Part shown: piece after piece, positions 1 to 64,000 of the stretch
Position numbering within the stretch: the stretch's first letter is position 1
Layout of the letters: every line of letters begins with the position of its first letter
Source: an uncultured delta proteobacterium
Lineage (GTDB): Bacteria > Myxococcota_A > Polyangia > Fen-1088
NCBI GenBank assembly: GCA_963824555.1
Contig: CAWGPW010000016.1
Coordinates: 611,109-675,108, forward strand
Length of the DNA stretch: 64,000 nt
Direction of reading: 5' to 3'
Position numbers and translations under genes: made by a program
The notes under the pieces: model-generated
Told to the model about the DNA's origin: nothing
The model's input: the letters and a program-made list of their open reading frames with translations, nothing else
The model's database searches: none

Positions 1-137
1 GAGCGCGAGCAGCGTGATCATCGGCGACCATCCTAGCCTACCCGGCGCGGATTGAGGCGTGACATCCTGCCCTGGTATCGACCGGTCTCCACGATCACGG
101 GTGGTGAGGAATCTCGGCTCCTGCTAATAACAGCCGG

Positions 138-623
138 GTGGAATCAAGCAAGTCAGGCGATCTCGATGCGCAACTTTGTCGCGCGGCCTTCGTGTGCGAC
201 TTCGTGCGGGTACGCGAGCTGCTCGCCCAGGGCGCCAGCCCGAACGCGCGCGACGAGGACATGCGAACGCCACTGCACCAGGCGGTGCTCGGCAACAGCG
301 TGGGGCTCTTGGGCCTGCTCATCGAAGCGGGGGCCGACCTCGACGCCAAGGACGCGCAGGGGTTTACGCCTTTGCATTTCGCGGCCCAGGAATATCTGCC
401 CGAGGTCGCGCGCATCCTGGTGGGCAAGGGCGCGGACGTCAACGCGTGCGACGAGGATGGCAACTCACCGCTTTGGCGGGCCGTCTTCTCGTCCGCCGGC
501 CGCGACGAGATCGCGCGCTTCTTGCTGGAAAGCGGCGCTCGCGACGATCAGGCCAACCACGAGGGCGTGACCCCGCGCGAGCTGGCCGAGCGGCTCGGTA
601 GCCGGCTTTTCTCGGCCAACTAG
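138..623 (+). CDS. Ankyrin-repeat protein
   Basis: 161-aa ORF with GTG start. ANK repeats are readable: TPLHQAVLGNSVGLLGLLIEAGADLDAKD, GFTPLHFAAQEYLPEVARILVGKGADVNACD, GNSPLWRAV. The stop lies 2 nt before the next start. Confidence 0.8.
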   Translation: MESSKSGDLDAQLCRAAFVCDFVRVRELLAQGASPNARDEDMRTPLHQAVLGNSVGLLGLLIEAGADLDAKDAQGFTPLHFAAQEYLPEVARILVGKGADVNACDEDGNSPLWRAVFSSAGRDEIARFLLESGARDDQANHEGVTPRELAERLGSRLFSAN

Positions 624-625
624 CC

Positions 626-2746
626 ATGGGCAAGCGCAGGGGACAGTGGGGCAAGCCTCGGCAGAGCAAGCCCGTGAAGAACGTTTCCGCGCCGGATCGG
701 CAAGCGGCGACGGCGGATCCCCGGGCCTGGCTCGCACCCGCGATTGCCTTCCTCGGTCTGCTCACGCTCTATGTCGCCACCCTGGCGCCCTCGGTCATGG
801 GTGGCGACAGCGGCGAGCTGACGGCCTCGGCGTTGACTGGCGGGGTGCCCCATCCTCCCGGCTACCCGCTCTTCGCCCTGCTCGCGCGTCTATTCGCGGC
901 CTTGCCGCTCGGACACTCGCCCGCGTGGCGGGTGAACCTGCTCTCCGCAACCTCGACGGCGGCGGCGGGCGCTCTCGTGTGCGCCACGGTTGTGCTATGG
1001 ACGCACGAAAGGGCGGCGGGGCTCGTGGCGGCGGCGCTCTTCGGCACGAATTCCGTGGTCTGGCTGCACGCCGTCTCGGCCGAGGTGTTCGGCCTCAACG
1101 CCATGTTCGTGGGGCTGGCGTTCCTGCTCTGGCTTCACGTCGAACGCACGGCCGCCCGCCGCCACGTCTTCGCGCTCTGCCTCGCCTGCGGTCTTGCCAT
1201 GTGCAACCACCACACCTTCGCGTTCGTGGGCGCGCCCCTGGTGTTGCGATCGTTCTGGCTGGCAAGACGCACCCTGCAGGCTCGCGGCATCGTGCTCGCA
1301 TGCGCCCTGGGTCTCGTCGGACTTCTGCCCTACGTCTACCTCGCCCTGGCCTCGGCCTCGTCGGCCGCGGTGTCGTGGGGCAACGAAGCCACCCTGGACG
1401 GTTTCTTGAACCACGTTCTGCGCCGAAACTACGGTACCTTCAGCATGGGGCAAGCCAGCAAGGACGGTGCTTTCGTGGCGGAAGGCACGTTCTTCCCGAC
1501 CCTGTGGCGCATGCTGGGGCACGCCTTCCCGCGCTTTCTTTGGGTAGGCCCGCCGCTGGCCTTCCTGGGGCTCTACCGCGGGGCCAGGGATCGCCAGGCG
1601 AAGAGCCAGTCGTATGTTCTCGCCCTTGTTCTCGGCTTGTACGTGCTCGGCTTCTGCATGCTGTCCAACCTGTCGACGTCGCAGGGCCTTTACGTGACCG
1701 TTCTGGTCCGTTTTTGCATCCAATCCGATCTCATGCTGGCCGTCGCGGCCGGCCTGGGTGTGGCCGAGCTGACGCGCCTCGCACGGACGCGCTGGAGCGC
1801 CTGCGCGCGCCACGCGCGCTGGGCGCCCGCGGTCGCCTTGCTGGTCTTCGTGGCCGGTGCGGCGGCCCACGCGGGCGAGTGCGACCAACACCACAACCGG
1901 GTCTTCGCCGATTTCGTGACCACGGCCTTTGCCTCGCTTCCACCGAATGCCATCGTGATCACGATGGGCGATCACTTGACCGGCTCGGTCTTTTACTTTC
2001 GCGAGGTCGAGAAGCTGCGCACCGACGTCATCCACCTCGACCGCGAGCTGCTCGGCACTTCCTGGTACGGCGCGCGCAAGCGCAAGCTCTACCCCGACCT
2101 CTATGTTCCTCCAGGCCCTTACGGCAAGGCGGGCTGGAACATCAAGAAGCTGCTCGACGGCAATCCCGCAAGGCCACTGGTGGTCATCGACCGCCTGGAC
2201 GCTTGGGATCAGAGCTGGAAGGACGGCTACAAGCTCGCCACCAACGGTCTCGTTCATCCCCTGGTGCCGGCCGGCCAGTTCCCGAGCTTCGAGCAATGGG
2301 TCGCGCGCGATGGCAAGGCCCTGGGCCACTACGACGTGATGCCCGCGTTGCGCGCGCCCGAAGGATCGTGGGAATACGCGCTCGCCAAGTTGGTCATGAC
2401 GACCCAGGCTGGCCGCGCCCACCTGGCCTTGGTCTACAGCAACGAGTCGGGCAACGCACCTGCCCCGGCGCGCGGCGCGGTGGCGCTACTCGAGGATCTC
2501 GTCGCCAAGGCGGGCGGGGACAAGGGTCTCGGCATCGCCCGCTTGCCCGGGATGCGCCAGATCTACCTCGGTCCGAACGTCTGGAAGGATCTCGGCATCG
2601 GCTACGAGATCCTTTCGCACACCGATAGGGCGTACACCCCGAAGGTTGCCTTGGCCTACGAAAAGTTCGTCGAGCGTGCTTCCTCGGACGACGCAGACCT
2701 GCCGGCCGCACGCGAGTACGTCGAACAGCACCGCCTCGTCCAGTAA
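626..2746 (+). CDS. Polytopic membrane protein, DUF2723 / TMEM260-like (GT-C-type glycosyltransferase-like)
   Basis: 706-aa ORF. N-terminal motif TLAPSVMGGDSGELTASALTGGVPHPPGYPLFALLARLF matches what I recall of DUF2723 proteins. Many hydrophobic segments are followed by a soluble C-terminal half. Confidence 0.65.
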   Translation: MGKRRGQWGKPRQSKPVKNVSAPDRQAATADPRAWLAPAIAFLGLLTLYVATLAPSVMGGDSGELTASALTGGVPHPPGYPLFALLARLFAALPLGHSPAWRVNLLSATSTAAAGALVCATVVLWTHERAAGLVAAALFGTNSVVWLHAVSAEVFGLNAMFVGLAFLLWLHVERTAARRHVFALCLACGLAMCNHHTFAFVGAPLVLRSFWLARRTLQARGIVLACALGLVGLLPYVYLALASASSAAVSWGNEATLDGFLNHVLRRNYGTFSMGQASKDGAFVAEGTFFPTLWRMLGHAFPRFLWVGPPLAFLGLYRGARDRQAKSQSYVLALVLGLYVLGFCMLSNLSTSQGLYVTVLVRFCIQSDLMLAVAAGLGVAELTRLARTRWSACARHARWAPAVALLVFVAGAAAHAGECDQHHNRVFADFVTTAFASLPPNAIVITMGDHLTGSVFYFREVEKLRTDVIHLDRELLGTSWYGARKRKLYPDLYVPPGPYGKAGWNIKKLLDGNPARPLVVIDRLDAWDQSWKDGYKLATNGLVHPLVPAGQFPSFEQWVARDGKALGHYDVMPALRAPEGSWEYALAKLVMTTQAGRAHLALVYSNESGNAPAPARGAVALLEDLVAKAGGDKGLGIARLPGMRQIYLGPNVWKDLGIGYEILSHTDRAYTPKVALAYEKFVERASSDDADLPAAREYVEQHRLVQ

Positions 2747-2867
2747 CGGATTTCAGCCGTTCGCATCGCCGACACCGCGCCTGTTCCAATCTGCGTTCCC
2801 GCCCACCTCTGCCCTTGGTGCGTGAATGTGCAAACGCGAGCAAGTGCCTGATAGACTGGTGTCACTC

Positions 2868-4286
2868 ATGCGCAGCATTGCTTGTGCCTTCGCGGTCCTG
2901 GGCGTTTTTGCTTCTTCGCGTGCGCTAGCCCAGCAAGAGATGATCACCGATGTGCGCGTCGTGAATGCCGTGCGCACCAACGAGGAAACCGTTCGCTCCA
3001 TCGCCGGGATCTCCATCGGCGATCCGCTGCTCCCTGACACCCTCGATATCGCGCGCGAGCGCCTGCACACCTCGGGCATGTTCGCGGACGTCAACGTGTA
3101 CTGGGAGCCGCACGGCGCAGGCGTTCGCGTCGTCATCGTGATCACCGAGAAATTCCCTTGGGCGCCGGTGCCCACGTTCTCCTATGCCCCCGGCAACATC
3201 TCGGCGGGTGGCGTGGTCGCGCACGGCAACCTCTTCGGCCGCGGCAAACGCGGGCTCATCGGCGGGCGCATCTCGAACGTGGATTCGGGGGCACTCGTGG
3301 CCTACGACGACCCTGCCTTCCTCGGATCTTGGGGGTTCTTCACCGTCAAGGGGAAATACCAATCGCAGATCATCCCCGAGTACGCCAACACCAACCTTGC
3401 CGGCTTGCCCCTCGAACCCATACGCAACACCAAGCTCCGATCGTATGGCTTCGAGATCAACGTCGGCGTGGCCTGGTTTCGCAAGGTCCGCACCTCGTTC
3501 GGTTGGAACCTGGATCAGAACGACGTGTTGTGGTCCAGCCTGGCCGATCCCAACAACCCGACCCTATTTCCCGCGCTTGGCAATCAGACCCTCGCGCAAA
3601 ATCTCGGCAATCCTCCACCCCAGGCGGACACCAGCGCCCGGCGAGGAAATGCCACGGTCAACCTGACCTTCGACTTCCGCGCTCGCGAGCGCGCCGTCAT
3701 GTACGGCAATGCGCTCGGCTTCACCTTCGAATACGCGGCCCCGCGCTGGGGCAGCCAGTCCGACCTTTGGTACTGGAAGGCCAGTACGTCTTACGAGCAC
3801 GGCATCCGCTTCTTTCACGAGCACAATCTGATCATCCGCATCGGCGGTATCGCGGGAGAGAATCTGCCACTGTGGTCCGAAAACTCCGCAGGCGGCACGA
3901 ATCTGCGCGGTTACCTCTATCGGCAGTTCCAAGGGGATACCCACCTGCGCAGCCAGGTCGAGTACCACTTTCCGCTTTTCAGTCTGTGGAGCGTCGATGT
4001 TCGCGGGCTCGTCTTCAACGACGCCGCGGCAATTTGGTTTCGCAAGCTACCGCAACAATACTCTTTCGGTGCGGGTACGGCCTACCTCCCACGCGACGAC
4101 GGACGCCAGTTTCTGCCGCCCGCGTTCCTCGAGCAGGGATTTCGCGCCAGCCGGGATATTCACACCTCGGCCGGTGCGGGTCTCCGTTTCTACCTGCGGA
4201 CCGTGGCGATACCCCTGGTGGGTGTCGACGTGGGCAACGGTCTCGGCACGAAGGACATCCGCGTCATCCTGGTCGTGGGCGCGTAG
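2868..4286 (+). CDS. Omp85/BamA-family outer-membrane protein (one POTRA-like domain plus surface-antigen barrel)
   Basis: Signal peptide MRSIACAFAVLGVFASSRALAQQ. POTRA-like ITDVRVVNAVRTNEETVRSIAGISIGDPL. Barrel entry motif HGNLFGRGKRGLIGGRIS and alternating beta-strand pattern to the C-terminus. The ATG at 2868 is preferred over the ORF-track start at 2826. Confidence 0.7.
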   Translation: MRSIACAFAVLGVFASSRALAQQEMITDVRVVNAVRTNEETVRSIAGISIGDPLLPDTLDIARERLHTSGMFADVNVYWEPHGAGVRVVIVITEKFPWAPVPTFSYAPGNISAGGVVAHGNLFGRGKRGLIGGRISNVDSGALVAYDDPAFLGSWGFFTVKGKYQSQIIPEYANTNLAGLPLEPIRNTKLRSYGFEINVGVAWFRKVRTSFGWNLDQNDVLWSSLADPNNPTLFPALGNQTLAQNLGNPPPQADTSARRGNATVNLTFDFRARERAVMYGNALGFTFEYAAPRWGSQSDLWYWKASTSYEHGIRFFHEHNLIIRIGGIAGENLPLWSENSAGGTNLRGYLYRQFQGDTHLRSQVEYHFPLFSLWSVDVRGLVFNDAAAIWFRKLPQQYSFGAGTAYLPRDDGRQFLPPAFLEQGFRASRDIHTSAGAGLRFYLRTVAIPLVGVDVGNGLGTKDIRVILVVGA

Positions 4287-4290
4287 CGCG

Positions 4291-5683
4291 CTACCACTTG
4301 CCGGACTTGCGCGCCTCGGCCTTGGGCATGCCCGCCAGCTTGGCGAGGTTCTCCAAGAATCTCGGATTCGGGCATGACGTAATCCGTGAGCTTGCCGCCA
4401 AGATACGCGTCGTAGCCCGCCAGATCCATCAGGCCGTGGCCGCTGTAGTTGAAGAGAATCACTTTCTTCTCGCCGCTCTCGCGGCAGGCGACGGCCTCGT
4501 CGATGGTCGCCGCGATGGCGTGGCTGGTCTCCGGCGCGCAGATCGTGCCCTCGGTCTTGGCCCAGATCATGGCCGACTCGTAACACTTGAGCTGGCCGTA
4601 GGCCTTGGGCTCGAACAGTCCTTCGACGATGCCCTGGCACACGAGAGGCGCCATACCATGGTAGCGAAGGCCGCCAGCGTGGATGGGCTTGGGCACGAAG
4701 GTGTGGCCAAGCGAGTGCATGGGCAGAAGCGGAGTCATGCCGGCGACATCGCCATGGTCGTACACGAAATTGCCCTTGGTCATCTTGGGGCAAGCCTGGG
4801 GTTCGACGGGGACGATCTTGATCTTCGCGCCGTGGATCTTGTCGTAGGCGAAGGGGAAGGCGAGCCCGGCGAAGTTGCTGCCGCCGCCCGCGCAGGCGAT
4901 CACCACATCGGGCAGACGTTCGCCGGCCTTCTTGAGCTGCTCCTTGGCTTCGAGCCCGATGATGGTCTGGTGAAGCATCACGTGGTTGAGCACGCTGCCC
5001 AAGGCATAACGGGTTTGCCCCGACCTGTCGGTCACCGCCGCCTCGATGGCTTCGCTGATGGCGATGCCAAGGCTCCCCGGCGTGTCGGGCATCTGGGCCA
5101 AGATATTGCGGCCGGCCTGGGTTTCACGCGACGGGCTGGCCACGCAGTTGGCGCCCCACACCTGCATCATCGACTTGCGGAAGGGCTTCTGGTCGAAGCT
5201 GATGCGCACCATGAAGACCTTGCACTCGAGACCGATGAGGTTGCAGGAAAAGGCGAGGGCGCTGCCCCACTGGCCCGCGCCGGTCTCGGTGGTCAGGCGT
5301 TTGATACCGAATTGTTTGTTGTACCAAGCCTGCGGCACCGCCGTGTTCGGCTTGTGACTGCCGGCCGGGCTCACGCTCTCGTCCTTGTAGTAAATCTTGG
5401 CCGGCGTGTTCAGGTAGCGTTCCAGGAAGACGGCGCGGCGGAGGGGCGACGGACGCCACCTGTAGAGGATGTCCAGGACCTCCGGCGGAATGTCGATCCA
5501 GCGCTCGCTGCTGACTTCCTGCTCGATGAGGTTCATCGGAAAGACCGGGGCCAGCATCTCGGGCTTGATCGGGCCGCCGTCGGGGCCAAGCGGTGGCAGC
5601 ATGGGCGTCGGCAAGTCCGCGGCGAGGTTGTACCACTTGCGAGGGATCTCGTTCTCGGAGAGCTGAATCTTCACGTTGTCCAT
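4291..5683 (-). CDS. TrpB-like PLP-dependent enzyme (tryptophan synthase beta, TrpB2 type), with apparent 3' frameshift
   Basis: MDNVKIQLSENEIPRKWYNL.. start at 5683. Reads like stand-alone TrpB2: ..KDESVSPAGSHKPNTAV.., GAGQWGSALAF, ACAGGGSNFAG. The last ~50 codons of the tracked ORF (to 4190) use A/T-ending codons and overlap the Omp85 gene. A shifted frame gives ENLAKLAGMPKAEARKSGKW* ending at 4291. Confidence 0.8.
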
Positions 5684-5886
5684 GTTGTCCGTCCTTTGGC
5701 AGATAAAGACACCCCATCGGAGACCGCGGAGCGTCGTGGCCGAATGGCATAGTAGAGGACTGGGCCGTCCGAGTTCAACCACGGATCATCGCCCATAGTC
5801 CCGCACTAGCGCAGAAGGTCGTGGCCATGGTGAGCCGTCTACGTCCACGACCCCCCGTCGTCAGCGACGCCTCTGTCGGCGCGGGA

Positions 5887-6207
5887 CTAGGACTTGCGAG
5901 CCACGCCGATGATCACGCGGTTGAGCGCGCGGTCGGCTGCTGGCCGCTCGGGGGTGGATGGCGCGGGAACATCGATGCGGTCGGAGGTATCGGGCCGGAC
6001 CATGCGGTAGGCGCCCGCCCCAGTCAGACCCTGGCCGCTCGCCTTGTCGATTTCACTTGGTGGCGTCGTTGGGTTGGCGCGATTGGCGACGGTTGGAGTG
6101 TCGCTGAAGGCGTCGTCTTCTTCCGAGAGCGCCGCAGCCACATCGGCGAGCTCGGCGGCGATCTCGTCACTCGATTTCGGGACGGAGTCTGCTCGCGGGG
6201 TTGCCAT
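5887..6207 (-). CDS. Hypothetical acidic, disordered-looking protein
   Basis: 106-aa version starting MATPRADSVPKSSDEIAAELADV... G/C-ending codons predominate. The complementary-frame plus ORF (5821..6351) is W/R/G-rich and looks like a shadow. No family recognised. Confidence 0.4.
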   Translation of the reverse strand: MATPRADSVPKSSDEIAAELADVAAALSEEDDAFSDTPTVANRANPTTPPSEIDKASGQGLTGAGAYRMVRPDTSDRIDVPAPSTPERPAADRALNRVIIGVARKS

Positions 6208-6449
6208 GGATCCTTCGCGGTTCCCGTTGGCGCCTTTCACCTTCGCCGACACGCTACCCCCTGGTGGAACGCCGCTCGCCTCGCGGCTTGGTGTCACGCG
6301 TTCGGTTGGCACACAGCATGTCGAGAACATCCGATGCAGTACAACAAATAGATACTAATATAGTGTAACCTGAAATACAACTGTAAACACAAATAACTTT
6401 CAGGGTTTCGCGCTCATCGCGTGCGGCATTCCGTTGTATAGGTAGAGGC

Positions 6450-7151
6450 ATGAAGCGAATCGTCACCTTCTTCGGACTCGCATTCGTTGTTTGCGCCGCT
6501 GGCTGCACCAGCCAAGAGCCAGCCAAGCCCACGCCGCCCCCCGCCAAACCCGCGCCGGTGGTCGAAGCCGCCAAGCCCGTCGATGCCGGCGCCGCCGACG
6601 CGCACCTTGGCATGATGGAAAAGTACGCCATTTGGAAGGCCAAGAAGGAGGCCGACGAGAAGCTGGCCAAGGAGCTTGCCTCCGAGGAAGAGGCCCGCCT
6701 GCGCAAGTTCGACAAGAGCAGGATGGCCACGCACCTGGCCTTGCTCGCGTTCGAAAAGAGAACGCGCAAGGTGCTCGACGACGCGGCCCAGAGCCTGAAG
6801 GGCAAGCCCGATGCGGCAGCGCAAATGGAAAAGATCGCGGACAAGCAGCGCAAGGCCATCGAGGCGCAAGCCAAGGTTCTGCGCAAGATGGATCCCACGG
6901 GCGGCAGCTCGAACATCGGCACGGATCATGATGTAAGCCTGAATCTCCTGGCCAATGACTATCCGGCCGCACTGGCCGCCGCGGCGGCGGGCGACGACAA
7001 GCCGCTCGCAGAAGTGAGCAAGGAGCTCGACAAGCGCTTCCAGAAGATGGAGTCGTGGCTCGACGAGGTGAAGGCCTCCAAAGAGACCAAGGAGGCAAAG
7101 CCGGCCAAGGCGGCCAAGAAAGCCAAGCCTGGGAAGAAGGGCAAGAAGTAG
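6450..7151 (+). CDS. Lipoprotein, Lys/Ala/Glu-rich
   Basis: Signal peptide plus lipobox MKRIVTFFGLAFVVCAAGC. Helical charged body and a KPAKAAKKAKPGKKGKK tail. Preceded by an AT-rich promoter-like island. Confidence 0.7.
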   Translation: MKRIVTFFGLAFVVCAAGCTSQEPAKPTPPPAKPAPVVEAAKPVDAGAADAHLGMMEKYAIWKAKKEADEKLAKELASEEEARLRKFDKSRMATHLALLAFEKRTRKVLDDAAQSLKGKPDAAAQMEKIADKQRKAIEAQAKVLRKMDPTGGSSNIGTDHDVSLNLLANDYPAALAAAAAGDDKPLAEVSKELDKRFQKMESWLDEVKASKETKEAKPAKAAKKAKPGKKGKK

Positions 7152-7167
7152 CGACAGGAGTCCGCAC

Positions 7168-8310
7168 GTGGTTTCACCCAGGCAGCTCAAGCAACTGGCC
7201 GACCAGCACGGCACGCCGCTTTTCGTCGTCGACCACGGCGAGATCCGGCGCAACTTCGCCATGTTTCGCAAGTATCTGCCGCGCGTGCAGGCCTACTACG
7301 CGGTCAAGGCCAACCCCGATCCGGCCATCGTCAACACGCTCTTCCGCGCGGGCGCCAGTTTCGACGTGGCGTCCATGCCGGAATTCAACATCGTTCACCA
7401 GAATATCCAGGGCTGGCCGCCGAAAAAGCGGCAAGACTTCATCTGGGACAAGATTGTCTACGCCAACCCGGTGAAAGACAATCGCACCCTGGCCGAGCTC
7501 GACCCGTACAAGCCCCTCGTCACCTACGACAACCTGGCCGAGGTGGGCAAGATCAAGAAATTCGCCCCCCACGCGGGGCTGGTTCTGCGTGTGAACGTGC
7601 CCAACACCGGCTCCATGGTCGAGCTGTCGTCGAAATTCGGGGCCTCTCCCGGCGAGGCGGTCGACCTGATGGGGGCCGCCTTCAAGGCCGGCCTGGTCGT
7701 CGAGGGGCTGTCCTTCCACGTGGGCAGCCAATGCACCAACTACCAGAACTACGTGCAGGCCCTGGGCATTGCCGACGGCATCTTCAAGGAAGCCTGGGAG
7801 CGCGGCCACAAGCAGGTGAAGATCCTCGACATCGGCGGCGGCTTCCCCGCGCCCTACGACCCGCACGTGCGGCCGTTCGCTGAGCTGGCCAAAACCTTGA
7901 ACGCGGAGCTCGACCGGCTTTTCGGCCCCGAAATCGAGATCATCGCCGAGCCCGGCCGTTTCATGGTGGCGACCGCGGCCACCCTGGTGGTCGAGATCAT
8001 CGGCAAGGCCGTACGCAGCGGCAAACAGTGCTACTACGTCAATGACGGCGTGTACGGAACTTTCTCGGGCGTGCTCTTCGATCACTGCCAGTACCACTTC
8101 AAGGCCTTCCGGAAGGGCCCATCCGAGCTCGCCTCGGTCTTCGGTCCCACCTGCGATGCCCTGGATGTGGTTTCGGCGGCGGAGGAGCTGCCCGTCGGAC
8201 TGCAGCTCGGCGATCGGCTCTACAGCGAGAAGATCGGCGCGTACACCATCGCCAGCGGCACGAATTTCAACGGCATGCCCCTGCCCAAGGTCGTTGCGGT
8301 GGGTGCGTGA
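7168..8310 (+). CDS. Type III PLP-dependent decarboxylase (ornithine/lysine decarboxylase family)
   Basis: 380 aa with GTG start. YAVKANPDPAIVNTLFRAGASFDVAS (PLP-Lys region), LSFHVGSQ, ILDIGGGFP, EPGRF, GPTCDALD. These are hallmarks of the Orn/DAP/Arg decarboxylase family 2. Confidence 0.85.
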   Translation: MVSPRQLKQLADQHGTPLFVVDHGEIRRNFAMFRKYLPRVQAYYAVKANPDPAIVNTLFRAGASFDVASMPEFNIVHQNIQGWPPKKRQDFIWDKIVYANPVKDNRTLAELDPYKPLVTYDNLAEVGKIKKFAPHAGLVLRVNVPNTGSMVELSSKFGASPGEAVDLMGAAFKAGLVVEGLSFHVGSQCTNYQNYVQALGIADGIFKEAWERGHKQVKILDIGGGFPAPYDPHVRPFAELAKTLNAELDRLFGPEIEIIAEPGRFMVATAATLVVEIIGKAVRSGKQCYYVNDGVYGTFSGVLFDHCQYHFKAFRKGPSELASVFGPTCDALDVVSAAEELPVGLQLGDRLYSEKIGAYTIASGTNFNGMPLPKVVAVGA

Positions 8311-8376
8311 AGGGCTCTGTGGCGAAAAATTGATCGAAAAATTGCTACTTACACGTAGTCGAGTTACCTACATGGG

Positions 8377-8886
8377 ATGAGCATCGAAATCCAACGCGCC
8401 ACCATCCCCTGTGGTTCATGCGGCGCCATGGTCACCGAGCTTCGCCGTGGCCGCTGCTGGGGCTGCTATTCGAAGTGGGCCGAGATGCGGCCGGTTCCCC
8501 GCGGGGCCTCATGCGCCATCTGCGAGGAGCGTCGCCGCGACAACCTGCGACTCATCGAGGTCCACGGTCGCTCCTTGACCTTCTGTCATCTCTGCGCCGC
8601 GCGCACCCTCAAGCTCGCCAAAGTCCCGAGCAGCATCGACGGCCTGCGCGCGTTGCTGCTGCGCGATCGTCGCGCTCAAGATCGGCGAGGAGACGGGCAA
8701 GAGCGCCGTATCTTCCCGCGCGAGCGCCGCGTGGGAGACCGCCGTGGGCCGCCGCGCGCCAGCGCCAGTGACAACACCAATCCCGGTTTCACCCTGCCGG
8801 AATTCGAGGATATCGAGATCGAGATCCAGGAAGCCGACATCGAGATCGTCGAGCAGACCTTGGTGCGCGAGCAGCCGAGGCGCTAG
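8377..8886 (+). CDS. Zinc-ribbon, Arg-rich small protein (hypothetical)
   Basis: 169 aa. Two CxxC..CxxC pairs: CGSCGAMVTELRRGRCWGC and CAICEE..FCHLC. Followed by DRR/ERR-rich repeats and an acidic tail. Confidence 0.6.
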   Translation: MSIEIQRATIPCGSCGAMVTELRRGRCWGCYSKWAEMRPVPRGASCAICEERRRDNLRLIEVHGRSLTFCHLCAARTLKLAKVPSSIDGLRALLLRDRRAQDRRGDGQERRIFPRERRVGDRRGPPRASASDNTNPGFTLPEFEDIEIEIQEADIEIVEQTLVREQPRR

Positions 8887-9284
8887 TTTCCCGGCAGCTC
8901 GATCTTCCACTCTTTCCCCTCGCGCACGAGGGAAAGCGTGTGCCTGTCTCCCGCGGCCGAGTAAACCTCGACCTGGGCGTTGTCCCGGTCGCGCTGGACC
9001 GTGCGGAGGCCCGCGGGCTCCCACGCTGGCGGTGCCCAGCCCACCGAGAAGAAGTCCTCCGGCCGGGCGATGAGCCGCCCGCCCTGGTGGCGGCTCGAGG
9101 ACAGCATGGCCTCGATACGGGCACGCGTTTGCGGGCCAAGACGCTGGTATACGGAGGCGCGATCCCCGCTGCGCGCCGCCACGATGAACAAGTGGACGGC
9201 GCCCTCGGGATTGTCAGGGCGCTCTTGGCTAGAGCAGGCAGCCAGGAGAAACGCCAAAAGGGCGATCCACTTGCGCATGGTCAA
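8883..9284 (-). CDS. Small lipoprotein (hypothetical)
   Basis: MTMRKWIALLAFLLAACSSQ signal plus lipobox. 133 aa. Convergent 4-nt overlap with the previous gene. Confidence 0.65.
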   Translation of the reverse strand: MTMRKWIALLAFLLAACSSQERPDNPEGAVHLFIVAARSGDRASVYQRLGPQTRARIEAMLSSSRHQGGRLIARPEDFFSVGWAPPAWEPAGLRTVQRDRDNAQVEVYSAAGDRHTLSLVREGKEWKIELPGN

Positions 9285-9509
9285 GATCGATTGCCGGGCA
9301 GATGTTCGATGCCCAAACGATCACGCACGAGCGCGATGGTTTGAGGGGGGTCTTGGGCAGACATGTATTCTGCGGTTGTAGTCGGCGCGACTGGGGTGGT
9401 CAAGGCCGCGTGCGCAGGCCTACTTCAGCACGGCCAGCTTGCTGCTACGCTTGCCCGCGCCGGCATCCGATGGATTGGGCTTGCCCAGGTCGCCGCCATC
9501 GCACCAAGA

Positions 9510-10172
9510 CTAGCGCTTGCGAATGGCCTTGAGCAGGGAGGGCAGCTCGGCCTCGGGGTGGTCGGCGTGGTGGCCCATCTTGCGTCGTTTGACCGCGAGG
9601 TAACCGGCGTTGTGTTGGTTCTCGCCCACCCAGTGGGCGACACGCGTGGCGACCACGACACCCGCATCTTCCAGACCCTTGACCTTGAGCGGGTTGTTGG
9701 TGAGCAGGCGCACCGACTCGACCCCGAGGTCGCTCAAAATGGCGCCCGCGATATCGTAGTTACGTGCATCGGCCTCGAATCCCAGGGCCAGATTCGCCTC
9801 GACCGTGTCCGCGCCGCCATTTTGCAGGGCGTAGGCGCGAACCTTGTTGCCGAGCCCGATCCCGCGCCCTTCCTGGCGCAGGTAGACCACCACGCCCGAT
9901 CCCTCGGCCGCGATACGCTCCATGGCCGTGTGGAACTGCTCGCGGCAATCGCACTTGAGCGAGCCCATGACCTCCGAGGTCCAGCACTCCGAGTGTACCC
10001 GCGCGAGCACGTTGGCTTTCCCGCGAATGCGACCACGCACCAGCGCCATGTGCTCGCGCGCGCAGATCGGGTTCTGGCAGGCGGGATTCTCCTCGGGCTC
10101 GCGATACACGACGAGCCGGAACGGCCCGTGCACCGTTGGTAGATCTGCTTCGGAGTAGCGCTCGAGCTTCAT
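9510..10172 (-). CDS. ribA: GTP cyclohydrolase II
   Basis: 220 aa. VHSECWTSEVMGSLKCDCREQ (zinc site) and YLRQEGRGIGLGNKVRAYALQ. Confidence 0.9.
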   Translation of the reverse strand: MKLERYSEADLPTVHGPFRLVVYREPEENPACQNPICAREHMALVRGRIRGKANVLARVHSECWTSEVMGSLKCDCREQFHTAMERIAAEGSGVVVYLRQEGRGIGLGNKVRAYALQNGGADTVEANLALGFEADARNYDIAGAILSDLGVESVRLLTNNPLKVKGLEDAGVVVATRVAHWVGENQHNAGYLAVKRRKMGHHADHPEAELPSLLKAIRKR

Positions 10173-10302
10173 CGAGAATGCCGCTTCTGCGGCTAAACGT
10201 ACGGGTCCGATCCCGGCTTGTCAACGCGCACGGGAAGCCGAAAACCGCCACGACTCGGGCCGGCTTGCTTGCTTTCTCGTCGAGTGTCATTCTGTACTCT
10301 CC

Positions 10303-10836
10303 ATGCCAGTTCGCACGATTCTGCGTTTTCCCGACCCGCGCTTGCGTCAGACGTCGAAGCCGGTGATCGCCTTCGACGCGACCTTGCGCCAGCTGGTTTC
10401 GGATATGAAGGACACCATGTACCTGGCCGAGGGCGCCGGGCTGGCAGCCATCCAGATCGGCGAGGCGTTGCGCCTGTTCATCGTCGATCCCGAGGTCGCC
10501 GGGGCCGGCGACGACGCCCCCCCGCTCGTGCTCGCCAATCCCGAGCTGGTGTGGATCTCCGAGGAAGAACAGACCGGGGACGAGGGCTGCCTATCGTTCC
10601 CTGGCATCTTCGTTCCGGTGAAACGTGGCCAGCGGGCGCGGGTACGCGCCCAGGACGTGGATGGCAAGAGCTTCGAGGTCGAGGGCGAGGGGCTCTTCGC
10701 GCGCGCCCTGCAGCACGAGAACGATCACCTGACCGGCCGACTGCTCGTCGACATGGTTGGACCGGTCAAGCGTCAGATCATCAAGCGCAAGATGCGCAAA
10801 GAAAACGAGAAGGAAGACGGAGCCGAGGCGACCTAG
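10303..10836 (+). CDS. def: Peptide deformylase
   Basis: 177 aa. GAGLAAIQIG, EGCLSFPG and HENDHL motifs. Confidence 0.95.
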   Translation: MPVRTILRFPDPRLRQTSKPVIAFDATLRQLVSDMKDTMYLAEGAGLAAIQIGEALRLFIVDPEVAGAGDDAPPLVLANPELVWISEEEQTGDEGCLSFPGIFVPVKRGQRARVRAQDVDGKSFEVEGEGLFARALQHENDHLTGRLLVDMVGPVKRQIIKRKMRKENEKEDGAEAT

Positions 10837-10858
10837 CCCCGACTTCGCTTCCGCCGCC

Positions 10859-11221
10859 ATGCCCACGCTGGTCCTTTCCAGGATCACCTTCGAAGGCCGC
10901 CACGGAGCCACCGAGACCGAGCGCAAGAGCCTGCGTACGTTCGAGGTGGATGTGGAGATCGAAACATCGATCGAACAGGCGAGCAAGAGCGACGATCTCC
11001 ACGATACCATCGACTATCGAACCGTGGCCGAGACCATCGTGGAGCTCGGTACCCTGGAAACGCACCACCTGCTGGAGTCTCTCGGCGCGCGCATGCTGGG
11101 CGCCCTGAGCGCGAAATTCCCGGCCGCCTCCTTCCGCCTCGAGCTGCGCAAGCTCAACCCGCCTGCCTGCCCCGGCCACCCCGCCCACGCGGCCGTGCGC
11201 ATGCAGCGCGCAGGTAGCTGA
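10859..11221 (+). CDS. folB: Dihydroneopterin aldolase
   Basis: MPTLVLSRITFEGRHGATETERKSLRTFEVDVEIE..DDLHDTIDYRTV is a FolB-like pattern. The ATG at 10859 is chosen within the longer tracked ORF. Confidence 0.75.
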   Translation: MPTLVLSRITFEGRHGATETERKSLRTFEVDVEIETSIEQASKSDDLHDTIDYRTVAETIVELGTLETHHLLESLGARMLGALSAKFPAASFRLELRKLNPPACPGHPAHAAVRMQRAGS

Positions 11222-11226
11222 AAAGC

Positions 11227-11320
11227 ACACCACAGAGACACAGGGAACACTGAGGTTGCGGAGGAAGAAATGGTTCGGATCCAGATCCGAAAGCCCTGCT
11301 TCCCCTCCGTCTCTGTGCCC
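11227..11320. repeat. Family-A hairpin repeat (CACAGAG arms, GGATC-N-GATCC centre), copy 1
   Basis: caccacagagacacag..cggatccagatccg..ctctgtg. The same architecture occurs at 28378, 32088 and 60733, with a half copy at 58636. Confidence 0.75.
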
Positions 11321-11341
11321 TCGGCGTCTGACCTGGAACCA

Positions 11342-11376
11342 CCTCGCCCCGCGCAGCGGAGCGTAGCGGGGAGAGG
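11342..11376. repeat. Family-C GC hairpin (CCTCGCCCCGC-N13-GCGGGGAGAGG)
   Basis: Near-identical to 44483-44517. Related segments GGCGAGGCCGAGCGCAGCGAGGGG occur inside family-B copies. Confidence 0.65.
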
Positions 11377-11479
11377 TCGCCGAGCGCAGCGAGGCGGGTG
11401 AGGGGCCGCCACGTTTCATATCTGAAGGATCTGGGCCTTGGGCCCGGCGGCGAAACTCTGTGGTGTTTCTTCCGGCGGA

Positions 11480-11911
11480 TCAATCCCCGTCGCTGCGACC
11501 GACCTTGCCGCGCAGGCTTTTCACGCTCGAGCGGGCGTGTTTGTCGGCGAGCATGCGGTTCTTCGCGCGTCGCGAGCGGCGGCGTTTTTGCCGCCGGATG
11601 CGTTCGATCTCCTGCACGCGCCGGCTCTCCGCGCCCAGCTTCGCTGCTTCGATCTTGTCCGCGAGCAACTTGCGCGCGAGGTAGCGATTGAGACCTTGCG
11701 AGCGTTCCTGTTGGCACTTGATACGCAAGCCGCTCGGGGCATGGAAGAGCACGACGCAGGTGGCGACCTTGTTCACGTTTTGGCCGCCCTTGCCTTGCGA
11801 GGTCACGAAGGATTCCTGCAAGTCTTCTTCGCGGATGCCAAGCCCAAGCATGCGGCTGCGCAACGCCGAGAGCTTCTCCCGCGAAACGGGAAAAACCAGG
11901 CCACCGCTCAC
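11480..11911 (-). CDS. arfB: RF-1-domain peptidyl-tRNA hydrolase, ArfB/ICT1-like ribosome rescue factor
   Basis: 143 aa. GGQ motif (SQGKGGQNVNKV) and a basic C-terminal tail (RRQKRRRSRRAKNR..KSLRGKV), as in ArfB. Confidence 0.75.
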   Translation of the reverse strand: MSGGLVFPVSREKLSALRSRMLGLGIREEDLQESFVTSQGKGGQNVNKVATCVVLFHAPSGLRIKCQQERSQGLNRYLARKLLADKIEAAKLGAESRRVQEIERIRRQKRRRSRRAKNRMLADKHARSSVKSLRGKVGRSDGD

Positions 11912-12327
11912 AGCAGATCCCCGCTGCCGCCGGGCCCCCCCGTGGACTCGTCCTCGCCCTCACCATCATCGCTGGCGTTGATGTCGTCCCAGAAGCGATC
12001 CCAAGCCTCGCTGGTCGAGGTCAGCGCGATGGCCATCGCCGGCGAGGTGCTCCCCTCGCTGCTTCCCTCCAGATCGGAGAAGCACCGAACCACCACCCCG
12101 ACCGCGAAGACCGCCTCGCCCTGCGCGCCCAGCACGCGAATGCGCAACAGCGTTCCCACCCTGCGCGTCTCGCTGCTGAGCACGAACAGTCCGCCGCGAC
12201 TGACGTCCACGCTGCGGCCGAGAAAGCTTCCCTGCGTGTCAGACAGATTCACCCGAACATGGATCGGGTTGCGGCGCGAGGATCGTCGCTCACGGGCCGA
12301 ATTCGGAATCGGATCCTTGGGGCTCAT
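11908..12327 (-). CDS. PilZ-domain protein
   Basis: MSPKDPIP..RRSSRRNPIHVRVNL..GRSVDVSRGGLFV (RxxxR plus D/NxSxxG PilZ signature) with an acidic tail. The stop overlaps the arfB start by 4 nt. The ATG at 12327 is preferred to the tracked 12450. Confidence 0.7.
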   Translation of the reverse strand: MSPKDPIPNSARERRSSRRNPIHVRVNLSDTQGSFLGRSVDVSRGGLFVLSSETRRVGTLLRIRVLGAQGEAVFAVGVVVRCFSDLEGSSEGSTSPAMAIALTSTSEAWDRFWDDINASDDGEGEDESTGGPGGSGDLL

Positions 12328-12356
12328 CCTGACGACCTCACCGCACCCGGTCTCCC

Positions 12357-13316
12357 CTAGCCTGCGGCCGGCTCGCTGTCGCTTACTTTGCGCGGCGCCA
12401 CCTTGCCGTCCATGTAGTCTTCCAGGAACCTCTTGGCCGGCGCCTCCCACGCATCGCCATAGGTCTGCGCGTAGCCAAAGGCTTCCTCGCGGCTGCCCGG
12501 GGGTGCGGCGTTGAGGTTGGCGGCGCGTTTAGGGATGCGCCCGAGCAGAACCTTGCCGAGGTGGCCGTTGGCGGCCAGGGCTTTGTCCAGCGCCTCCTCG
12601 GCGGTCTTGGAATCGCCGGCCAGGAAATGCGCCAGTGCCAAGCTCATGAACGCGCGGCCGATACCTGCTTCGAGCTTGGTCGCGACCTCGAGCACCGTGG
12701 CGGCCTCGGCGGCCCGCCCCAGCTTGATGAGCGCGATGCCGGCAATGAGGCGTGCCTCGGTGCCGACAGGCCCCTCGTCCACCGCGTAGACCCGCTCGAG
12801 CTCGACCAAGGCCTCGTCGTATTTCTTCTCGTCGAATTCAAGACACCCGAGCGCGTGGCACGAGCGGACGAAGGACTGGGCTTCCTTGCGCGTGAACGCA
12901 TCCTTGGCACCCGACTTGCGCAATTCGGCCGCGACAGCCTCGGACGCGCGCTGGACCTCGCGAAACTCCTTGCGCGCACCTTCGTTGTCGCCGGTCTGCA
13001 GGCGGGCCAGTCCGATCCCGGCCAGGGCATCGGCCCAATCCGGCCGCAACGCAAGGGCCGCGCGGAACTCCTTCTCCGCGGCCCCCGGACGACGCTGCTC
13101 GAAAAGTCGCCAGCCCGAGGCGAGCATCTGGTCGGGATCGGGCGCTTCCGGCGGGGCCACCGTGGCACCTTCGTCCTCGACGAGATGGCATTTCTTGTAT
13201 TTCTTGCCCGAACCGCAGGGACAGGGATCGTTTCTTCCCGTGCCGGCGAGGCGCGCGCGCGCCTGGTCGGCCTTGTCTTCGCCCGATGTGTTTTCTTTCG
13301 CTTGCGTTCCAGTCAC
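12357..13316 (-). CDS. SEC-C motif plus TPR-repeat protein
   Basis: GRNDPCPCGSGKKYKKCH (SEC-C metal-binding motif), followed by TPR-like A/L/Y-rich helical repeats. Confidence 0.75.
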   Translation of the reverse strand: MTGTQAKENTSGEDKADQARARLAGTGRNDPCPCGSGKKYKKCHLVEDEGATVAPPEAPDPDQMLASGWRLFEQRRPGAAEKEFRAALALRPDWADALAGIGLARLQTGDNEGARKEFREVQRASEAVAAELRKSGAKDAFTRKEAQSFVRSCHALGCLEFDEKKYDEALVELERVYAVDEGPVGTEARLIAGIALIKLGRAAEAATVLEVATKLEAGIGRAFMSLALAHFLAGDSKTAEEALDKALAANGHLGKVLLGRIPKRAANLNAAPPGSREEAFGYAQTYGDAWEAPAKRFLEDYMDGKVAPRKVSDSEPAAG

Positions 13317-13379
13317 CCTCTTAGTGTATCCACTCTGGCCACCACAGTCGACGGCGAAGACGCGGCGAAGATGCAGCCT

Positions 13380-14240
13380 CTACCGGCCACCCGGGCTCAG
13401 CTTGGCGACCTCGGCCTGCAAGCGCCCAAGCACACTCTTGTCGATGTCGGCCAGGCGAATGCCGATGCGATGCCCGTCCTTGGCCACCACCTTGCCCTTG
13501 CCGTGGAAGAGCGAAATCCCATCGCTGTCGACGATGGCCACGTCGAAGGCCGCGCCCAGGGAGGCCTCTTCCTCGATGGGAATCACGAACCCCCCCAGGC
13601 GAATATTGATGAGGGGGTTGTTGGTGAAGTAGCCGACGGTAAGCGGGGTCAGGCGGACGTGCAGATCGTGACCGACGACCGAGAGTCCCGGCTGAACCCG
13701 CGTGGCGCCGTGGAGCGGGTACGACGCGCGCACGGGCGACGGCGTGACCGGCTTGCCTTCGACGGGCCGTGTGTCGCCGGAGAAGTCGAGCGGGACCTTC
13801 GGCGTCCGACCTTCCTTCTCGTTGGTGGCCACGATGCCTTCCAGGCACTTGCGGCTGTCATCGTCCAGCTCACGAAATCTCACGCCCATGCCGGGGAACG
13901 GACTGCGGGTGACCCTCACCACGTCGCCCTTGCCCTTGAGCAGCGAGAGCCCGTCTTCGAGCGCGAGCTCGAACTCGACCATGGAGCCCACGGAGCCGGG
14001 ATTGTCGCAGGCCAGGAACATCCCGGTGCGACTGATGTTCAACGATTGGCTGTCATGAAAGTCGAGGATACTGCTGTAGCGAACCTTGACCTGCGCCACG
14101 ACGGGCACGCGTCGATCGCGAGGGATCTCTCCGGTGGACAGGGGACTGGAGTCGGAGATCGAATAGGGTCTGGATGGCCGGCTGCTCGCCAGAGCACCCG
14201 GAATCGAACCGGATTCTTTGCTGCTCTTTGCTTCCGCCAT
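13380..14240 (-). CDS. PilZ-domain protein, probably tandem PilZ
   Basis: 286 aa. RDRRVPVVAQVKVRY..SQSLNISRTGMFLA is a clear PilZ signature. The C-terminal half has a similar beta-barrel-like pattern (VRLTPLTVGYF..IRLGGFVIP). Confidence 0.65.
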   Translation of the reverse strand: MAEAKSSKESGSIPGALASSRPSRPYSISDSSPLSTGEIPRDRRVPVVAQVKVRYSSILDFHDSQSLNISRTGMFLACDNPGSVGSMVEFELALEDGLSLLKGKGDVVRVTRSPFPGMGVRFRELDDDSRKCLEGIVATNEKEGRTPKVPLDFSGDTRPVEGKPVTPSPVRASYPLHGATRVQPGLSVVGHDLHVRLTPLTVGYFTNNPLINIRLGGFVIPIEEEASLGAAFDVAIVDSDGISLFHGKGKVVAKDGHRIGIRLADIDKSVLGRLQAEVAKLSPGGR

Positions 14241-14258
14241 GGATCCGAATGGGTGCGT

Positions 14259-14522
14259 CTAGGGCGCGAAATCGGGAGGATTGCTCCCGCCCGCGCCGAA
14301 AAAAAACTGCTCGGCCTGTTCGAAGAGAAGCTTCTGGCCGGCGTCCGAGCCGAGGTCCAAGCGGAACTCGTTGACGATGCGCTTGGAAAACTCGATCCAC
14401 TGCATCCACGCCTGTTGCGAGACGTTGTCATAGATCCGCTGCCCGAGCTCGTTCTTGAAAGGCTTGTAGCTCATCCCGGGCAGCTCTTGCCCCAACTTGG
14501 CGCACTTGACTAGGCGAGGCAT
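14259..14522 (-). CDS. yggX: Fe(2+)-trafficking / oxidative-damage protection protein YggX
   Basis: MPRLVKCAKLGQELPGMSYKPFKNELGQRIYDNVSQQAWMQWIEFSKRIVNEFRLD aligns by eye with YggX. Start at 14522. Confidence 0.8.
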   Translation of the reverse strand: MPRLVKCAKLGQELPGMSYKPFKNELGQRIYDNVSQQAWMQWIEFSKRIVNEFRLDLGSDAGQKLLFEQAEQFFFGAGGSNPPDFAP

Positions 14523-14801
14523 CGGGCCTCCTTGATGGCGATCATGAGGGAGGATCTTAGCAGGTCTTTCGCCCCTCACGCCCCTATCTGGTAGCCGCGC
14601 CGCGCGCGTCCAGCCCACCTCCCGTAGGTCGCGAGCTCACCGGAAAAGAACGGTCCCGAGCACCCAGTCGACAAGCTACCGTTGCTCCCTTCCAGGCCTG
14701 GCGGGGTTCGCAAGTGTTCCGTCGCCCGGGACCGCCTCCCTTTTCCCACAACCGGGGCCGAATCGCCAGTGCCAAAGAGGGTTGCTGGCGCTGGTGATGG
14801 T

Positions 14802-15725
14802 CTATCCGGTGATGCCTTGTCGGCGCAGGTAGTCCACGTAGTACTCGGAGGGCTGACGCTCGCTGAGCTCGCCGCGCTCGATGGCGTCCTCGCACAGCTT
14901 GCGCAGCTCGCCCACGCGACGGGACGGCGCAAGGTTGAAGGCCTCCATGATGGCGTTGCCCACGCCGGGCGGCAGGGGCGGCACGCGCGCGTCGAGCTCG
15001 CGCACGGCCAAGATCCTTTGCATGAGCGCCTCGATATTGAGAGCGGCCTCTTGCCGGCGGCCCGGACGCGCCGAGGTGACATCGGCGCACGAGAGGCCGA
15101 CCAGATCTTCGAGGAGGTCGCCCATTTCGTGGTCGAATCTGCGCACCGCCGCGTCGGTCCACTCGGCCTCGTAGGCGTTGGCGCGCAGGTGGTGCAGGAT
15201 GAGCGCTTGGATCTTCTGCCGATCGACGCGCGCGAAACCGAGGCGGCGGGCGATAGGGCCGAACATGCGCGCGCCAAGCTCGGCGTGACGGTGGAAGGTC
15301 ACGCGACCGTCTGGCAGAAACTCGCGCGTGGAAACCTTGCCGATGTCGTGGAGCAAGGCCGCCCAGCGCACCAGCGGTCGCTCGGGTGCCTGCATGACGA
15401 CCTGTTTGGTGTGCTCCCAGACGTCCTTGTGTCTGCGCCCGGCCTCCTGCGAAAAATCGACCGTGGCTTCGAGCTCGGGCAGGAGCGCGGCCAGCACCCC
15501 GGCATCGTGAAGCCATTGCAGCGCTTGCGCCACGAACGGACCCATGATGACGAGCTCGATTGCCTGGCGCTGGCGAGCGGGCGGCAGGGCGGCCAAACCC
15601 TTGGCAGCGAGCCGCGCGGCCTGGGTAACCTCGGGAGCCACGTCCGTGCCAGAGCTCGCCAGGTGGACCGCCACATCCAAAATCGCCTCCGCTCCGGCAC
15701 CGAACGGCTCCGCGTTCTCACGCAT
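14802..15725 (-). CDS. HD (HDIG-type) phosphohydrolase-domain protein
   Basis: 307 aa. [13 protein letters not shown] and ALLHDIGK motifs. Resembles the C-terminal part of CCA-adding/poly(A)-polymerase-family enzymes, but I saw no nucleotidyltransferase head. Confidence 0.65.
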
Positions 15726-15802
15726 GGATCAACACCAGCTCTCGCAAAACCTGCGCCCGAATGAACCTACGTTCGCTTGAACCTACGCCAATCGTGAAAA
15801 AC

Positions 15803-16393
15803 CTACGGTTGGGGAATCTTCTTCTTGTCTTGGTCCCACTTCTTCCGCAAGTGGTCGAGGATCGGCTGGGGCTGCTTGAGACGACCGGCCAGGCTCTTTT
15901 CCGAAATGGGGTAGTTGGTGCCGAACTTGAGACCTTCGTCGTAAAGGAATGTCCCGACCTCTTGGTCGTCGACGAACTGCGAGATCTTCTTGCGTGCATA
16001 CGCTGCCTTGCGCAGCGAGGTCCACCGACCGTCGAACCACCCCATCAGGGCTTGGCCACATGCGCGTTCGAACACGGACAGCTCGCCGGAAAAACGGCCA
16101 AACTCTTCCTCGAAGCGCGCTTTGAACAGGGGCGCGCTTTCACCACCACTTGCCAGCACGTGTTTGGCCGCGAGGCGGAGCACGATGGCATCCTCGCCAT
16201 AGCGCAGATAGGGCTCCACGTTCCCTTCGCGCGGCGTAATGATGTACACCACCGCAGCGGCGGCGATTTCGCGCGCGTCGTGCTCGAGGTCTGGATCCGA
16301 CACCGCCTCGAGAAGAACCTTGAGATCGAAGGGCAGCGAAACCAAGGTTCGCGCAAGTGTTTCCAGGAAACTGCGCTCTTGGTCCTTGTCCAT
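15803..16393 (-). CDS. Hypothetical protein
   Basis: 196-aa ORF with coding-like composition. No recognisable motif. Lys-rich C-terminus. Confidence 0.5.
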   Translation of the reverse strand: MDKDQERSFLETLARTLVSLPFDLKVLLEAVSDPDLEHDAREIAAAAVVYIITPREGNVEPYLRYGEDAIVLRLAAKHVLASGGESAPLFKARFEEEFGRFSGELSVFERACGQALMGWFDGRWTSLRKAAYARKKISQFVDDQEVGTFLYDEGLKFGTNYPISEKSLAGRLKQPQPILDHLRKKWDQDKKKIPQP

Positions 16394-16649
16394 GGGTCGT
16401 GTTGGGGCGAGAGAATGGTTGGCGAATGGCTGGCGACTGACTGCCGCCGCCGGATGTCGCTCATACTACCCAATTCTCAAAGGAAAGACACTGCCTAGCG
16501 GCGCTCGGCCCTTCATTCTCGCGAGGCACGGTGCGCTGCGGGCTCTCGAACCCTGGGGAACCCTTGGAAGCGATTGATTCGCCGGCCAACAGTCCTTAAA
16601 CTCAGGGGCCGGGCGGCAAGTGGCTCACGCTACCCGAGAGGCAAATTAG

Positions 16650-16973
16650 GTGTCAGACAACTTTCGTCGAACAGATCCCCGCTACGCGCGTCGTTTGGAC
16701 GTGGAGGTCATCGCTGGCGACCAGATACGCGCGGCCACCACGGTCAACATTTCCTTGGGTGGTCTCTTCGTGGAGACCAACGAGGTCTTCCCACTGCAAA
16801 CTCGGCTGCAAATCCGTTTCCGGATTCCGACCCAGCCCGAGCCTATCGAGGTCAGCGGTGAAGTACGCTGGGTCGAACCTGGCGGTGGCGGCCAGCCCAG
16901 CGGCATGGGCATTCGTTTTCAAGGTCTGCGCGCCCGCGAGGTCTGGGCCCTGAACCGCTTCTTTCAAGGCTAA
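16650..16973 (+). CDS. PilZ-domain protein
   Basis: 107 aa with GTG start after GAGAGG. RRTDPRYARRLDV..TTVNISLGGLFV PilZ signature. Confidence 0.75.
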   Translation: MSDNFRRTDPRYARRLDVEVIAGDQIRAATTVNISLGGLFVETNEVFPLQTRLQIRFRIPTQPEPIEVSGEVRWVEPGGGGQPSGMGIRFQGLRAREVWALNRFFQG

Positions 16974-16975
16974 TC

Positions 16976-17216
16976 GCGAACCCTCCCAGGGTTCCCATCT
17001 CAGTCGCGATCGCGGAGCCGGGCTTTGCCCGGCGGAGCCAAAACGCGGGAGGGTTTGGCGAGGCCGCGCGTAGCGCGGGGGTGGCAGGGCGGGCTGGCGG
17101 GTGCCGAGTGCGCAGCGAACCCTCCCAGGGTTCCCATGATTGCGTTGGCGGAGCCGGGCTTTGCCCGGCGAAGCCACAGCGCGGGAGGGTTTGGGAACCC
17201 TCCGAGGGTTCCCATG
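16976..17216. repeat. Family-B repeat, two tandem units (palindrome GCGAACCCTCCCAGGGTTCCCAT plus core GCGGAGCCGGGCTTTGCCCGGCG..GCGGGAGGGTTTGG)
   Basis: Palindromes at about 16976, 17115 and 17192. Related copies at 19563-19640 (inverted) and 31255-31436. Confidence 0.8.
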
Positions 17217-17227
17217 TATACAGGACC

Positions 17228-19565
17228 CTATCGCCGGAGCGATTCGGGCAGAAGTGGCGACGGCGATCCCGTGTACGTGATCCACAACTGGTGGGCCGCG
17301 CGGGTCATGGCCACGTGCAGAAGGCGGCGCGCATGCTCGCTGTCCGGGTACGACTCCTGATTCGCGTCGAGCAGAATCACGATGTCGAATTCGAGCCCTT
17401 TGGTCTGTTTGACGTCGGTCACGTCGATACCGGGCCGGAAACAAAAGTCCTGATCGGCGACAAGCCGCAGCCCGGGTACCTCCGCAGCCGAGAGCGCCTC
17501 GAAGTACAGACTCGCCTGCTCGCTATGACGAGCGATCAAGGCCACCGACGCCAAGGGCTCGCGGTGCATGAGATCGCGCAGGACACGCACCAGGAGCTCG
17601 CACGCCTCGCCCGACGAAGCGAAACGAAAACTCTCGACCTCGGCGCCCAGGCGCGGGACTTGCGGCCGCTCGTCGCCCATGAGCGGCCCGAGCACATGCA
17701 GGGCGCAGTCGACGATCTGGCGGGTGGAGCGGTAGCTGATGCGCAGGGGCTCTACGCAGGCGTGCGGCAGGCCCAGACGTTCGAGCATCTCGGTCCAGCT
17801 TACGAAACCATGTTCGGGTGCGATGCCCTGGTTGGTGTCGCCGGCCAGGGTGATCGATCGGCGCGCCGTCGTGCAATCGAGCAGCACCGCCAACTCCACG
17901 GGAGCGAAGTCTTGCACCTCATCGATCATCAGGTGGCGGTAGTCGAGCGGACCCTTTGAACCTTGCAAGGGCCCGCGCTGAAGTTGGTGGATGCGCAGAA
18001 GCAATGCCTCGTCCTCGGCATCGAGGGCGTAGGACTCGCCGTCGTCCTGGACATCTGACGCCCCGGTTCGCAAGCGCTCGCGATCCACGCACCAGCGGTG
18101 GATGCTTTCGATCTGGCCCTCGGAAAGCAGCCCGGGGGCGTGTTTGGCGAATCCGCTCGAAAGCGCCTGGCGATCGGTGAGCAAGGAAGCCCATTCTCCG
18201 ATCACATCGCGCGTGCGCTTGCGTAGGCGCGCGCCGCTGGTTTCGATGCGCGTGCGCAAGAGGGACGGCAGCGCGGCCTGCTTCACCCAGCGAGCCAGCT
18301 CGGTAACCCGCATGTCCACGGGCCCGTGGCTCCGATCCCAAACCGCGAGCAGGGGCTCGACCTCGGACCCGACGCCGAGCTCCCGATTCCAAGATGTGCC
18401 GGCACCAGTGCGCCATCTCCTCCTGCCGGTCGGCCAAGATGGCCAGCATCGCCCCGTGCGATTTCGCGCGCATCACGAGCGGTGGCGTGTTTTCGGTGAG
18501 GTCGTAGGAGAGGCCCGCCAGCGAGGCCCGCCGTACTTCCTCGGCCCAGTGGGCGAAGGTGCGAACCTTCACGCCCGGCACTTGCAGCTCGGGCAAGACG
18601 CGCGAGACGTAGGCCGCGAGCGCGCGCTGGTAGACGATGACCAACATGCTTTCTGCCCGAAAATACCCGGGCTCGGCAAAATTCAGGTAGGCGATGCGGT
18701 GCAGACCGATGGTGGTCTTGCCACTGCCCGCCGAACCCTGCACCACGATGACGCCCGAGCTCGGGCGGGAGATGAGCTCGAACTGCCGCGGGTCGATGAG
18801 CGCGGCGATGGCGGGCAGAAAGCGATCCGCCCGGCGCTGCCCGTGGCTTTCGAAACCGAGACGCGGCCGCTGCTCGGCCTGAGACGTGGGCGCTGACGAG
18901 CCGACCCACGCCGCGACGCCAAGCCGGACCTTGTCGAGATCCAGGCTGCGCCACGCGGTATCCGGGGGCTCGCGGGAAAAGATCCCTTGTGCCGAAGCAA
19001 CCCGCCGGAGCTCCGCGTCTACGATGGTCACCGTCCGTCTCGCCGTCACCTCGCCCGCCACTTCGCGCTCCCCCAGCCTCTCCTCGAAGGAGTCACCCTC
19101 GTCGTAGCGATAATAGAGACGCGAGACGGGCGCGTTTCGCCAGTCGACGATTTGCACGCCGCCACCAGGTTCTACGTATCCGCGCTGGCCGATGAGGACG
19201 TCCCGGCGCCGCCCGTCCTGCAGCAGGCGGAGGTGCCCGAAATAGGGCGACCGTCGGTCCACGGGAACGCTTTCGCCACGGCCGCGCTGGCGCGACAGCG
19301 CCTCGATTCGATGCATCTGTTCCAGCAGTGGACCCTGATCCTCGGGTTTGGCCTCGGCCAGGGCATCGCGCAGCTCGATGAGCGTGGCCGTGTCGTCGAC
19401 GGGCGTACGCGAGCGCTGCGGTGGCGAATCGATCTTGGCCAGCACCACGCGAAGAAGGGCTTGCTCTTCGGCGACAATCGCCGGAGGGCTGATACTGGCC
19501 TTTGCGGCTGTTGGTTCGGCGCCGCGCTCGTGGTCTTCGTTCTTCACGACAAAGTCGTCTGACAT
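17228..19565 (-). CDS. UvrD/HelD-like superfamily-1 helicase (helicase IV type), frame disrupted near 18390
   Basis: N-terminal part: YFGHLRL..IGQRGY..IVDWRNAPVSRLYY and Walker A VVQGSAGSGKTT. C-terminal part in another frame: HLMIDEVQDFAPVEL, LAGDTNQGI, VKQTKGLEFD, LHVAMTRA. The two tracked ORFs (17919..19802 and 17228..18319) join near 18390. Confidence 0.75.
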
Positions 19566-19640
19566 GGGAACCCTGGGAGGGTTCCCATTCCCTCCCGCGT
19601 TTTGGCTCCGCCGGGCAAAGCTCGGCTCCGCCATCGCGAC
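19563..19640. repeat. Family-B repeat, inverted copy
   Basis: atgggaaccctgggagggttcccat plus the reverse-complemented core (gcgttttggctccgccgggcaaagctcggctccgcc). Its terminal CAT is the helicase ATG on the minus strand. Confidence 0.8.
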
Positions 19641-19692
19641 TAGTGTAATGAGAGTTTGCAGGCTTGCCAACACGGAGGACATGGAGCTTCGA

Positions 19693-21461
19693 TCATGCCG
19701 CGGGCATGCGAATGGTGAAGGTCGTGCCTTTTCCCACCTGGCTGAGCACGTCGATTGTGCCCCCGTGATCCTCGACGATGCGCGCCGTGGTGGCGAGGCC
19801 AAGGCCCGTCCCGCCGACCTTCTTGGAAAAGAACGGTTCGAAGATATGATCGAGGTCTTGCCGGGCGATGCCTACGCCGGTGTCGCGCACCATGAGGATG
19901 GCCTCGGTGTGAGTCGTGTTCTTCTTGGCCGTGGACAGATAGATCGTCCCGCCCTCGGGCATCGCATCCACGGCGTTGCGCAGGAGATTCCACAGCACCT
20001 GCTGCATTTGTCCGGATGCGGCTTCGACCCACACGCCGGGTTGCGCGTGGAGTTGCAGGTGCACTTCCTTCGTGCGCCGCTCCTGCTCGAAAATCTTGGC
20101 GATCTCGGCGACCATCTCCCCGAGGTCGAGACGCTGGCGATCTTCCGTCCGTGGGCGTGCGTAGTCGAGCAGGTTGCTGATGAGCGCGTTGACCCGGTCG
20201 ACCTCGCGCACGGCGATGTCGACCAGGTTGCAGGTTTCGGCGTCCGCCCCGGAAAGCCGTTTCAGCACCTCGACCGACCCGGAAATACTAGCCAAGGGAT
20301 TGCGAATCTCATGGGCGATGTTCGCGGCCAGGCGGCCGATGCCGGCTAGGCGCTCGGCGCGCGCGACCGCCTGCTCCATTTGGCGCAAATCGGTCAGGTC
20401 CTGAAAGTGGATGACCCGTCCGGTGACATGGCCGGAGTGGTCGGACAGCGGCGTCGCGGAAAGACCCAGGCGGCGTTCGACCCCATCGGCTCGGATGGCA
20501 TCCACCTCGTCGCGCAGAACGCGTCCGAGGGCGCCAGCCTTGGCCAGCACGACGTCGAGCAATGGAATGTGGGTGGCCAGTTTCTGGCCAACCGGTGGGC
20601 CGTTGGTGATTCCCAGGATGTCGCAGGCGGCGTCGTTCATGGTGGTGATGGTGCCGTCGAGCGTGGTGGTGACCAGGCCGGACGAGAGACAGCGAATGGT
20701 GTCCTGGTGCAAGGATGCGAGATCGCCGACCAACTGCTGGTGCCGGGCGAGTCGCTCGCCTGCCTTGCGTCGCTGACGCGCCAGACTGACGCCGAGAGAG
20801 CCAACCGAGATCAGTCCAGCCAGAAAAATCACGATGCGAAAGACCAGGTCTTCTCGCGTGAGATCCCAGGGAAAGACCGTCTGGCCGGTGATCGGGGAAG
20901 GATCTTCAAATAGCCGAGCAGCGAGATGCTGACGAAGAGCAGCGCGCTGGCCAGGGAGACGCTGGCCGCGCCGACACCCTTGGGCAACGCCGACACCGCG
21001 ACGACATCGATGAGGTAGAGAAAGGTGTACCCGCTTTGCGCCCCGCCGGTGGCGTGAACGAGCAGAGTCACCAAGATCAGATCGACCCCGATCTGGATGT
21101 CGGCGAAATGGATCGGATCCTGAATGCGCTTGAGACTGATGGCGTAGGCGAGACTGGCGAGATAGGTGGTGGCCAAAAGGCCAAAGACGAAGCGTCCGAA
21201 CGGGCTGGAAAGGGTTTCCGGCGATCCCAGGGTCCACGCCAGGACCACCACGGACAGCATGAGCACCGTGGCGAGCGCGGTGCGCACGAGCATGAGATAG
21301 GTGACGATTCTCAGGCCTTCGGCGCGCGGCTTGTCGAGCGGGGTCGGTGCGGAAGCAGTGGCTACGAGGGCCAGGGGCGCGACCTGGACCGGGGGAAGCC
21401 CCTCGAGATCCGCGGGTGGCCGAGGGGGCCCATGCGCAGAGCCTTGAGTCGCGTCATCCAT
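19693..21461 (-). CDS. pilS: PilS-like sensor histidine kinase (polytopic N-terminus, PAS, HisKA, HATPase), frame disrupted near 20895
   Basis: The membrane N-terminus is in ORF 20829..21461. PAS plus IAHEIRNPLASISG (H-box) plus the ATPase region (DTGVGI, GGTGLGLA) are in ORF 19693..21237. The frames join at ..GYLKILP / SPITGQTVF.. across a GGGG run at 20894-20897. Located directly after pilC. Confidence 0.7.
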
Positions 21462-21502
21462 CGTGTCGACTTGCCCCTGGCCGCACTTCTACCGACGGTG
21501 CT

Positions 21503-22723
21503 CTAGCTCTTGATGTTGCCGGCCATCTCGAAAATCGGCAGGTACATGGCGATGACCAGACCGCCCACGACGGTGCCCAGGAACACCATCATCAGCGGTT
21601 CGATCATGCTGGTCATGGACGCCACCGCGACATCGACCTCTTCTTCGTAGAAATCCGCGATCTTGGTCAGCATGGCGTCGAGGGCGCCGGTCTGCTCGCC
21701 GACGCTGATCATCTGGACCACCATGGGCGGCATGAGGCCGGTTTCCATGAGCGGCGTGGACATGTCCTTGCCTTCCGAGATGCGCGCGCGAACGAACATG
21801 ATCCCGTCTTGCACCACGACATTGCCCGCGGTCTTGCCCACGATCTCCATGGCGTCGAGAATGGGAACGCCCGAGGACAGGAGGGTGCCCATGGTGCGCG
21901 TAAACCGCGCCACCACGGTCTTGCGCAGGACAGAGCCCAAAATGGGAAGCTTCAGCAACATGCCATCCCAGGCCAGTCGGCCTTTGCGCGTCCTCAAGAT
22001 CATGACCCAGGAGGCATAGAGGAGGACCATCCCGGCAATGATGTAGGGCAGGTAGTTCCGCATGGCGTAGGAGAGATCGATGACGAATTGGGTCGGCTTG
22101 GGCAATTTGCCGCCGCCGAAATCCTTGAACATCTTCTCGAACACCGGGATGACCTTGGTCAACAGAACGACGACGACGATGCCGGCGATGAAAAGGACGA
22201 TGAGCGGATAACTCATGGCGCCCTTCACGCGGCGGCGCAGTTTCTGCGCCTTCTCCATGTATTGGGAAAGGCGCTGCAGAATCGTATCCAAGATGCCACC
22301 CGCCTCGCCCGCCGCGACCAAGTTCACGAAGAGGTTGTCGAAGATCTTGGGGAAGCGGCGCATGGCATCCGACAGGGTGAGGCCACCCTCCACGCTGGTG
22401 CGAATCTGACTCAGAATCTTGCCGAAACGTTTGTTCTCTGCCTGCGACGCCAGGATCTCCAAGCACTGCACGATGGGCAAACCCGCGTCGATCATGGTGG
22501 CAAAGAGGCGGGTGAAGATCACGATATCCTTGATGGTGACGCCCGTGCCGATGGTGGGCAGGGTGATCTGTATCGGCTGCTTCTTCACCGTCACGGGTGA
22601 GAGCTGCTGCATCTTGAGCTTGTTGTGGACGGCCTCGGCGGTCTCGGCCTCCATGACGCCCTTCTTGACGTCACCCGTGCGCGTGCGCGCTTCCCAAATG
22701 AAGGCTTTCATTTGCGTTGCCAT
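21503..22723 (-). CDS. pilC: Type IV pilus platform protein PilC (GspF family)
   Basis: 406 aa. Duplicated GspF-type domain (..LSDAMRRFPKIF.. and ..IVGKTAGN.., EQTGALDAML) with three TM segments. Confidence 0.9.
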   Translation of the reverse strand: MATQMKAFIWEARTRTGDVKKGVMEAETAEAVHNKLKMQQLSPVTVKKQPIQITLPTIGTGVTIKDIVIFTRLFATMIDAGLPIVQCLEILASQAENKRFGKILSQIRTSVEGGLTLSDAMRRFPKIFDNLFVNLVAAGEAGGILDTILQRLSQYMEKAQKLRRRVKGAMSYPLIVLFIAGIVVVVLLTKVIPVFEKMFKDFGGGKLPKPTQFVIDLSYAMRNYLPYIIAGMVLLYASWVMILRTRKGRLAWDGMLLKLPILGSVLRKTVVARFTRTMGTLLSSGVPILDAMEIVGKTAGNVVVQDGIMFVRARISEGKDMSTPLMETGLMPPMVVQMISVGEQTGALDAMLTKIADFYEEEVDVAVASMTSMIEPLMMVFLGTVVGGLVIAMYLPIFEMAGNIKS

Positions 22724-22737
22724 GGCTGCTTATCCTC

Positions 22738-23883
22738 TCATCCTCTTCCCATGGGCGATCTGCCGGCGGGCCTGCCGGGCGCTGCACCGCCAGCTGAAAT
22801 GATCTGCTCCAGCTCGTCAGGCTCCGAGCTGTGGCTCATCGCCTCTTCGAGCGAGACCTGCCGACGCAAATACAGACTGGCCAGACTTTGGTTCATGGTC
22901 TGCATCCCGGACTTCCCCTGTCCGATTTGCATGATGGAGTAGATTTGGTGGATCTTGTCCTCGCGAATGAGATTGCGAATGGCGGCGTTGGGGATCATGA
23001 CCTCCAGCGCGGGAATGCGGCCTTGCCCGGATGCGCGCGGCAAGAGCGCTTGGCTGATGATTCCTTCGAGGACAAAGGAAAGCTGCGCGCGGATCTGCGA
23101 CTGTTGGGTCGGAGGGAAGACGTCGATGATGCGGTTGATGGTCTGCACCGCCGAGTTCGTGTGCAAGGTGGCGAAACACAGGTGGCCGGTTTCCGCCGTC
23201 ACCAGCGCCGCCTCGATGGTTTCGAGATCACGCATTTCGCCGATGAGCACGACGTCCGGATCCTGGCGCAGGATGTACTTGAGCGCCTTCTTGAAGGTGT
23301 CGGTGTCGGCGCCGATTTCGCGCTGATTGATGAGGCACTTCTTGTGCGGGTGCAGGTATTCGATGGGATCTTCGATGGTGATGATGTGCTCGTGCCGCTC
23401 GGAATTGATCTTGTCGATCATGGCCGCCAGCGAGGTGGTCTTGCCCGAGCCCGTGGGCCCGGTCACCAAAACCATTCCACGCGGCTTGTTGCACAGCTCT
23501 TCGATGACAGGCGGCAAGCCCAGATCGCCGAAGCTTTTCACCTGAAACGGGACCGTTCGAAAGGCGCCGCCCACCGCGCCCCGTTGCATGAAGAGGTTGG
23601 CGCGAAAACGTGCGACCCCGCGCACGCCGAAGGAAAAATCGAGCTCTTTGTCTTCCTCGAAACGTAGCTTCTGGGTGTCGGTCAAGACCGAGTAGCACAG
23701 TTGCTTGGTGTCCACCGGCGAGAGCTGGTTCACCCGCAGAGGCACGAGAACGCCGTCGATACGCAATTGCGGCGGCGACCCCGTGGTGATGTGAAGGTCC
23801 GAGGCCCCCTGCTCGACCATCGCCTTCAAGAGCTGTTGTAGGTTGACGTTGAGCCCACTCGCAGGTGCCGGCGTGGTGTCCAA
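22738..23883 (-). CDS. pilT: Twitching-motility retraction ATPase PilT
   Basis: 381 aa. GASDLHIT, Walker A GPTGSGKTTSLAAMI, ILRQDPDVVLIGEMRD, ETGHLCFATLHTNSA. Confidence 0.92.
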   Translation of the reverse strand: MDTTPAPASGLNVNLQQLLKAMVEQGASDLHITTGSPPQLRIDGVLVPLRVNQLSPVDTKQLCYSVLTDTQKLRFEEDKELDFSFGVRGVARFRANLFMQRGAVGGAFRTVPFQVKSFGDLGLPPVIEELCNKPRGMVLVTGPTGSGKTTSLAAMIDKINSERHEHIITIEDPIEYLHPHKKCLINQREIGADTDTFKKALKYILRQDPDVVLIGEMRDLETIEAALVTAETGHLCFATLHTNSAVQTINRIIDVFPPTQQSQIRAQLSFVLEGIISQALLPRASGQGRIPALEVMIPNAAIRNLIREDKIHQIYSIMQIGQGKSGMQTMNQSLASLYLRRQVSLEEAMSHSSEPDELEQIISAGGAAPGRPAGRSPMGRG

Positions 23884-23893
23884 ACTGCCTCCT

Positions 23894-25594
23894 CTAGTCG
23901 GCGGCCGTGATACGCGCCACCTCTTCGACGGAGGTGATTCCCTGACAAATCTTGCGGATGCCTGACATGCGCAGCGAGCGCATCCCGCGCCGAACGGCCT
24001 CGGCCTTGATCTCCACGGCGGCCGCCCCCTGCAACACCAGCTCCTTGAGCGGGTCGGTGAACGGCATGACTTCGTAGAGCGCCAGGCGACCCTTGTAGCC
24101 GGTCATGCCACAGGTTTGGCAACCGGCGCCGTGCATGCACGCGGCCGTGTCGATCTCGGCATCGGTGGCGCCCAACAACTTGAGCTCGTCCTTGGGTGTT
24201 GGGATGGGTTGTTTGCAATTCACGCACAGCTTGCGCACGAGACGTTGCGCCTGCACCAGTTGCACGGCGGCCGTGACCAAGAAGGGCTCTACGCCCATGT
24301 TGAGCAAACGCGTGATGGTCGAGGGCGCGTCGTTGGTGTGCAGGGTCGAAAGCACGAGGTGGCCAGTGAGCGCGGCCTTGATGCCGATCTCGGCGGTTTC
24401 GAAATCGCGGATCTCGCCGATCATGATGATGTCGGGATCCTGGCGCAGGAACGAGCGCAGGGCCGCGGCGAAGTTGAGCCCGATGTCCTCGTGCATTTGC
24501 ACCTGGTTGATGCCGGCGAGGTTGAACTCGACAGGATCCTCGGCGGTGCAGATATTGTCGGCGATTTGGTTCAGCTCGGAAAGCGCCGAGTAGAGCGTGG
24601 TGGTCTTGCCCGAACCGGTGGGCCCGGTGACCAGCACCATGCCGAAGGGCGATTCGATGGCCTTCTTGAAATCGCCAAGCTGGTCCTCCTCGAAACCCAG
24701 CTTGGTCATGTCGAGCTGAAGGTTGCCCTTGTCGAGAAGACGAAGAACGATCTTCTCGCCGAACAAGGTGGGCAGAACCGAGACGCGGAAGTCCATCTCC
24801 TTGTTGGCCCCGACCTTGAGCTTGATGCGTCCGTCCTGCGGCAGGCGGCGCTCGGCGATATCGAGGTGGGACATGATCTTGAGACGGCTCGATAGCGCGG
24901 CCTTCAGCTTCACCGGCGGCGACATCTCCTCGTGCAGCACGCCGTCGACTCGGTAACGCACGCGGTAGCTCTTCTCGTACGGCTCGACGTGGATATCGGA
25001 GGCCCCCTTCTGGATGGCAGAGAGCAGGATGTGGTTGCACAACTTGACCACGGGGGCGTCGTCGGCGGCCTTCTCCAGGTCCAGCGAGTTGACGTCCTCC
25101 TCAGAGGAGGCGCCCACCTCGACCTGCTCCTGGATCTCGTTCATCACCTGGTTGATGTCGAGCTCGTTCTGGCCGCGCTCGTAGTACTTCTCGATGGCCT
25201 CGGAGATGCTGACCTCGGACGCGACCACCACCTCGATGTTGTAACCGGTGACGAACTTGGAATCGTCGATGGCGAGGATGTTGGAAGGATCGGCGATGGC
25301 GATGATCAGCGACGAGCCGGCACGATTCACCGGAATGACACGGTGCCGTTCGACGACTTCTTTGGGCAACAGCGTGATGACTTCGCGATCGATCTCGAAT
25401 TCGGAAAGGTTGATGGCGGGAACGCCGTACTGCTTGGACAGAAACTGGGTGAGGTCATCCTCTTGGATGGCGCCCACCTTGATGAGGGTATTCCCCAGGC
25501 GCTCGCCTGACTTTTTGCTCTCTTCCTGAGCGCGTTGAAGCTGCTCGGGCGAGATGATTTGGTCCCGGAGCAGTAGCTCCCCGAGTCGACTCAT
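23894..25594 (-). CDS. pilB: Type IV pilus assembly ATPase PilB (GspE family)
   Basis: 566 aa. N-terminal GSPII_E_N-like domain, Walker A GPTGSGKTTTLYS, FLRQDPDIIMIGEIRD, tetracysteine CVNC..CQTC. Confidence 0.92.
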   Translation of the reverse strand: MSRLGELLLRDQIISPEQLQRAQEESKKSGERLGNTLIKVGAIQEDDLTQFLSKQYGVPAINLSEFEIDREVITLLPKEVVERHRVIPVNRAGSSLIIAIADPSNILAIDDSKFVTGYNIEVVVASEVSISEAIEKYYERGQNELDINQVMNEIQEQVEVGASSEEDVNSLDLEKAADDAPVVKLCNHILLSAIQKGASDIHVEPYEKSYRVRYRVDGVLHEEMSPPVKLKAALSSRLKIMSHLDIAERRLPQDGRIKLKVGANKEMDFRVSVLPTLFGEKIVLRLLDKGNLQLDMTKLGFEEDQLGDFKKAIESPFGMVLVTGPTGSGKTTTLYSALSELNQIADNICTAEDPVEFNLAGINQVQMHEDIGLNFAAALRSFLRQDPDIIMIGEIRDFETAEIGIKAALTGHLVLSTLHTNDAPSTITRLLNMGVEPFLVTAAVQLVQAQRLVRKLCVNCKQPIPTPKDELKLLGATDAEIDTAACMHGAGCQTCGMTGYKGRLALYEVMPFTDPLKELVLQGAAAVEIKAEAVRRGMRSLRMSGIRKICQGITSVEEVARITAAD

Positions 25595-25772
25595 GTTTCC
25601 CCTAAGAACCGTCGGCAGATAAGAACGGCTGCTTGAGCCAATGATCGTAACAGTGGGTCAGCGCCGAGGCAAGATCATCGCTCGTGGATCGACGCCGGTG
25701 ACGCAGAACGCGTCAGTCAGATTGGCCCTTCGGGTCGGACCCCATGCATACCCGAACGAACGCGGGTCCCAA

Positions 25773-26837
25773 TCAGTTGTCGAAGGGATCCGCGTAACCG
25801 CTGCTCTTGACTTTCTTTGCCTTGGGGGTCTTCGCCACGGGCACCACCTTGGTTCCGGCGGCCGGCGCCCTCGGGGCGGGCCTGGGCGCGGCGACGTGGG
25901 CGGAGGCGGCCTTGCGACCAGGGGCCCTGTGGGCCTTGGCCTGTGCCCTCTCGTTCTCAGGCGCGGCACCCTCTGCCGCGGCTTCCGCCGGAGCCGCGGC
26001 CCCGGGTTCGGCTGCTGCCGGCGGCGGTACGGCGACAGGCGCGCTCGGTGGGAGTGGCTCGACGTGGGCGGGCGGCGGCGCAGGTGGTAGCGACGGTGCG
26101 GGCGCCACGACCACCGCGGGCTGTGGCGCGGGCGTGGGCATGAGCAGCTTGAGCACCAACACCGCAAGGATCATCCCGCCCAGAACCAACAGCCCGCCCA
26201 GCATCAGATAGAGCAACCTCGATTTGGCCCCGCCGTTCTCGACGGCCATGGGTTCCGTGAGAGCTGGCCGCATCTCCTCTTGCACGATGATGTGTGCTTG
26301 TGATCGAGAGCCCGTGCGGCCTTCGCGATACGCGGCTTCTTGCTCTTCGGCGACGAGCGGATTGTCCGTCACCAAGGTGCGTTCGTCGGTGGGCGGGGCA
26401 ACCAGGAAGCTGGGCGAAGATGGGAGCTGAAACGCCACTGCCGGTGGCGTTGGAGCCGTCGGAGGCACCATGGACTCGGGCGGCGGCAGCGTCGCGGCCA
26501 GGGCGGGCATGGCAGGCTCGGGTTCGGGAGGCTTGGCCGGAAGCACCAGCTTGGCCAACAAGTCCTCGTAGGCGAGGTTCGTCGCCTCGCCAGGTTCCTC
26601 GACGCTGTCGTTTTCTTCCACATCCTCCGCAACCGGCGAGGGCGGTGGCGGCATGAACGTGCTCACCAATGCGGGCCCAGGCGTCTCGAGCATGACGTCA
26701 AGACCGTCATCCACAGACTGATCACCCTCAACGCGACTCTGATGGGATTCGTCTTCGACCAGGAGGTCAGCGATGTCATCGACGGATGCCTCAGGGGATC
26801 CATCGGCCTTTCGTGTCGGCCCGGGGCCAGTCGACAT
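25773..26837 (-). CDS. Pro/Ala-rich single-pass membrane protein (hypothetical)
   Basis: MSTGPGP.. start at 26837 after AAAGGAA. Acidic N-terminal region, TM LLYLMLGGLLVLGGMILAVLVLKLL, long P/A-rich region and basic tail KTPKAKKVKSS. Lies immediately upstream of pilB on the same strand. Confidence 0.55.
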   Translation of the reverse strand: MSTGPGPTRKADGSPEASVDDIADLLVEDESHQSRVEGDQSVDDGLDVMLETPGPALVSTFMPPPPSPVAEDVEENDSVEEPGEATNLAYEDLLAKLVLPAKPPEPEPAMPALAATLPPPESMVPPTAPTPPAVAFQLPSSPSFLVAPPTDERTLVTDNPLVAEEQEAAYREGRTGSRSQAHIIVQEEMRPALTEPMAVENGGAKSRLLYLMLGGLLVLGGMILAVLVLKLLMPTPAPQPAVVVAPAPSLPPAPPPAHVEPLPPSAPVAVPPPAAAEPGAAAPAEAAAEGAAPENERAQAKAHRAPGRKAASAHVAAPRPAPRAPAAGTKVVPVAKTPKAKKVKSSGYADPFDN

Positions 26838-27104
26838 TGGGTAATTCCTTTCTGCAGCCTCACCGCGAAAACGTGGAGGCAAGGTGGGAGAAGGGAAGTT
26901 TCTTGTCGGAGGGCTACAAAGTCAATCCCTGACGTACAGCTCGCCACGTTTGACACTTGACGGCCCCGTACTAAGGTTGCTCCCCTGTCGCTGCAGGTCG
27001 ACAACCCCATGCCCAATCAAGCTCACCGTCCAACGCGTCGTGTCTCACACTCAGGCCGTCAAGGGAAGGAGCCCGCGCAGTCTGATTCACGCCGCGCCGG
27101 TGGA

Positions 27105-28310
27105 ATGTCGTTGCGACAGGGTGTCTACCGCCTGACCGACGATGTAGCAAGACGCGTAAAGCTGGGCCATCCCTGGGTCTTTCGCGAGGCGTTTGGCGCA
27201 CGCAAGGTCACCGAGTCAACCGGAAGCCTGGTGGATTTGGTTTCCAACAACCGGACCTTTCTGGCGCGCGGATTCGTGGATGGAGACCACCCGATCGCGG
27301 TCCGCATCGTCACGCGCGACGCGGACGAGCGAGTGCACCCGGGATCGGGGGCCATTGCCGCGCGATTCCAGCGCGCGGTGAAACTGCGCTGGCAAGTCCT
27401 GGGCAGCAAGCGCCCGACCGCCCTACGGCTCTTTTCGGGCGAAAACGAAGGACTGCCCGGGGTGACTGTCGACCGCTACGGTGACTTCGTGGTCGTGCAG
27501 TGGCTCTCGGCTGGCGCCCTGCCCTGGCGGGATGAGCTCTACGAGGCCATCACCGCTTCTGTCGCTCCGCGGGGTATCTACGACCAGAAACGTGTGCGCT
27601 CGCTCGGGGGCCAGCCCGCCCCCGAACCCGCGGTCAGGGTATGGGGCGACGAGGCACCCCTCGAGATCTTGGTCGAGGAGGATGGCTGCCACTTCGCCGT
27701 CGACGTGACCGCGCCCCTCGGGGTCGGATTCTTCCCGGACATGCGGCTTGGCCGCGATGCCGTCGCACGCCGAGCTGCCGATCGTCGGGTGCTCAACCTA
27801 TTTTCCTACACCGGGGCCTTCTCCGTGCGCGCGGCCAAGGCGGGCGCCACGGAGGTGGTCGCCGTCGATACCTCGGCCAAAGCCCACGCGCGCGCGCGCC
27901 GCAACTACGAGCTGTCCGGACTCGATGCAAACCGCGTGGAGCTGGTCACCGCGGACGCCATGAAGACGCTGGAACGCTTCGCCGATCGCAAGCGCACCTT
28001 CGACATGGTGGTTTGCGATCCGCCGACCTTTTCGCACGGCCAGGGCCGGCCCTTCTCCGCCACCTCGGATCTCGGCCAACTGGCGGGCACTGCCGCTTCG
28101 GTGCTGGCGCCCGGCGGCTTTCTTGCCTTCGCCACCAACGCGGCGAAGCTGTCATCCGCCGACGTCGACCGCGCCATCGCCGAGGGCGCGGCCGCCTTCG
28201 GGCACGACCTACGTATCATCGAACGCCATGGACTGCCTGTGGACTTTCCCGTCAACCCCGGCTTTCCCGAGGGCAACTACCTCAAGTTCGTGCTCGCGGT
28301 GAAGGCGTAG
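27105..28310 (+). CDS. rlmI: Class I SAM-dependent rRNA methyltransferase, RlmI-like (PUA-like N-terminus plus Rossmann fold)
   Basis: VLNLFSYTGAFSVRAAKAGATEVVAVDTS and FDMVVCDPPTFS motifs. The ATG at 27105 is preferred to the tracked 27009. Confidence 0.7.
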   Translation: MSLRQGVYRLTDDVARRVKLGHPWVFREAFGARKVTESTGSLVDLVSNNRTFLARGFVDGDHPIAVRIVTRDADERVHPGSGAIAARFQRAVKLRWQVLGSKRPTALRLFSGENEGLPGVTVDRYGDFVVVQWLSAGALPWRDELYEAITASVAPRGIYDQKRVRSLGGQPAPEPAVRVWGDEAPLEILVEEDGCHFAVDVTAPLGVGFFPDMRLGRDAVARRAADRRVLNLFSYTGAFSVRAAKAGATEVVAVDTSAKAHARARRNYELSGLDANRVELVTADAMKTLERFADRKRTFDMVVCDPPTFSHGQGRPFSATSDLGQLAGTAASVLAPGGFLAFATNAAKLSSADVDRAIAEGAAAFGHDLRIIERHGLPVDFPVNPGFPEGNYLKFVLAVKA

Positions 28311-28356
28311 AACACCGAACGGGTTGAATTCCCCGTGAATCCAAGGGATTGCGCAG
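28308..28356. repeat. Family-D half element (TAGAACACCGAACGGGTTGA..)
   Basis: Matches the left arm of the 41945-42105 element. Its first three bases are the rlmI stop codon. Confidence 0.65.
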
Positions 28357-28377
28357 CACTGCCGTGGCCCCTTTTTT

Positions 28378-28480
28378 TCACCACAGAGAACACAGAGGCC
28401 CGGAAAATAAAGGGTTCTCCGGATCTCGATCCGAACCCTTCATTTCTCATACGTCTCCGTGTTCTCTGTGTCCTCTGTAG
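28378..28480. repeat. Family-A hairpin repeat, copy 2 (best-formed)
   Basis: caccacagagaacacagag..ccggatctcgatccg..ctccgtgttctctgtgtcctctgtag. Lies between convergent rlmI and thiE. Confidence 0.8.
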
Positions 28481-28513
28481 TTAGAAGCCGGAAATTGCGC
28501 GGCGGCGTTGCCC

Positions 28514-29161
28514 CTACGCGGCGGCAAAAACCAGAGCGATGCGCCGACCAGCGAGCGTTCGGTCAGAGGCGCCATCGACAGCGGCGATCGCGGCTGCGGC
28601 GCTGGCCCCAGCCCGCGCCACCGCGGCCACGTTGTCGAGGGTGATGCCACCGATGGCCACCACTGGAACGCGGATCGCCTCCGCGACTTCGCGCAAGGCG
28701 GAAAGTCCCACGGCGGGATCGGCGTCGGCCTTGGTTTGCGTTTGGAACACGGGACCGAATCCGATGTGGTCGGCGCCTCTGGCGACCGCCGCCTTGGCTT
28801 GTTCGAGGTCGTGGGCCGAGACGCCGATGGCGAGCGCGTGGGCGCGTGCCGCGCTTCGAACCCGCACTGCTTCTGCCAGTGGCAGGTCGCCCTGTCCGAG
28901 GTGGATGGCGTCGGCCCCGACCGCCAGGGCCACGTCCAGGCGATCGTTCACGCACAAGGGAATGCCGTGCTGGGTACACAGCGGCCGCAGGGCATGCCCG
29001 AGCTCGCACAGCGCCGCAAGGCCGAGCTGCTTGGCCCGAAGCTGCAGGCAACACGGCTCGGCCGCCACAAGCTCGCTAGCGTGACGGATCTCCGCCGGCA
29101 GATCGAGAGAAGTTCCCAGCACGTCCAGAATTGCGTAGTAGCCTTGAATCCGCAGCGTCAT
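28514..29161 (-). CDS. thiE: Thiamine-phosphate synthase
   Basis: [13 protein letters not shown].., [50 protein letters not shown]. Start at 29161. Confidence 0.85.
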
Positions 29162-29216
29162 GGCAGTGCCAGGTTTTGGCACAGTCGCTGCCAAACGTCG
29201 ATTCAGGGATTTCTTC

Positions 29217-31217
<2,001 letters not shown>

Positions 31218-31254
31218 GCAGTCGCGCGGGGAGCCAGCTTTGCTGGCAGCGCAC

Positions 31255-31436
31255 CATCGCGGGTTTGGGAACCCTTTGAGGGACTCTTTGAGGGTTCCCC
31301 TTATCGCGTTGGCGCAGGCGGGCTTCGCCCGCCGGAGCCAGAGCGCGGGAGGGTTTGGCGAGGCCGAGCGCAGCGAGGGGGTAGGGGTAGGGGGTGTAGG
31401 TGCCGAGTGCGCAGCTAACCCTTTGAGGGTTCCCAT
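31255..31436. repeat. Family-B repeat, copy 3 (with family-C-like insert)
   Basis: gggaaccctttgaggg..agggttcccc, core gcgcaggcgggcttcgcccgccggagcc..gcgggagggtttgg, then gtgccgagtgcgcagc plus taaccctttgagggttcccat. Overlaps the last codons of trmB. Confidence 0.8.
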
Positions 31437-32047
31437 TTCAATCTATAGGCCAGGCGCCAGATGCGGATGCCTTCCCGTTCGCACAGGCGCTCGCGGAAGG
31501 AACGGGCGGCGAAGGGGCTTTCTCGGAGAAAGCTCCACGGCTCTTGTAGATTGACGAAGCGCCGGGGCGCTTCCCATTCCAGCACGGTCATAGCGTCGAG
31601 CGCGATATCGAAGATATCGGTCGCCACATGGACTTCGCCCTTGGGTTCGAGTAACTCGAAGAGCTGGTCGACCAAGTCCTCACCGACCACGCGCCGCTTG
31701 CGCTGGCGGTGCTTGAACCACGGATCGGGAAAATTGATGTGGAAACGGCTGACGCTGGCGGGGGGAAACAGGCGGGGCAGATCCACCGAGACATTGGCGA
31801 ACACGCTGCGAACCTGATCGAGGCCCTTGCTCTTGCACAGGTCATTCGCCTGGGCCACGAGCTCGCGGCGGATCTCCACGCCGATGTAGTGGCGCCCCGG
31901 TTCCTCCACCGCCCGCTCCATCAGGAAGAAAGCCTCGGCCGAACCCAGCTCGACCTCGATCGGGCGATTCGCAGGCAGGTCGAGGGGCGCGAGCGGGATC
32001 TGCAAATAGTCCGAGCGGAGCGGGTTGACGTGCTGGCGAATGCGCAT
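31415..32047 (-). CDS. trmB: tRNA (guanine-N7)-methyltransferase
   Basis: 210 aa. MRIRQHVNPL.., VELGSAEA, FPDPWFKHRQRKRR. Confidence 0.85.
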   Translation of the reverse strand: MRIRQHVNPLRSDYLQIPLAPLDLPANRPIEVELGSAEAFFLMERAVEEPGRHYIGVEIRRELVAQANDLCKSKGLDQVRSVFANVSVDLPRLFPPASVSRFHINFPDPWFKHRQRKRRVVGEDLVDQLFELLEPKGEVHVATDIFDIALDAMTVLEWEAPRRFVNLQEPWSFLRESPFAARSFRERLCEREGIRIWRLAYRLKWEPSKG

Positions 32048-32087
32048 ACCGGCTTACTCGATCGGCAAGACGCTCGGCGAAAGACAA

Positions 32088-32220
32088 GGGAGCTTCACCA
32101 CAGGGGATGCGGAGAACCCCGAGGGTGGGGAAGAAGAGTGGGTGCGGACACGGGATCCGGAAGACCCCTTTCCTCCGTGCTCTGTGTGCTCCGTGCTCTC
32201 TGTGGTGAGCTTCCGCATCC
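32088..32220. repeat. Family-A hairpin repeat, copy 3
   Basis: agcttcaccacag..gggatccgg..ctccgtgctctgtgtgctccgtgctctctgtggtgagct. Lies between the yidC stop and the trmB start. Confidence 0.75.
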
Positions 32221-32233
32221 CGCGCAGATCTCG

Positions 32234-33907
32234 CTAGGCCTTCACCGCGAGCGCCGGCGTGCGACCTGCGCGGAACTTACGATTGACGTAGAGCTGCTGC
32301 AGGATGCCGATGAAGTAGCTGGTCAGCGTGTAGATGGAAAGGCCGGCAGGCAGGAAGAGCGAGAAGCCGGTGAACATGACCGGCATCATCACCGACATCA
32401 TCTTCTGTTGCTGCGGATCGGTTCCCGCCGGCGACATGCGCATTTGCAGGAACATGACCGCGCCCATGAGCAGGGGCGTCAGGTAGTAGGGATCCTTGGC
32501 CGACAGGTCGGTGATGTACCAGAAGAAGGACGAGTGGTAGATCTCCACGGAATAGTTGAGGGTCGAGAACAGCGCGATCCAGATCGGCATCTGGATGAGG
32601 CTGGGCAGGCAGCCGCCGAAAGGCGACACGCCGTGCGCCTTGTAAAGGTTCATGGTCTCGACGCCGAGTTTCTGCTTGTCGCTTTCGTACTTCTTGCGCA
32701 GCTCAGCGATCTTCCCCGACAGCCCCTGCATCTTCTTGGCCGACACCAACGTCTTGTAGGTCGGATAGAAGGTGACCAGGCGGACGAAGATGGTCAGTAG
32801 AATGATGGCGATGCCCCAGTTGCCCGACAGGCGGTAGAACTGTTTGAGTAGCCCCAGCATGGGACGCGAAAGGATGGCGAAGGTAACATCCACATCGTCG
32901 GCGAGGTGAGCGTCTTCGCCGCCCGGCCTGACTGCGTCGAGCTCGTGCGTGTACTTCGGGCCCGCGAAGATGACAAAGGGGTATTCCGTCTTCTCGCCGG
33001 GCGCCACGGTGCGGCTGGCAAACGAGAGTGCGACCTCGGCGGTGCTCGCATCGACGGCTTGTTCCTTGCACCCGCGCTCGCGCGGCGGCGTCTCGGGAAA
33101 CGGAACCGCTGCAATGGTAAAGTATTTGTCTCCGGCAGCCGCCCAAAGAACCCCGCCCACGTAGTCCTTCGGCTCTTTAAGCAACGCGTCCACGGTTGCG
33201 CGCTTGGCCTTGTCGCCCACATGGCAGACCATCTCGGCGAGGTTCGCCGTGGCGTAGCTGAAGAGACCGCCCCCCTTCTTCGCGGGATCTTGCGCGGCGA
33301 AGAGGAGAACCTCGAGCCCGTGGTCGAGCGGCTTGCTGCCCTTGTTCTGCACCGTCACAAAGAGTTGCAGGCGATAGCGCTGGGTTTCGAGGGCAAAGCG
33401 CTTCTCGACCACCACCTCGTCGGTTTCGGCGCGAAAGACTACCGCGCCGGCCGCCGGCCGAGCAACTGACCATGCGATGTGATCGTTCCAAGGAAAGTCT
33501 GCTTTGATGAATGTGGTACGCAGCGGGGCCGTGTCTTCCGTAGAGGTCGTGACGATCTGCATGCCCGAGTCGGGCCGCGCGGGATCGAGCAGAAACTGTC
33601 GATCCTTGAGCCTGATCTGGCGAAGGGAGGCGCCCCGCGATGAGAACACGTAGCTTGCCTCAGGCGATTCGAGGGTGACCAGGGTTTCGGGCGCCCGCTC
33701 GGCGGGCGGTGCGGCTGCCTTGGCCGCGGAATCGGACTGCGCAGGGGAGGGAGTGGCAGCCGGAGCACCCGAATCCACGGCCGGCAAGGACGAGCTGGCG
33801 ACCGGTGCGAGCGCTGGCGGGATGTGGGGTGTGGGTGGAAAGATCTTCATCCATAGAAAGAGGATCGCCATCGAGACAACCACCGCGAGAAGCAACCGCT
33901 TGTCCAT
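32234..33907 (-). CDS. yidC: Membrane protein insertase YidC
   Basis: MDKRLLLAVVVSMAILFLW.. start at 33907. Large periplasmic domain, then GNWGIAIILLTIFVRL, GCLPSLIQMPIW, and a basic C-terminus. Confidence 0.92.
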   Translation of the reverse strand: MDKRLLLAVVVSMAILFLWMKIFPPTPHIPPALAPVASSSLPAVDSGAPAATPSPAQSDSAAKAAAPPAERAPETLVTLESPEASYVFSSRGASLRQIRLKDRQFLLDPARPDSGMQIVTTSTEDTAPLRTTFIKADFPWNDHIAWSVARPAAGAVVFRAETDEVVVEKRFALETQRYRLQLFVTVQNKGSKPLDHGLEVLLFAAQDPAKKGGGLFSYATANLAEMVCHVGDKAKRATVDALLKEPKDYVGGVLWAAAGDKYFTIAAVPFPETPPRERGCKEQAVDASTAEVALSFASRTVAPGEKTEYPFVIFAGPKYTHELDAVRPGGEDAHLADDVDVTFAILSRPMLGLLKQFYRLSGNWGIAIILLTIFVRLVTFYPTYKTLVSAKKMQGLSGKIAELRKKYESDKQKLGVETMNLYKAHGVSPFGGCLPSLIQMPIWIALFSTLNYSVEIYHSSFFWYITDLSAKDPYYLTPLLMGAVMFLQMRMSPAGTDPQQQKMMSVMMPVMFTGFSLFLPAGLSIYTLTSYFIGILQQLYVNRKFRAGRTPALAVKA

Positions 33908-33915
33908 GTTCTCTC

Positions 33916-34194
33916 CTAGGTCGAATTCGCGCGAATGTTTGTCGGCGCGAGCGGTGGAACGGGATCCAGCCCCCCTCGTGCGAAGGGATGACAGCGCAGG
34001 ATCCTGCGCATGGCCAGGGCGCTGCCCCTCACCGCGCCGAATCGCTCGATGGCCTCTTGTGCATACACCGAACAGGTGGGTTCGAACCGGCAGGCTGGCC
34101 CAAGTACGGGCGAGATGGCGCATCGATACACCCGCAGAAGCGCCATCAAAGGAGCTTTGCCGAGGGCGCCGAGACTATTCAGCGGCGATCGCAT
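33916..34194 (-). CDS. yidD: Membrane protein insertion efficiency factor YidD
   Basis: [41 protein letters not shown]. Confidence 0.9.
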
Positions 34195-34562
34195 GGCCTC
34201 GCGATGCGGAGAACAAGCAAACGCAACTCTTCCGCCGTGGCGCCGTAGTTTGTCTTGGCCGCGCTGGGCTTCGCGATGACCACCAAGTCGGTTCCACCGG
34301 GTGGTAGCTCGGCCAGTTTGCGATAACTCTCACGCACCCAGCGCTTGATCCGATTGCGCACCACCGCGTTACCGACCTTCTTGTTCACGGTGATCCCAAG
34401 ACGTGCATCGCTCGCGGATTTTCCGGCGGTCGGCGGCATAGCGTAGAGAACCAGGGTTCGGCCGGAGAAGCGCTGCCCGCGGCGCTGCACCGCAAGGAAG
34501 CCCGACCGCTTTCGGAGTCGCTTGCTGCGGCCAAGTCCTTGGTGCAGGCCCCGATCGGTCAC
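34179..34562 (-). CDS. rnpA: RNase P protein component
   Basis: 127 aa. [27 protein letters not shown] motif. Sits between rpmH and yidD. Confidence 0.9.
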
Positions 34563-34568
34563 CTCAAC

Positions 34569-34718
34569 CTATTTCTTGGGAACGCTGACGGTGAGCTTCT
34601 TGCGCCCCTTGCGGCGACGGCGGTTGATGATCTCGCGCCCCGCTGGGGTGCTCATGCGCTTCCGGAAACCGTGTGTGCGTTTCCGGCTCCTTCGGTGGGG
34701 CTGATACGTCCTCTTCAC
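34569..34718 (-). CDS. rpmH: 50S ribosomal protein L34
   Basis: (V/M)[43 protein letters not shown]. The GTG at 34718 is preceded by GGAGGA. The tracked ORF start (34763) is probably too long. Confidence 0.9.
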
Positions 34719-35437
34719 TGGATCCTCCGGTCTTTCCCCGGTGTGGGCAGGGAGAACTAACACTCCAGATCGCCGCTGTCAACGACCGGCCAGCTTCTGC
34801 ATCGCCTTTTTTTGCAGGTGAGGAACCTCGGGCTTGTGTGGGGTTGAGCTCGGCCGATCGCCCAATGCGCCGGAATCTCCGTCGAGGCATCGACGGGTCG
34901 AGATGGTTTTCTCGTCGGAGAAGACACCATCGGCACGCATCGATTGCTTCCTGCTCGACGGCACTGCAGAGACTCTTGTCACAGTCGCACAAGACCTCCG
35001 ACGGAAAATTGACACGTTCTTGTCACCGAGCTGCTGCAAAGCCCATGGCATGGCCGTTAGCGGGCCTTGGGTTGGGGCTTGTCTGTGGAATTCGGGGCGG
35101 ACGGCATTGCGTCCGGAATGGCAAGTTGTTTGTCCAATGATTACAATGGCTTGGACGATATGTCTTGGCTTATCGGTCGCGCTGGAGCGGCGTGCATGGA
35201 GAGCGACGATCGGCTATCTCCGCAGATCCTCGTGGCCTCGGCAAAGAATAGATTTTGGTCTTGCCGGCCTTCCGCCTGGTTGGTAATAAATGCCTCCTGC
35301 CGACAGCGCCTTCCGGTTTTGACCATGCGTGGATGACCGGATGGCGCTTGGGGTCCGCTGTTGGCAAATTGGGGATTAGTGTGTGTAAATGTCTGTATTT
35401 ACTGTGTTTTTATCGACTCGATGGCTGTGAATAGGAC
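34719..35437. other. Non-coding rpmH-dnaA spacer (dnaA promoter region, possible oriC part)
   Basis: 719 bp with no convincing ORF. AT-rich TGT-rich tract at about 35361-35437 (gtgtgtgtaaatgtctgtatttactgtgtttttatcgac). Only degenerate DnaA-box-like 9-mers (cgtggatga, ttatcgact). Confidence 0.5.
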
Positions 35438-36829
<1,392 letters not shown>

Positions 36830-37198
36830 CAAGTTCGTCACTGAAGGAGGCAGAGGTTGGGAGAGCTCACTGAGGCGGGTGCTCTCCGTGTTCCATTTCA
36901 GCGCCTCGCTCCCGGCGCTGCTTCGCTCGAAGAGAGGCGTTCTTTACCTCCAGGACCCTGTGGATATCTTGCCCAAAAACCATGTGGTCAGACCCTTGAT
37001 GGGGGCGCCGTCTCGCTTATCCGGAATTGGTCCCCTTGTCCCAGCCCTTTTGTCCCCATGTCTCGACAACGACTCACCGACGGTGGCGCTAGGTTATCCA
37101 CAAAATCACAGGCCCTAATACTTCTCCCAAAATAGATCAAAAACCTATAGATTCTAAGACGGTGTTGATGGATGAAAACCCCAGCCAGAGGGTAACGG
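36830..37198. other. Candidate oriC (dnaA-dnaN spacer)
   Basis: Perfect DnaA box TTATCCACA at 37094-37102. Near-boxes TGTGGATAT (36959-36967), TTATCCGGA (37017-37025) and TTGTCCCCA (37050-37058). AT-rich tract at 37114-37158. Confidence 0.55.
37094..37102 (+). promoter_or_regulatory. Consensus DnaA box TTATCCACA
   Basis: Exact 9/9 match to the canonical DnaA box, read directly. Confidence 0.7.
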
Positions 37199-38302
37199 AT
37201 GGACTTTCGGATTGGTAAGAACGAACTCCTGCGTGGGCTTTATCTGACCCACGGCATCGCGGATAGGAAGAACACGATTCCTATCCTGGCCAACGTGCTG
37301 GTTCGCGCCAGTGGCAAGGACAAGGTTGTCTTCGCAGCCACCGATCTGAAAGTGGCGATGCTGGTGAGCTCCTCGGCGAAAGTCGAGGAGGAAGGCGGAA
37401 TCACGGTGGGTGCGCGTCAGCTGTACGAGATCGTCAAGGGACTGGGGGGTGACGAGGTTCGACTCCAGCGCACCGAGCAGAACTGGCTGCATATCGAGAG
37501 CGGAAGGACGGAGTTCAAGGTAGTCGGAATGAGCGACAGGGACTTTCCCAAGCTGCCGAGCGTGGAGGAGATCTCCTGCAGCAAGGTGGAAGCGACCCTG
37601 CTGGGAGAGATGATCGGCAAGACCATTCTTTCGGTCTCCCAGGACGAAACGCGGCCGCACCTGGCCAGTGTGCTCTTCGAGAGTGACGGCGATAAGGCGA
37701 CCATGGTTTCGACCGATGGTCATCGCTTGTCCAAGATCTCTCGGCCCATGCCGGGGGGGCCCAAGCTGGCGGCGGGAGGACTGCTACCGAGAAAGGGACT
37801 TTCCGAGATCCGGCGCGCGCTGGAAGGGAACCAGGCGCAATGCGAGATCGGGGTGGATCAAGGCTTCTTCGTGCTCAAGTCAGACGACATGGTGCTTTCG
37901 GTGAAGCTTGGGGAAGGGCAATTTCCTCCCTACGACCAGGTGATCCCCAAGGACAACGACAAGAAAGTCGTGCTCGAACGCGAGCCCTTCTTGGAGGCAC
38001 TTCGTCGCGTGTCGATCATCGCTTCGGACAAGACCTGGGGGATCCGCTTTTCGCTGGAGAAGGGAAGTCTATCCATCGAGGCCGACAACCCGGATCTTGG
38101 GAACGCCAAAGAAAAGGTGGACGTGGACTACAAGGGCGCGGCTTTACAGATTGGCTTCAATGCTCGGTACTTCATCGACCTGCTGGGCGAGATGAGCGGC
38201 AAAGAAGTCAGCATCGAGCTTGGCGGCGACTTGGATCCAGCACTCGTCAAGCCCTGCGACGGCACCGACTACCAGGGCGTAATCATGCCGATGCGGCTTT
38301 AG
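37199..38302 (+). CDS. dnaN: DNA polymerase III beta sliding clamp
   Basis: 367 aa. MDFRIGKNELLRGL.., three-domain clamp pattern, C-terminal ..YQGVIMPMRL. Confidence 0.95.
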   Translation: MDFRIGKNELLRGLYLTHGIADRKNTIPILANVLVRASGKDKVVFAATDLKVAMLVSSSAKVEEEGGITVGARQLYEIVKGLGGDEVRLQRTEQNWLHIESGRTEFKVVGMSDRDFPKLPSVEEISCSKVEATLLGEMIGKTILSVSQDETRPHLASVLFESDGDKATMVSTDGHRLSKISRPMPGGPKLAAGGLLPRKGLSEIRRALEGNQAQCEIGVDQGFFVLKSDDMVLSVKLGEGQFPPYDQVIPKDNDKKVVLEREPFLEALRRVSIIASDKTWGIRFSLEKGSLSIEADNPDLGNAKEKVDVDYKGAALQIGFNARYFIDLLGEMSGKEVSIELGGDLDPALVKPCDGTDYQGVIMPMRL

Positions 38303-38319
38303 CAACGCGGCCATGGGCC

Positions 38320-39417
38320 TTGTTCCTTAGGGATATACGGGTCAGAGGCTGGAGAAACCTTAGGGCGGAAGGGCTTGCTCTCGCCCGGCGAGTGACCGTT
38401 CTCTTCGGAAAAAATGGTCAGGGAAAGAGCAACTTTCTCGAGGCTGTCTACTACGCGATTACCTTTCGCTCGTTCCGCACCAGCAGCATCGGCGATGTGA
38501 TTGGTTGGGACGGAGATCGGTCGGAGATCGAAGCGAAAATCACCTTGCATGGACTGGAGCGGACGCTGCGCGTGGAAATCGTGGTCGGGAAGAAACGAAC
38601 GACCCTGGATGGAAAGACGGTTCGTCGCGACTCGGAATCGCTGCAGGGCGCGGGGGTCGTGATTTTCGGTCCCGACGACTTGCGCTTACCCAAGGCGGCG
38701 GCGGCCGAGCGACGCCGTGCGATCGATCGGGCCGTGTTCGCGGTCCAGCGTACCTATTTTCGCGAGGCCGTCGACTTCGAGCGTGCGCTGAAGGCCAGGA
38801 ACGGATTGCTTCGCCGAGGAGAGCTTTCGCGCGACTTGCTCGAGAGCTACGACGAGACCCTGGCCCGCACGGGAGCGCGTATCGTGGTGCGCCGGCGGAA
38901 CCTGGTTGGCGAGCTGGCGCCGACTGTGGCCGTCGTCTTCGCACAGATCCACGGAGACTTGCCTGCGCAGATTCGCTATCGCAGCCATCCCCAGGTCGAG
39001 GCTGCCGAGAGCGAAGGTGAAATCGAACATGCCCTCCGCGCGGGGCTCGAAGCGGAGCGCGCGAACGACGTGCGGCGGGGTTTCACTGGATTTGGTCCCC
39101 AGACCGACGACATGGAGATGCTGCTCGGGGACCGTCCGGCACGCGAGCATGGCTCGCAGGGGCAGATTCGGTCGCTCGTGCTGGCGTTCAAGATTGGGGA
39201 ATTGCGCTACGCAGAAGCACGGAATGGCGAAACGCCAGTGCTCTTGCTCGACGACGTCGCCAGCGAGCTTGACCAAGAACGGCGGACGCGTCTTTTCGAG
39301 ACCATCTCGGCCATGGCATGTCAGACTCTCATCACGGTGACGGAGCGCGAGCACTTGCCTGAGTTGCCGGAGCGATCGGACTGGCGGGTTTCGGGTGGGC
39401 ATATCGAACCCGCGTAG
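38320..39417 (+). CDS. recF: DNA replication/repair protein RecF
   Basis: Walker A FGKNGQGKSNFLEAVY, signature GSQGQIRSLVLAFK, LLLDDVASELD. No in-frame ATG near the N-terminus, so a TTG at 38320 (FLRDIRVRGWRNL..) is proposed. The start is uncertain. Confidence 0.85.
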   Translation: MFLRDIRVRGWRNLRAEGLALARRVTVLFGKNGQGKSNFLEAVYYAITFRSFRTSSIGDVIGWDGDRSEIEAKITLHGLERTLRVEIVVGKKRTTLDGKTVRRDSESLQGAGVVIFGPDDLRLPKAAAAERRRAIDRAVFAVQRTYFREAVDFERALKARNGLLRRGELSRDLLESYDETLARTGARIVVRRRNLVGELAPTVAVVFAQIHGDLPAQIRYRSHPQVEAAESEGEIEHALRAGLEAERANDVRRGFTGFGPQTDDMEMLLGDRPAREHGSQGQIRSLVLAFKIGELRYAEARNGETPVLLLDDVASELDQERRTRLFETISAMACQTLITVTEREHLPELPERSDWRVSGGHIEPA

Positions 39418-39456
39418 GGGGCTTGGGCAGTTTTGCTTTACTCCCCCGATGAATGA

Positions 39457-41944
<2,488 letters not shown>

Positions 41945-41947
<3 letters not shown>

Positions 41948-42105
41948 AGCACCGAACGGGTTGACTCCCGTCGTGAAATCGGGCATTTGCGTCGCGTCCC
42001 TGCGTTGCTCGTCGGTGGCATACGTCGAGTATTCTCCCTCCTCGCGCCTTGGGCCGCTCGCAACTGCGCAATTTCACTCGGTCCCTCAACACGTTCGGTG
42101 CTCTA
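41945..42105. mobile_element. MITE-like element (family D) with ~40-bp terminal inverted repeats
   Basis: Left end: tagagcaccgaacgggttgactcccgtcgtgaaatcg. Right end reverse-complemented: tagagcaccgaacgtgttgagggaccgagtgaaattg. No ORF. Its first TAG is the gyrB stop. Confidence 0.55.
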
Positions 42106-42144
42106 GCCGGGCCGGGGAGAGAGGCGGAGTGGGCCGGCGGGCAT

Positions 42145-42178
42145 GGAAAAGGCCCCTGGGCTTTCACCGAGGGGCCTT
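42145..42178 (-). terminator. Rho-independent terminator candidate downstream of cdnL
   Basis: On the minus strand: AAGGCCCCT-(12 nt)-AGGGGCCTT followed by TTTTCC. A 9-bp GC-rich stem about 15 nt after the cdnL stop. Confidence 0.55.
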
Positions 42179-42192
42179 GAATCGGTCGAAGG

Positions 42193-42684
42193 TCAGCAGG
42201 CGAAAATGCGGTTGAGCTTCTCTTCGATTTTGCCTTCGTTGGATTTGGTGGCGACCGCAATCTCCTTGACCAGGAGGGTGCGGGCTGTGTCTAGCATTTT
42301 GCGCTCGCCGAAGGAAAGTTCCTTGTCGCCCTTGAGCCGCTGAAGGTCACGGAGGACCTCGGCGATCTCGAAGACCGAACCGGTCTTGATCTTCTCCATG
42401 TACTCGCGGTAACGCCGATTCCACGTCTGCCCTTCTACCGAGATCTCACGACTCTTGAGGATTTCGAAGACCTCGTCGACCTCGTCGGCTCGAATGAGCT
42501 CGCGCAGGCCAACGGCCCCTGCATTCTTGGTGGGAATCATGATCTTCATCCCGTTGTCCAAGATCTTGAGGATGTAGAAGGTTTGTTTGCTGGACGATAT
42601 CTCTCGGGTCTCGATGCCGGTGATTTGGGCCACGCCGTGCGCCGGATACACTGCCAAATCACCAACGCGGAAAGTGGGCTCCAT
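42193..42684 (-). CDS. cdnL: CarD/CdnL-family RNA-polymerase-binding transcription factor
   Basis: 163 aa. FRVGDLAVYPAHGVAQITGIETREISSSKQTFYILKI is the CarD_CdnL_TRCF N-terminal domain. Confidence 0.88.
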   Translation of the reverse strand: MEPTFRVGDLAVYPAHGVAQITGIETREISSSKQTFYILKILDNGMKIMIPTKNAGAVGLRELIRADEVDEVFEILKSREISVEGQTWNRRYREYMEKIKTGSVFEIAEVLRDLQRLKGDKELSFGERKMLDTARTLLVKEIAVATKSNEGKIEEKLNRIFAC

Positions 42685-43256
42685 CTAGGTGCTCTCCTAT
42701 CAGTCCTGTTGAAAAAACCTCAGTAACCGAGGCGCGCGTACTCTACCCTGCTGTTTAGGTGAAGTCAAGGGGTATTTGGGTCCGGAGAGGAGGACGTCCG
42801 TGGAGTGTAAGAGGGAGAATAGTGGAGCATGGTTATCGTTCTTAGGGTGGGTATTCGGATGGTTGAGAATTCGGAGACTGAACTGTGTTGATATTGACAA
42901 ACTCAGGCACGGAAAGGTAGGGTTTTCTCCTACGTGGCTATGCGGGCGAAAGCGGCGAAGAGCGAAAAGAAGCGAAAGGCTGCGGCTTCACGGGGGGTCG
43001 GAAGGGAGGGATCCGCCAAGGGGAGGCCGGGGAAGGGGCTTGCGGGACGGGTGAAAGTGGAGCTTGGCGACGGGACGCCAGCCAATGGACCTGGGAAGGG
43101 GGACTTGGTGGGGGAGAGAAGTCCCGTGGGGGCAAGCGGAAGGTTTTGGCCGCTCGAGGCCGGTAGTTCGGGCCTAGCGAGGGAACGGAATGAGGTCGCA
43201 CCGGCCCTTCCCGTGCCGATCGCTAGCTTCACTATTTAGTTGGGCAGGGAGAGAAG

Positions 43257-43757
43257 ATGAGCGAGCAAAGTACATTGTCCGAAAAGCGCGAGGAGGCCGC
43301 GAAGGTCTTGCGGGAAATTCTCGACAAGATGAGCGTCGATGCTGAGGTGAGCGCCTTTGATGATGGCGAGAAGATCATTCTTGACGCGCATGGGTGTGAG
43401 TCGGGTTTGGTCATCGGCAAGAAGGGCGCCACCTTAGACTCGCTGCAGTATTTGGTAAGCCGAATCGTTTTTCGGAAGCCGGGGGAATCCTCTCCAATCG
43501 TCGTGGATGCCGAGGGATATCGGGGGCGTAGGGAAGACTCGTTGGCGGATTTGGCGCGGCGGCTGGCTGAGAAGGTCGTGCGTTCTGGAAGGCCGGTGCC
43601 TGTGGAGCCGATGAGCCCGCAGGACCGAAAGGTTGTACACAAGACACTTGCGGAGCACCCTGGGGTGCGGACGGAGTCTGAGGGCGAGGGTGCGGCTCGT
43701 CGAGTCGTGATATTTCCGAAGCGCTCCGAGGTCGAGGCTAGGGAGCCAAACATCTGA
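43257..43757 (+). CDS. jag: Jag/KhpB-like RNA-binding protein (KH plus R3H)
   Basis: 166 aa. KH-like GKKGATLDSLQYLV and R3H MSPQDRKVVHKTLAEHPGVRTESEGEGAARRVVI. Confidence 0.8.
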   Translation: MSEQSTLSEKREEAAKVLREILDKMSVDAEVSAFDDGEKIILDAHGCESGLVIGKKGATLDSLQYLVSRIVFRKPGESSPIVVDAEGYRGRREDSLADLARRLAEKVVRSGRPVPVEPMSPQDRKVVHKTLAEHPGVRTESEGEGAARRVVIFPKRSEVEAREPNI

Positions 43758-44425
43758 AGATAGGGTCGAGATTGACGTTCGCGGCGAGTGAGGCTGCCAG
43801 GGCGGCGGGCGCGAGGGTGGTAAGGAATGGGAGACTACCAAGGGGGGCCTGTCCGGTTGCGGCTGCAATAAAGTGTGCGTTGGAGTCCTGATCCGGGGAT
43901 GGCTGGTCGGTTGTGGTAACCAGGACCGTCCCAAGGCAGTGAATGGAGCGTCGGCGGAGCTCGGCGACCGCGAGGGAAGTGTGGTTGATCGTGCCGAGAG
44001 CGTTGCGGGCGACAAGGAGGACTGGGAGTCCGAGGGCGCTGGCCAGGTCGGCTGAAGTCAGATTGGTGGCGTAGGGGGAGAGCAGGCCGCCTGCGGACTC
44101 GACGATGAGGGGCCCACCAAAGGATGCCGCGCGTCGGGCGAAGGCCAAAAGGGCTGAGAGGGTTATGGGTGAGCTTCCAGAGGCAGCGGCGGGCGCGACG
44201 GGGTCGGGGAAGAGGATTGGGCATACGAAGTCTAGAGGGATGTCTTGACGCATGGATGCGTTGAGTAATCTCGTAGCATCAGAGGGCACCGGGCGAGCTC
44301 CCGGTCTCGACTGGCTTGAAGGGAACTGGTTTGGCGCCCTGGGTGGCAAGGATGTGCAAGAGAGCGACCGCTACCGATGTCTTTCCTACAGAGGTATCGG
44401 TTCCGAGAATGAAGACGCCGGAGGA
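43738..44425 (-). CDS. bioD: Dethiobiotin synthetase, frame disrupted near 44293 with no own start codon visible
   Basis: The N-terminus GVFILGTDTSVGKTSVAVALL..FKPVETG lies in the bioF reading frame. The remainder (PVPSDATRLL..LIVESAGGLLSP..LLVARNALGTINHT) is in ORF 43738..44349. The junction falls at a CCC/GGG run at 44291-44293. Confidence 0.75.
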
Positions 44426-44482
44426 GCGGAAAGGCGTGGGCGGAGGAGTCAGGTTCGTGGATGCGACGGCTGACCTGAAACG

Positions 44483-44517
44483 CCTCGCCCCGCGTAGCGG
44501 AGCGAAGCGGGGCGAGG
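44483..44517. repeat. Family-C GC hairpin inside the bioF-bioD linker
   Basis: cctcgccccgc-gtagcggagcgaa-gcggggcgagg, a perfect 11-bp stem. Same unit as 11342-11376. Confidence 0.7.
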
Positions 44518-44586
44518 TCAAGGATCCGGGCCATCGGCCCGGCGGCGGTACTGGGAGGGATGTGGGAACGAGTGCGGCTCGTCGAG

Positions 44587-45742
44587 GGAGAGAAAGGATG
44601 GCTTGCGCGAGGCCAGCGATTTGTTGCTCAGTGTGGTGCGCGGAGAGGGTAATGCGCAGTCTGGAGCTGCCTTCTCGAACGCTTGGGGGGCGGATGGCTT
44701 GAGCGAAGAAGCCCCGCGCCTTGAGGTGGGACGACGCGGCAAGGGCGTCCTCGGCGGCTCCGAGGGTGATGGGAATGATTGGTGCGGTGAAGGGATTGGG
44801 GGAGAGGCCAAGAAGAGTGCGGAGTTGTGAGACGAGAGTGCCGAGGTGGTCGCGAAGGTCGTCTCCCTCGGGCGAAGCGGCTATTCGGAGGGCGGTGCGG
44901 GCAGCTGCGGCCACTGGAATCGGTAGGGCTGTTGTGAAGATGAAGCTGCGAGCACGGTTCAGGAGGTAAGTGTGAAGGTCTTGGGTGCCGGCGACGAAAG
45001 CGCCGCTTGTTCCGAGAGCCTTGCCGAGGGTGCCGATGAGAATGTCTGGCTGGACGGCAAGGTGAGAGCAAAGTCCTCGGCCGGAGGGTCCAAGGCAGCC
45101 GAAGGCGTGGGCTTCGTCGACGATCAGGGCGGCATCGTGGGCCTTGGCAATGGAGGCAAGTTCTGCCAAAGGCGCGACGTCTCCGTCCATGCTGAAGAGG
45201 GACTCGGTCACTAGAAAGCGTCGGCGCCTACTCGGACCGAGGCGGTGAAGTAGGTGGTCTGCGGCTTCGGCGTCGAGGTGGGGATAAACCGCGAGTTTGG
45301 CTCGAGAAAGCCTGGATCCGTCAAGGAGGCTGGCGTGAACGGCGCGGTCGGCTAGGATGAGATCAGCAGGTCCCGCGAGTGCAGTGAGAACGCCGAGGTT
45401 GGCCTGATATCCGGTGGGAAATAGGAGCGAGGCGGGAACAGACAGAAATGCAGAGAGCTCATGCTCCAGGGCGAGGTGTTCCGGTAGATTGCCAGAGACA
45501 AGGCGGGATGCGCTAGCCCCAAAGCCTGAGGTAGCGGCGGCGTCTGCGGCAGCGGTGCGCAAGCGCGGGTCGCATGCGAGTCCGAGGTAATCGTTGGAAC
45601 AGAATGAAACGAGGCTTCGACCGTCGAGGTCGACATGAACCCGGGAATTTCCTGCTAGTTGGGTGAAGGTTCGGAGACACCCTCTTGATTCAAGCGCCTC
45701 AAGATCGGCGGCAATTTGCTGAGCGAGGGAGGGAAGCACCAC
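44587..45742 (-). CDS. bioF: 8-amino-7-oxononanoate synthase
   Basis: GTG start. SNDYLGL, GYQANLG, TESLFSMDGD, IVDEAHAFG, and GTLGKALG (PLP-Lys). The enzyme body ends near ..IAGLAQAILSL, but the frame stays open into bioD. Confidence 0.88.
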
Positions 45743-45795
45743 TTAGCAATCTGGGAGGAGCGTCAGCAACTGTCAATCTGCTTGGGGATTGTGTT

Positions 45796-46419
45796 TCACG
45801 TGAAACAGTAGCATCCAGCCCATCGCGTGGATCCATTACCCGTCGTGTACTTGAATGACTCCATGAGCCTGGCACCGTTCGCACCGTCCGTACCAAGTCG
45901 AACGGCATCAGTCGCAAGAGCGACAGCGCGACCCGACGAAATCAACAAGCGTGGGGCAAGCACCAACCACTCGTCAGGAGGGAAGGTCGCGCGGGAGACC
46001 GCCACGTCGAAAAGGTTGGACTCTACCTCCTCGAGTCGAGCCCGAACCACAACGGTGTTCTTGCAAGCGCAGTCCCTAACAGCGGTATTCAAGAAGGCCA
46101 CCCGCTTGGCCCGAGGCTCAAGCAGCGTAACGCTGCAATCAGGCCGCAGTAGAGCAAAAGGGACACCCGGCAACCCTCCCCCCGCGCCAACATCGACAAC
46201 ATTCGAACCTGCTGGAACAAGCCTGGACATCGCGAAACTATCCGGCAAGTGCTCACTCAGAAGATCCGTGATGGTGCGGGCGCCTGTCAAATTAACGCTG
46301 ACGTTCCACTCCAGAAGGCGCCGCATGTAAAGAACAATACCCTCAGCAACATCCGCATCAAGAACATGATCCCAGTTCCGGGCGAGGGCCACGATACCTG
46401 AGGAAGCTTCCACTGACAT
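45796..46419 (-). CDS. rsmG: 16S rRNA (guanine527-N7)-methyltransferase RsmG/GidB
   Basis: 207 aa. ..LLEWNVSVNLTGARTITDLLSEHLPDS.., VVDVGAGGGLPGVPFAL, LLEPRAKRVAFL. Confidence 0.85.
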   Translation of the reverse strand: MSVEASSGIVALARNWDHVLDADVAEGIVLYMRRLLEWNVSVNLTGARTITDLLSEHLPDSFAMSRLVPAGSNVVDVGAGGGLPGVPFALLRPDCSVTLLEPRAKRVAFLNTAVRDCACKNTVVVRARLEEVESNLFDVAVSRATFPPDEWLVLAPRLLISSGRAVALATDAVRLGTDGANGARLMESFKYTTGNGSTRWAGCYCFT

Positions 46420-46604
46420 TCAACGACTATACGACAACCTCGGTACCGAAAACCTCGCCTATAGCCACGATACCACGTCCCCAAGCGAGCATGCACAGGG
46501 CCAGGGCGGAGACAATATCCCAGCGCGTCTCGACAATAGACCCGCTGCGGCTCCGGCGGCCTACCCCCGAAAGCAAAGCCAGCGACGCGTGGCTCTGCAG
46601 GGAG

Positions 46605-49499
46605 ATGAAGGATACAATGCCTACTCGACTCGGGATGGACACAGCACAGTCAAAGAACCGGCTTCTTCTCGTCGACGGAGACCCCAAGAGTCTTCGCGTT
46701 CTCGATGTCAGCCTCAAAAAAGCCGGCTTCGATGTCACGACCGCCACCAGCGCTCGCGAAGCCCTCGCTGTGCTCGAAGCCGGCCAGCCCGATCTGATCA
46801 TCTCCGACACCGATCTCGACGAGATGGACGGCTTCGAGCTGTGCAGCCAAATCAAGGCCCGTTCACAATGGGCAAAGATTCCCTTCCTCTTTGTCTCGGG
46901 TCGCAAATCCATCGAAGACAAGATCCGCGGGCTCGAGCTTGGCGTCGACGACTACCTGACCAAGCCCATCTACATCAAGGAAATCGGTATTCGCGTTCGC
47001 ACCGCCCTGCAGCGAGCCGAACGCGAGCGCATGGAATCGCGCCGCGAAGGTCGCACGCGATTCGCCGGCGACCTCTCCGATGTCGGCGTCGTCGATCTGG
47101 TGCAGACCATCGAGCTCAATCGCAAATCGGGCATCATCCACATCGTCAATCGCGACACCCGCCGCGGGTCCATCTTCTTTCGCGACGGCAAGGTCATCGA
47201 CGCCGAGGTCGGCCGCCTTTCGGGTGCGAACGCCATCTACCGTCTCTTCTCGTGGTCCGAGGGGCAATTCGCCGTCGAGTTCAAACAAATCCGCCGCCAC
47301 GATGTCATCGACACCCCCATGGCACCCTTGTTGATGGAAGGCATGCGCCGGCTCGACGAAAGCACGCGACTGCTCGATAAGCTCCCCGCCACCAGCAGCG
47401 TTCTGGAGGTCGACTGCCGCGCGCTCGCCGAAGAGCTGGCGGAGTTGCCCGACGAGGTGAACTCTGTCCTGCGCTTGTGCGACGGTACGCGAACCCTGCA
47501 GGAAGTCGTCGAGGACAGCGACCATCCTGATCTCGAGGCGCTCACCTTCATCAACAAGCTGTCTACCAGCCAGATCATCTTCGCCCGCGAGGCGCCCGAC
47601 CGCGGGGGGGAATCCGAGCCCGGTGATCGCCTGGCACACTGGTTGTCCGAGGGTGGGGCCGAAGACGGCGCGGCCGCCGAAGATGCCAGCGCTTCTTCCG
47701 AGTTCGCGGCTGCCGAGATCCCCACTCCCGACGGCGAGGCCATCCCCGAGAGGACACCGGTGCCCGCTGGCGCGGCCGTTCGGACGACGAGGGAATTCGC
47801 GGCGACTCCGCCGGCCATCGAGCCATCGTCCTTGGAGCGCGAAGCTCCTTCTCGCCCGGAGGGCCCTGCGACGATCTCGAACGAGTCGTTGCTGGCCCCC
47901 TCTCCCGTTCCATCCAATGTCTCGCCGACGGTTCCCTCGCCGATACTTTCCGCGGAAGAATCCCTTGAGGCCGTGCTCCCGCCCCAGGCCGACCCCGCCA
48001 GTGTCGGCAGCAACGAATTCTCTCCCCCATCCGACACCCTCAAGGGCCTTCCCGTCGACACCCTGTTTGGCGACCCAGAAGCAAGGAAGGATGTCCCCTC
48101 TCTTGTGGTCCCGAGCCCCCCGAAGCCGGATTCCAATGTCGTCCGCAACCCCATGGAGACTCGATCGACCAAGCCCCTCGGTCTTGCCGAACGTCTACTC
48201 AGCGAAGACTCTGCGGTGCGCGCCTCGGCCATGCACGAAGCGATTGGCGGCGGGGGCGGCAAGGTCGAGAGCTCGCAGTCAACCGACCGCAATACGCGCG
48301 AGTATGGCAACCCTGCCGCCGAAGCGGCCGCGGCTTTGGTGCAAGAGGTGATCTCCTCGGCCCACGAAGCCAAACGCGATAGTCCTGCACCGGCCGAGCC
48401 GGGACGACCGACGAAGGAGGTCGACTGGGGCGCATGGCCCACCGGTCTCCCCGCCGGGCCGAACCGAAAGGAAGAGGCGATCGACAATCTCCGCCAGAGC
48501 GCTGGCGCGCCTGGCCCCGCCGAGGCGCCAAATGCCGGCGTGCCGAGCTCGGGGACGGAAGCTGTCCACGCTCCTTCGCTCGAACAGGCGGTCCCCGAGG
48601 AAGCCCGTGCGCCAGAAGTAGAGGTGCCGCCGTCCTTGCCCGCGCCCGATCCCTCCATCTCGCTGATAGAGGACAGCGCCGGCCGCAAGGAGCCTCCACC
48701 GGCTTCGTCTGCTGGTGATGGACGGGGCTCCACCGCTGACCATCCCGCGGCTCCCCCATCTCCGACGGCCCAGTCGGTCCCTGTGCCGCCCCGCCCAACG
48801 CCTCGCCCTAAAACCGAGGCCGGCGGCAGGACCGCACGCAAGACGGTTCCGTCAAGGCAGATCTGGCTCATGGCCGGGGGTGCCTTCGCTCTCGGCGTGA
48901 TCGGGTACTTGGCGCTGGGAAGAAGAGCCTCCTCACCTCCCGAGGTGCCGTCCGCCGTGGTCTCGTCTCCCTCAGAGCAGGCACGGGTACCCCAAACGGC
49001 ACCCGCGCCAGAGGAGCCGCCCAAGGTGGCGAACGAGCGGAAGTCGCCAGCGGCACCCAAGGTGGCGGACGCACACAAGGCGCCGGCGGCGGCCAAGCCG
49101 GACGTGCCCCCGGCTCGACTTGGGGTCGGCACACCGTCTTCCGCAGCGGCGGACTTGCGGCGCAAGTGTTTGGAGGTCGACGCCGAGGGCAAGGGCAAGG
49201 CCAGGGCGGTCTCGATAGCGTGCCGGCCGGCGTTGGACGCCGATCCCAAGAATGTGGAGGTCATGGTGATCCTCGCCCGCGCGGAGATCGATCGCGGCCG
49301 TCTCGGGGAGGCGCGCTCGCTGGCCAAGAAAGTGTTGGCCACCGACCCGCAGCGCCTCGACGCCTATGTCTACCTCGGCACCGCCGAGCAGGAAGCCGGC
49401 CGCCTCGACGAAGCGCGCGCCGCCTACCAGAAGTATCTCGACTTGGCACCCGAGGGCCCATTCGCCCGCGAGCTGCGTGCCATCTTGAGTAATCTCTAG
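46605..49499 (+). CDS. Response-regulator receiver plus DUF4388/PATAN domain protein with long Pro-rich region, one TM and C-terminal TPR
   Basis: REC: LLLVDGD..DLIISDTDLDEMDG..LTKP. DUF4388-like: GDLSDVGVVDLVQTIELNRKSGIIHI..IFFRDGKVIDAEV..AIYRLFSWSEGQFAVEF. About 550 aa of P/A/S/E-rich sequence, TM IWLMAGGAFALGVIGYLALG, and TPR-like end. The start is ambiguous (ATG at 46605, 46617 or 46635). Confidence 0.75.
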   Translation: MKDTMPTRLGMDTAQSKNRLLLVDGDPKSLRVLDVSLKKAGFDVTTATSAREALAVLEAGQPDLIISDTDLDEMDGFELCSQIKARSQWAKIPFLFVSGRKSIEDKIRGLELGVDDYLTKPIYIKEIGIRVRTALQRAERERMESRREGRTRFAGDLSDVGVVDLVQTIELNRKSGIIHIVNRDTRRGSIFFRDGKVIDAEVGRLSGANAIYRLFSWSEGQFAVEFKQIRRHDVIDTPMAPLLMEGMRRLDESTRLLDKLPATSSVLEVDCRALAEELAELPDEVNSVLRLCDGTRTLQEVVEDSDHPDLEALTFINKLSTSQIIFAREAPDRGGESEPGDRLAHWLSEGGAEDGAAAEDASASSEFAAAEIPTPDGEAIPERTPVPAGAAVRTTREFAATPPAIEPSSLEREAPSRPEGPATISNESLLAPSPVPSNVSPTVPSPILSAEESLEAVLPPQADPASVGSNEFSPPSDTLKGLPVDTLFGDPEARKDVPSLVVPSPPKPDSNVVRNPMETRSTKPLGLAERLLSEDSAVRASAMHEAIGGGGGKVESSQSTDRNTREYGNPAAEAAAALVQEVISSAHEAKRDSPAPAEPGRPTKEVDWGAWPTGLPAGPNRKEEAIDNLRQSAGAPGPAEAPNAGVPSSGTEAVHAPSLEQAVPEEARAPEVEVPPSLPAPDPSISLIEDSAGRKEPPPASSAGDGRGSTADHPAAPPSPTAQSVPVPPRPTPRPKTEAGGRTARKTVPSRQIWLMAGGAFALGVIGYLALGRRASSPPEVPSAVVSSPSEQARVPQTAPAPEEPPKVANERKSPAAPKVADAHKAPAAAKPDVPPARLGVGTPSSAAADLRRKCLEVDAEGKGKARAVSIACRPALDADPKNVEVMVILARAEIDRGRLGEARSLAKKVLATDPQRLDAYVYLGTAEQEAGRLDEARAAYQKYLDLAPEGPFARELRAILSNL

Positions 49500-49525
49500 C
49501 CGCGCGCTACGCCGCTGCCCCACGC

Positions 49526-50535
<1,010 letters not shown>

Positions 50536-50539
<4 letters not shown>

Positions 50540-51411
50540 GCGAGGACTCGAAAGCGGCGCGAGCTCCGCTGGCCACGGCGCGCGAGCTGCTCGGGCGTCA
50601 TGGTCTTTTGCCCAAGAAATCCCTGGGCCAGAATTTTCTCGTCGATCCGCGGGTACAGGAACGCATCGTGGCCGCGGCCCAGATCCAGACCTCGGATGTG
50701 GTGGTCGAGATCGGCGCGGGGCTGGGGGCGCTCACCGCTCGCCTCGCCGACATCGCGGGTAAGGTCATCGCCATCGACCGAGACGCCCGGCTTGTGGAGG
50801 TGCTGCGCAGCGAGCTCGCGGACCGGCCCAACCTCGAGATCGTTCTCGGTGATGCCCTGGAATTCGAGCTGGGCGAAGCCGCGTGCAAAGCAGGTCGGCC
50901 GCTGGTCGTGGTGGGCAACCTGCCCTACGTCGTCACCTCGCCGGTCCTCTTCGCAACCCTCGAGGCGGCGGCCGCTGGCCGGGTCGTGGATCGCGCCATC
51001 TTCATGGTGCAGAAGGAATTCGCGCAGCGAATGTTGGCGCCGCCGGGCAGCCGCACCTATGGCCGGCTCTCGGTGATGGTCCAGCAGGCGGCGGCGGCCG
51101 AGATCCTGTTTCACGTGGGCGCGGGCGCGTTCTTGCCACCGCCGGCCGTGACCTCGACGGTGCTGCGCTTGCGGCCACGCGCGCAGCCGCTGGCGCCCGT
51201 TCGCGACGCCGACCTTTTCGCGCGCGTGGTGCGCGAGGCGTTCGGAGCCCGACGCAAGATGCTCCGCCGTGCCCTCGAACCGGGCTTCGGTGGCGCCCGA
51301 GCAGCGGCGGCTCTGGAGGCGGCCGGCATCGCGGGAACGCGTCGGGCCGAGGAGCTGGCGGTGGCGGACTTCGCCCGTTTGGCGAATGCTTTGGCCGAGG
51401 AACATGCCTGA
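50536..51411 (+). CDS. rsmA: 16S rRNA (adenine1518/1519-N6)-dimethyltransferase
   Basis: The ATG overlaps the tsaD stop (ATGA). KSLGQNFL, VVEIGAGLGALT, VVGNLPY. Confidence 0.92.
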
Positions 51412-52222
51412 GCTTCCCGAAGTCGAGACCGTGGTCCGCACCTTGCGGCCGCAGATCGTGGGCCAAACCATCCGTTCGCTGTGGACCAGCGGTCAATCGC
51501 TGCGCATGGCACGGAAACTGGACAAGAGCAGACTGCGAGAAGCAAGCGTCGGCGCGACCATCCGCGCCGTTCGTCGACGGGGAAAGTACATCCTCATCGA
51601 TCTCACGGACAGTGGCGTGCTCGTGCACCTGGGGATGACCGGACGGTTGACCGTCGCCGAAGAGAGTGCCGAACGGGTCAAGCACACGCACGTGGTGTGG
51701 ACTCTTCCGCAACGCCGCGAACTGCGCTTCGTGGATCCGCGACGCTTCGGCTGGGTACGGGCGGCGGCGAATCTCGACCGACTTCCGGAAATTCGCGCGC
51801 TCGGGCTCGATCCGCTCGCCGAGCTCGACGGCGAAAAGCTTCGCGCCATGCTCGCGACCTCGCGCGCGCCCATCAAGGCGTTCCTGCTCGACCAGCACCG
51901 CCTGGCCGGCCTGGGCAACATCTACGTTTGCGAAGCACTCTTTCGCGCGCGCATTCATCCGCGCACCCAGGCTCGTCGCGCACGTGAGAAGGCCGAGGTC
52001 CTGGTGCGTGCCATTCGCGAAACCCTGGAAATCGGCATCGCCAATTGCGGTACCTCGTTTCGCGACTTCGTGGACGCGACGGGTAAGCCGGGAAGAAACA
52101 TCGAGGCGCTGCTCGTGTACGGACGGGAAGACGAAGCGTGTACCGTCTGCGCCGGTCGCGTGCGCCGGAGGGTGGATGGCGGGCGGTCAACCTTCTACTG
52201 CGCCAATTGTCAGGCACGCTAG
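51404..52222 (+). CDS. mutM: Formamidopyrimidine-DNA glycosylase
   Basis: MPELPEVETV N-terminus, H2TH region, and C-terminal zinc finger CTVCAGRV..FYCANCQ. Confidence 0.93.
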   Translation: MPELPEVETVVRTLRPQIVGQTIRSLWTSGQSLRMARKLDKSRLREASVGATIRAVRRRGKYILIDLTDSGVLVHLGMTGRLTVAEESAERVKHTHVVWTLPQRRELRFVDPRRFGWVRAAANLDRLPEIRALGLDPLAELDGEKLRAMLATSRAPIKAFLLDQHRLAGLGNIYVCEALFRARIHPRTQARRAREKAEVLVRAIRETLEIGIANCGTSFRDFVDATGKPGRNIEALLVYGREDEACTVCAGRVRRRVDGGRSTFYCANCQAR

Positions 52223-53145
52223 AACAAGCAGGAATCCAGCGAGCCGGTCGTCGTGTCGCCTTGCAGGCGATAGGAGTAGGTGGCCAGGGTGTCGATGCCC
52301 CAGCAGTCGGTGCCAAGGGTCGTGGATTGATTGGGAAGGTTGGGCGTGAGATCCGCCGTCAAATCCGCGCGGCCCGCGCCCGAGCCGAGCCATTGCGAGG
52401 TCATCTTCGCCGTGATCTGCACGCCGGTATCGGTCGTGCCCTGCCAGTCGAAGGTCATGCGGCCCGAACCGTCCTGATTCTGATAGTACTCATAGTGTCC
52501 TGCTCGCGTCGTAGCCGTGGACAGATTCACGATGTCCATGATTACGCTGATCGGATAGGCAGCATTGTCGTAGGTGACGTCGAGGTGGTCGAGATCGCGC
52601 AGCCCCGGATCGTCGTCGACCGGATAGAGGGCAGTGCGGGCATCGTTGACGAGGAGGTGGATGTCGCCCGTGCCCGTGCGTGCGCTCCCGCCAGAGGTGT
52701 AGTCGCCCGTGAGGAAATTGACCCAATCGCCCTGGCCGACGGGCCGCACTTGGACCCAATAGTCCATATGAAGTTGCGTCGAGGAAACCGTCGAGCGCTG
52801 CATGACCACGCGGATCTCCCAGCCCGGGTGTTTGTCGTCGGCAAACGGTCCCCAGGTGCGCTGGTCGCCTTGTCGGGAAGTCGGCGTCGTGCCGCGGACG
52901 ACCTCGATGAGGCCGACCAGATCCGCGACCATGGTGTTGAAGGTAGTAATCGCGCTTCGGGTCGCGAGGTAATACTCGGCCGAATCGGCGCGTGTGATCG
53001 ACAATTGCATCTTGGCATCGATGTCGCTTTGCTCGGGCAGGGCGAGCTGGAAATCGAGATCCTCGTTGGAATAGTTGCCGCAGGCACCCGCGCCAATCGC
53101 AGCGAGCAGCACCAGCGAGCATGGGCCGAGACGTTCAGAAATCAT
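52219..53145 (-). CDS. Lipoprotein A (paralog of 56075..57070), last gene of the ECF/caspase operon
   Basis: MISERLGPCSLVLLAAIGAGAC lipobox. Shares blocks with lipoprotein B: WGPF/WGPW, SQWLGSGAGRADL versus SRWLWSGAGRSDV, and C-terminal ..CW..SC(L/V)F. Confidence 0.7.
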   Translation of the reverse strand: MISERLGPCSLVLLAAIGAGACGNYSNEDLDFQLALPEQSDIDAKMQLSITRADSAEYYLATRSAITTFNTMVADLVGLIEVVRGTTPTSRQGDQRTWGPFADDKHPGWEIRVVMQRSTVSSTQLHMDYWVQVRPVGQGDWVNFLTGDYTSGGSARTGTGDIHLLVNDARTALYPVDDDPGLRDLDHLDVTYDNAAYPISVIMDIVNLSTATTRAGHYEYYQNQDGSGRMTFDWQGTTDTGVQITAKMTSQWLGSGAGRADLTADLTPNLPNQSTTLGTDCWGIDTLATYSYRLQGDTTTGSLDSCLF

Positions 53146-54736
53146 AGGCAACCCCCGCGGAAAGCTCCCAGTAGCCGAGGGAGCGGTCTTCGTCGACGTT
53201 GTAAAGCAAGTAATGGACACGGCCGCGTGTCAGCAAGGCAAAGCTTCGCGACAAGCGATAGCGCAAACCTCCGACCAGCCCCGGCGTGAAGGTGGCGAAA
53301 AACTGGTCGGGTATGGTGGGATCGTCGAATTTTCGGCTCATGAGCACGACGGCCAGGCGCAGGCCCGCGAAGACGGCCACATCGCCGAAGTGAAAACGCC
53401 ACTCGGCTGCCAGCGTGGTTCCCGCCGTGACCTCGCTGAAACGGAAGGGCAGGAGCGAGCCGTAGCGATCGACCTGCCCGTTCGTGCCGCCGCTGGCGAG
53501 ATCGAGCCCCCAGATGAAGCCATGGCGGAAAAAATCGCGCACTTCGAATTCCACGCCCAACATGCCAGTGGTCGGAAACAGGCTGTCACGCGTGGGTCCG
53601 TCGAAAAACGACTGCATCATGCCGCCCAGGCTGAGGCTCAAGTGCGCGCCCTCGTCGCGAATCGCGCCCTTCACCGGGTCGTCGGAAAAGGGCGCGTCCC
53701 GCAGCCGGGATTCGTCGAGGGTGGTGAGCTGACCCGAGGCGATCTGGATCTCGCCGATGCGCAGGCGATCGGCGAGCCGGCGACGGACGTGGTAGTGGCC
53801 AGCGGGCAGGGCGATCTGTCGATCACCGTCGGCGGGCTTCTGAATCTCGGCCGCGATGAAGCCGTTGCCGTCGACGATGTAGTAGATCCCGGCGGGCGCT
53901 GGACCGGGGACGTAGATGCCCTCGCGTCGGCTGGCGAAATCGGTCAGCACCAGATCGGCGTTGCCCTGGAAGTCGTAGCTGAAGGTCGGGTGCTGGGCGC
54001 CGGCGGCGCTTTCGGCCGTGTCCGCCACCGTGCGTGCGTAGGCGTAGGCGTAGGCCTCGGACAAGGTCACGCGCCGGTCGCGCGAGCGATCGGCGTCGCC
54101 GCGCAAACCGCTGACCAGGTAGTGGGAAAAATAGCTGCCGCCGATTTCGTCCGATTCTTGCGCATCCTCGTCGGCGCTGGACGAGGACAGCAGCACCAGG
54201 CCGCGGGTTTCTTCCGAGCCCGCCGCCTCAATCTGGAACGCGGGTGCGTGGCGCGCGCCCTTGGTGCGGGTCACCATGCCCGAATGGCACGAGTCGAACA
54301 CGCCGATGCGGATGTCGGCCGGCGCGGCGGCCAAGCGCGCCTTGAGCTCGTCGAGACGAATGCGCGAGTCGCCCAGGCGCAGCTCGCCGTCCTTGGCGTG
54401 GCCCGAGTAGTAGAGGATGAAGAGCGCCCGCTCGCCGCGTTGCTTGGCCAAGGCGATGCGCGCGTCCATGTCGCCGAGGGCACGCCAGAGCTCACCCGCC
54501 GACTGGTCGAGGATCAACGTGACGTCGCCCGGTGCCACCCCGCCCAGTTCCGTGAGCACGGCGTACACCTTGCGTGCGTCCTCGGCGGCAAAGCGCAAAG
54601 GGCGCGTGTCGCTTCCGCCTTCGTCGTTGCCCGCGATGATCGCAAATCGGTGCTGACCAGCGGCCTGCGTCGGCGCCGAGCAGAGGAGCAGCGCCAACAC
54701 CGGCCCGGCCCGCGCGATGGTCCGCAGGGTGCTCAT
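53135..54736 (-). CDS. Secreted peptidase C14 (caspase-fold) protein fused to a C-terminal beta-barrel-like domain
   Basis: Signal peptide MSTLRTIARAGPVLALLLCSAPTQAAG. Caspase dyad contexts LFILYYSGHAKDG and GVFDSCHSG. The C-terminal ~170 aa show alternating beta-strand patterns and end ..WELSAGVAYDF (aromatic OMP-type terminus). Confidence 0.75.
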   Translation of the reverse strand: MSTLRTIARAGPVLALLLCSAPTQAAGQHRFAIIAGNDEGGSDTRPLRFAAEDARKVYAVLTELGGVAPGDVTLILDQSAGELWRALGDMDARIALAKQRGERALFILYYSGHAKDGELRLGDSRIRLDELKARLAAAPADIRIGVFDSCHSGMVTRTKGARHAPAFQIEAAGSEETRGLVLLSSSSADEDAQESDEIGGSYFSHYLVSGLRGDADRSRDRRVTLSEAYAYAYARTVADTAESAAGAQHPTFSYDFQGNADLVLTDFASRREGIYVPGPAPAGIYYIVDGNGFIAAEIQKPADGDRQIALPAGHYHVRRRLADRLRIGEIQIASGQLTTLDESRLRDAPFSDDPVKGAIRDEGAHLSLSLGGMMQSFFDGPTRDSLFPTTGMLGVEFEVRDFFRHGFIWGLDLASGGTNGQVDRYGSLLPFRFSEVTAGTTLAAEWRFHFGDVAVFAGLRLAVVLMSRKFDDPTIPDQFFATFTPGLVGGLRYRLSRSFALLTRGRVHYLLYNVDEDRSLGYWELSAGVAYDF

Positions 54737-55527
54737 GGCTTTCGAAACAGCCAGGAGAAGACGTCTTGTCCGCCGGCAAAGGCGGGATTCGGCAGGGCGG
54801 AGAGATCGCCCTTGGCCGCCTGGTGCGCGGATCTCACGGCCTGCTCGGCGGCCGCGAGATCGAAGGGCGTTCGCGCCAGGAAGAGGAAAACCCGTTCGCG
54901 GCCCGTTCCCGTGAATTCCAGACTATCTGGCAGGTAGACGGTTTCGTGCGTGGCGGACACCGGGAGAGCAGGACCTTGTTCGGGATAGAGCGGGGTCACC
55001 TCGCCGCTGTCGTCGACGGAGACGGCCGCCAGGTAGCGCGCGTCCACGGTCTTGTAGCCGAGACGAACGCGGTCGCCCGGCTCCAGCACCTCTTGCGATC
55101 CGGGCGGAGCGATGCGCTGCGCGGAGTTTTCTGCCGAGGCGATGCGCGCCGTGGCCTCCACGCTGCTGCCCTTGCTACGGTTTTGTTGATTGTTCCCGGA
55201 TGAGGACACGCGCACGAGGAACAAGGCCACCGCCGCCGCGGCCAGCACGCCGGAAAGCCCAAAGGCCCACGCCCGCCGCGGACGCTCTCGCGGCACACGC
55301 TGGGCGCGCTCCACGCCCCCGGCGAAGCGCTCGAAGGGGATCTCACGTTCGAACGTGCGTTGCTCTTCGACCAGCACGCGCATCTTGGCCCGGCAGGCGG
55401 GACAGCTCGCCAGATGGCAATCCACCTCGGCGCAGGCTTCGGGGGCGAGCTCACCCGCGCGGTAGCAGCGCAGGGCCAGCTCGGCCAGGTGATTCGACGG
55501 CGTTTCGCGATTGTCGACCAGGGTCAT
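54733..55527 (-). CDS. Anti-sigma factor (zf-HC2), single TM, periplasmic DUF4384-like domain
   Basis: CHLASCPAC (H-x3-C-x2-C), TM WAFGLSGVLAAAAVALFLV, periplasmic LEPGDRVRLGYKT..YLAAVSVDDSGEVTPLYP. 4-nt overlaps on both sides. Confidence 0.8.
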   Translation of the reverse strand: MTLVDNRETPSNHLAELALRCYRAGELAPEACAEVDCHLASCPACRAKMRVLVEEQRTFEREIPFERFAGGVERAQRVPRERPRRAWAFGLSGVLAAAAVALFLVRVSSSGNNQQNRSKGSSVEATARIASAENSAQRIAPPGSQEVLEPGDRVRLGYKTVDARYLAAVSVDDSGEVTPLYPEQGPALPVSATHETVYLPDSLEFTGTGRERVFLFLARTPFDLAAAEQAVRSAHQAAKGDLSALPNPAFAGGQDVFSWLFRKP

Positions 55528-56072
55528 GGCGAAAACTCCCTGCCGCAGACGGCGGCGAACTCGCCCAGGCGTTTGCGCACCGTCGGCACCGAGCGGCCGA
55601 GGAGCGCGGCGACCTCCTCCAGGGTCATTTCGTCGACGTGGTAGTGGATGGCCACGGCCTGGGTCTCTTGATCGACGAGGGACAGCATCTTGGCCACCAG
55701 CTCGCGCATCTCGAAAACCTGCGGGCCGGGGTCGCTGGTGTTGCGCGCGCGGGTCTCGCGCTCGAAACGCTCGTGCCAGGCGGCGCGGTCGGCGCGCAGG
55801 ATGTTGAGACAGTGGTGGGTGGCGATCTTGATAAGCCAGGTCAGTGGCGAGGATTCCGAGCGAAAACCCGCGTAGTGGGTGAGGACCTTGGCGAACACGT
55901 CTTGCATGGCATCCTCGGCCTTGCTGCGATCCTTGAGGATGTAGGCACAGCGCCCGAAAACGCTGGCCCCGTACCGCGTGTAAAGCTCGCGCAGCTGCTC
56001 GCGCGCATCCGAGGCCGCCAGGCCCTTTTCGCCCGGGATGATCTGAAACGTCGGGGTCTGGCGGCCGCTCAT
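55524..56072 (-). CDS. ECF-type RNA polymerase sigma factor
   Basis: MSGRQTPTF.. start at 56072. Region 2: DAMQDVFAKVLTH..SSPLTWLIKIATHHCLN. Region 4: MTLEEVAALLGRSVPTVRKRL. Confidence 0.85.
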   Translation of the reverse strand: MSGRQTPTFQIIPGEKGLAASDAREQLRELYTRYGASVFGRCAYILKDRSKAEDAMQDVFAKVLTHYAGFRSESSPLTWLIKIATHHCLNILRADRAAWHERFERETRARNTSDPGPQVFEMRELVAKMLSLVDQETQAVAIHYHVDEMTLEEVAALLGRSVPTVRKRLGEFAAVCGREFSP

Positions 56073-56074
56073 GA

Positions 56075-57070
56075 TCAAAGGTTCGAGAATTGCGCGTCCT
56101 GGAACACGCAGCTCGAGACGCTGCCGTAATTGTCCGTCGCGCTGGTCGAAATGGGAACCGACTTGTAGACGCTGAGGTAATTCGTGTCCCAGCACTCGCT
56201 CAGGGTGTAGGTCAGCGCGCTGTCCGTGGTGGTGACGCTGACGTCCGAGCGTCCCGCGCCGCTCCACAGCCACCGGCTGCGCACCTTGCCGAGGCCGCCG
56301 GCCGAGGTCGCGTTCGCGGGCACATCGTAGAGGAAGTCCATGCTGCCATCCGCGCCAGGATTCTGGACGAAGGCATAGTCTACATCGACCAGCTTGCCAG
56401 GTTGATTGTCGTCCTTGACCTGGCGGAACTTGGCCGCGATGTTGACGACGGCGCCGGGGTCCATGTGGTCATAGGTGTAGTTGGCCGTGCCCACGTTGCT
56501 GTCGGGTTGGGGCAACATGGCGCGCGCGTCCCAATCGAGCGTGAAGCTTCCCGCGCCAAAGCCCTCCATTTCGTTGCCCTGCGCATCGAGCCCGGGTGTG
56601 TGCGTTCCCGAGAGCACGGTGACATACGCCGCGCTCTGGTCTTGCTTGTCGCGCCCTTCGAACTTGTACGCGTACTGGTGGGGCGCGATACGCGTGATCG
56701 TGACTCTCCATTCGATGGGATCGAGAGGACTTTGCCATGGACCCCACACCGCCGAATCCAGGGTGACGCTCGTCGCTGGGTAGTCGGTCACCAGCTTGAC
56801 CAATGTGCCCACCGCGAGGGCGCCGGCGTTGACCGTCACGGTGACGGCGCGGGTCGTGATGTACCAGTCGGAGAGTTGCCCCATGAGGGCGTAGTTGCTT
56901 CCCTCGACGGTCAAGGCCTCGTTGTCCGAGCCCGGAACGGCCATGGCCACGGTGCTAGCGCGCGGCACCCCGGTGGCGAGCTCGGAGCCCGGCTCATCCT
57001 TGGGCTGGCATGCGAATAGCCCGATGGTCAGGGCAGAGCACAAGGCAGTGTAGGCAACGAAACGTGTCAT
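56075..57070 (-). CDS. Lipoprotein B (paralog of 52219..53145), first gene of the ECF/caspase operon
   Basis: MTRFVAYTALCSALTIGLFAC lipobox. 331 aa. The stop is 2 nt from the sigma start. Tail ..SSCVFQDAQFSNL. Confidence 0.7.
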   Translation of the reverse strand: MTRFVAYTALCSALTIGLFACQPKDEPGSELATGVPRASTVAMAVPGSDNEALTVEGSNYALMGQLSDWYITTRAVTVTVNAGALAVGTLVKLVTDYPATSVTLDSAVWGPWQSPLDPIEWRVTITRIAPHQYAYKFEGRDKQDQSAAYVTVLSGTHTPGLDAQGNEMEGFGAGSFTLDWDARAMLPQPDSNVGTANYTYDHMDPGAVVNIAAKFRQVKDDNQPGKLVDVDYAFVQNPGADGSMDFLYDVPANATSAGGLGKVRSRWLWSGAGRSDVSVTTTDSALTYTLSECWDTNYLSVYKSVPISTSATDNYGSVSSCVFQDAQFSNL

Positions 57071-57142
57071 GGTGGTCTCTCCTTCCGCTAGAGACAGACA
57101 CGCCGGCGCGCGGAAATAGAAAGAAGAAAGCCTGGCGGGACG

Positions 57143-57727
57143 CTACAGATTGGCGAAGGTCGCATCCGACAGGGCGCTCAGCGGGACATGGGCGACAAGC
57201 TCGAGCAAGTCGGCACGCGGAACGTGGCCGTTGCCCATGGCTTCGACGTGAAACCCCGAGCGAAGCTGGATGTGCAGGTCGCAGGGGGAATCGGCACGTT
57301 CGGAGGCACAGGTGAAGAAGCCATTGGCCTCGGATGCCGGCAGCGCAAGCGAGGCTTGTGGGTAGCTCGCCGAGCCCTCGACCCAGCGCTCGAACGCGCC
57401 CGGCTCCCGGCCCATGGGCGCGATGGTGATTTCCACCCGCCTCTCGCCGGAGAGGTAGGCGCGACGCACGTAGCCCGGACCGTGCCGGATGGGCTCCGCG
57501 GCCACGTACGGCGGCACGGCGTCGGGGAATATCTCGACGTGCGTCCGGGACACGTCAGTCGCCGGCTTCGGCCAAGGGATGTGCGCCATGACGCTCTCGA
57601 CCCGAGCTGGCGTCGGCTTCCGAATCGGCGAGGGAGTGGCCGAAACGCCAGCCTTGCATGCGGGCAGCGTCAGGGCGAGCAGGACAGTCCATCGCGGCGC
57701 GAGCGCGCCGCTCCTCGACCGTTTCAC
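57143..57727 (-). CDS. Lipoprotein C (hypothetical)
   Basis: MKRSRSGALAPRWTVLLALTLPAC lipobox. 194 aa. Tail ..SDATFANL resembles the lipoprotein B tail. Its start overlaps the pirin stop by 4 nt. Confidence 0.6.
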   Translation of the reverse strand: MKRSRSGALAPRWTVLLALTLPACKAGVSATPSPIRKPTPARVESVMAHIPWPKPATDVSRTHVEIFPDAVPPYVAAEPIRHGPGYVRRAYLSGERRVEITIAPMGREPGAFERWVEGSASYPQASLALPASEANGFFTCASERADSPCDLHIQLRSGFHVEAMGNGHVPRADLLELVAHVPLSALSDATFANL

Positions 57728-58596
57728 GCGTCGGTGGCTTCCTCGCGAATAAACTTCCCGCTGCGCAATTCGTCCAGCGTTTGCTCGATCTCTTCGCGCG
57801 TGTTCATCACGAACGGTCCGTAGCGCGCGATGGGCTCGCCGAGCGGACGGGCCGCGGCGAGCAGGAATCGTCCGCCCTTCGACCCGCCCTGGGCGCGAAT
57901 GAAATTACCATCGCCGAAGACCACCAAAGCCGGCCCCTCGACGGACTGCACATCGTCGCCCGTGCCGAAATCGACCTTGCCGCGATCGAGATAGGCGAAC
58001 GCGGTGTGGCCCGGCGGCACCTCTTCGCGAAAGACCGCCCCCGCCGGCAGATTCACATCAATGAACTTTGGCACCACCGACAGTCCCTCCACCGGGCCTT
58101 TGCTGCGGCCGCTGTCGGCCTCGCCCGCGATGACCCGGATCTTGGCGCCATCGTCGGTGACTCGTTCCTCCAGCTTGTCGGCGCGCAGATCGCGGTATCG
58201 CGGCCTGGTCATCTTCTCCCGGGCGGGAAGGTTGAGCCACAACTGCAGGCCCGAGATGCCTTCGGGACGCACGACTGGCATTTCCTCGTGCAGGATGCCA
58301 CTGCCCGAGGTCATCCATTGGATGTCGCCACCGTCGATGGTGCCTTTGTGTCCCAGCGAATCGCCGTGCCGGACTTGTCCGGTGCGCAGAATCGTCACGG
58401 TTTCGATGCCGCGGTGAGGATGAAAAGGGAAACCCGCTCGGTAGTCCGACGGCACCGCCGACTCGAAGTGGTCGAGCAGCAAAAACGGATCGAGGTTGGT
58501 CAATTGCCGCGTGCCGATGCTGCGGATGAGGTGAACGCCCGCTCCTTCAACCGTGGGCTGGGGCCGGATGATCTGCTGGATAGGTCGAAGCGTCAT
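57724..58596 (-). CDS. Pirin-family protein
   Basis: 290 aa. GFPFHPHRGIETVTIL cupin motif plus a second cupin half. Confidence 0.88.
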   Translation of the reverse strand: MTLRPIQQIIRPQPTVEGAGVHLIRSIGTRQLTNLDPFLLLDHFESAVPSDYRAGFPFHPHRGIETVTILRTGQVRHGDSLGHKGTIDGGDIQWMTSGSGILHEEMPVVRPEGISGLQLWLNLPAREKMTRPRYRDLRADKLEERVTDDGAKIRVIAGEADSGRSKGPVEGLSVVPKFIDVNLPAGAVFREEVPPGHTAFAYLDRGKVDFGTGDDVQSVEGPALVVFGDGNFIRAQGGSKGGRFLLAAARPLGEPIARYGPFVMNTREEIEQTLDELRSGKFIREEATDA

Positions 58597-58635
58597 GATC
58601 CATTAGATGGCTCCCGGGAGCCAGTGGATTCGGCG

Positions 58636-58683
58636 ATCTTCTCTTCCGGCCTCTGTGCCCTATTCCTTCTCTGAGCTCTCTCT
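58636..58683. repeat. Family-A repeat, partial (right arm only)
   Basis: cttctcttccggcctctgtgccctattccttctctgagctctctc resembles the right arms of copies 1 and 4. Confidence 0.45.
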
Positions 58684-59502
58684 TCAGCCGAGTTTGCCGG
58701 CCACGCGCGCGGTCTCCTCGATGGTACGCGCCAAGACCGAGCGGATCTTACCGTCTTCCATCACGCCGAGGCCGGCGATGGTGCAACCCCCGGGCGTCGT
58801 CACTTGATCCTTGAGCACGGCCGGATGGGTGCCGGTCTGGACGACCATGCGCGCAGCGCCCTGCACCATCTGCGCGGCCATGGCCACGGCGGCGTCCCGG
58901 CGCAAACCGAGGCGCACGGCTCCGTCTGCCAGGGCGTCGATCATGACGAACACGAAGGCCGGCCCGCTGCCCGCCACGGCGGTCACGATGTCCATGTGGG
59001 CCTCGTCGACCTCCTGGGCCTTTCCGACCGAGGCGAAGAGCGCCAACCCGAGGGCCATCTGCGCATCGCTGGTGCCCTTGCTGCGCGCGAGCCCGGCCAT
59101 GCCTTCGCCGATGAGTGCGGATACGTTGGGCATGGCGCGGATGACGGCGCTGTCGGGTAGGAAGCCACACAGCTTTTCCAGGCGTACCCCCGCGGCGATG
59201 CTGATCGCCAGCTTGCCCGCGAGGGCCGAGCGCATGGCATCGTCGTCGAGAACGGTGCCAATTTGATAGGGCTTCACGCAGACAAGCACTACGTCACAGG
59301 CCTTGGCCACTGCTAGGTTATCGGTTCCCGTGCGAATGCCGTGCTTGGCCGCCAGGTCGTGGGCCACCTCGGCGCGCGCGTCGCAGGCGAAGATTTGCGC
59401 CGGTGCCAGGTTGCCCGAACGAAGAAGGCCGCGCACGATGGCTTCGCCCATCGTTCCGCAGCCGATTACACCCAAGGTCTTGCCGTTTTCGAGGAGAGTC
59501 AC
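58684..59502 (-). CDS. proC: Pyrroline-5-carboxylate reductase
   Basis: 272 aa. LGVIGCGTMGEAI, RAMPN, VTTPGGCTIAGL. Confidence 0.92.
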   Translation of the reverse strand: MTLLENGKTLGVIGCGTMGEAIVRGLLRSGNLAPAQIFACDARAEVAHDLAAKHGIRTGTDNLAVAKACDVVLVCVKPYQIGTVLDDDAMRSALAGKLAISIAAGVRLEKLCGFLPDSAVIRAMPNVSALIGEGMAGLARSKGTSDAQMALGLALFASVGKAQEVDEAHMDIVTAVAGSGPAFVFVMIDALADGAVRLGLRRDAAVAMAAQMVQGAARMVVQTGTHPAVLKDQVTTPGGCTIAGLGVMEDGKIRSVLARTIEETARVAGKLG

Positions 59503-59549
59503 ACGCGCATTACCACACGAAGCGCGGTCAAGGTAAAGTCGCTCTCGGC

Positions 59550-60728
59550 ATGACGAAGGAAGTTACTCCCCGCGCGACGCTTCGCGACGCTCACCGCTTG
59601 GTGGTCAAGGTCGGAACCCAGGTGGTCACGAGCGAAGGCTCCGAGCTGGCCTTGGCGCGCGTGACGGCTCTCGTCGAGGAGTTGGCGGACGAGCGCAAGG
59701 CCGGTCGCGACATTGTGTTGGTCACCTCGGGTGCCGTGGGCATGGGCATGCGCTTGCTTGGTCTGACCCAGAGGCCGCGCTCGCTCGGGCTGCGCCAGGC
59801 CTGCGCGGCTGTGGGCCAGGGGCATCTCATGGCGGCCTATGCCGACGCCTTCGCCAAGCAGGGCGTGATCGCGGCGCAGGTGCTGCTGACCCAGGAAGAC
59901 CTGGGCGACCGGGATCGTGCCCTGTGCGTGCGCACGACTCTCATGCGCCTGCTCGAGCTCGGCGCCGTGCCCGTGCTCAACGAAAACGACAGCGTCAGCA
60001 TCCGCGAGCTGGTCGAGTACCAGCGCCGCGCGGGCGGCGAGCCGGCCAAGAAGAGTTTCGGCGACAACGACGGTCTGGCGGCTCGCGTGGCCGTGACCCT
60101 TGACGCCGACTTGCTCGTCCTGCTTACCAACGTGGACGGGCTTTTCACGGCCAATCCCAAGACCGATGCAAGCGCCCAGCGGATCGCGCTTCTGATCGAC
60201 GTGGACGAGAGCGTCCTCGGCCGCGCCAGCGGATCGTCGAGCGGCGGTACGGGCGGCATGCTGAGCAAGCTGGAGGCGGCAAGGCTCGCCATCGCGGAGG
60301 GCACCTCGGTCGTGATCGCGAATGGCGGGCAGCCCTCGGTGCTGGCCAGGATCCTGGCCGGTGATGACGTGGGCACTCTGATTCCAACCCCGGATCGCCG
60401 GCGTGCGCGCCTGCGCTTCATCGCCGTAGCCAGTCGGAAATTCGGCGCCTTGGTGCTCAACGAGGGCGCCCTGCGGGCGCTGGAAAAGGGCAAGGCCTCG
60501 TTGCTTCCCGTCGGTGTCATCACCGTCGAAGGCAGCTTCGACAAGGGGGACGTGGTCGAGATCCGCGACGGCAGTGGGCGCGTGCGGGGCCGCGGCATGG
60601 TGAACTACGACGCCGACGCGTGTCGCAAGCTGGCTGGCCGGCAAAGCGACGAGATCGACACCATCCTCGGCTATCGCGGCTACGACGCCCTCGTCACGCG
60701 CGACAACCTGGTGATGGGAACAGCGTAG
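59550..60728 (+). CDS. proB: Glutamate 5-kinase (with PUA domain)
   Basis: RLVVKVGTQVVT, VTSGAVG, FGDNDGLAA, GTGGM, and C-terminal PUA (GDVVEIRDGSGRVRGRGMVNY). ATG at 59550. Confidence 0.92.
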   Translation: MTKEVTPRATLRDAHRLVVKVGTQVVTSEGSELALARVTALVEELADERKAGRDIVLVTSGAVGMGMRLLGLTQRPRSLGLRQACAAVGQGHLMAAYADAFAKQGVIAAQVLLTQEDLGDRDRALCVRTTLMRLLELGAVPVLNENDSVSIRELVEYQRRAGGEPAKKSFGDNDGLAARVAVTLDADLLVLLTNVDGLFTANPKTDASAQRIALLIDVDESVLGRASGSSSGGTGGMLSKLEAARLAIAEGTSVVIANGGQPSVLARILAGDDVGTLIPTPDRRRARLRFIAVASRKFGALVLNEGALRALEKGKASLLPVGVITVEGSFDKGDVVEIRDGSGRVRGRGMVNYDADACRKLAGRQSDEIDTILGYRGYDALVTRDNLVMGTA

Positions 60729-60732
60729 AAAG

Positions 60733-60856
60733 ATTCTCACCCCAGAGACTCAGGGGGCGCAGAGGTCGGAAGAAAAGGGTTTCCGGATCCGGATCCAACC
60801 ATTCCATTCCTAACATCCGACCTCTGTGCTCTCTGTGACTCTGTGTGAGCTCTTTC
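60733..60856. repeat. Family-A hairpin repeat, copy 4
   Basis: ctcaccccagagactcag..ccggatccggatcc..cctctgtgctctctgtgactctgtgtgag. Lies between convergent proB and the kinase gene. Confidence 0.75.
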
Positions 60857-60873
60857 TTCCCGCGCAGAGCGCC

Positions 60874-63087
60874 TCACCTTGGGTTCGCGGTCACCGCTGT
60901 GGTCGTCGACGCTGGCGTGACCTTGCGCGAGGCGGTCACCTTCTTGTTTTCCGCGTACGACGCGTAGGCATCGGCTTCCACGGGCAGAAGCACGGTGAAG
61001 GTCGACCCGGAGCCCGGTTGCGAGCGCACCTCGATGGTGCCGCCGTGGTTCTCGATGATACGCTGGCTGATGGGCAGGCCAAGGCCAGTGCCCTTTTCCT
61101 TGGTCGTGAAGAAGGGAATGAACAGGTTGCGCAGATCGGCGGGCGGGATGCCGATGCCGTCGTCGCGGAAACGGATTTCGAGAAACGCCGCGGATGCGCC
61201 TCGCCGGGTCGAACGGCGCAAGCTGGTGGACACCTGCAGGCGCCCGCCCTGGGCCATGGCATCGAAAGCATTGATGGCCAGGTTCAAGAACACCTGGCGA
61301 AGCTGCTGCGCATCGGCACGAACCGGCGGCAGGCCCTCGAGCAGGTTCATCACGATTTCCACGCGCGAACCGGTGCGCTCCTTCTCGATCAGATTGACGG
61401 TCTTGCGAACCACGTCGTTGAGATCGAGCGGGCTCTGATCGCCGCGGTAGGGCCGCGCGTAATCGAGGAATTGCGAGACGATCTTGTTCAGCCGGTCGAC
61501 TTCCTCGACGATGATGTCAAGGAACTCGCGGGTGCTCGCATCCGGCTTTTGTCCATCTACCGGCTGCAGATACTGGGCCGCGCCCTTGATCGAGCCGAGC
61601 GGATTGCGGATCTCATGGGCGAGCCCCGCCGCCATCTGGCCGAGCGCCGCAAGACGGTCGCGCTCTTTCATGCGCTCGTAGATCTGCGAGTTTTGCAAGG
61701 TCACGCCGATGGACGCGGCCACGCCGCGGAAGAGCTCGATTTCCTCGGAGGAATAGGCCTCGCGCAAGCGCTCGTCGCGCAGGACGAGCATGCCAAGCAG
61801 CTGCTCTTCGCCGAGGATGGCCAGCACCACCGAGCCATTGAGCTGTTCCAGCGCGCGCACGATGAGTAGCAGGGCCTCGCGCTCCTCGCCTTGTTTGTTG
61901 CGCAAGGCCAGCAGCTCGCGTTCCAGCCCCTCGACGGAAACCACCCCGGCTCGGCGCAGGCGCTCGAGGAACCCACGATGGGCGACGGCATCGATGCGAC
62001 CCTCCGGCCGCGGCCCCACGTGCCCGATGAGGTCGTAGGCGGAACCGTCGGGATCGACGATGTACATCGAGGCATGGGTCACGCGGCGCGAATCTTCGAG
62101 GGCGGAGAGCACGCGCGGCACCAGATCGCGCACGTCGATGACGTTCATGAGATCGGCGCGCAAGCTCTCGATGCGGCGAAAGAGCTCGTATTTTTCCTGG
62201 AACATCCAGCGATTCACCACGCGTTCGAGCAGAGAGCGCAGCGGCTCGAACACGATGATGATGGCCGTGGAGGCAATGAGGGCATTGAGGAAGAGCAGTC
62301 CGATTTCGTTCAGATCGACCAGTTTGATGAGCAGCAGGCCGTAGATGACGGTGGAGATGCTGGCCAACGCCGCCAACACGACCATGCGCCCGAGCAGCTC
62401 GTTGAGGTCGAGCAGGCGGTAACGGACGAGGGTCTGCGACAGGAAAAACAGATAGATGGTGATGAAGATGTTCCCCACCGAGGGCGCCCAGGGAACCAGG
62501 TCCAGGAGCGCCGCGGTCACGGTGGCCAAGCCTCCCACCAGCAGGTAAAGCAGGCGGATCTTTTCGACCCGCGACGGCGTGCGCCGGTAGCGCCGGTACA
62601 GGTAGTAGACGGACAGGTAGAGCCCGAGGAAGACGTAGGAGAGGAGGCCGAGCAGGAACCACTTGGAGGTGTGAACCGGCGTGGCCAGGAAGAGACTGGA
62701 AAGCAAGGCCAGGTAGAGCAGGGCGGCGCCGACCAGGGTGATGCGCGACATGGGCGGCGGCCCGGCTTCGTCGCCGAGAAAAGCGCGGAAGAACCGCTGC
62801 GCGGTGGCGGGCAGCGATACCGCGGCCAGCATGGCCCCCCAACGCAGGAGTGAATTCGAATCCTGCGATGAGGAGAGGAACATGAGGAGCCTCTGCACCG
62901 CCACGTTGAACGCGAAGGTGGCGAACAGGGCGTGCACGCTGCGCCTGGGGTCGCGCAGGAGCACCGCCCCGCCGACGGCAAGCCCGACGATGGCGGCGAC
63001 CAGGGCCGAAAGCGTCTGAGTGTTCAAGACCCTCCCATTGTAGCGCCTTTGCCCACCATGCCTCCGTCTGTTAGCATATTGCCCCAA
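60874..63087 (-). CDS. Sensor histidine kinase (polytopic N-terminal sensor, GAF-like, HisKA, HATPase)
   Basis: About 8 hydrophobic segments, GAF-like middle, H-box LAHEIRNPLGSIKG, N/G boxes (NLAINAFDAM, DDGIGI, GTGLGLPIS). The start is uncertain (TTG at 63087 or 63027). Confidence 0.85.
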   Translation of the reverse strand: MGQYANRRRHGGQRRYNGRVLNTQTLSALVAAIVGLAVGGAVLLRDPRRSVHALFATFAFNVAVQRLLMFLSSSQDSNSLLRWGAMLAAVSLPATAQRFFRAFLGDEAGPPPMSRITLVGAALLYLALLSSLFLATPVHTSKWFLLGLLSYVFLGLYLSVYYLYRRYRRTPSRVEKIRLLYLLVGGLATVTAALLDLVPWAPSVGNIFITIYLFFLSQTLVRYRLLDLNELLGRMVVLAALASISTVIYGLLLIKLVDLNEIGLLFLNALIASTAIIIVFEPLRSLLERVVNRWMFQEKYELFRRIESLRADLMNVIDVRDLVPRVLSALEDSRRVTHASMYIVDPDGSAYDLIGHVGPRPEGRIDAVAHRGFLERLRRAGVVSVEGLERELLALRNKQGEEREALLLIVRALEQLNGSVVLAILGEEQLLGMLVLRDERLREAYSSEEIELFRGVAASIGVTLQNSQIYERMKERDRLAALGQMAAGLAHEIRNPLGSIKGAAQYLQPVDGQKPDASTREFLDIIVEEVDRLNKIVSQFLDYARPYRGDQSPLDLNDVVRKTVNLIEKERTGSRVEIVMNLLEGLPPVRADAQQLRQVFLNLAINAFDAMAQGGRLQVSTSLRRSTRRGASAAFLEIRFRDDGIGIPPADLRNLFIPFFTTKEKGTGLGLPISQRIIENHGGTIEVRSQPGSGSTFTVLLPVEADAYASYAENKKVTASRKVTPASTTTAVTANPR

Positions 63088-63229
63088 TCATGGGTGCGGT
63101 CGATTGGCCAGAGCCGCTTCGGCGGCTTTCATCCTATCGCGGCCACGGGTCGCGATGGGGGGGCCTGAGATCCGTATGCCGCAAGCCGCGAAGCGTTCCG
63201 CCAAGCGTGACTCGTGCAGGGGGGACTGC

Positions 63230-63826
63230 ATGATCGACGGAGCGGTCTTGGTGCTGAACCGGCATTTCCAGCCCATCCACGTGACCAACGTGAAGCGGGC
63301 CTTCGCGCTCCTCTACGCGGGGTCCGCGCAGGCCGTGGATCGCCAGTTTCGCACCTTCGATTTCGACAGCTGGGCCGAGCTATCGGCCGACATGGGCGAT
63401 GACGTCGTCCACACCGTGAATCGCGCCATCCGCGTGCCGCGGGTGATCCTGTTGCAGATCTACGACCGCATCCCGCGCGCAAAGGTGCGCTTCTCCCGCC
63501 ACAACATCTACACGCGCGACAACAACACCTGCCAGTACTGCGGCCGCCAACTGCCGCGGGCGGAGCTGAATCTGGATCACGTGATTCCCCGCTCGCGGGG
63601 CGGGCGCACGACCTGGGACAACGTCGTTTGCTGCTGCGTGGACTGCAACATCGCGAAGGGCGCCCGCACCCTCGAACAGGCCCACCTTCGCCTGCTCAAG
63701 ACCCCCACCCGGCCGCGCTGGACCCCCACCTTCCGCGCGGGCTCGGATTGCATTCGCTACCGCGAGTGGCTGCCGTTTCTCGACCTGCCCAACGCGTCGT
63801 ACTGGAACGCCGAGCTGGTCGAGTAG
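63230..63826 (+). CDS. HNH endonuclease-family protein
   Basis: MIDGAVLVLNRHFQPIHV.. start at 63230. CQYCG..LNLDHVIPRSRGG..WDNVVCCCVDCNIAKG (HNH with Cys4 zinc site). Confidence 0.8.
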   Translation: MIDGAVLVLNRHFQPIHVTNVKRAFALLYAGSAQAVDRQFRTFDFDSWAELSADMGDDVVHTVNRAIRVPRVILLQIYDRIPRAKVRFSRHNIYTRDNNTCQYCGRQLPRAELNLDHVIPRSRGGRTTWDNVVCCCVDCNIAKGARTLEQAHLRLLKTPTRPRWTPTFRAGSDCIRYREWLPFLDLPNASYWNAELVE

Positions 63827-63853
63827 GCCGGCTTGCTATGATCCCGGCCACCC

Positions 63854-64000
63854 ATGCCGAGCCCAACGCTTGCAAGCCTTCGCGTCTTGCTCACCCGCCC
63901 CGCGGGCGAGCGCGCGGACGAGTGGGCCGCCGCGTTCGCCCGCGCAGGTGCCGTTCCCATCGCGTATCCGACCGTGGCCATTGTCGCGCCCGAGTCATGG
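63854..64000 (+). CDS. Partial ORF running off the window, possibly uroporphyrinogen-III synthase-like N-terminus
   Basis: MPSPTLASLRVLLTRPAGERADEWAAAFARAGAVPIAYPTVAIV.. resembles HemD N-termini (LxVLxTRP..). Only 49 codons are visible. Confidence 0.3.
   Translation, partial: MPSPTLASLRVLLTRPAGERADEWAAAFARAGAVPIAYPTVAIVAPESW

Follow-up and report, generated by a model that had tools for sequence, protein, structure and literature searches.

A conserved five-gene cassette of Myxococcota combines an ECF sigma factor and its anti-sigma with a predicted outer-membrane-anchored caspase and two paralogous lipoproteins

In the Sigma-E/RseA/RseB/DegS/RseP pathway of Escherichia coli, a dedicated site-1 cut in the periplasm, close to the membrane, is followed by a site-2 cut, and an autoregulated operon is combined with a link to the condition of the outer membrane. 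In craspase, the TPR-CHAT protein Csx29, which works with Cas7-11, was demonstrated experimentally to cleave the anti-sigma-like Csx30; Csx30 binds the ECF sigma factor RpoE/CASP-sigma, and some Csx30 proteins end in a DUF4384 domain (PMC10028731; bioRxiv 10.1101/2022.08.17.504292). The Myxococcus xanthus anti-sigma factor DdvA carries a fused periplasmic TPR-CHAT domain and was proposed to be its own site-1 protease; RseP of M. xanthus degrades the truncated anti-sigma (PMC6061681, PMC11506125). A survey in PLoS One assigned the genes of four M. xanthus metacaspases, out of five, to predicted operons that also hold ECF sigma factors, and its Table S2 gives the arrangement sigma factor, single-pass membrane protein, metacaspase, and lipoprotein (MXAN_4949-4952, MXAN_6681-6684, MXAN_7214-7216, and MXAN_7454-7456, and Haliangium YP_003267509-12; Asplund-Samuelsson et al., 2012; PMC3501461).

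The cassette described here is a member or close relative of this surveyed operon class. It lies in a window of 64 kb, the whole stretch of DNA that was analyzed, and all of its features are on the minus strand. The five genes run from 57070 down to 52219, with one 2-nt gap followed by overlaps of 4, 4, and 11 nt. The lipoB gene (lipoprotein B; 57070..56075, 331 aa) starts with ATG and has an RBS (GGAAGGAGAG) 5' of the start, and the ECF sigma gene (56072..55524, 182 aa) begins 2 nt past the lipoB TGA. The anti-sigma gene (55527..54733, 264 aa) and the caspase gene (54736..53135, 533 aa) each share an ATGA with the preceding gene, and lipoA (lipoprotein A; 53145..52219, 308 aa) overlaps the caspase gene by 11 nt (ATGATTTCTGA). 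The original prediction of five packed genes was correct as a whole, its coordinates, order, and junctions all matching the ORF calls; of its interpretation, the domains, the dyad, the folds, the conserved order, and the fit to a single transcript stood. Its two mechanistic readings, a site-1 protease or a protease or death module under sigma control, are hypothetical. The longest-ORF starts, GTG 56273 and GTG 53220, were rejected as over-extended, the orthologs keeping the ATG starts at 56072 and 53145.

The order and strand of the five genes were kept in 74 of the 74 related loci that extended far enough (11 further related loci, outside this count, were cut by contig ends), and the arrangement is therefore far above chance. 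Conservation of the order across Myxococcota, which had been named as a check, was thereby established for all testable loci. The intact order spans two classes, Polyangia and Myxococcia, and is carried by Polyangia MAGs and by cultured Myxococcus, Corallococcus, Archangium, Pyxidicoccus, and Vitiosangium; the flanking genes vary among these loci, and sigma identity in the Myxococcaceae loci was 57–65%. The 4-nt ATGA overlap of the sigma and anti-sigma genes was found in nearly every locus. The anti-sigma/caspase and caspase/lipoA junctions were mostly overlaps or shorter than 60 nt, with the caspase stop overlapping lipoA by 11 or 4 nt in most loci, and the spacing from lipoB to the sigma gene reached about 190 nt in some lineages.

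A candidate ECF-type promoter (TTTCTATTTCCGCGCGCCGGCGTGTC; 57097..57122) was located upstream of lipoB. The putative promoter combines a T-rich −35-like half (TTTC..TTT), a fixed spacer, and a −10-like GTGTC that begins 31 nt ahead of the lipoB ATG (short form TTTC-N17-GTGTC); the −35-like half is without the usual ECF AAC, which counts against the model proposed below. With at most one mismatch, TTTCNNTTN11CNGTGTC matched once in the 64-kb window against 0.17 matches expected. In 65 of 73 loci the motif, with identical spacing, lay within 200 nt 5' of lipoB, with only 7 other matches in 964 kb on both strands, and in the window and the ±6 kb flanks of related loci it was seen only before the operon. 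No internal sigma-70-like promoter was found in the operon, and terminator-like sites were not in excess there. Together with the single conserved motif, these results fit one transcript and suggest that the five genes may be autoregulated as such.

The sigma protein contains no regions other than sigma-2 and sigma-4 (Pfam Sigma70_r2, 1.3e-12; Sigma70_r4_2, 1.5e-5), as in ECF (group IV) factors of the sigma-70 family, and matched NCBIfam TIGR02937 (sigma70-ECF; 71.4 bits, cut-off 42.9). The anti-sigma protein comprises a cytoplasmic zinc-type domain, one TM helix (55210..55272, about aa 86–106, as read from the sequence), and a periplasmic DUF4384 domain (54865..55086, aa 148–221), and ends in an invariant Lys-Pro. 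This topology is predicted from the positive-inside rule, the Arg-rich cytoplasmic stretch RVPRERPRRAW preceding the helix. The Pfam zf-HC2 match (22.2 bits) was exactly at the cut-off, and the DUF4384 match (PF14326; E = 3.4e-4, 21.1 bits, model positions 2–81 of 81) was below its cut-off of 27. Among 77 orthologs, zf-HC2 was detected in 35 and DUF4384 in 51 (best E = 4.7e-6), and ortholog annotations read 'zf-HC2 domain-containing', 'DUF4384 domain-containing', and 'anti-sigma factor RsiW'. The HLASCPAC zinc motif reported earlier is present at aa 38–45 (H38-x3-C42-x2-C45; 55393..55416); H38, C42, C45, and the upstream His13 are each conserved in at least 90% of the 77 sequences.

The caspase protein consists of a type I signal peptide (aa 1–26, TQA↓AG), a caspase fold, a beta-sandwich, and a C-terminal barrel. 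More than 1100 homologs were found, and among the 120 listed nearly all were full-length (about 520–560 aa), with few fragments and one 675-aa variant; a conserved lipobox was absent from the caspase orthologs (1 of 81). The catalytic domain (53978..54655, aa 28–253) matched Pfam Peptidase_C14 (44.8 bits, cut-off 21.4). Both catalytic contexts are intact, as had been noted (YYSGHA, aa 109–114; FDSCHSG, aa 147–153), and His113 (codon 54398-54400) and Cys150 (codon 54287-54289) were invariant in 60 homologs. Structural prediction, one of the checks proposed at the outset, gave a caspase/metacaspase fold, for which Foldseek returned procaspase-1, Yca1, MALT1, and legumain (E from 5e-7 to about 1e-4, target TM about 0.55–0.6); the caspase profile also matched C. 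glabrata metacaspase-1 at 8.5e-4 with both catalytic motifs aligned. Acidic residues are conserved at D148, before Cys150, and at D189/E190/D191, positions that we take to be those of the metacaspase S1 pocket, in keeping with a cut after Lys or Arg.

The middle domain (53693..53950, aa 263–348) was modeled by AF2 as a beta-sandwich of about nine strands (pLDDT about 83–91). It has no Pfam match, and a comparison by hhalign with DUF4384 of the anti-sigma protein detected no kinship (probability 0.7%). The beta-barrel-like C-terminus of the original prediction (53138..53644, aa 365–533, ending in Tyr-Asp-Phe) appeared in the model as an OmpA/OmpX/Ail-type outer-membrane barrel of 8 long strands by DSSP, with OmpA, NspA, Ail, and OmpX as Foldseek neighbors (E from 1e-8 to 5e-7, target TM about 0.7) and Y-x-F or Y-x-L at the C-terminus of most orthologs. 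The Pfam OMP_b-brl match (21.8 bits, 2.4e-4) was below the cut-off of 28.7; all earlier domain calls hold, with DUF4384 and OMP_b-brl sub-threshold in the window proteins and DUF4384 backed at the family level. Both termini of 8-stranded barrels with OmpA/OmpX topology are periplasmic, and the protease domain should therefore hang into the periplasm, the compartment of DUF4384, and not be displayed on the cell surface. The label 'outer-membrane caspase' would thus suit the barrel anchor but not the protease domain itself.

The paralogy claimed for lipoproteins A and B was borne out, though their similarity is modest (25% identity over 271 aa, E = 7e-12). Their predicted fold is new, and they are probably located in the outer membrane. 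LipoB carries Cys21 in the lipobox LFAC. In its AF2 model (pLDDT 80, pTM 0.76), aa 22–63 form a disordered tether that includes the conserved peptide F..GVPR..TV.M, aa 68–96 form a long helix, and 13 antiparallel strands are present; Cys21, Cys293, and Cys321 are invariant, the last two as a conserved pair. No match to lipoB was found in Pfam, NCBIfam, or PADLOC, nor any fold neighbor or sequence match in the PDB, and its family comprises 1316 clusters at 50% identity. LipoA has the lipobox GAGAC, with a lipobox-like motif in 69 of 78 orthologs, and its highly conserved mature N-terminus, CGNYSNEDLDF, opens a disordered tether with the conserved pattern CGNYSNEDLDF..ALPE.

Three Lys-Gly pairs, all situated in flexible linkers, are candidate cleavage sites. 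Lys159-Gly160 (54257..54262), a candidate autoprocessing site, lies in the disordered loop that follows Cys150 (TRTKGARHAPAF; pLDDT <50 over residues 152–177), where R157, K159, G160, and R162 were invariant in 60 homologs and TR[TS]KGAR was present in all 70 of the locus orthologs whose loop could be found. Lys356-Gly357 (53666..53671), a candidate self-release site, lies in the sandwich-barrel tether DDPVKG, with D353, P354, K356, and G357 invariant and a dip in pLDDT over aa 351–362. These are the only invariant Lys-Gly pairs of the caspase, which contains 8 Lys in total; the anti-sigma protein contains 5. Lys119-Gly120 (55168..55173), the candidate site-1 scissile bond, lies in the periplasmic juxtamembrane linker NRSKG of the anti-sigma protein; K119 was conserved in 97% and G120 in 99% of 77 orthologs, and R-x-K-G was present in at least 51 of 78.

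We tentatively propose that the five genes constitute one autoregulated, envelope-spanning signaling module, in which the caspase is quite possibly a dedicated site-1 protease for the anti-sigma. The zinc-type single-pass anti-sigma would hold the ECF sigma factor at the inner membrane until an envelope-related signal turned on the protease. The protease would process itself in the loop after Cys150 (TRTK↓GAR), detach from the barrel at DDPVK↓G, and cut the juxtamembrane linker of the anti-sigma (NRxK↓G), whereupon an RseP-type site-2 protease and cytoplasmic proteases would set the sigma factor free to transcribe the operon from TTTC-N17-GTGTC upstream of lipoB, in positive feedback. We infer the periplasmic orientation, each cleavage, the sequence of steps, the signal, and what the lipoproteins do. 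The model draws support from the strict synteny, the overlapping genes, and the motif upstream of lipoB, and also from the intact caspase fold and dyad, the predicted common compartment of protease and DUF4384, the acidic residues at S1-pocket positions, and the Lys-Gly pairs in linkers. The repeated tie of DUF4384 to caspase-fold proteases, including its fusion to orthocaspases (PMC7475262) and its presence in some of the Csx30 proteins that Csx29 cuts, also counts for it, and a caspase-like protease acting on an anti-sigma has precedents in craspase (experimental) and DdvA (proposed). The four M. xanthus paralogous operons of sigma factor, TM protein, and metacaspase also look like cognate signaling sets, not like one generic effector. 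Against a site-1 role, a protease in the regulon of its own sigma factor would give runaway feedback unless tightly gated, and an enzyme tethered to the outer membrane would need the postulated release to get at a bond that lies about 12 residues away from the inner membrane. In addition, the Lys-Gly motif is very short, the anti-sigma Arg at −2 is missing in roughly a quarter of the orthologs, and K119-G120 may be merely the start of the first strand of the periplasmic domain.

ECF operons often include their own output or effector genes, so co-transcription is compatible with a sensor as well as with an effector. In a second reading, both lipoproteins and the caspase-barrel protein could be an envelope protease module that is switched on for remodeling, predation, developmental lysis, or defense, with the sigma/anti-sigma pair sensing another cue, such as redox state by way of its zinc motif, a ligand that DUF4384 binds, or a DegS/Prc-type protease whose gene lies elsewhere. 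The promoter-like motif, seen only before the operon, leaves the cassette's own genes as the sole targets visible so far, and the caspase, sandwich, barrel, and lipoproteins are well conserved as folded proteins; the 2012 survey also linked M. xanthus metacaspases, as a suggestion, to developmental autolysis (PMC3501461). We nevertheless consider such a pure output role somewhat unlikely, because it leaves unexplained the caspase-linked DUF4384 as the sensor domain of this anti-sigma, the invariant linker Lys-Gly that mirrors the caspase loop, and the provision of each of the four M. xanthus paralogous sigma/anti-sigma pairs with its own caspase. PADLOC, moreover, gave no defense-system match for the operon.

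It is unlikely, but conceivable, that DUF4384 binds the caspase or a lipoprotein uncut, as an inhibitor or partner, and that the anti-sigma reports the state of an outer-membrane complex (e.g., failed barrel assembly or mislocalized lipoproteins), as in RseB/RseA or RcsF/IgaA, the caspase cutting lipoprotein tethers or other envelope proteins. The conserved tether peptides of both lipoproteins look like docking or cleavage peptides, and the joining of an integral protein of the outer membrane, lipoproteins of outer-membrane type, and a sensor in the inner membrane resembles envelope surveillance as known from Rcs and sigma-E biology. The DUF4384 domain of orthocaspases is fused in cis and cannot simply be a substrate (PMC7475262). 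The lipoproteins, however, have no detectable similarity to RseB, LolA, or RcsF, and a route to anti-sigma inactivation would still be required. That the five genes are unrelated neighbors with incidental packing, as the wide lipoB-to-sigma spacing of some lineages might suggest, is very unlikely indeed given the uniform order in two classes with unrelated flanks, the conserved overlapping stop and start codons, and the single promoter-like motif 5' of lipoB.

The claim that no characterized system has this architecture holds as to characterization, but three precedents, the 2012 survey, craspase, and DdvA, had not been taken into account. In the surveyed operons of M. xanthus and other Deltaproteobacteria, genes for an ECF sigma factor, a single-pass membrane protein, and a Peptidase_C14 protein (510–577 aa), often with one for a lipoprotein after them, follow each other in the same order as here. 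That class was catalogued from operon predictions only; the survey described neither a mechanism nor the promoter motif, the barrel, the paralogous lipoprotein upstream, or the anti-sigma/DUF4384 identity, and no functional study of the surveyed MXAN locus tags was found in the literature.

Orthocaspases and metacaspases such as Microcystis MaOC1 and yeast Yca1 share with the cassette protein the His-Cys dyad in (Y)SGH and DSC(H/R)SG, the caspase-hemoglobinase fold, acidic S1-position residues suggesting Arg/Lys cleavage, and a conserved basic loop C-terminal to the catalytic Cys, a common site of autoprocessing. The characterized members are soluble and cytoplasmic, and in the literature we found no description of a member that combines a signal peptide with an OmpA-like barrel at its C-terminus, or of one whose bacterial signaling substrate is defined. 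The five-gene operon could reveal what bacterial caspases do.

As in E. coli sigma-E, the cassette has an inner-membrane anti-sigma with a periplasmic domain and is proposed to work likewise. DegS, however, is an inner-membrane PDZ serine protease activated by unfolded OMP C-termini, whereas the candidate site-1 protease here is a cysteine protease that the operon itself encodes, with a predicted anchor in the outer membrane. An RseB homolog was not detected. DdvS/DdvA, from the same phylum, likewise combines an ECF sigma factor, a zinc-type single-pass anti-sigma, and a periplasmic caspase-superfamily domain as the proposed site-1 protease. The TPR-CHAT domain of DdvA, roughly 900 residues long, belongs to the anti-sigma polypeptide and would work in trans between the partners of a dimer, whereas the cassette has a separate outer-membrane-anchored C14 protein and an anti-sigma with a small periplasmic DUF4384 part; DdvA controls a CBASS/CRISPR island, whereas the flanks of the window operon are without such genes. 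In type III-E craspase, a caspase-fold protease cuts a linker of an anti-sigma-like protein and thereby regulates an ECF sigma factor, which for the cassette is only proposed. Craspase is cytoplasmic, RNA-guided, and CRISPR-associated, with TPR-CHAT in place of C14 and without membrane parts, whereas the cassette, in an operon without cas genes, is placed entirely in the envelope and carries its C14 domain on an outer-membrane barrel.

The five genes of the cassette all lie on the minus strand. The first, lipoB (57070..56075), had an ATG start preceded by GGAAGGAGAG, and sigma, encoding the ECF factor (56072..55524), began 2 nt past the lipoB stop codon. The anti-sigma gene (55527..54733) and the caspase gene (54736..53135) each started within an ATGA overlap with the preceding gene, and lipoA (53145..52219) overlapped the caspase gene by 11 nt (ATGATTTCTGA). 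All of these coordinates, together with the peptide motifs quoted in the original prediction, were right when checked against the ORF boundaries. The longest-ORF starts of sigma (56273) and lipoA (53220) were rejected as over-extended; the orthologs have shorter ATG starts in common.

Scanning one genome per species, we found 161 relatives and analyzed the best 80 of them. These 80 comprised Polyangia and "Myxococcales" MAGs on the one hand, and cultured Myxococcus, Corallococcus, Archangium, Pyxidicoccus, and Vitiosangium with Hyalangium MAGs on the other; the closest locus among them was CAWCMR010000025.1, with 95% caspase identity. When the five window proteins were searched, the order and strand of all five genes were identical in every locus long enough to be assessed (74/74), so the gene order that the original prediction had left to be checked in relatives is conserved. 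Each of the 11 incomplete loci was cut by a contig end. The 4-nt ATGA overlap between sigma and anti-sigma was present in nearly all loci, and the other junctions varied: 0 to ~190 nt for lipoB/sigma, mostly −4 to +60 nt for anti-sigma/caspase, and −11, −4, or ~+10 nt for caspase/lipoA. Gaps of 320–840 nt inside the cassette, at the anti-sigma/caspase or caspase/lipoA junction, were seen in the related loci L049 (~5017–5857), L046 (5659–5989), and L048 (7509–7831), and may reflect either inserted sequence or wrongly called starts. Relative to the Myxococcaceae copies, identity decreased from sigma (~60%) through caspase (~57%), anti-sigma (~40%), and lipoB (~36%) to lipoA (~30%). In the window and its close relatives, pirin and proC lay upstream and a convergent fpg downstream of the cassette; in more distant loci, a protein kinase preceded the cassette and PilZ followed it. 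No paralogous cassette was found elsewhere in the 64 kb searched.

When the 160-nt regions preceding lipoB were aligned across loci, they yielded the consensus tTTTCtgTTTt-N10-C-N-GTGTC(c/t)aT, whose core, TTTC-N17-GTGTC, showed invariant spacing and 12–13 fixed bases and was located 14–92 nt ahead of the lipoB start codon. The window copy, TTTCTATTTCCGCGCGCCGGCGTGTC (57097–57122, minus strand), was the sole match to this promoter-like motif in the 64-kb window, where 0.17 matches were expected. Among the related loci, the motif occurred at most 200 nt upstream of lipoB in 65 of 73, with seven matches elsewhere in 964 kb. There was no second copy between lipoB and sigma, even in loci where that gap reached 190 nt, and within the operon we found no sigma-70-like promoter and no terminator-like sites above chance. 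Judged by sequence, the geometry of the motif and the GTC of its downstream half fit ECF promoters; the upstream (−35-like) half is T-rich and atypical for ECF, being without the usual AAC. TTTC-N17-GTGTC is put forward as a candidate cognate autoregulated promoter, and read in this way it would place lipoB at the head of the transcript. The cassette architecture and the single-operon reading of the original prediction stand on the domains, the order in 74 loci, and the one upstream motif. In the Myxococcus, Corallococcus, and Archangium loci (L032–L066), a 5′ leader of 45–70 nt between the motif and the lipoB ribosome-binding site contained a GC-rich hairpin, the position of which was kept while its sequence varied (GGCCC...GGGCC or CCGGC...GCCGG); folding energies of these leader hairpins in the Myxococcaceae loci were no better than those of shuffled sequences. 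The window leader was short and without a GC hairpin.

Directly upstream of the operon, a 194-aa ORF (57143–57727, minus strand) matched nothing in Pfam or PADLOC. The closest relatives (L004) have a counterpart of 188 aa and distant loci have none, so this ORF falls outside the conserved cassette. At the other end, the convergent fpg gene (Fapy_DNA_glyco, H2TH, and zinc finger) runs 4 nt into the lipoA stop region (52219–52222), an overlap with no space for an intervening terminator. The ORF start listed for fpg is 51269, and the catalytic MPELPEVE N-terminus indicates 51404 as the true one. Farther away, the window encodes a 1002-aa response-regulator protein with DUF4388 (PatA_N-like) and TPR domains (46491–49499, plus strand) and a 737-aa GAF histidine kinase (60874–63087, minus strand); both are signalling proteins typical of myxobacteria, and nothing evident connects them to the operon.

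The caspase protein was assigned to Peptidase_C14 by Pfam (44.8 bits against a cut-off of 21.4; aa 30–253), in agreement with the original prediction, which had also anticipated the caspase-hemoglobinase fold and barrel that emerged in the AlphaFold2 model. His113 (YYSGH) and Cys150 (DSC) were invariant in 60 homologs of 58–89% identity, and a sequence profile reached C. glabrata metacaspase-1 with both catalytic motifs and their dyad residues aligned. The model (pLDDT 80.4) consisted of a signal-peptide helix, an alpha/beta core (aa 28–252), a beta-sandwich (aa 263–348), and eight long strands (aa 365–532). In Foldseek comparisons, the N-terminal part resembled procaspase-1, the yeast metacaspase Yca1, MALT1, and legumain (E 5e-7 to 1e-4), and the C-terminal part resembled OmpA, NspA, Ail, and OmpX (E 1e-8 to 5e-7; target TM ~0.7). 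By family score, catalytic dyad, and caspase-hemoglobinase fold, the protein is a member of Peptidase C14. More than 1100 homologs were found; among the 120 listed, nearly all were full-length (~520–560 aa), with a few fragments and one 675-aa variant. The sole PADLOC match bearing on a defence-system identity was a weak one, to a generic caspase (7e-4).

As modelled, the C-terminal part is an OmpA/OmpX-type barrel of eight antiparallel strands with a terminal aromatic residue (ending YDF); the OMP_b-brl HMM scored 21.8 bits on it, under the cut-off of 28.7. Most orthologs end in Y-x-F or Y-x-L; the Y-x-P (YQP, YEP, YAP) ending of ~19 sequences is unusual as a C-terminal signal of an outer-membrane protein. 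Eight-stranded barrels have both termini on the periplasmic side, as established for OmpA and OmpX. Because its barrel termini face the periplasm, the protease domain should lie in the periplasm on an outer-membrane tether and not on the surface. The acidic residues D148, D189, E190, and D191 were conserved among the caspase homologs at positions that we take to form the basic-P1 pocket of metacaspases, and their conservation suggests a basic P1 residue. The middle beta-sandwich was also considered as a second DUF4384 pairing with the anti-sigma domain; this candidate was rejected at a profile-profile probability of 0.7%.

The sigma protein (182 aa) contained regions sigma-2 and sigma-4 only (Pfam Sigma70_r2, 1.3e-12; Sigma70_r4_2, 1.5e-5) and exceeded the NCBIfam ECF model TIGR02937 (71.4 bits; cut-off, 42.9). 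It is a member of the ECF (group IV) sigma-70 factors, in the class of ~180–200 aa. With regard to ECF-group placement, the main text of Casas-Pastor et al. (2021) makes no mention of caspases. The adjacent 264-aa protein scored 22.2 bits, at the cut-off, against zf-HC2 in Pfam, and this domain was matched in 35 of its 77 orthologs, among which H13, H38, C42, and C45 were each at least 90% conserved. These four residues match the complete zinc-type (ZAS, class I) anti-sigma motif, taken as H/C-x(23-26)-H-x3-C-x2-C within an N-terminal helical domain; as a putative anti-sigma factor, the protein would bind and inhibit its sigma factor. An Arg-rich stretch is followed by a single hydrophobic helix read from the sequence at ~aa 86–106, and by the positive-inside rule the C-terminal ~160 residues are predicted to be periplasmic. 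On this part, DUF4384 (PF14326) reached 21.1 bits against a cut-off of 27 in the window protein, with the entire model length covered; among the orthologs from related loci, it was matched in 51 of 77 at E <0.01 (best E, 4.7e-6), and several carry a precomputed PF14326 match. The public names of the orthologs are "DUF4384 domain-containing", which NCBI uses for one of them, "zf-HC2 domain-containing", and "anti-sigma factor RsiW". All 77 anti-sigma orthologs (alignment A4) end in Lys-Pro (K263-P264; window 54733–54741), mostly as F/L-x-K-P, and this invariant terminus of the periplasmic domain suggests a recognition tag.

Both lipoproteins had a lipobox. Cys21 of lipoB was invariant, and a lipobox-like motif was present in 65 of 72 lipoB and 69 of 78 lipoA orthologs (~90%); from signal peptide and lipobox Cys, the two products are predicted bacterial lipoproteins. 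They are paralogs (25% identity, E = 7e-12) and have a conserved C-terminal Cys pair in common. Neither had a family match in Pfam, NCBIfam, or PADLOC, and the distant family members sampled were likewise unannotated, with no Pfam domain. The lipoB model (pTM 0.76) showed a disordered tether, one long helix, and 13 antiparallel strands; Foldseek against the PDB returned nothing below 1e-3 (the best being porins, TM 0.2), and the lipoB sequence profile had no match among PDB sequences. As no fold or sequence neighbour was found, an RseB- or LolA-like role cannot be claimed. The pair defines a large family (>1300 clusters at 50% identity; 1316 at E ≤1e-3) without annotation or a structural neighbour in the PDB. 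Two family members of double length, P0401 (634 aa) and P0505 (624 aa), gave two profile matches each; the paralog pair also exists elsewhere as a tandem fusion. Strongly conserved peptides were present in the tethers, both predicted to be disordered (pLDDT <50): F..GVPR..TV.M in lipoB (aa 22–62; window 56885–57007) and CGNYSNEDLDF..ALPE at the mature N-terminus of lipoA (~53030–53080). These may be docking or cleavage peptides.

Lysine was scarce in the caspase protein (eight residues) and in the anti-sigma factor (five). Four of the eight caspase lysines were at least 98% conserved, namely K115 (98%), which adjoins the catalytic His, and the invariant K159, K300, and K356; only K159 and K356 were followed by an invariant Gly. 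K159-G160 is located in the loop directly after Cys150 (TRTKGARHAPAF; loop pLDDT <50), the motif of which was present in all 70 locus orthologs where the loop could be located, and K356-G357 is located in the DDPVKG tether between sandwich and barrel, where pLDDT dips. In the anti-sigma factor, K119-G120 (97% and 99% conserved), usually within N-R-x-K-G, lies ~12 residues past the membrane helix, in a linker that resembles the post-Cys loop of the caspase. Every invariant Lys-Gly of the module is thus in a flexible linker. In caspases, the loop after the catalytic Cys is the usual position of autoprocessing.

With these sites in view, we tentatively favor the caspase as the site-1 protease of the anti-sigma factor, which would cut the periplasmic linker ahead of an RseP-type site-2 step. 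A rival reading has the caspase and the lipoproteins as products that are switched on; with all five genes behind one motif and a conserved Lys-Gly in the anti-sigma linker to be weighed together, we regard it as possible and rather doubtful. That the anti-sigma factor monitors or partners the caspase or the lipoproteins without being cleaved is unlikely in our estimation. The five-gene arrangement is strongly non-random, and a chance neighbourhood retains almost no credibility. Should the caspase be the site-1 protease, three steps can be proposed: the protease would be activated, a cut at K356-G357 would free it from the outer-membrane barrel, and the freed protease would then cut the anti-sigma factor. 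Self-release at K356-G357 is proposed because the anti-sigma site, so near the inner membrane, would be out of reach of a protease still anchored in the outer membrane. This model of activation, release, and cutting is coherent and is offered as a proposal only. In its fullest form, which we consider somewhat improbable, an outer-membrane metacaspase zymogen would process and release itself and serve as the dedicated site-1 protease of the DUF4384 anti-sigma factor in a trans-envelope relay that turns on the ECF sigma factor with positive feedback, each cut presumably being made after a Lys-Gly motif.

To our knowledge, bacterial metacaspases and orthocaspases are widespread, with almost none having a known substrate or role, and for most ECF anti-sigma factors we know of no established inactivation route. 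The cassette couples these two questions in a module that is widespread and occurs in the culturable, genetically tractable Corallococcus, Archangium, and Myxococcus. Its concrete predictions are cleavage of the anti-sigma linker at a Lys-Gly, self-cleavage of the protease at two sites, and a defined promoter motif. If the site-1 model is correct, the module would be the first envelope signalling pathway run by a caspase-fold protease acting in trans; the relay would provide the first defined physiological substrate and signalling role for bacterial C14 caspases, and would apply also to the multiple paralogous cassettes of M. xanthus.

Finally, we compared the cassette with known systems. The original prediction knew of no characterised system of this architecture; the architecture is as claimed, and the absence of precedent has to be qualified by a 2012 catalogue, craspase, and DdvA. 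In that catalogue, four of the five M. xanthus DK1622 metacaspases were in predicted operons with sigma-70-family factors, and the same linkage was described in Anaeromyxobacter, Haliangium, Sorangium, Ralstonia, and Fibrobacter (Asplund-Samuelsson et al., 2012). Its Table S2 lists MXAN_4949 (ECF), 4950 (single-pass membrane protein), 4951 (metacaspase), and 4952 (lipoprotein); MXAN_6681, 6682, and 6683 with a lipoprotein; and the operons MXAN_7214–7216 and MXAN_7454–7456, so that a lipoprotein follows the metacaspase in two of the four. The cassette, which is present in cultured Myxococcus, Corallococcus, and Archangium, fits this Myxococcus-type sigma/metacaspase class of Deltaproteobacteria by gene order and protein sizes. 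Our literature search found no functional studies of the listed MXAN genes, and none linking DUF4384 anti-sigma factors to a separate caspase.

In craspase, experiments have shown that Csx30, an inhibitory binding partner of an ECF sigma factor, is cut by Csx29; the C-terminal domain of some Csx30 proteins is DUF4384. The cassette is not a type III-E craspase, which consists of Cas7-11, the TPR-CHAT protein Csx29, Csx30, and Csx31, whereas the five cassette proteins had no CHAT, TPR, or Cas match in Pfam or PADLOC; the genes neighbouring the cassette are housekeeping genes. M. xanthus DdvA carries a fused periplasmic TPR-CHAT domain with proposed site-1 cleavage ahead of RseP; by contrast, the cassette anti-sigma factor has 264 aa and a ~160-aa periplasmic part that is probably DUF4384, and it is not of the DdvA-like type. 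CHAT proteins also occur in the gene neighbourhood of the ECF54 group. If the site-1 reading is true, the logic of craspase and that proposed for DdvA would reach beyond phage defence, to an envelope module of a general kind. Pfam and NCBIfam detected no serine protease or PDZ protein in the operon, in which the C14 protein is the only protease; lacking a DegS/Prc-type protease, the cassette is not a member of the sigma-E/RseA type of regulated intramembrane proteolysis, and by analogy it may work similarly to that pathway. The cassette belongs with protease-gated ECF signalling and with the sigma/metacaspase operons already catalogued. Unlike the 2012 operons, craspase, DdvA, and ECF54, it has its C14 domain on a polypeptide of its own, anchored in the outer membrane, a small probable DUF4384 as the sensor domain, and two lipoproteins of a new family that are always present.
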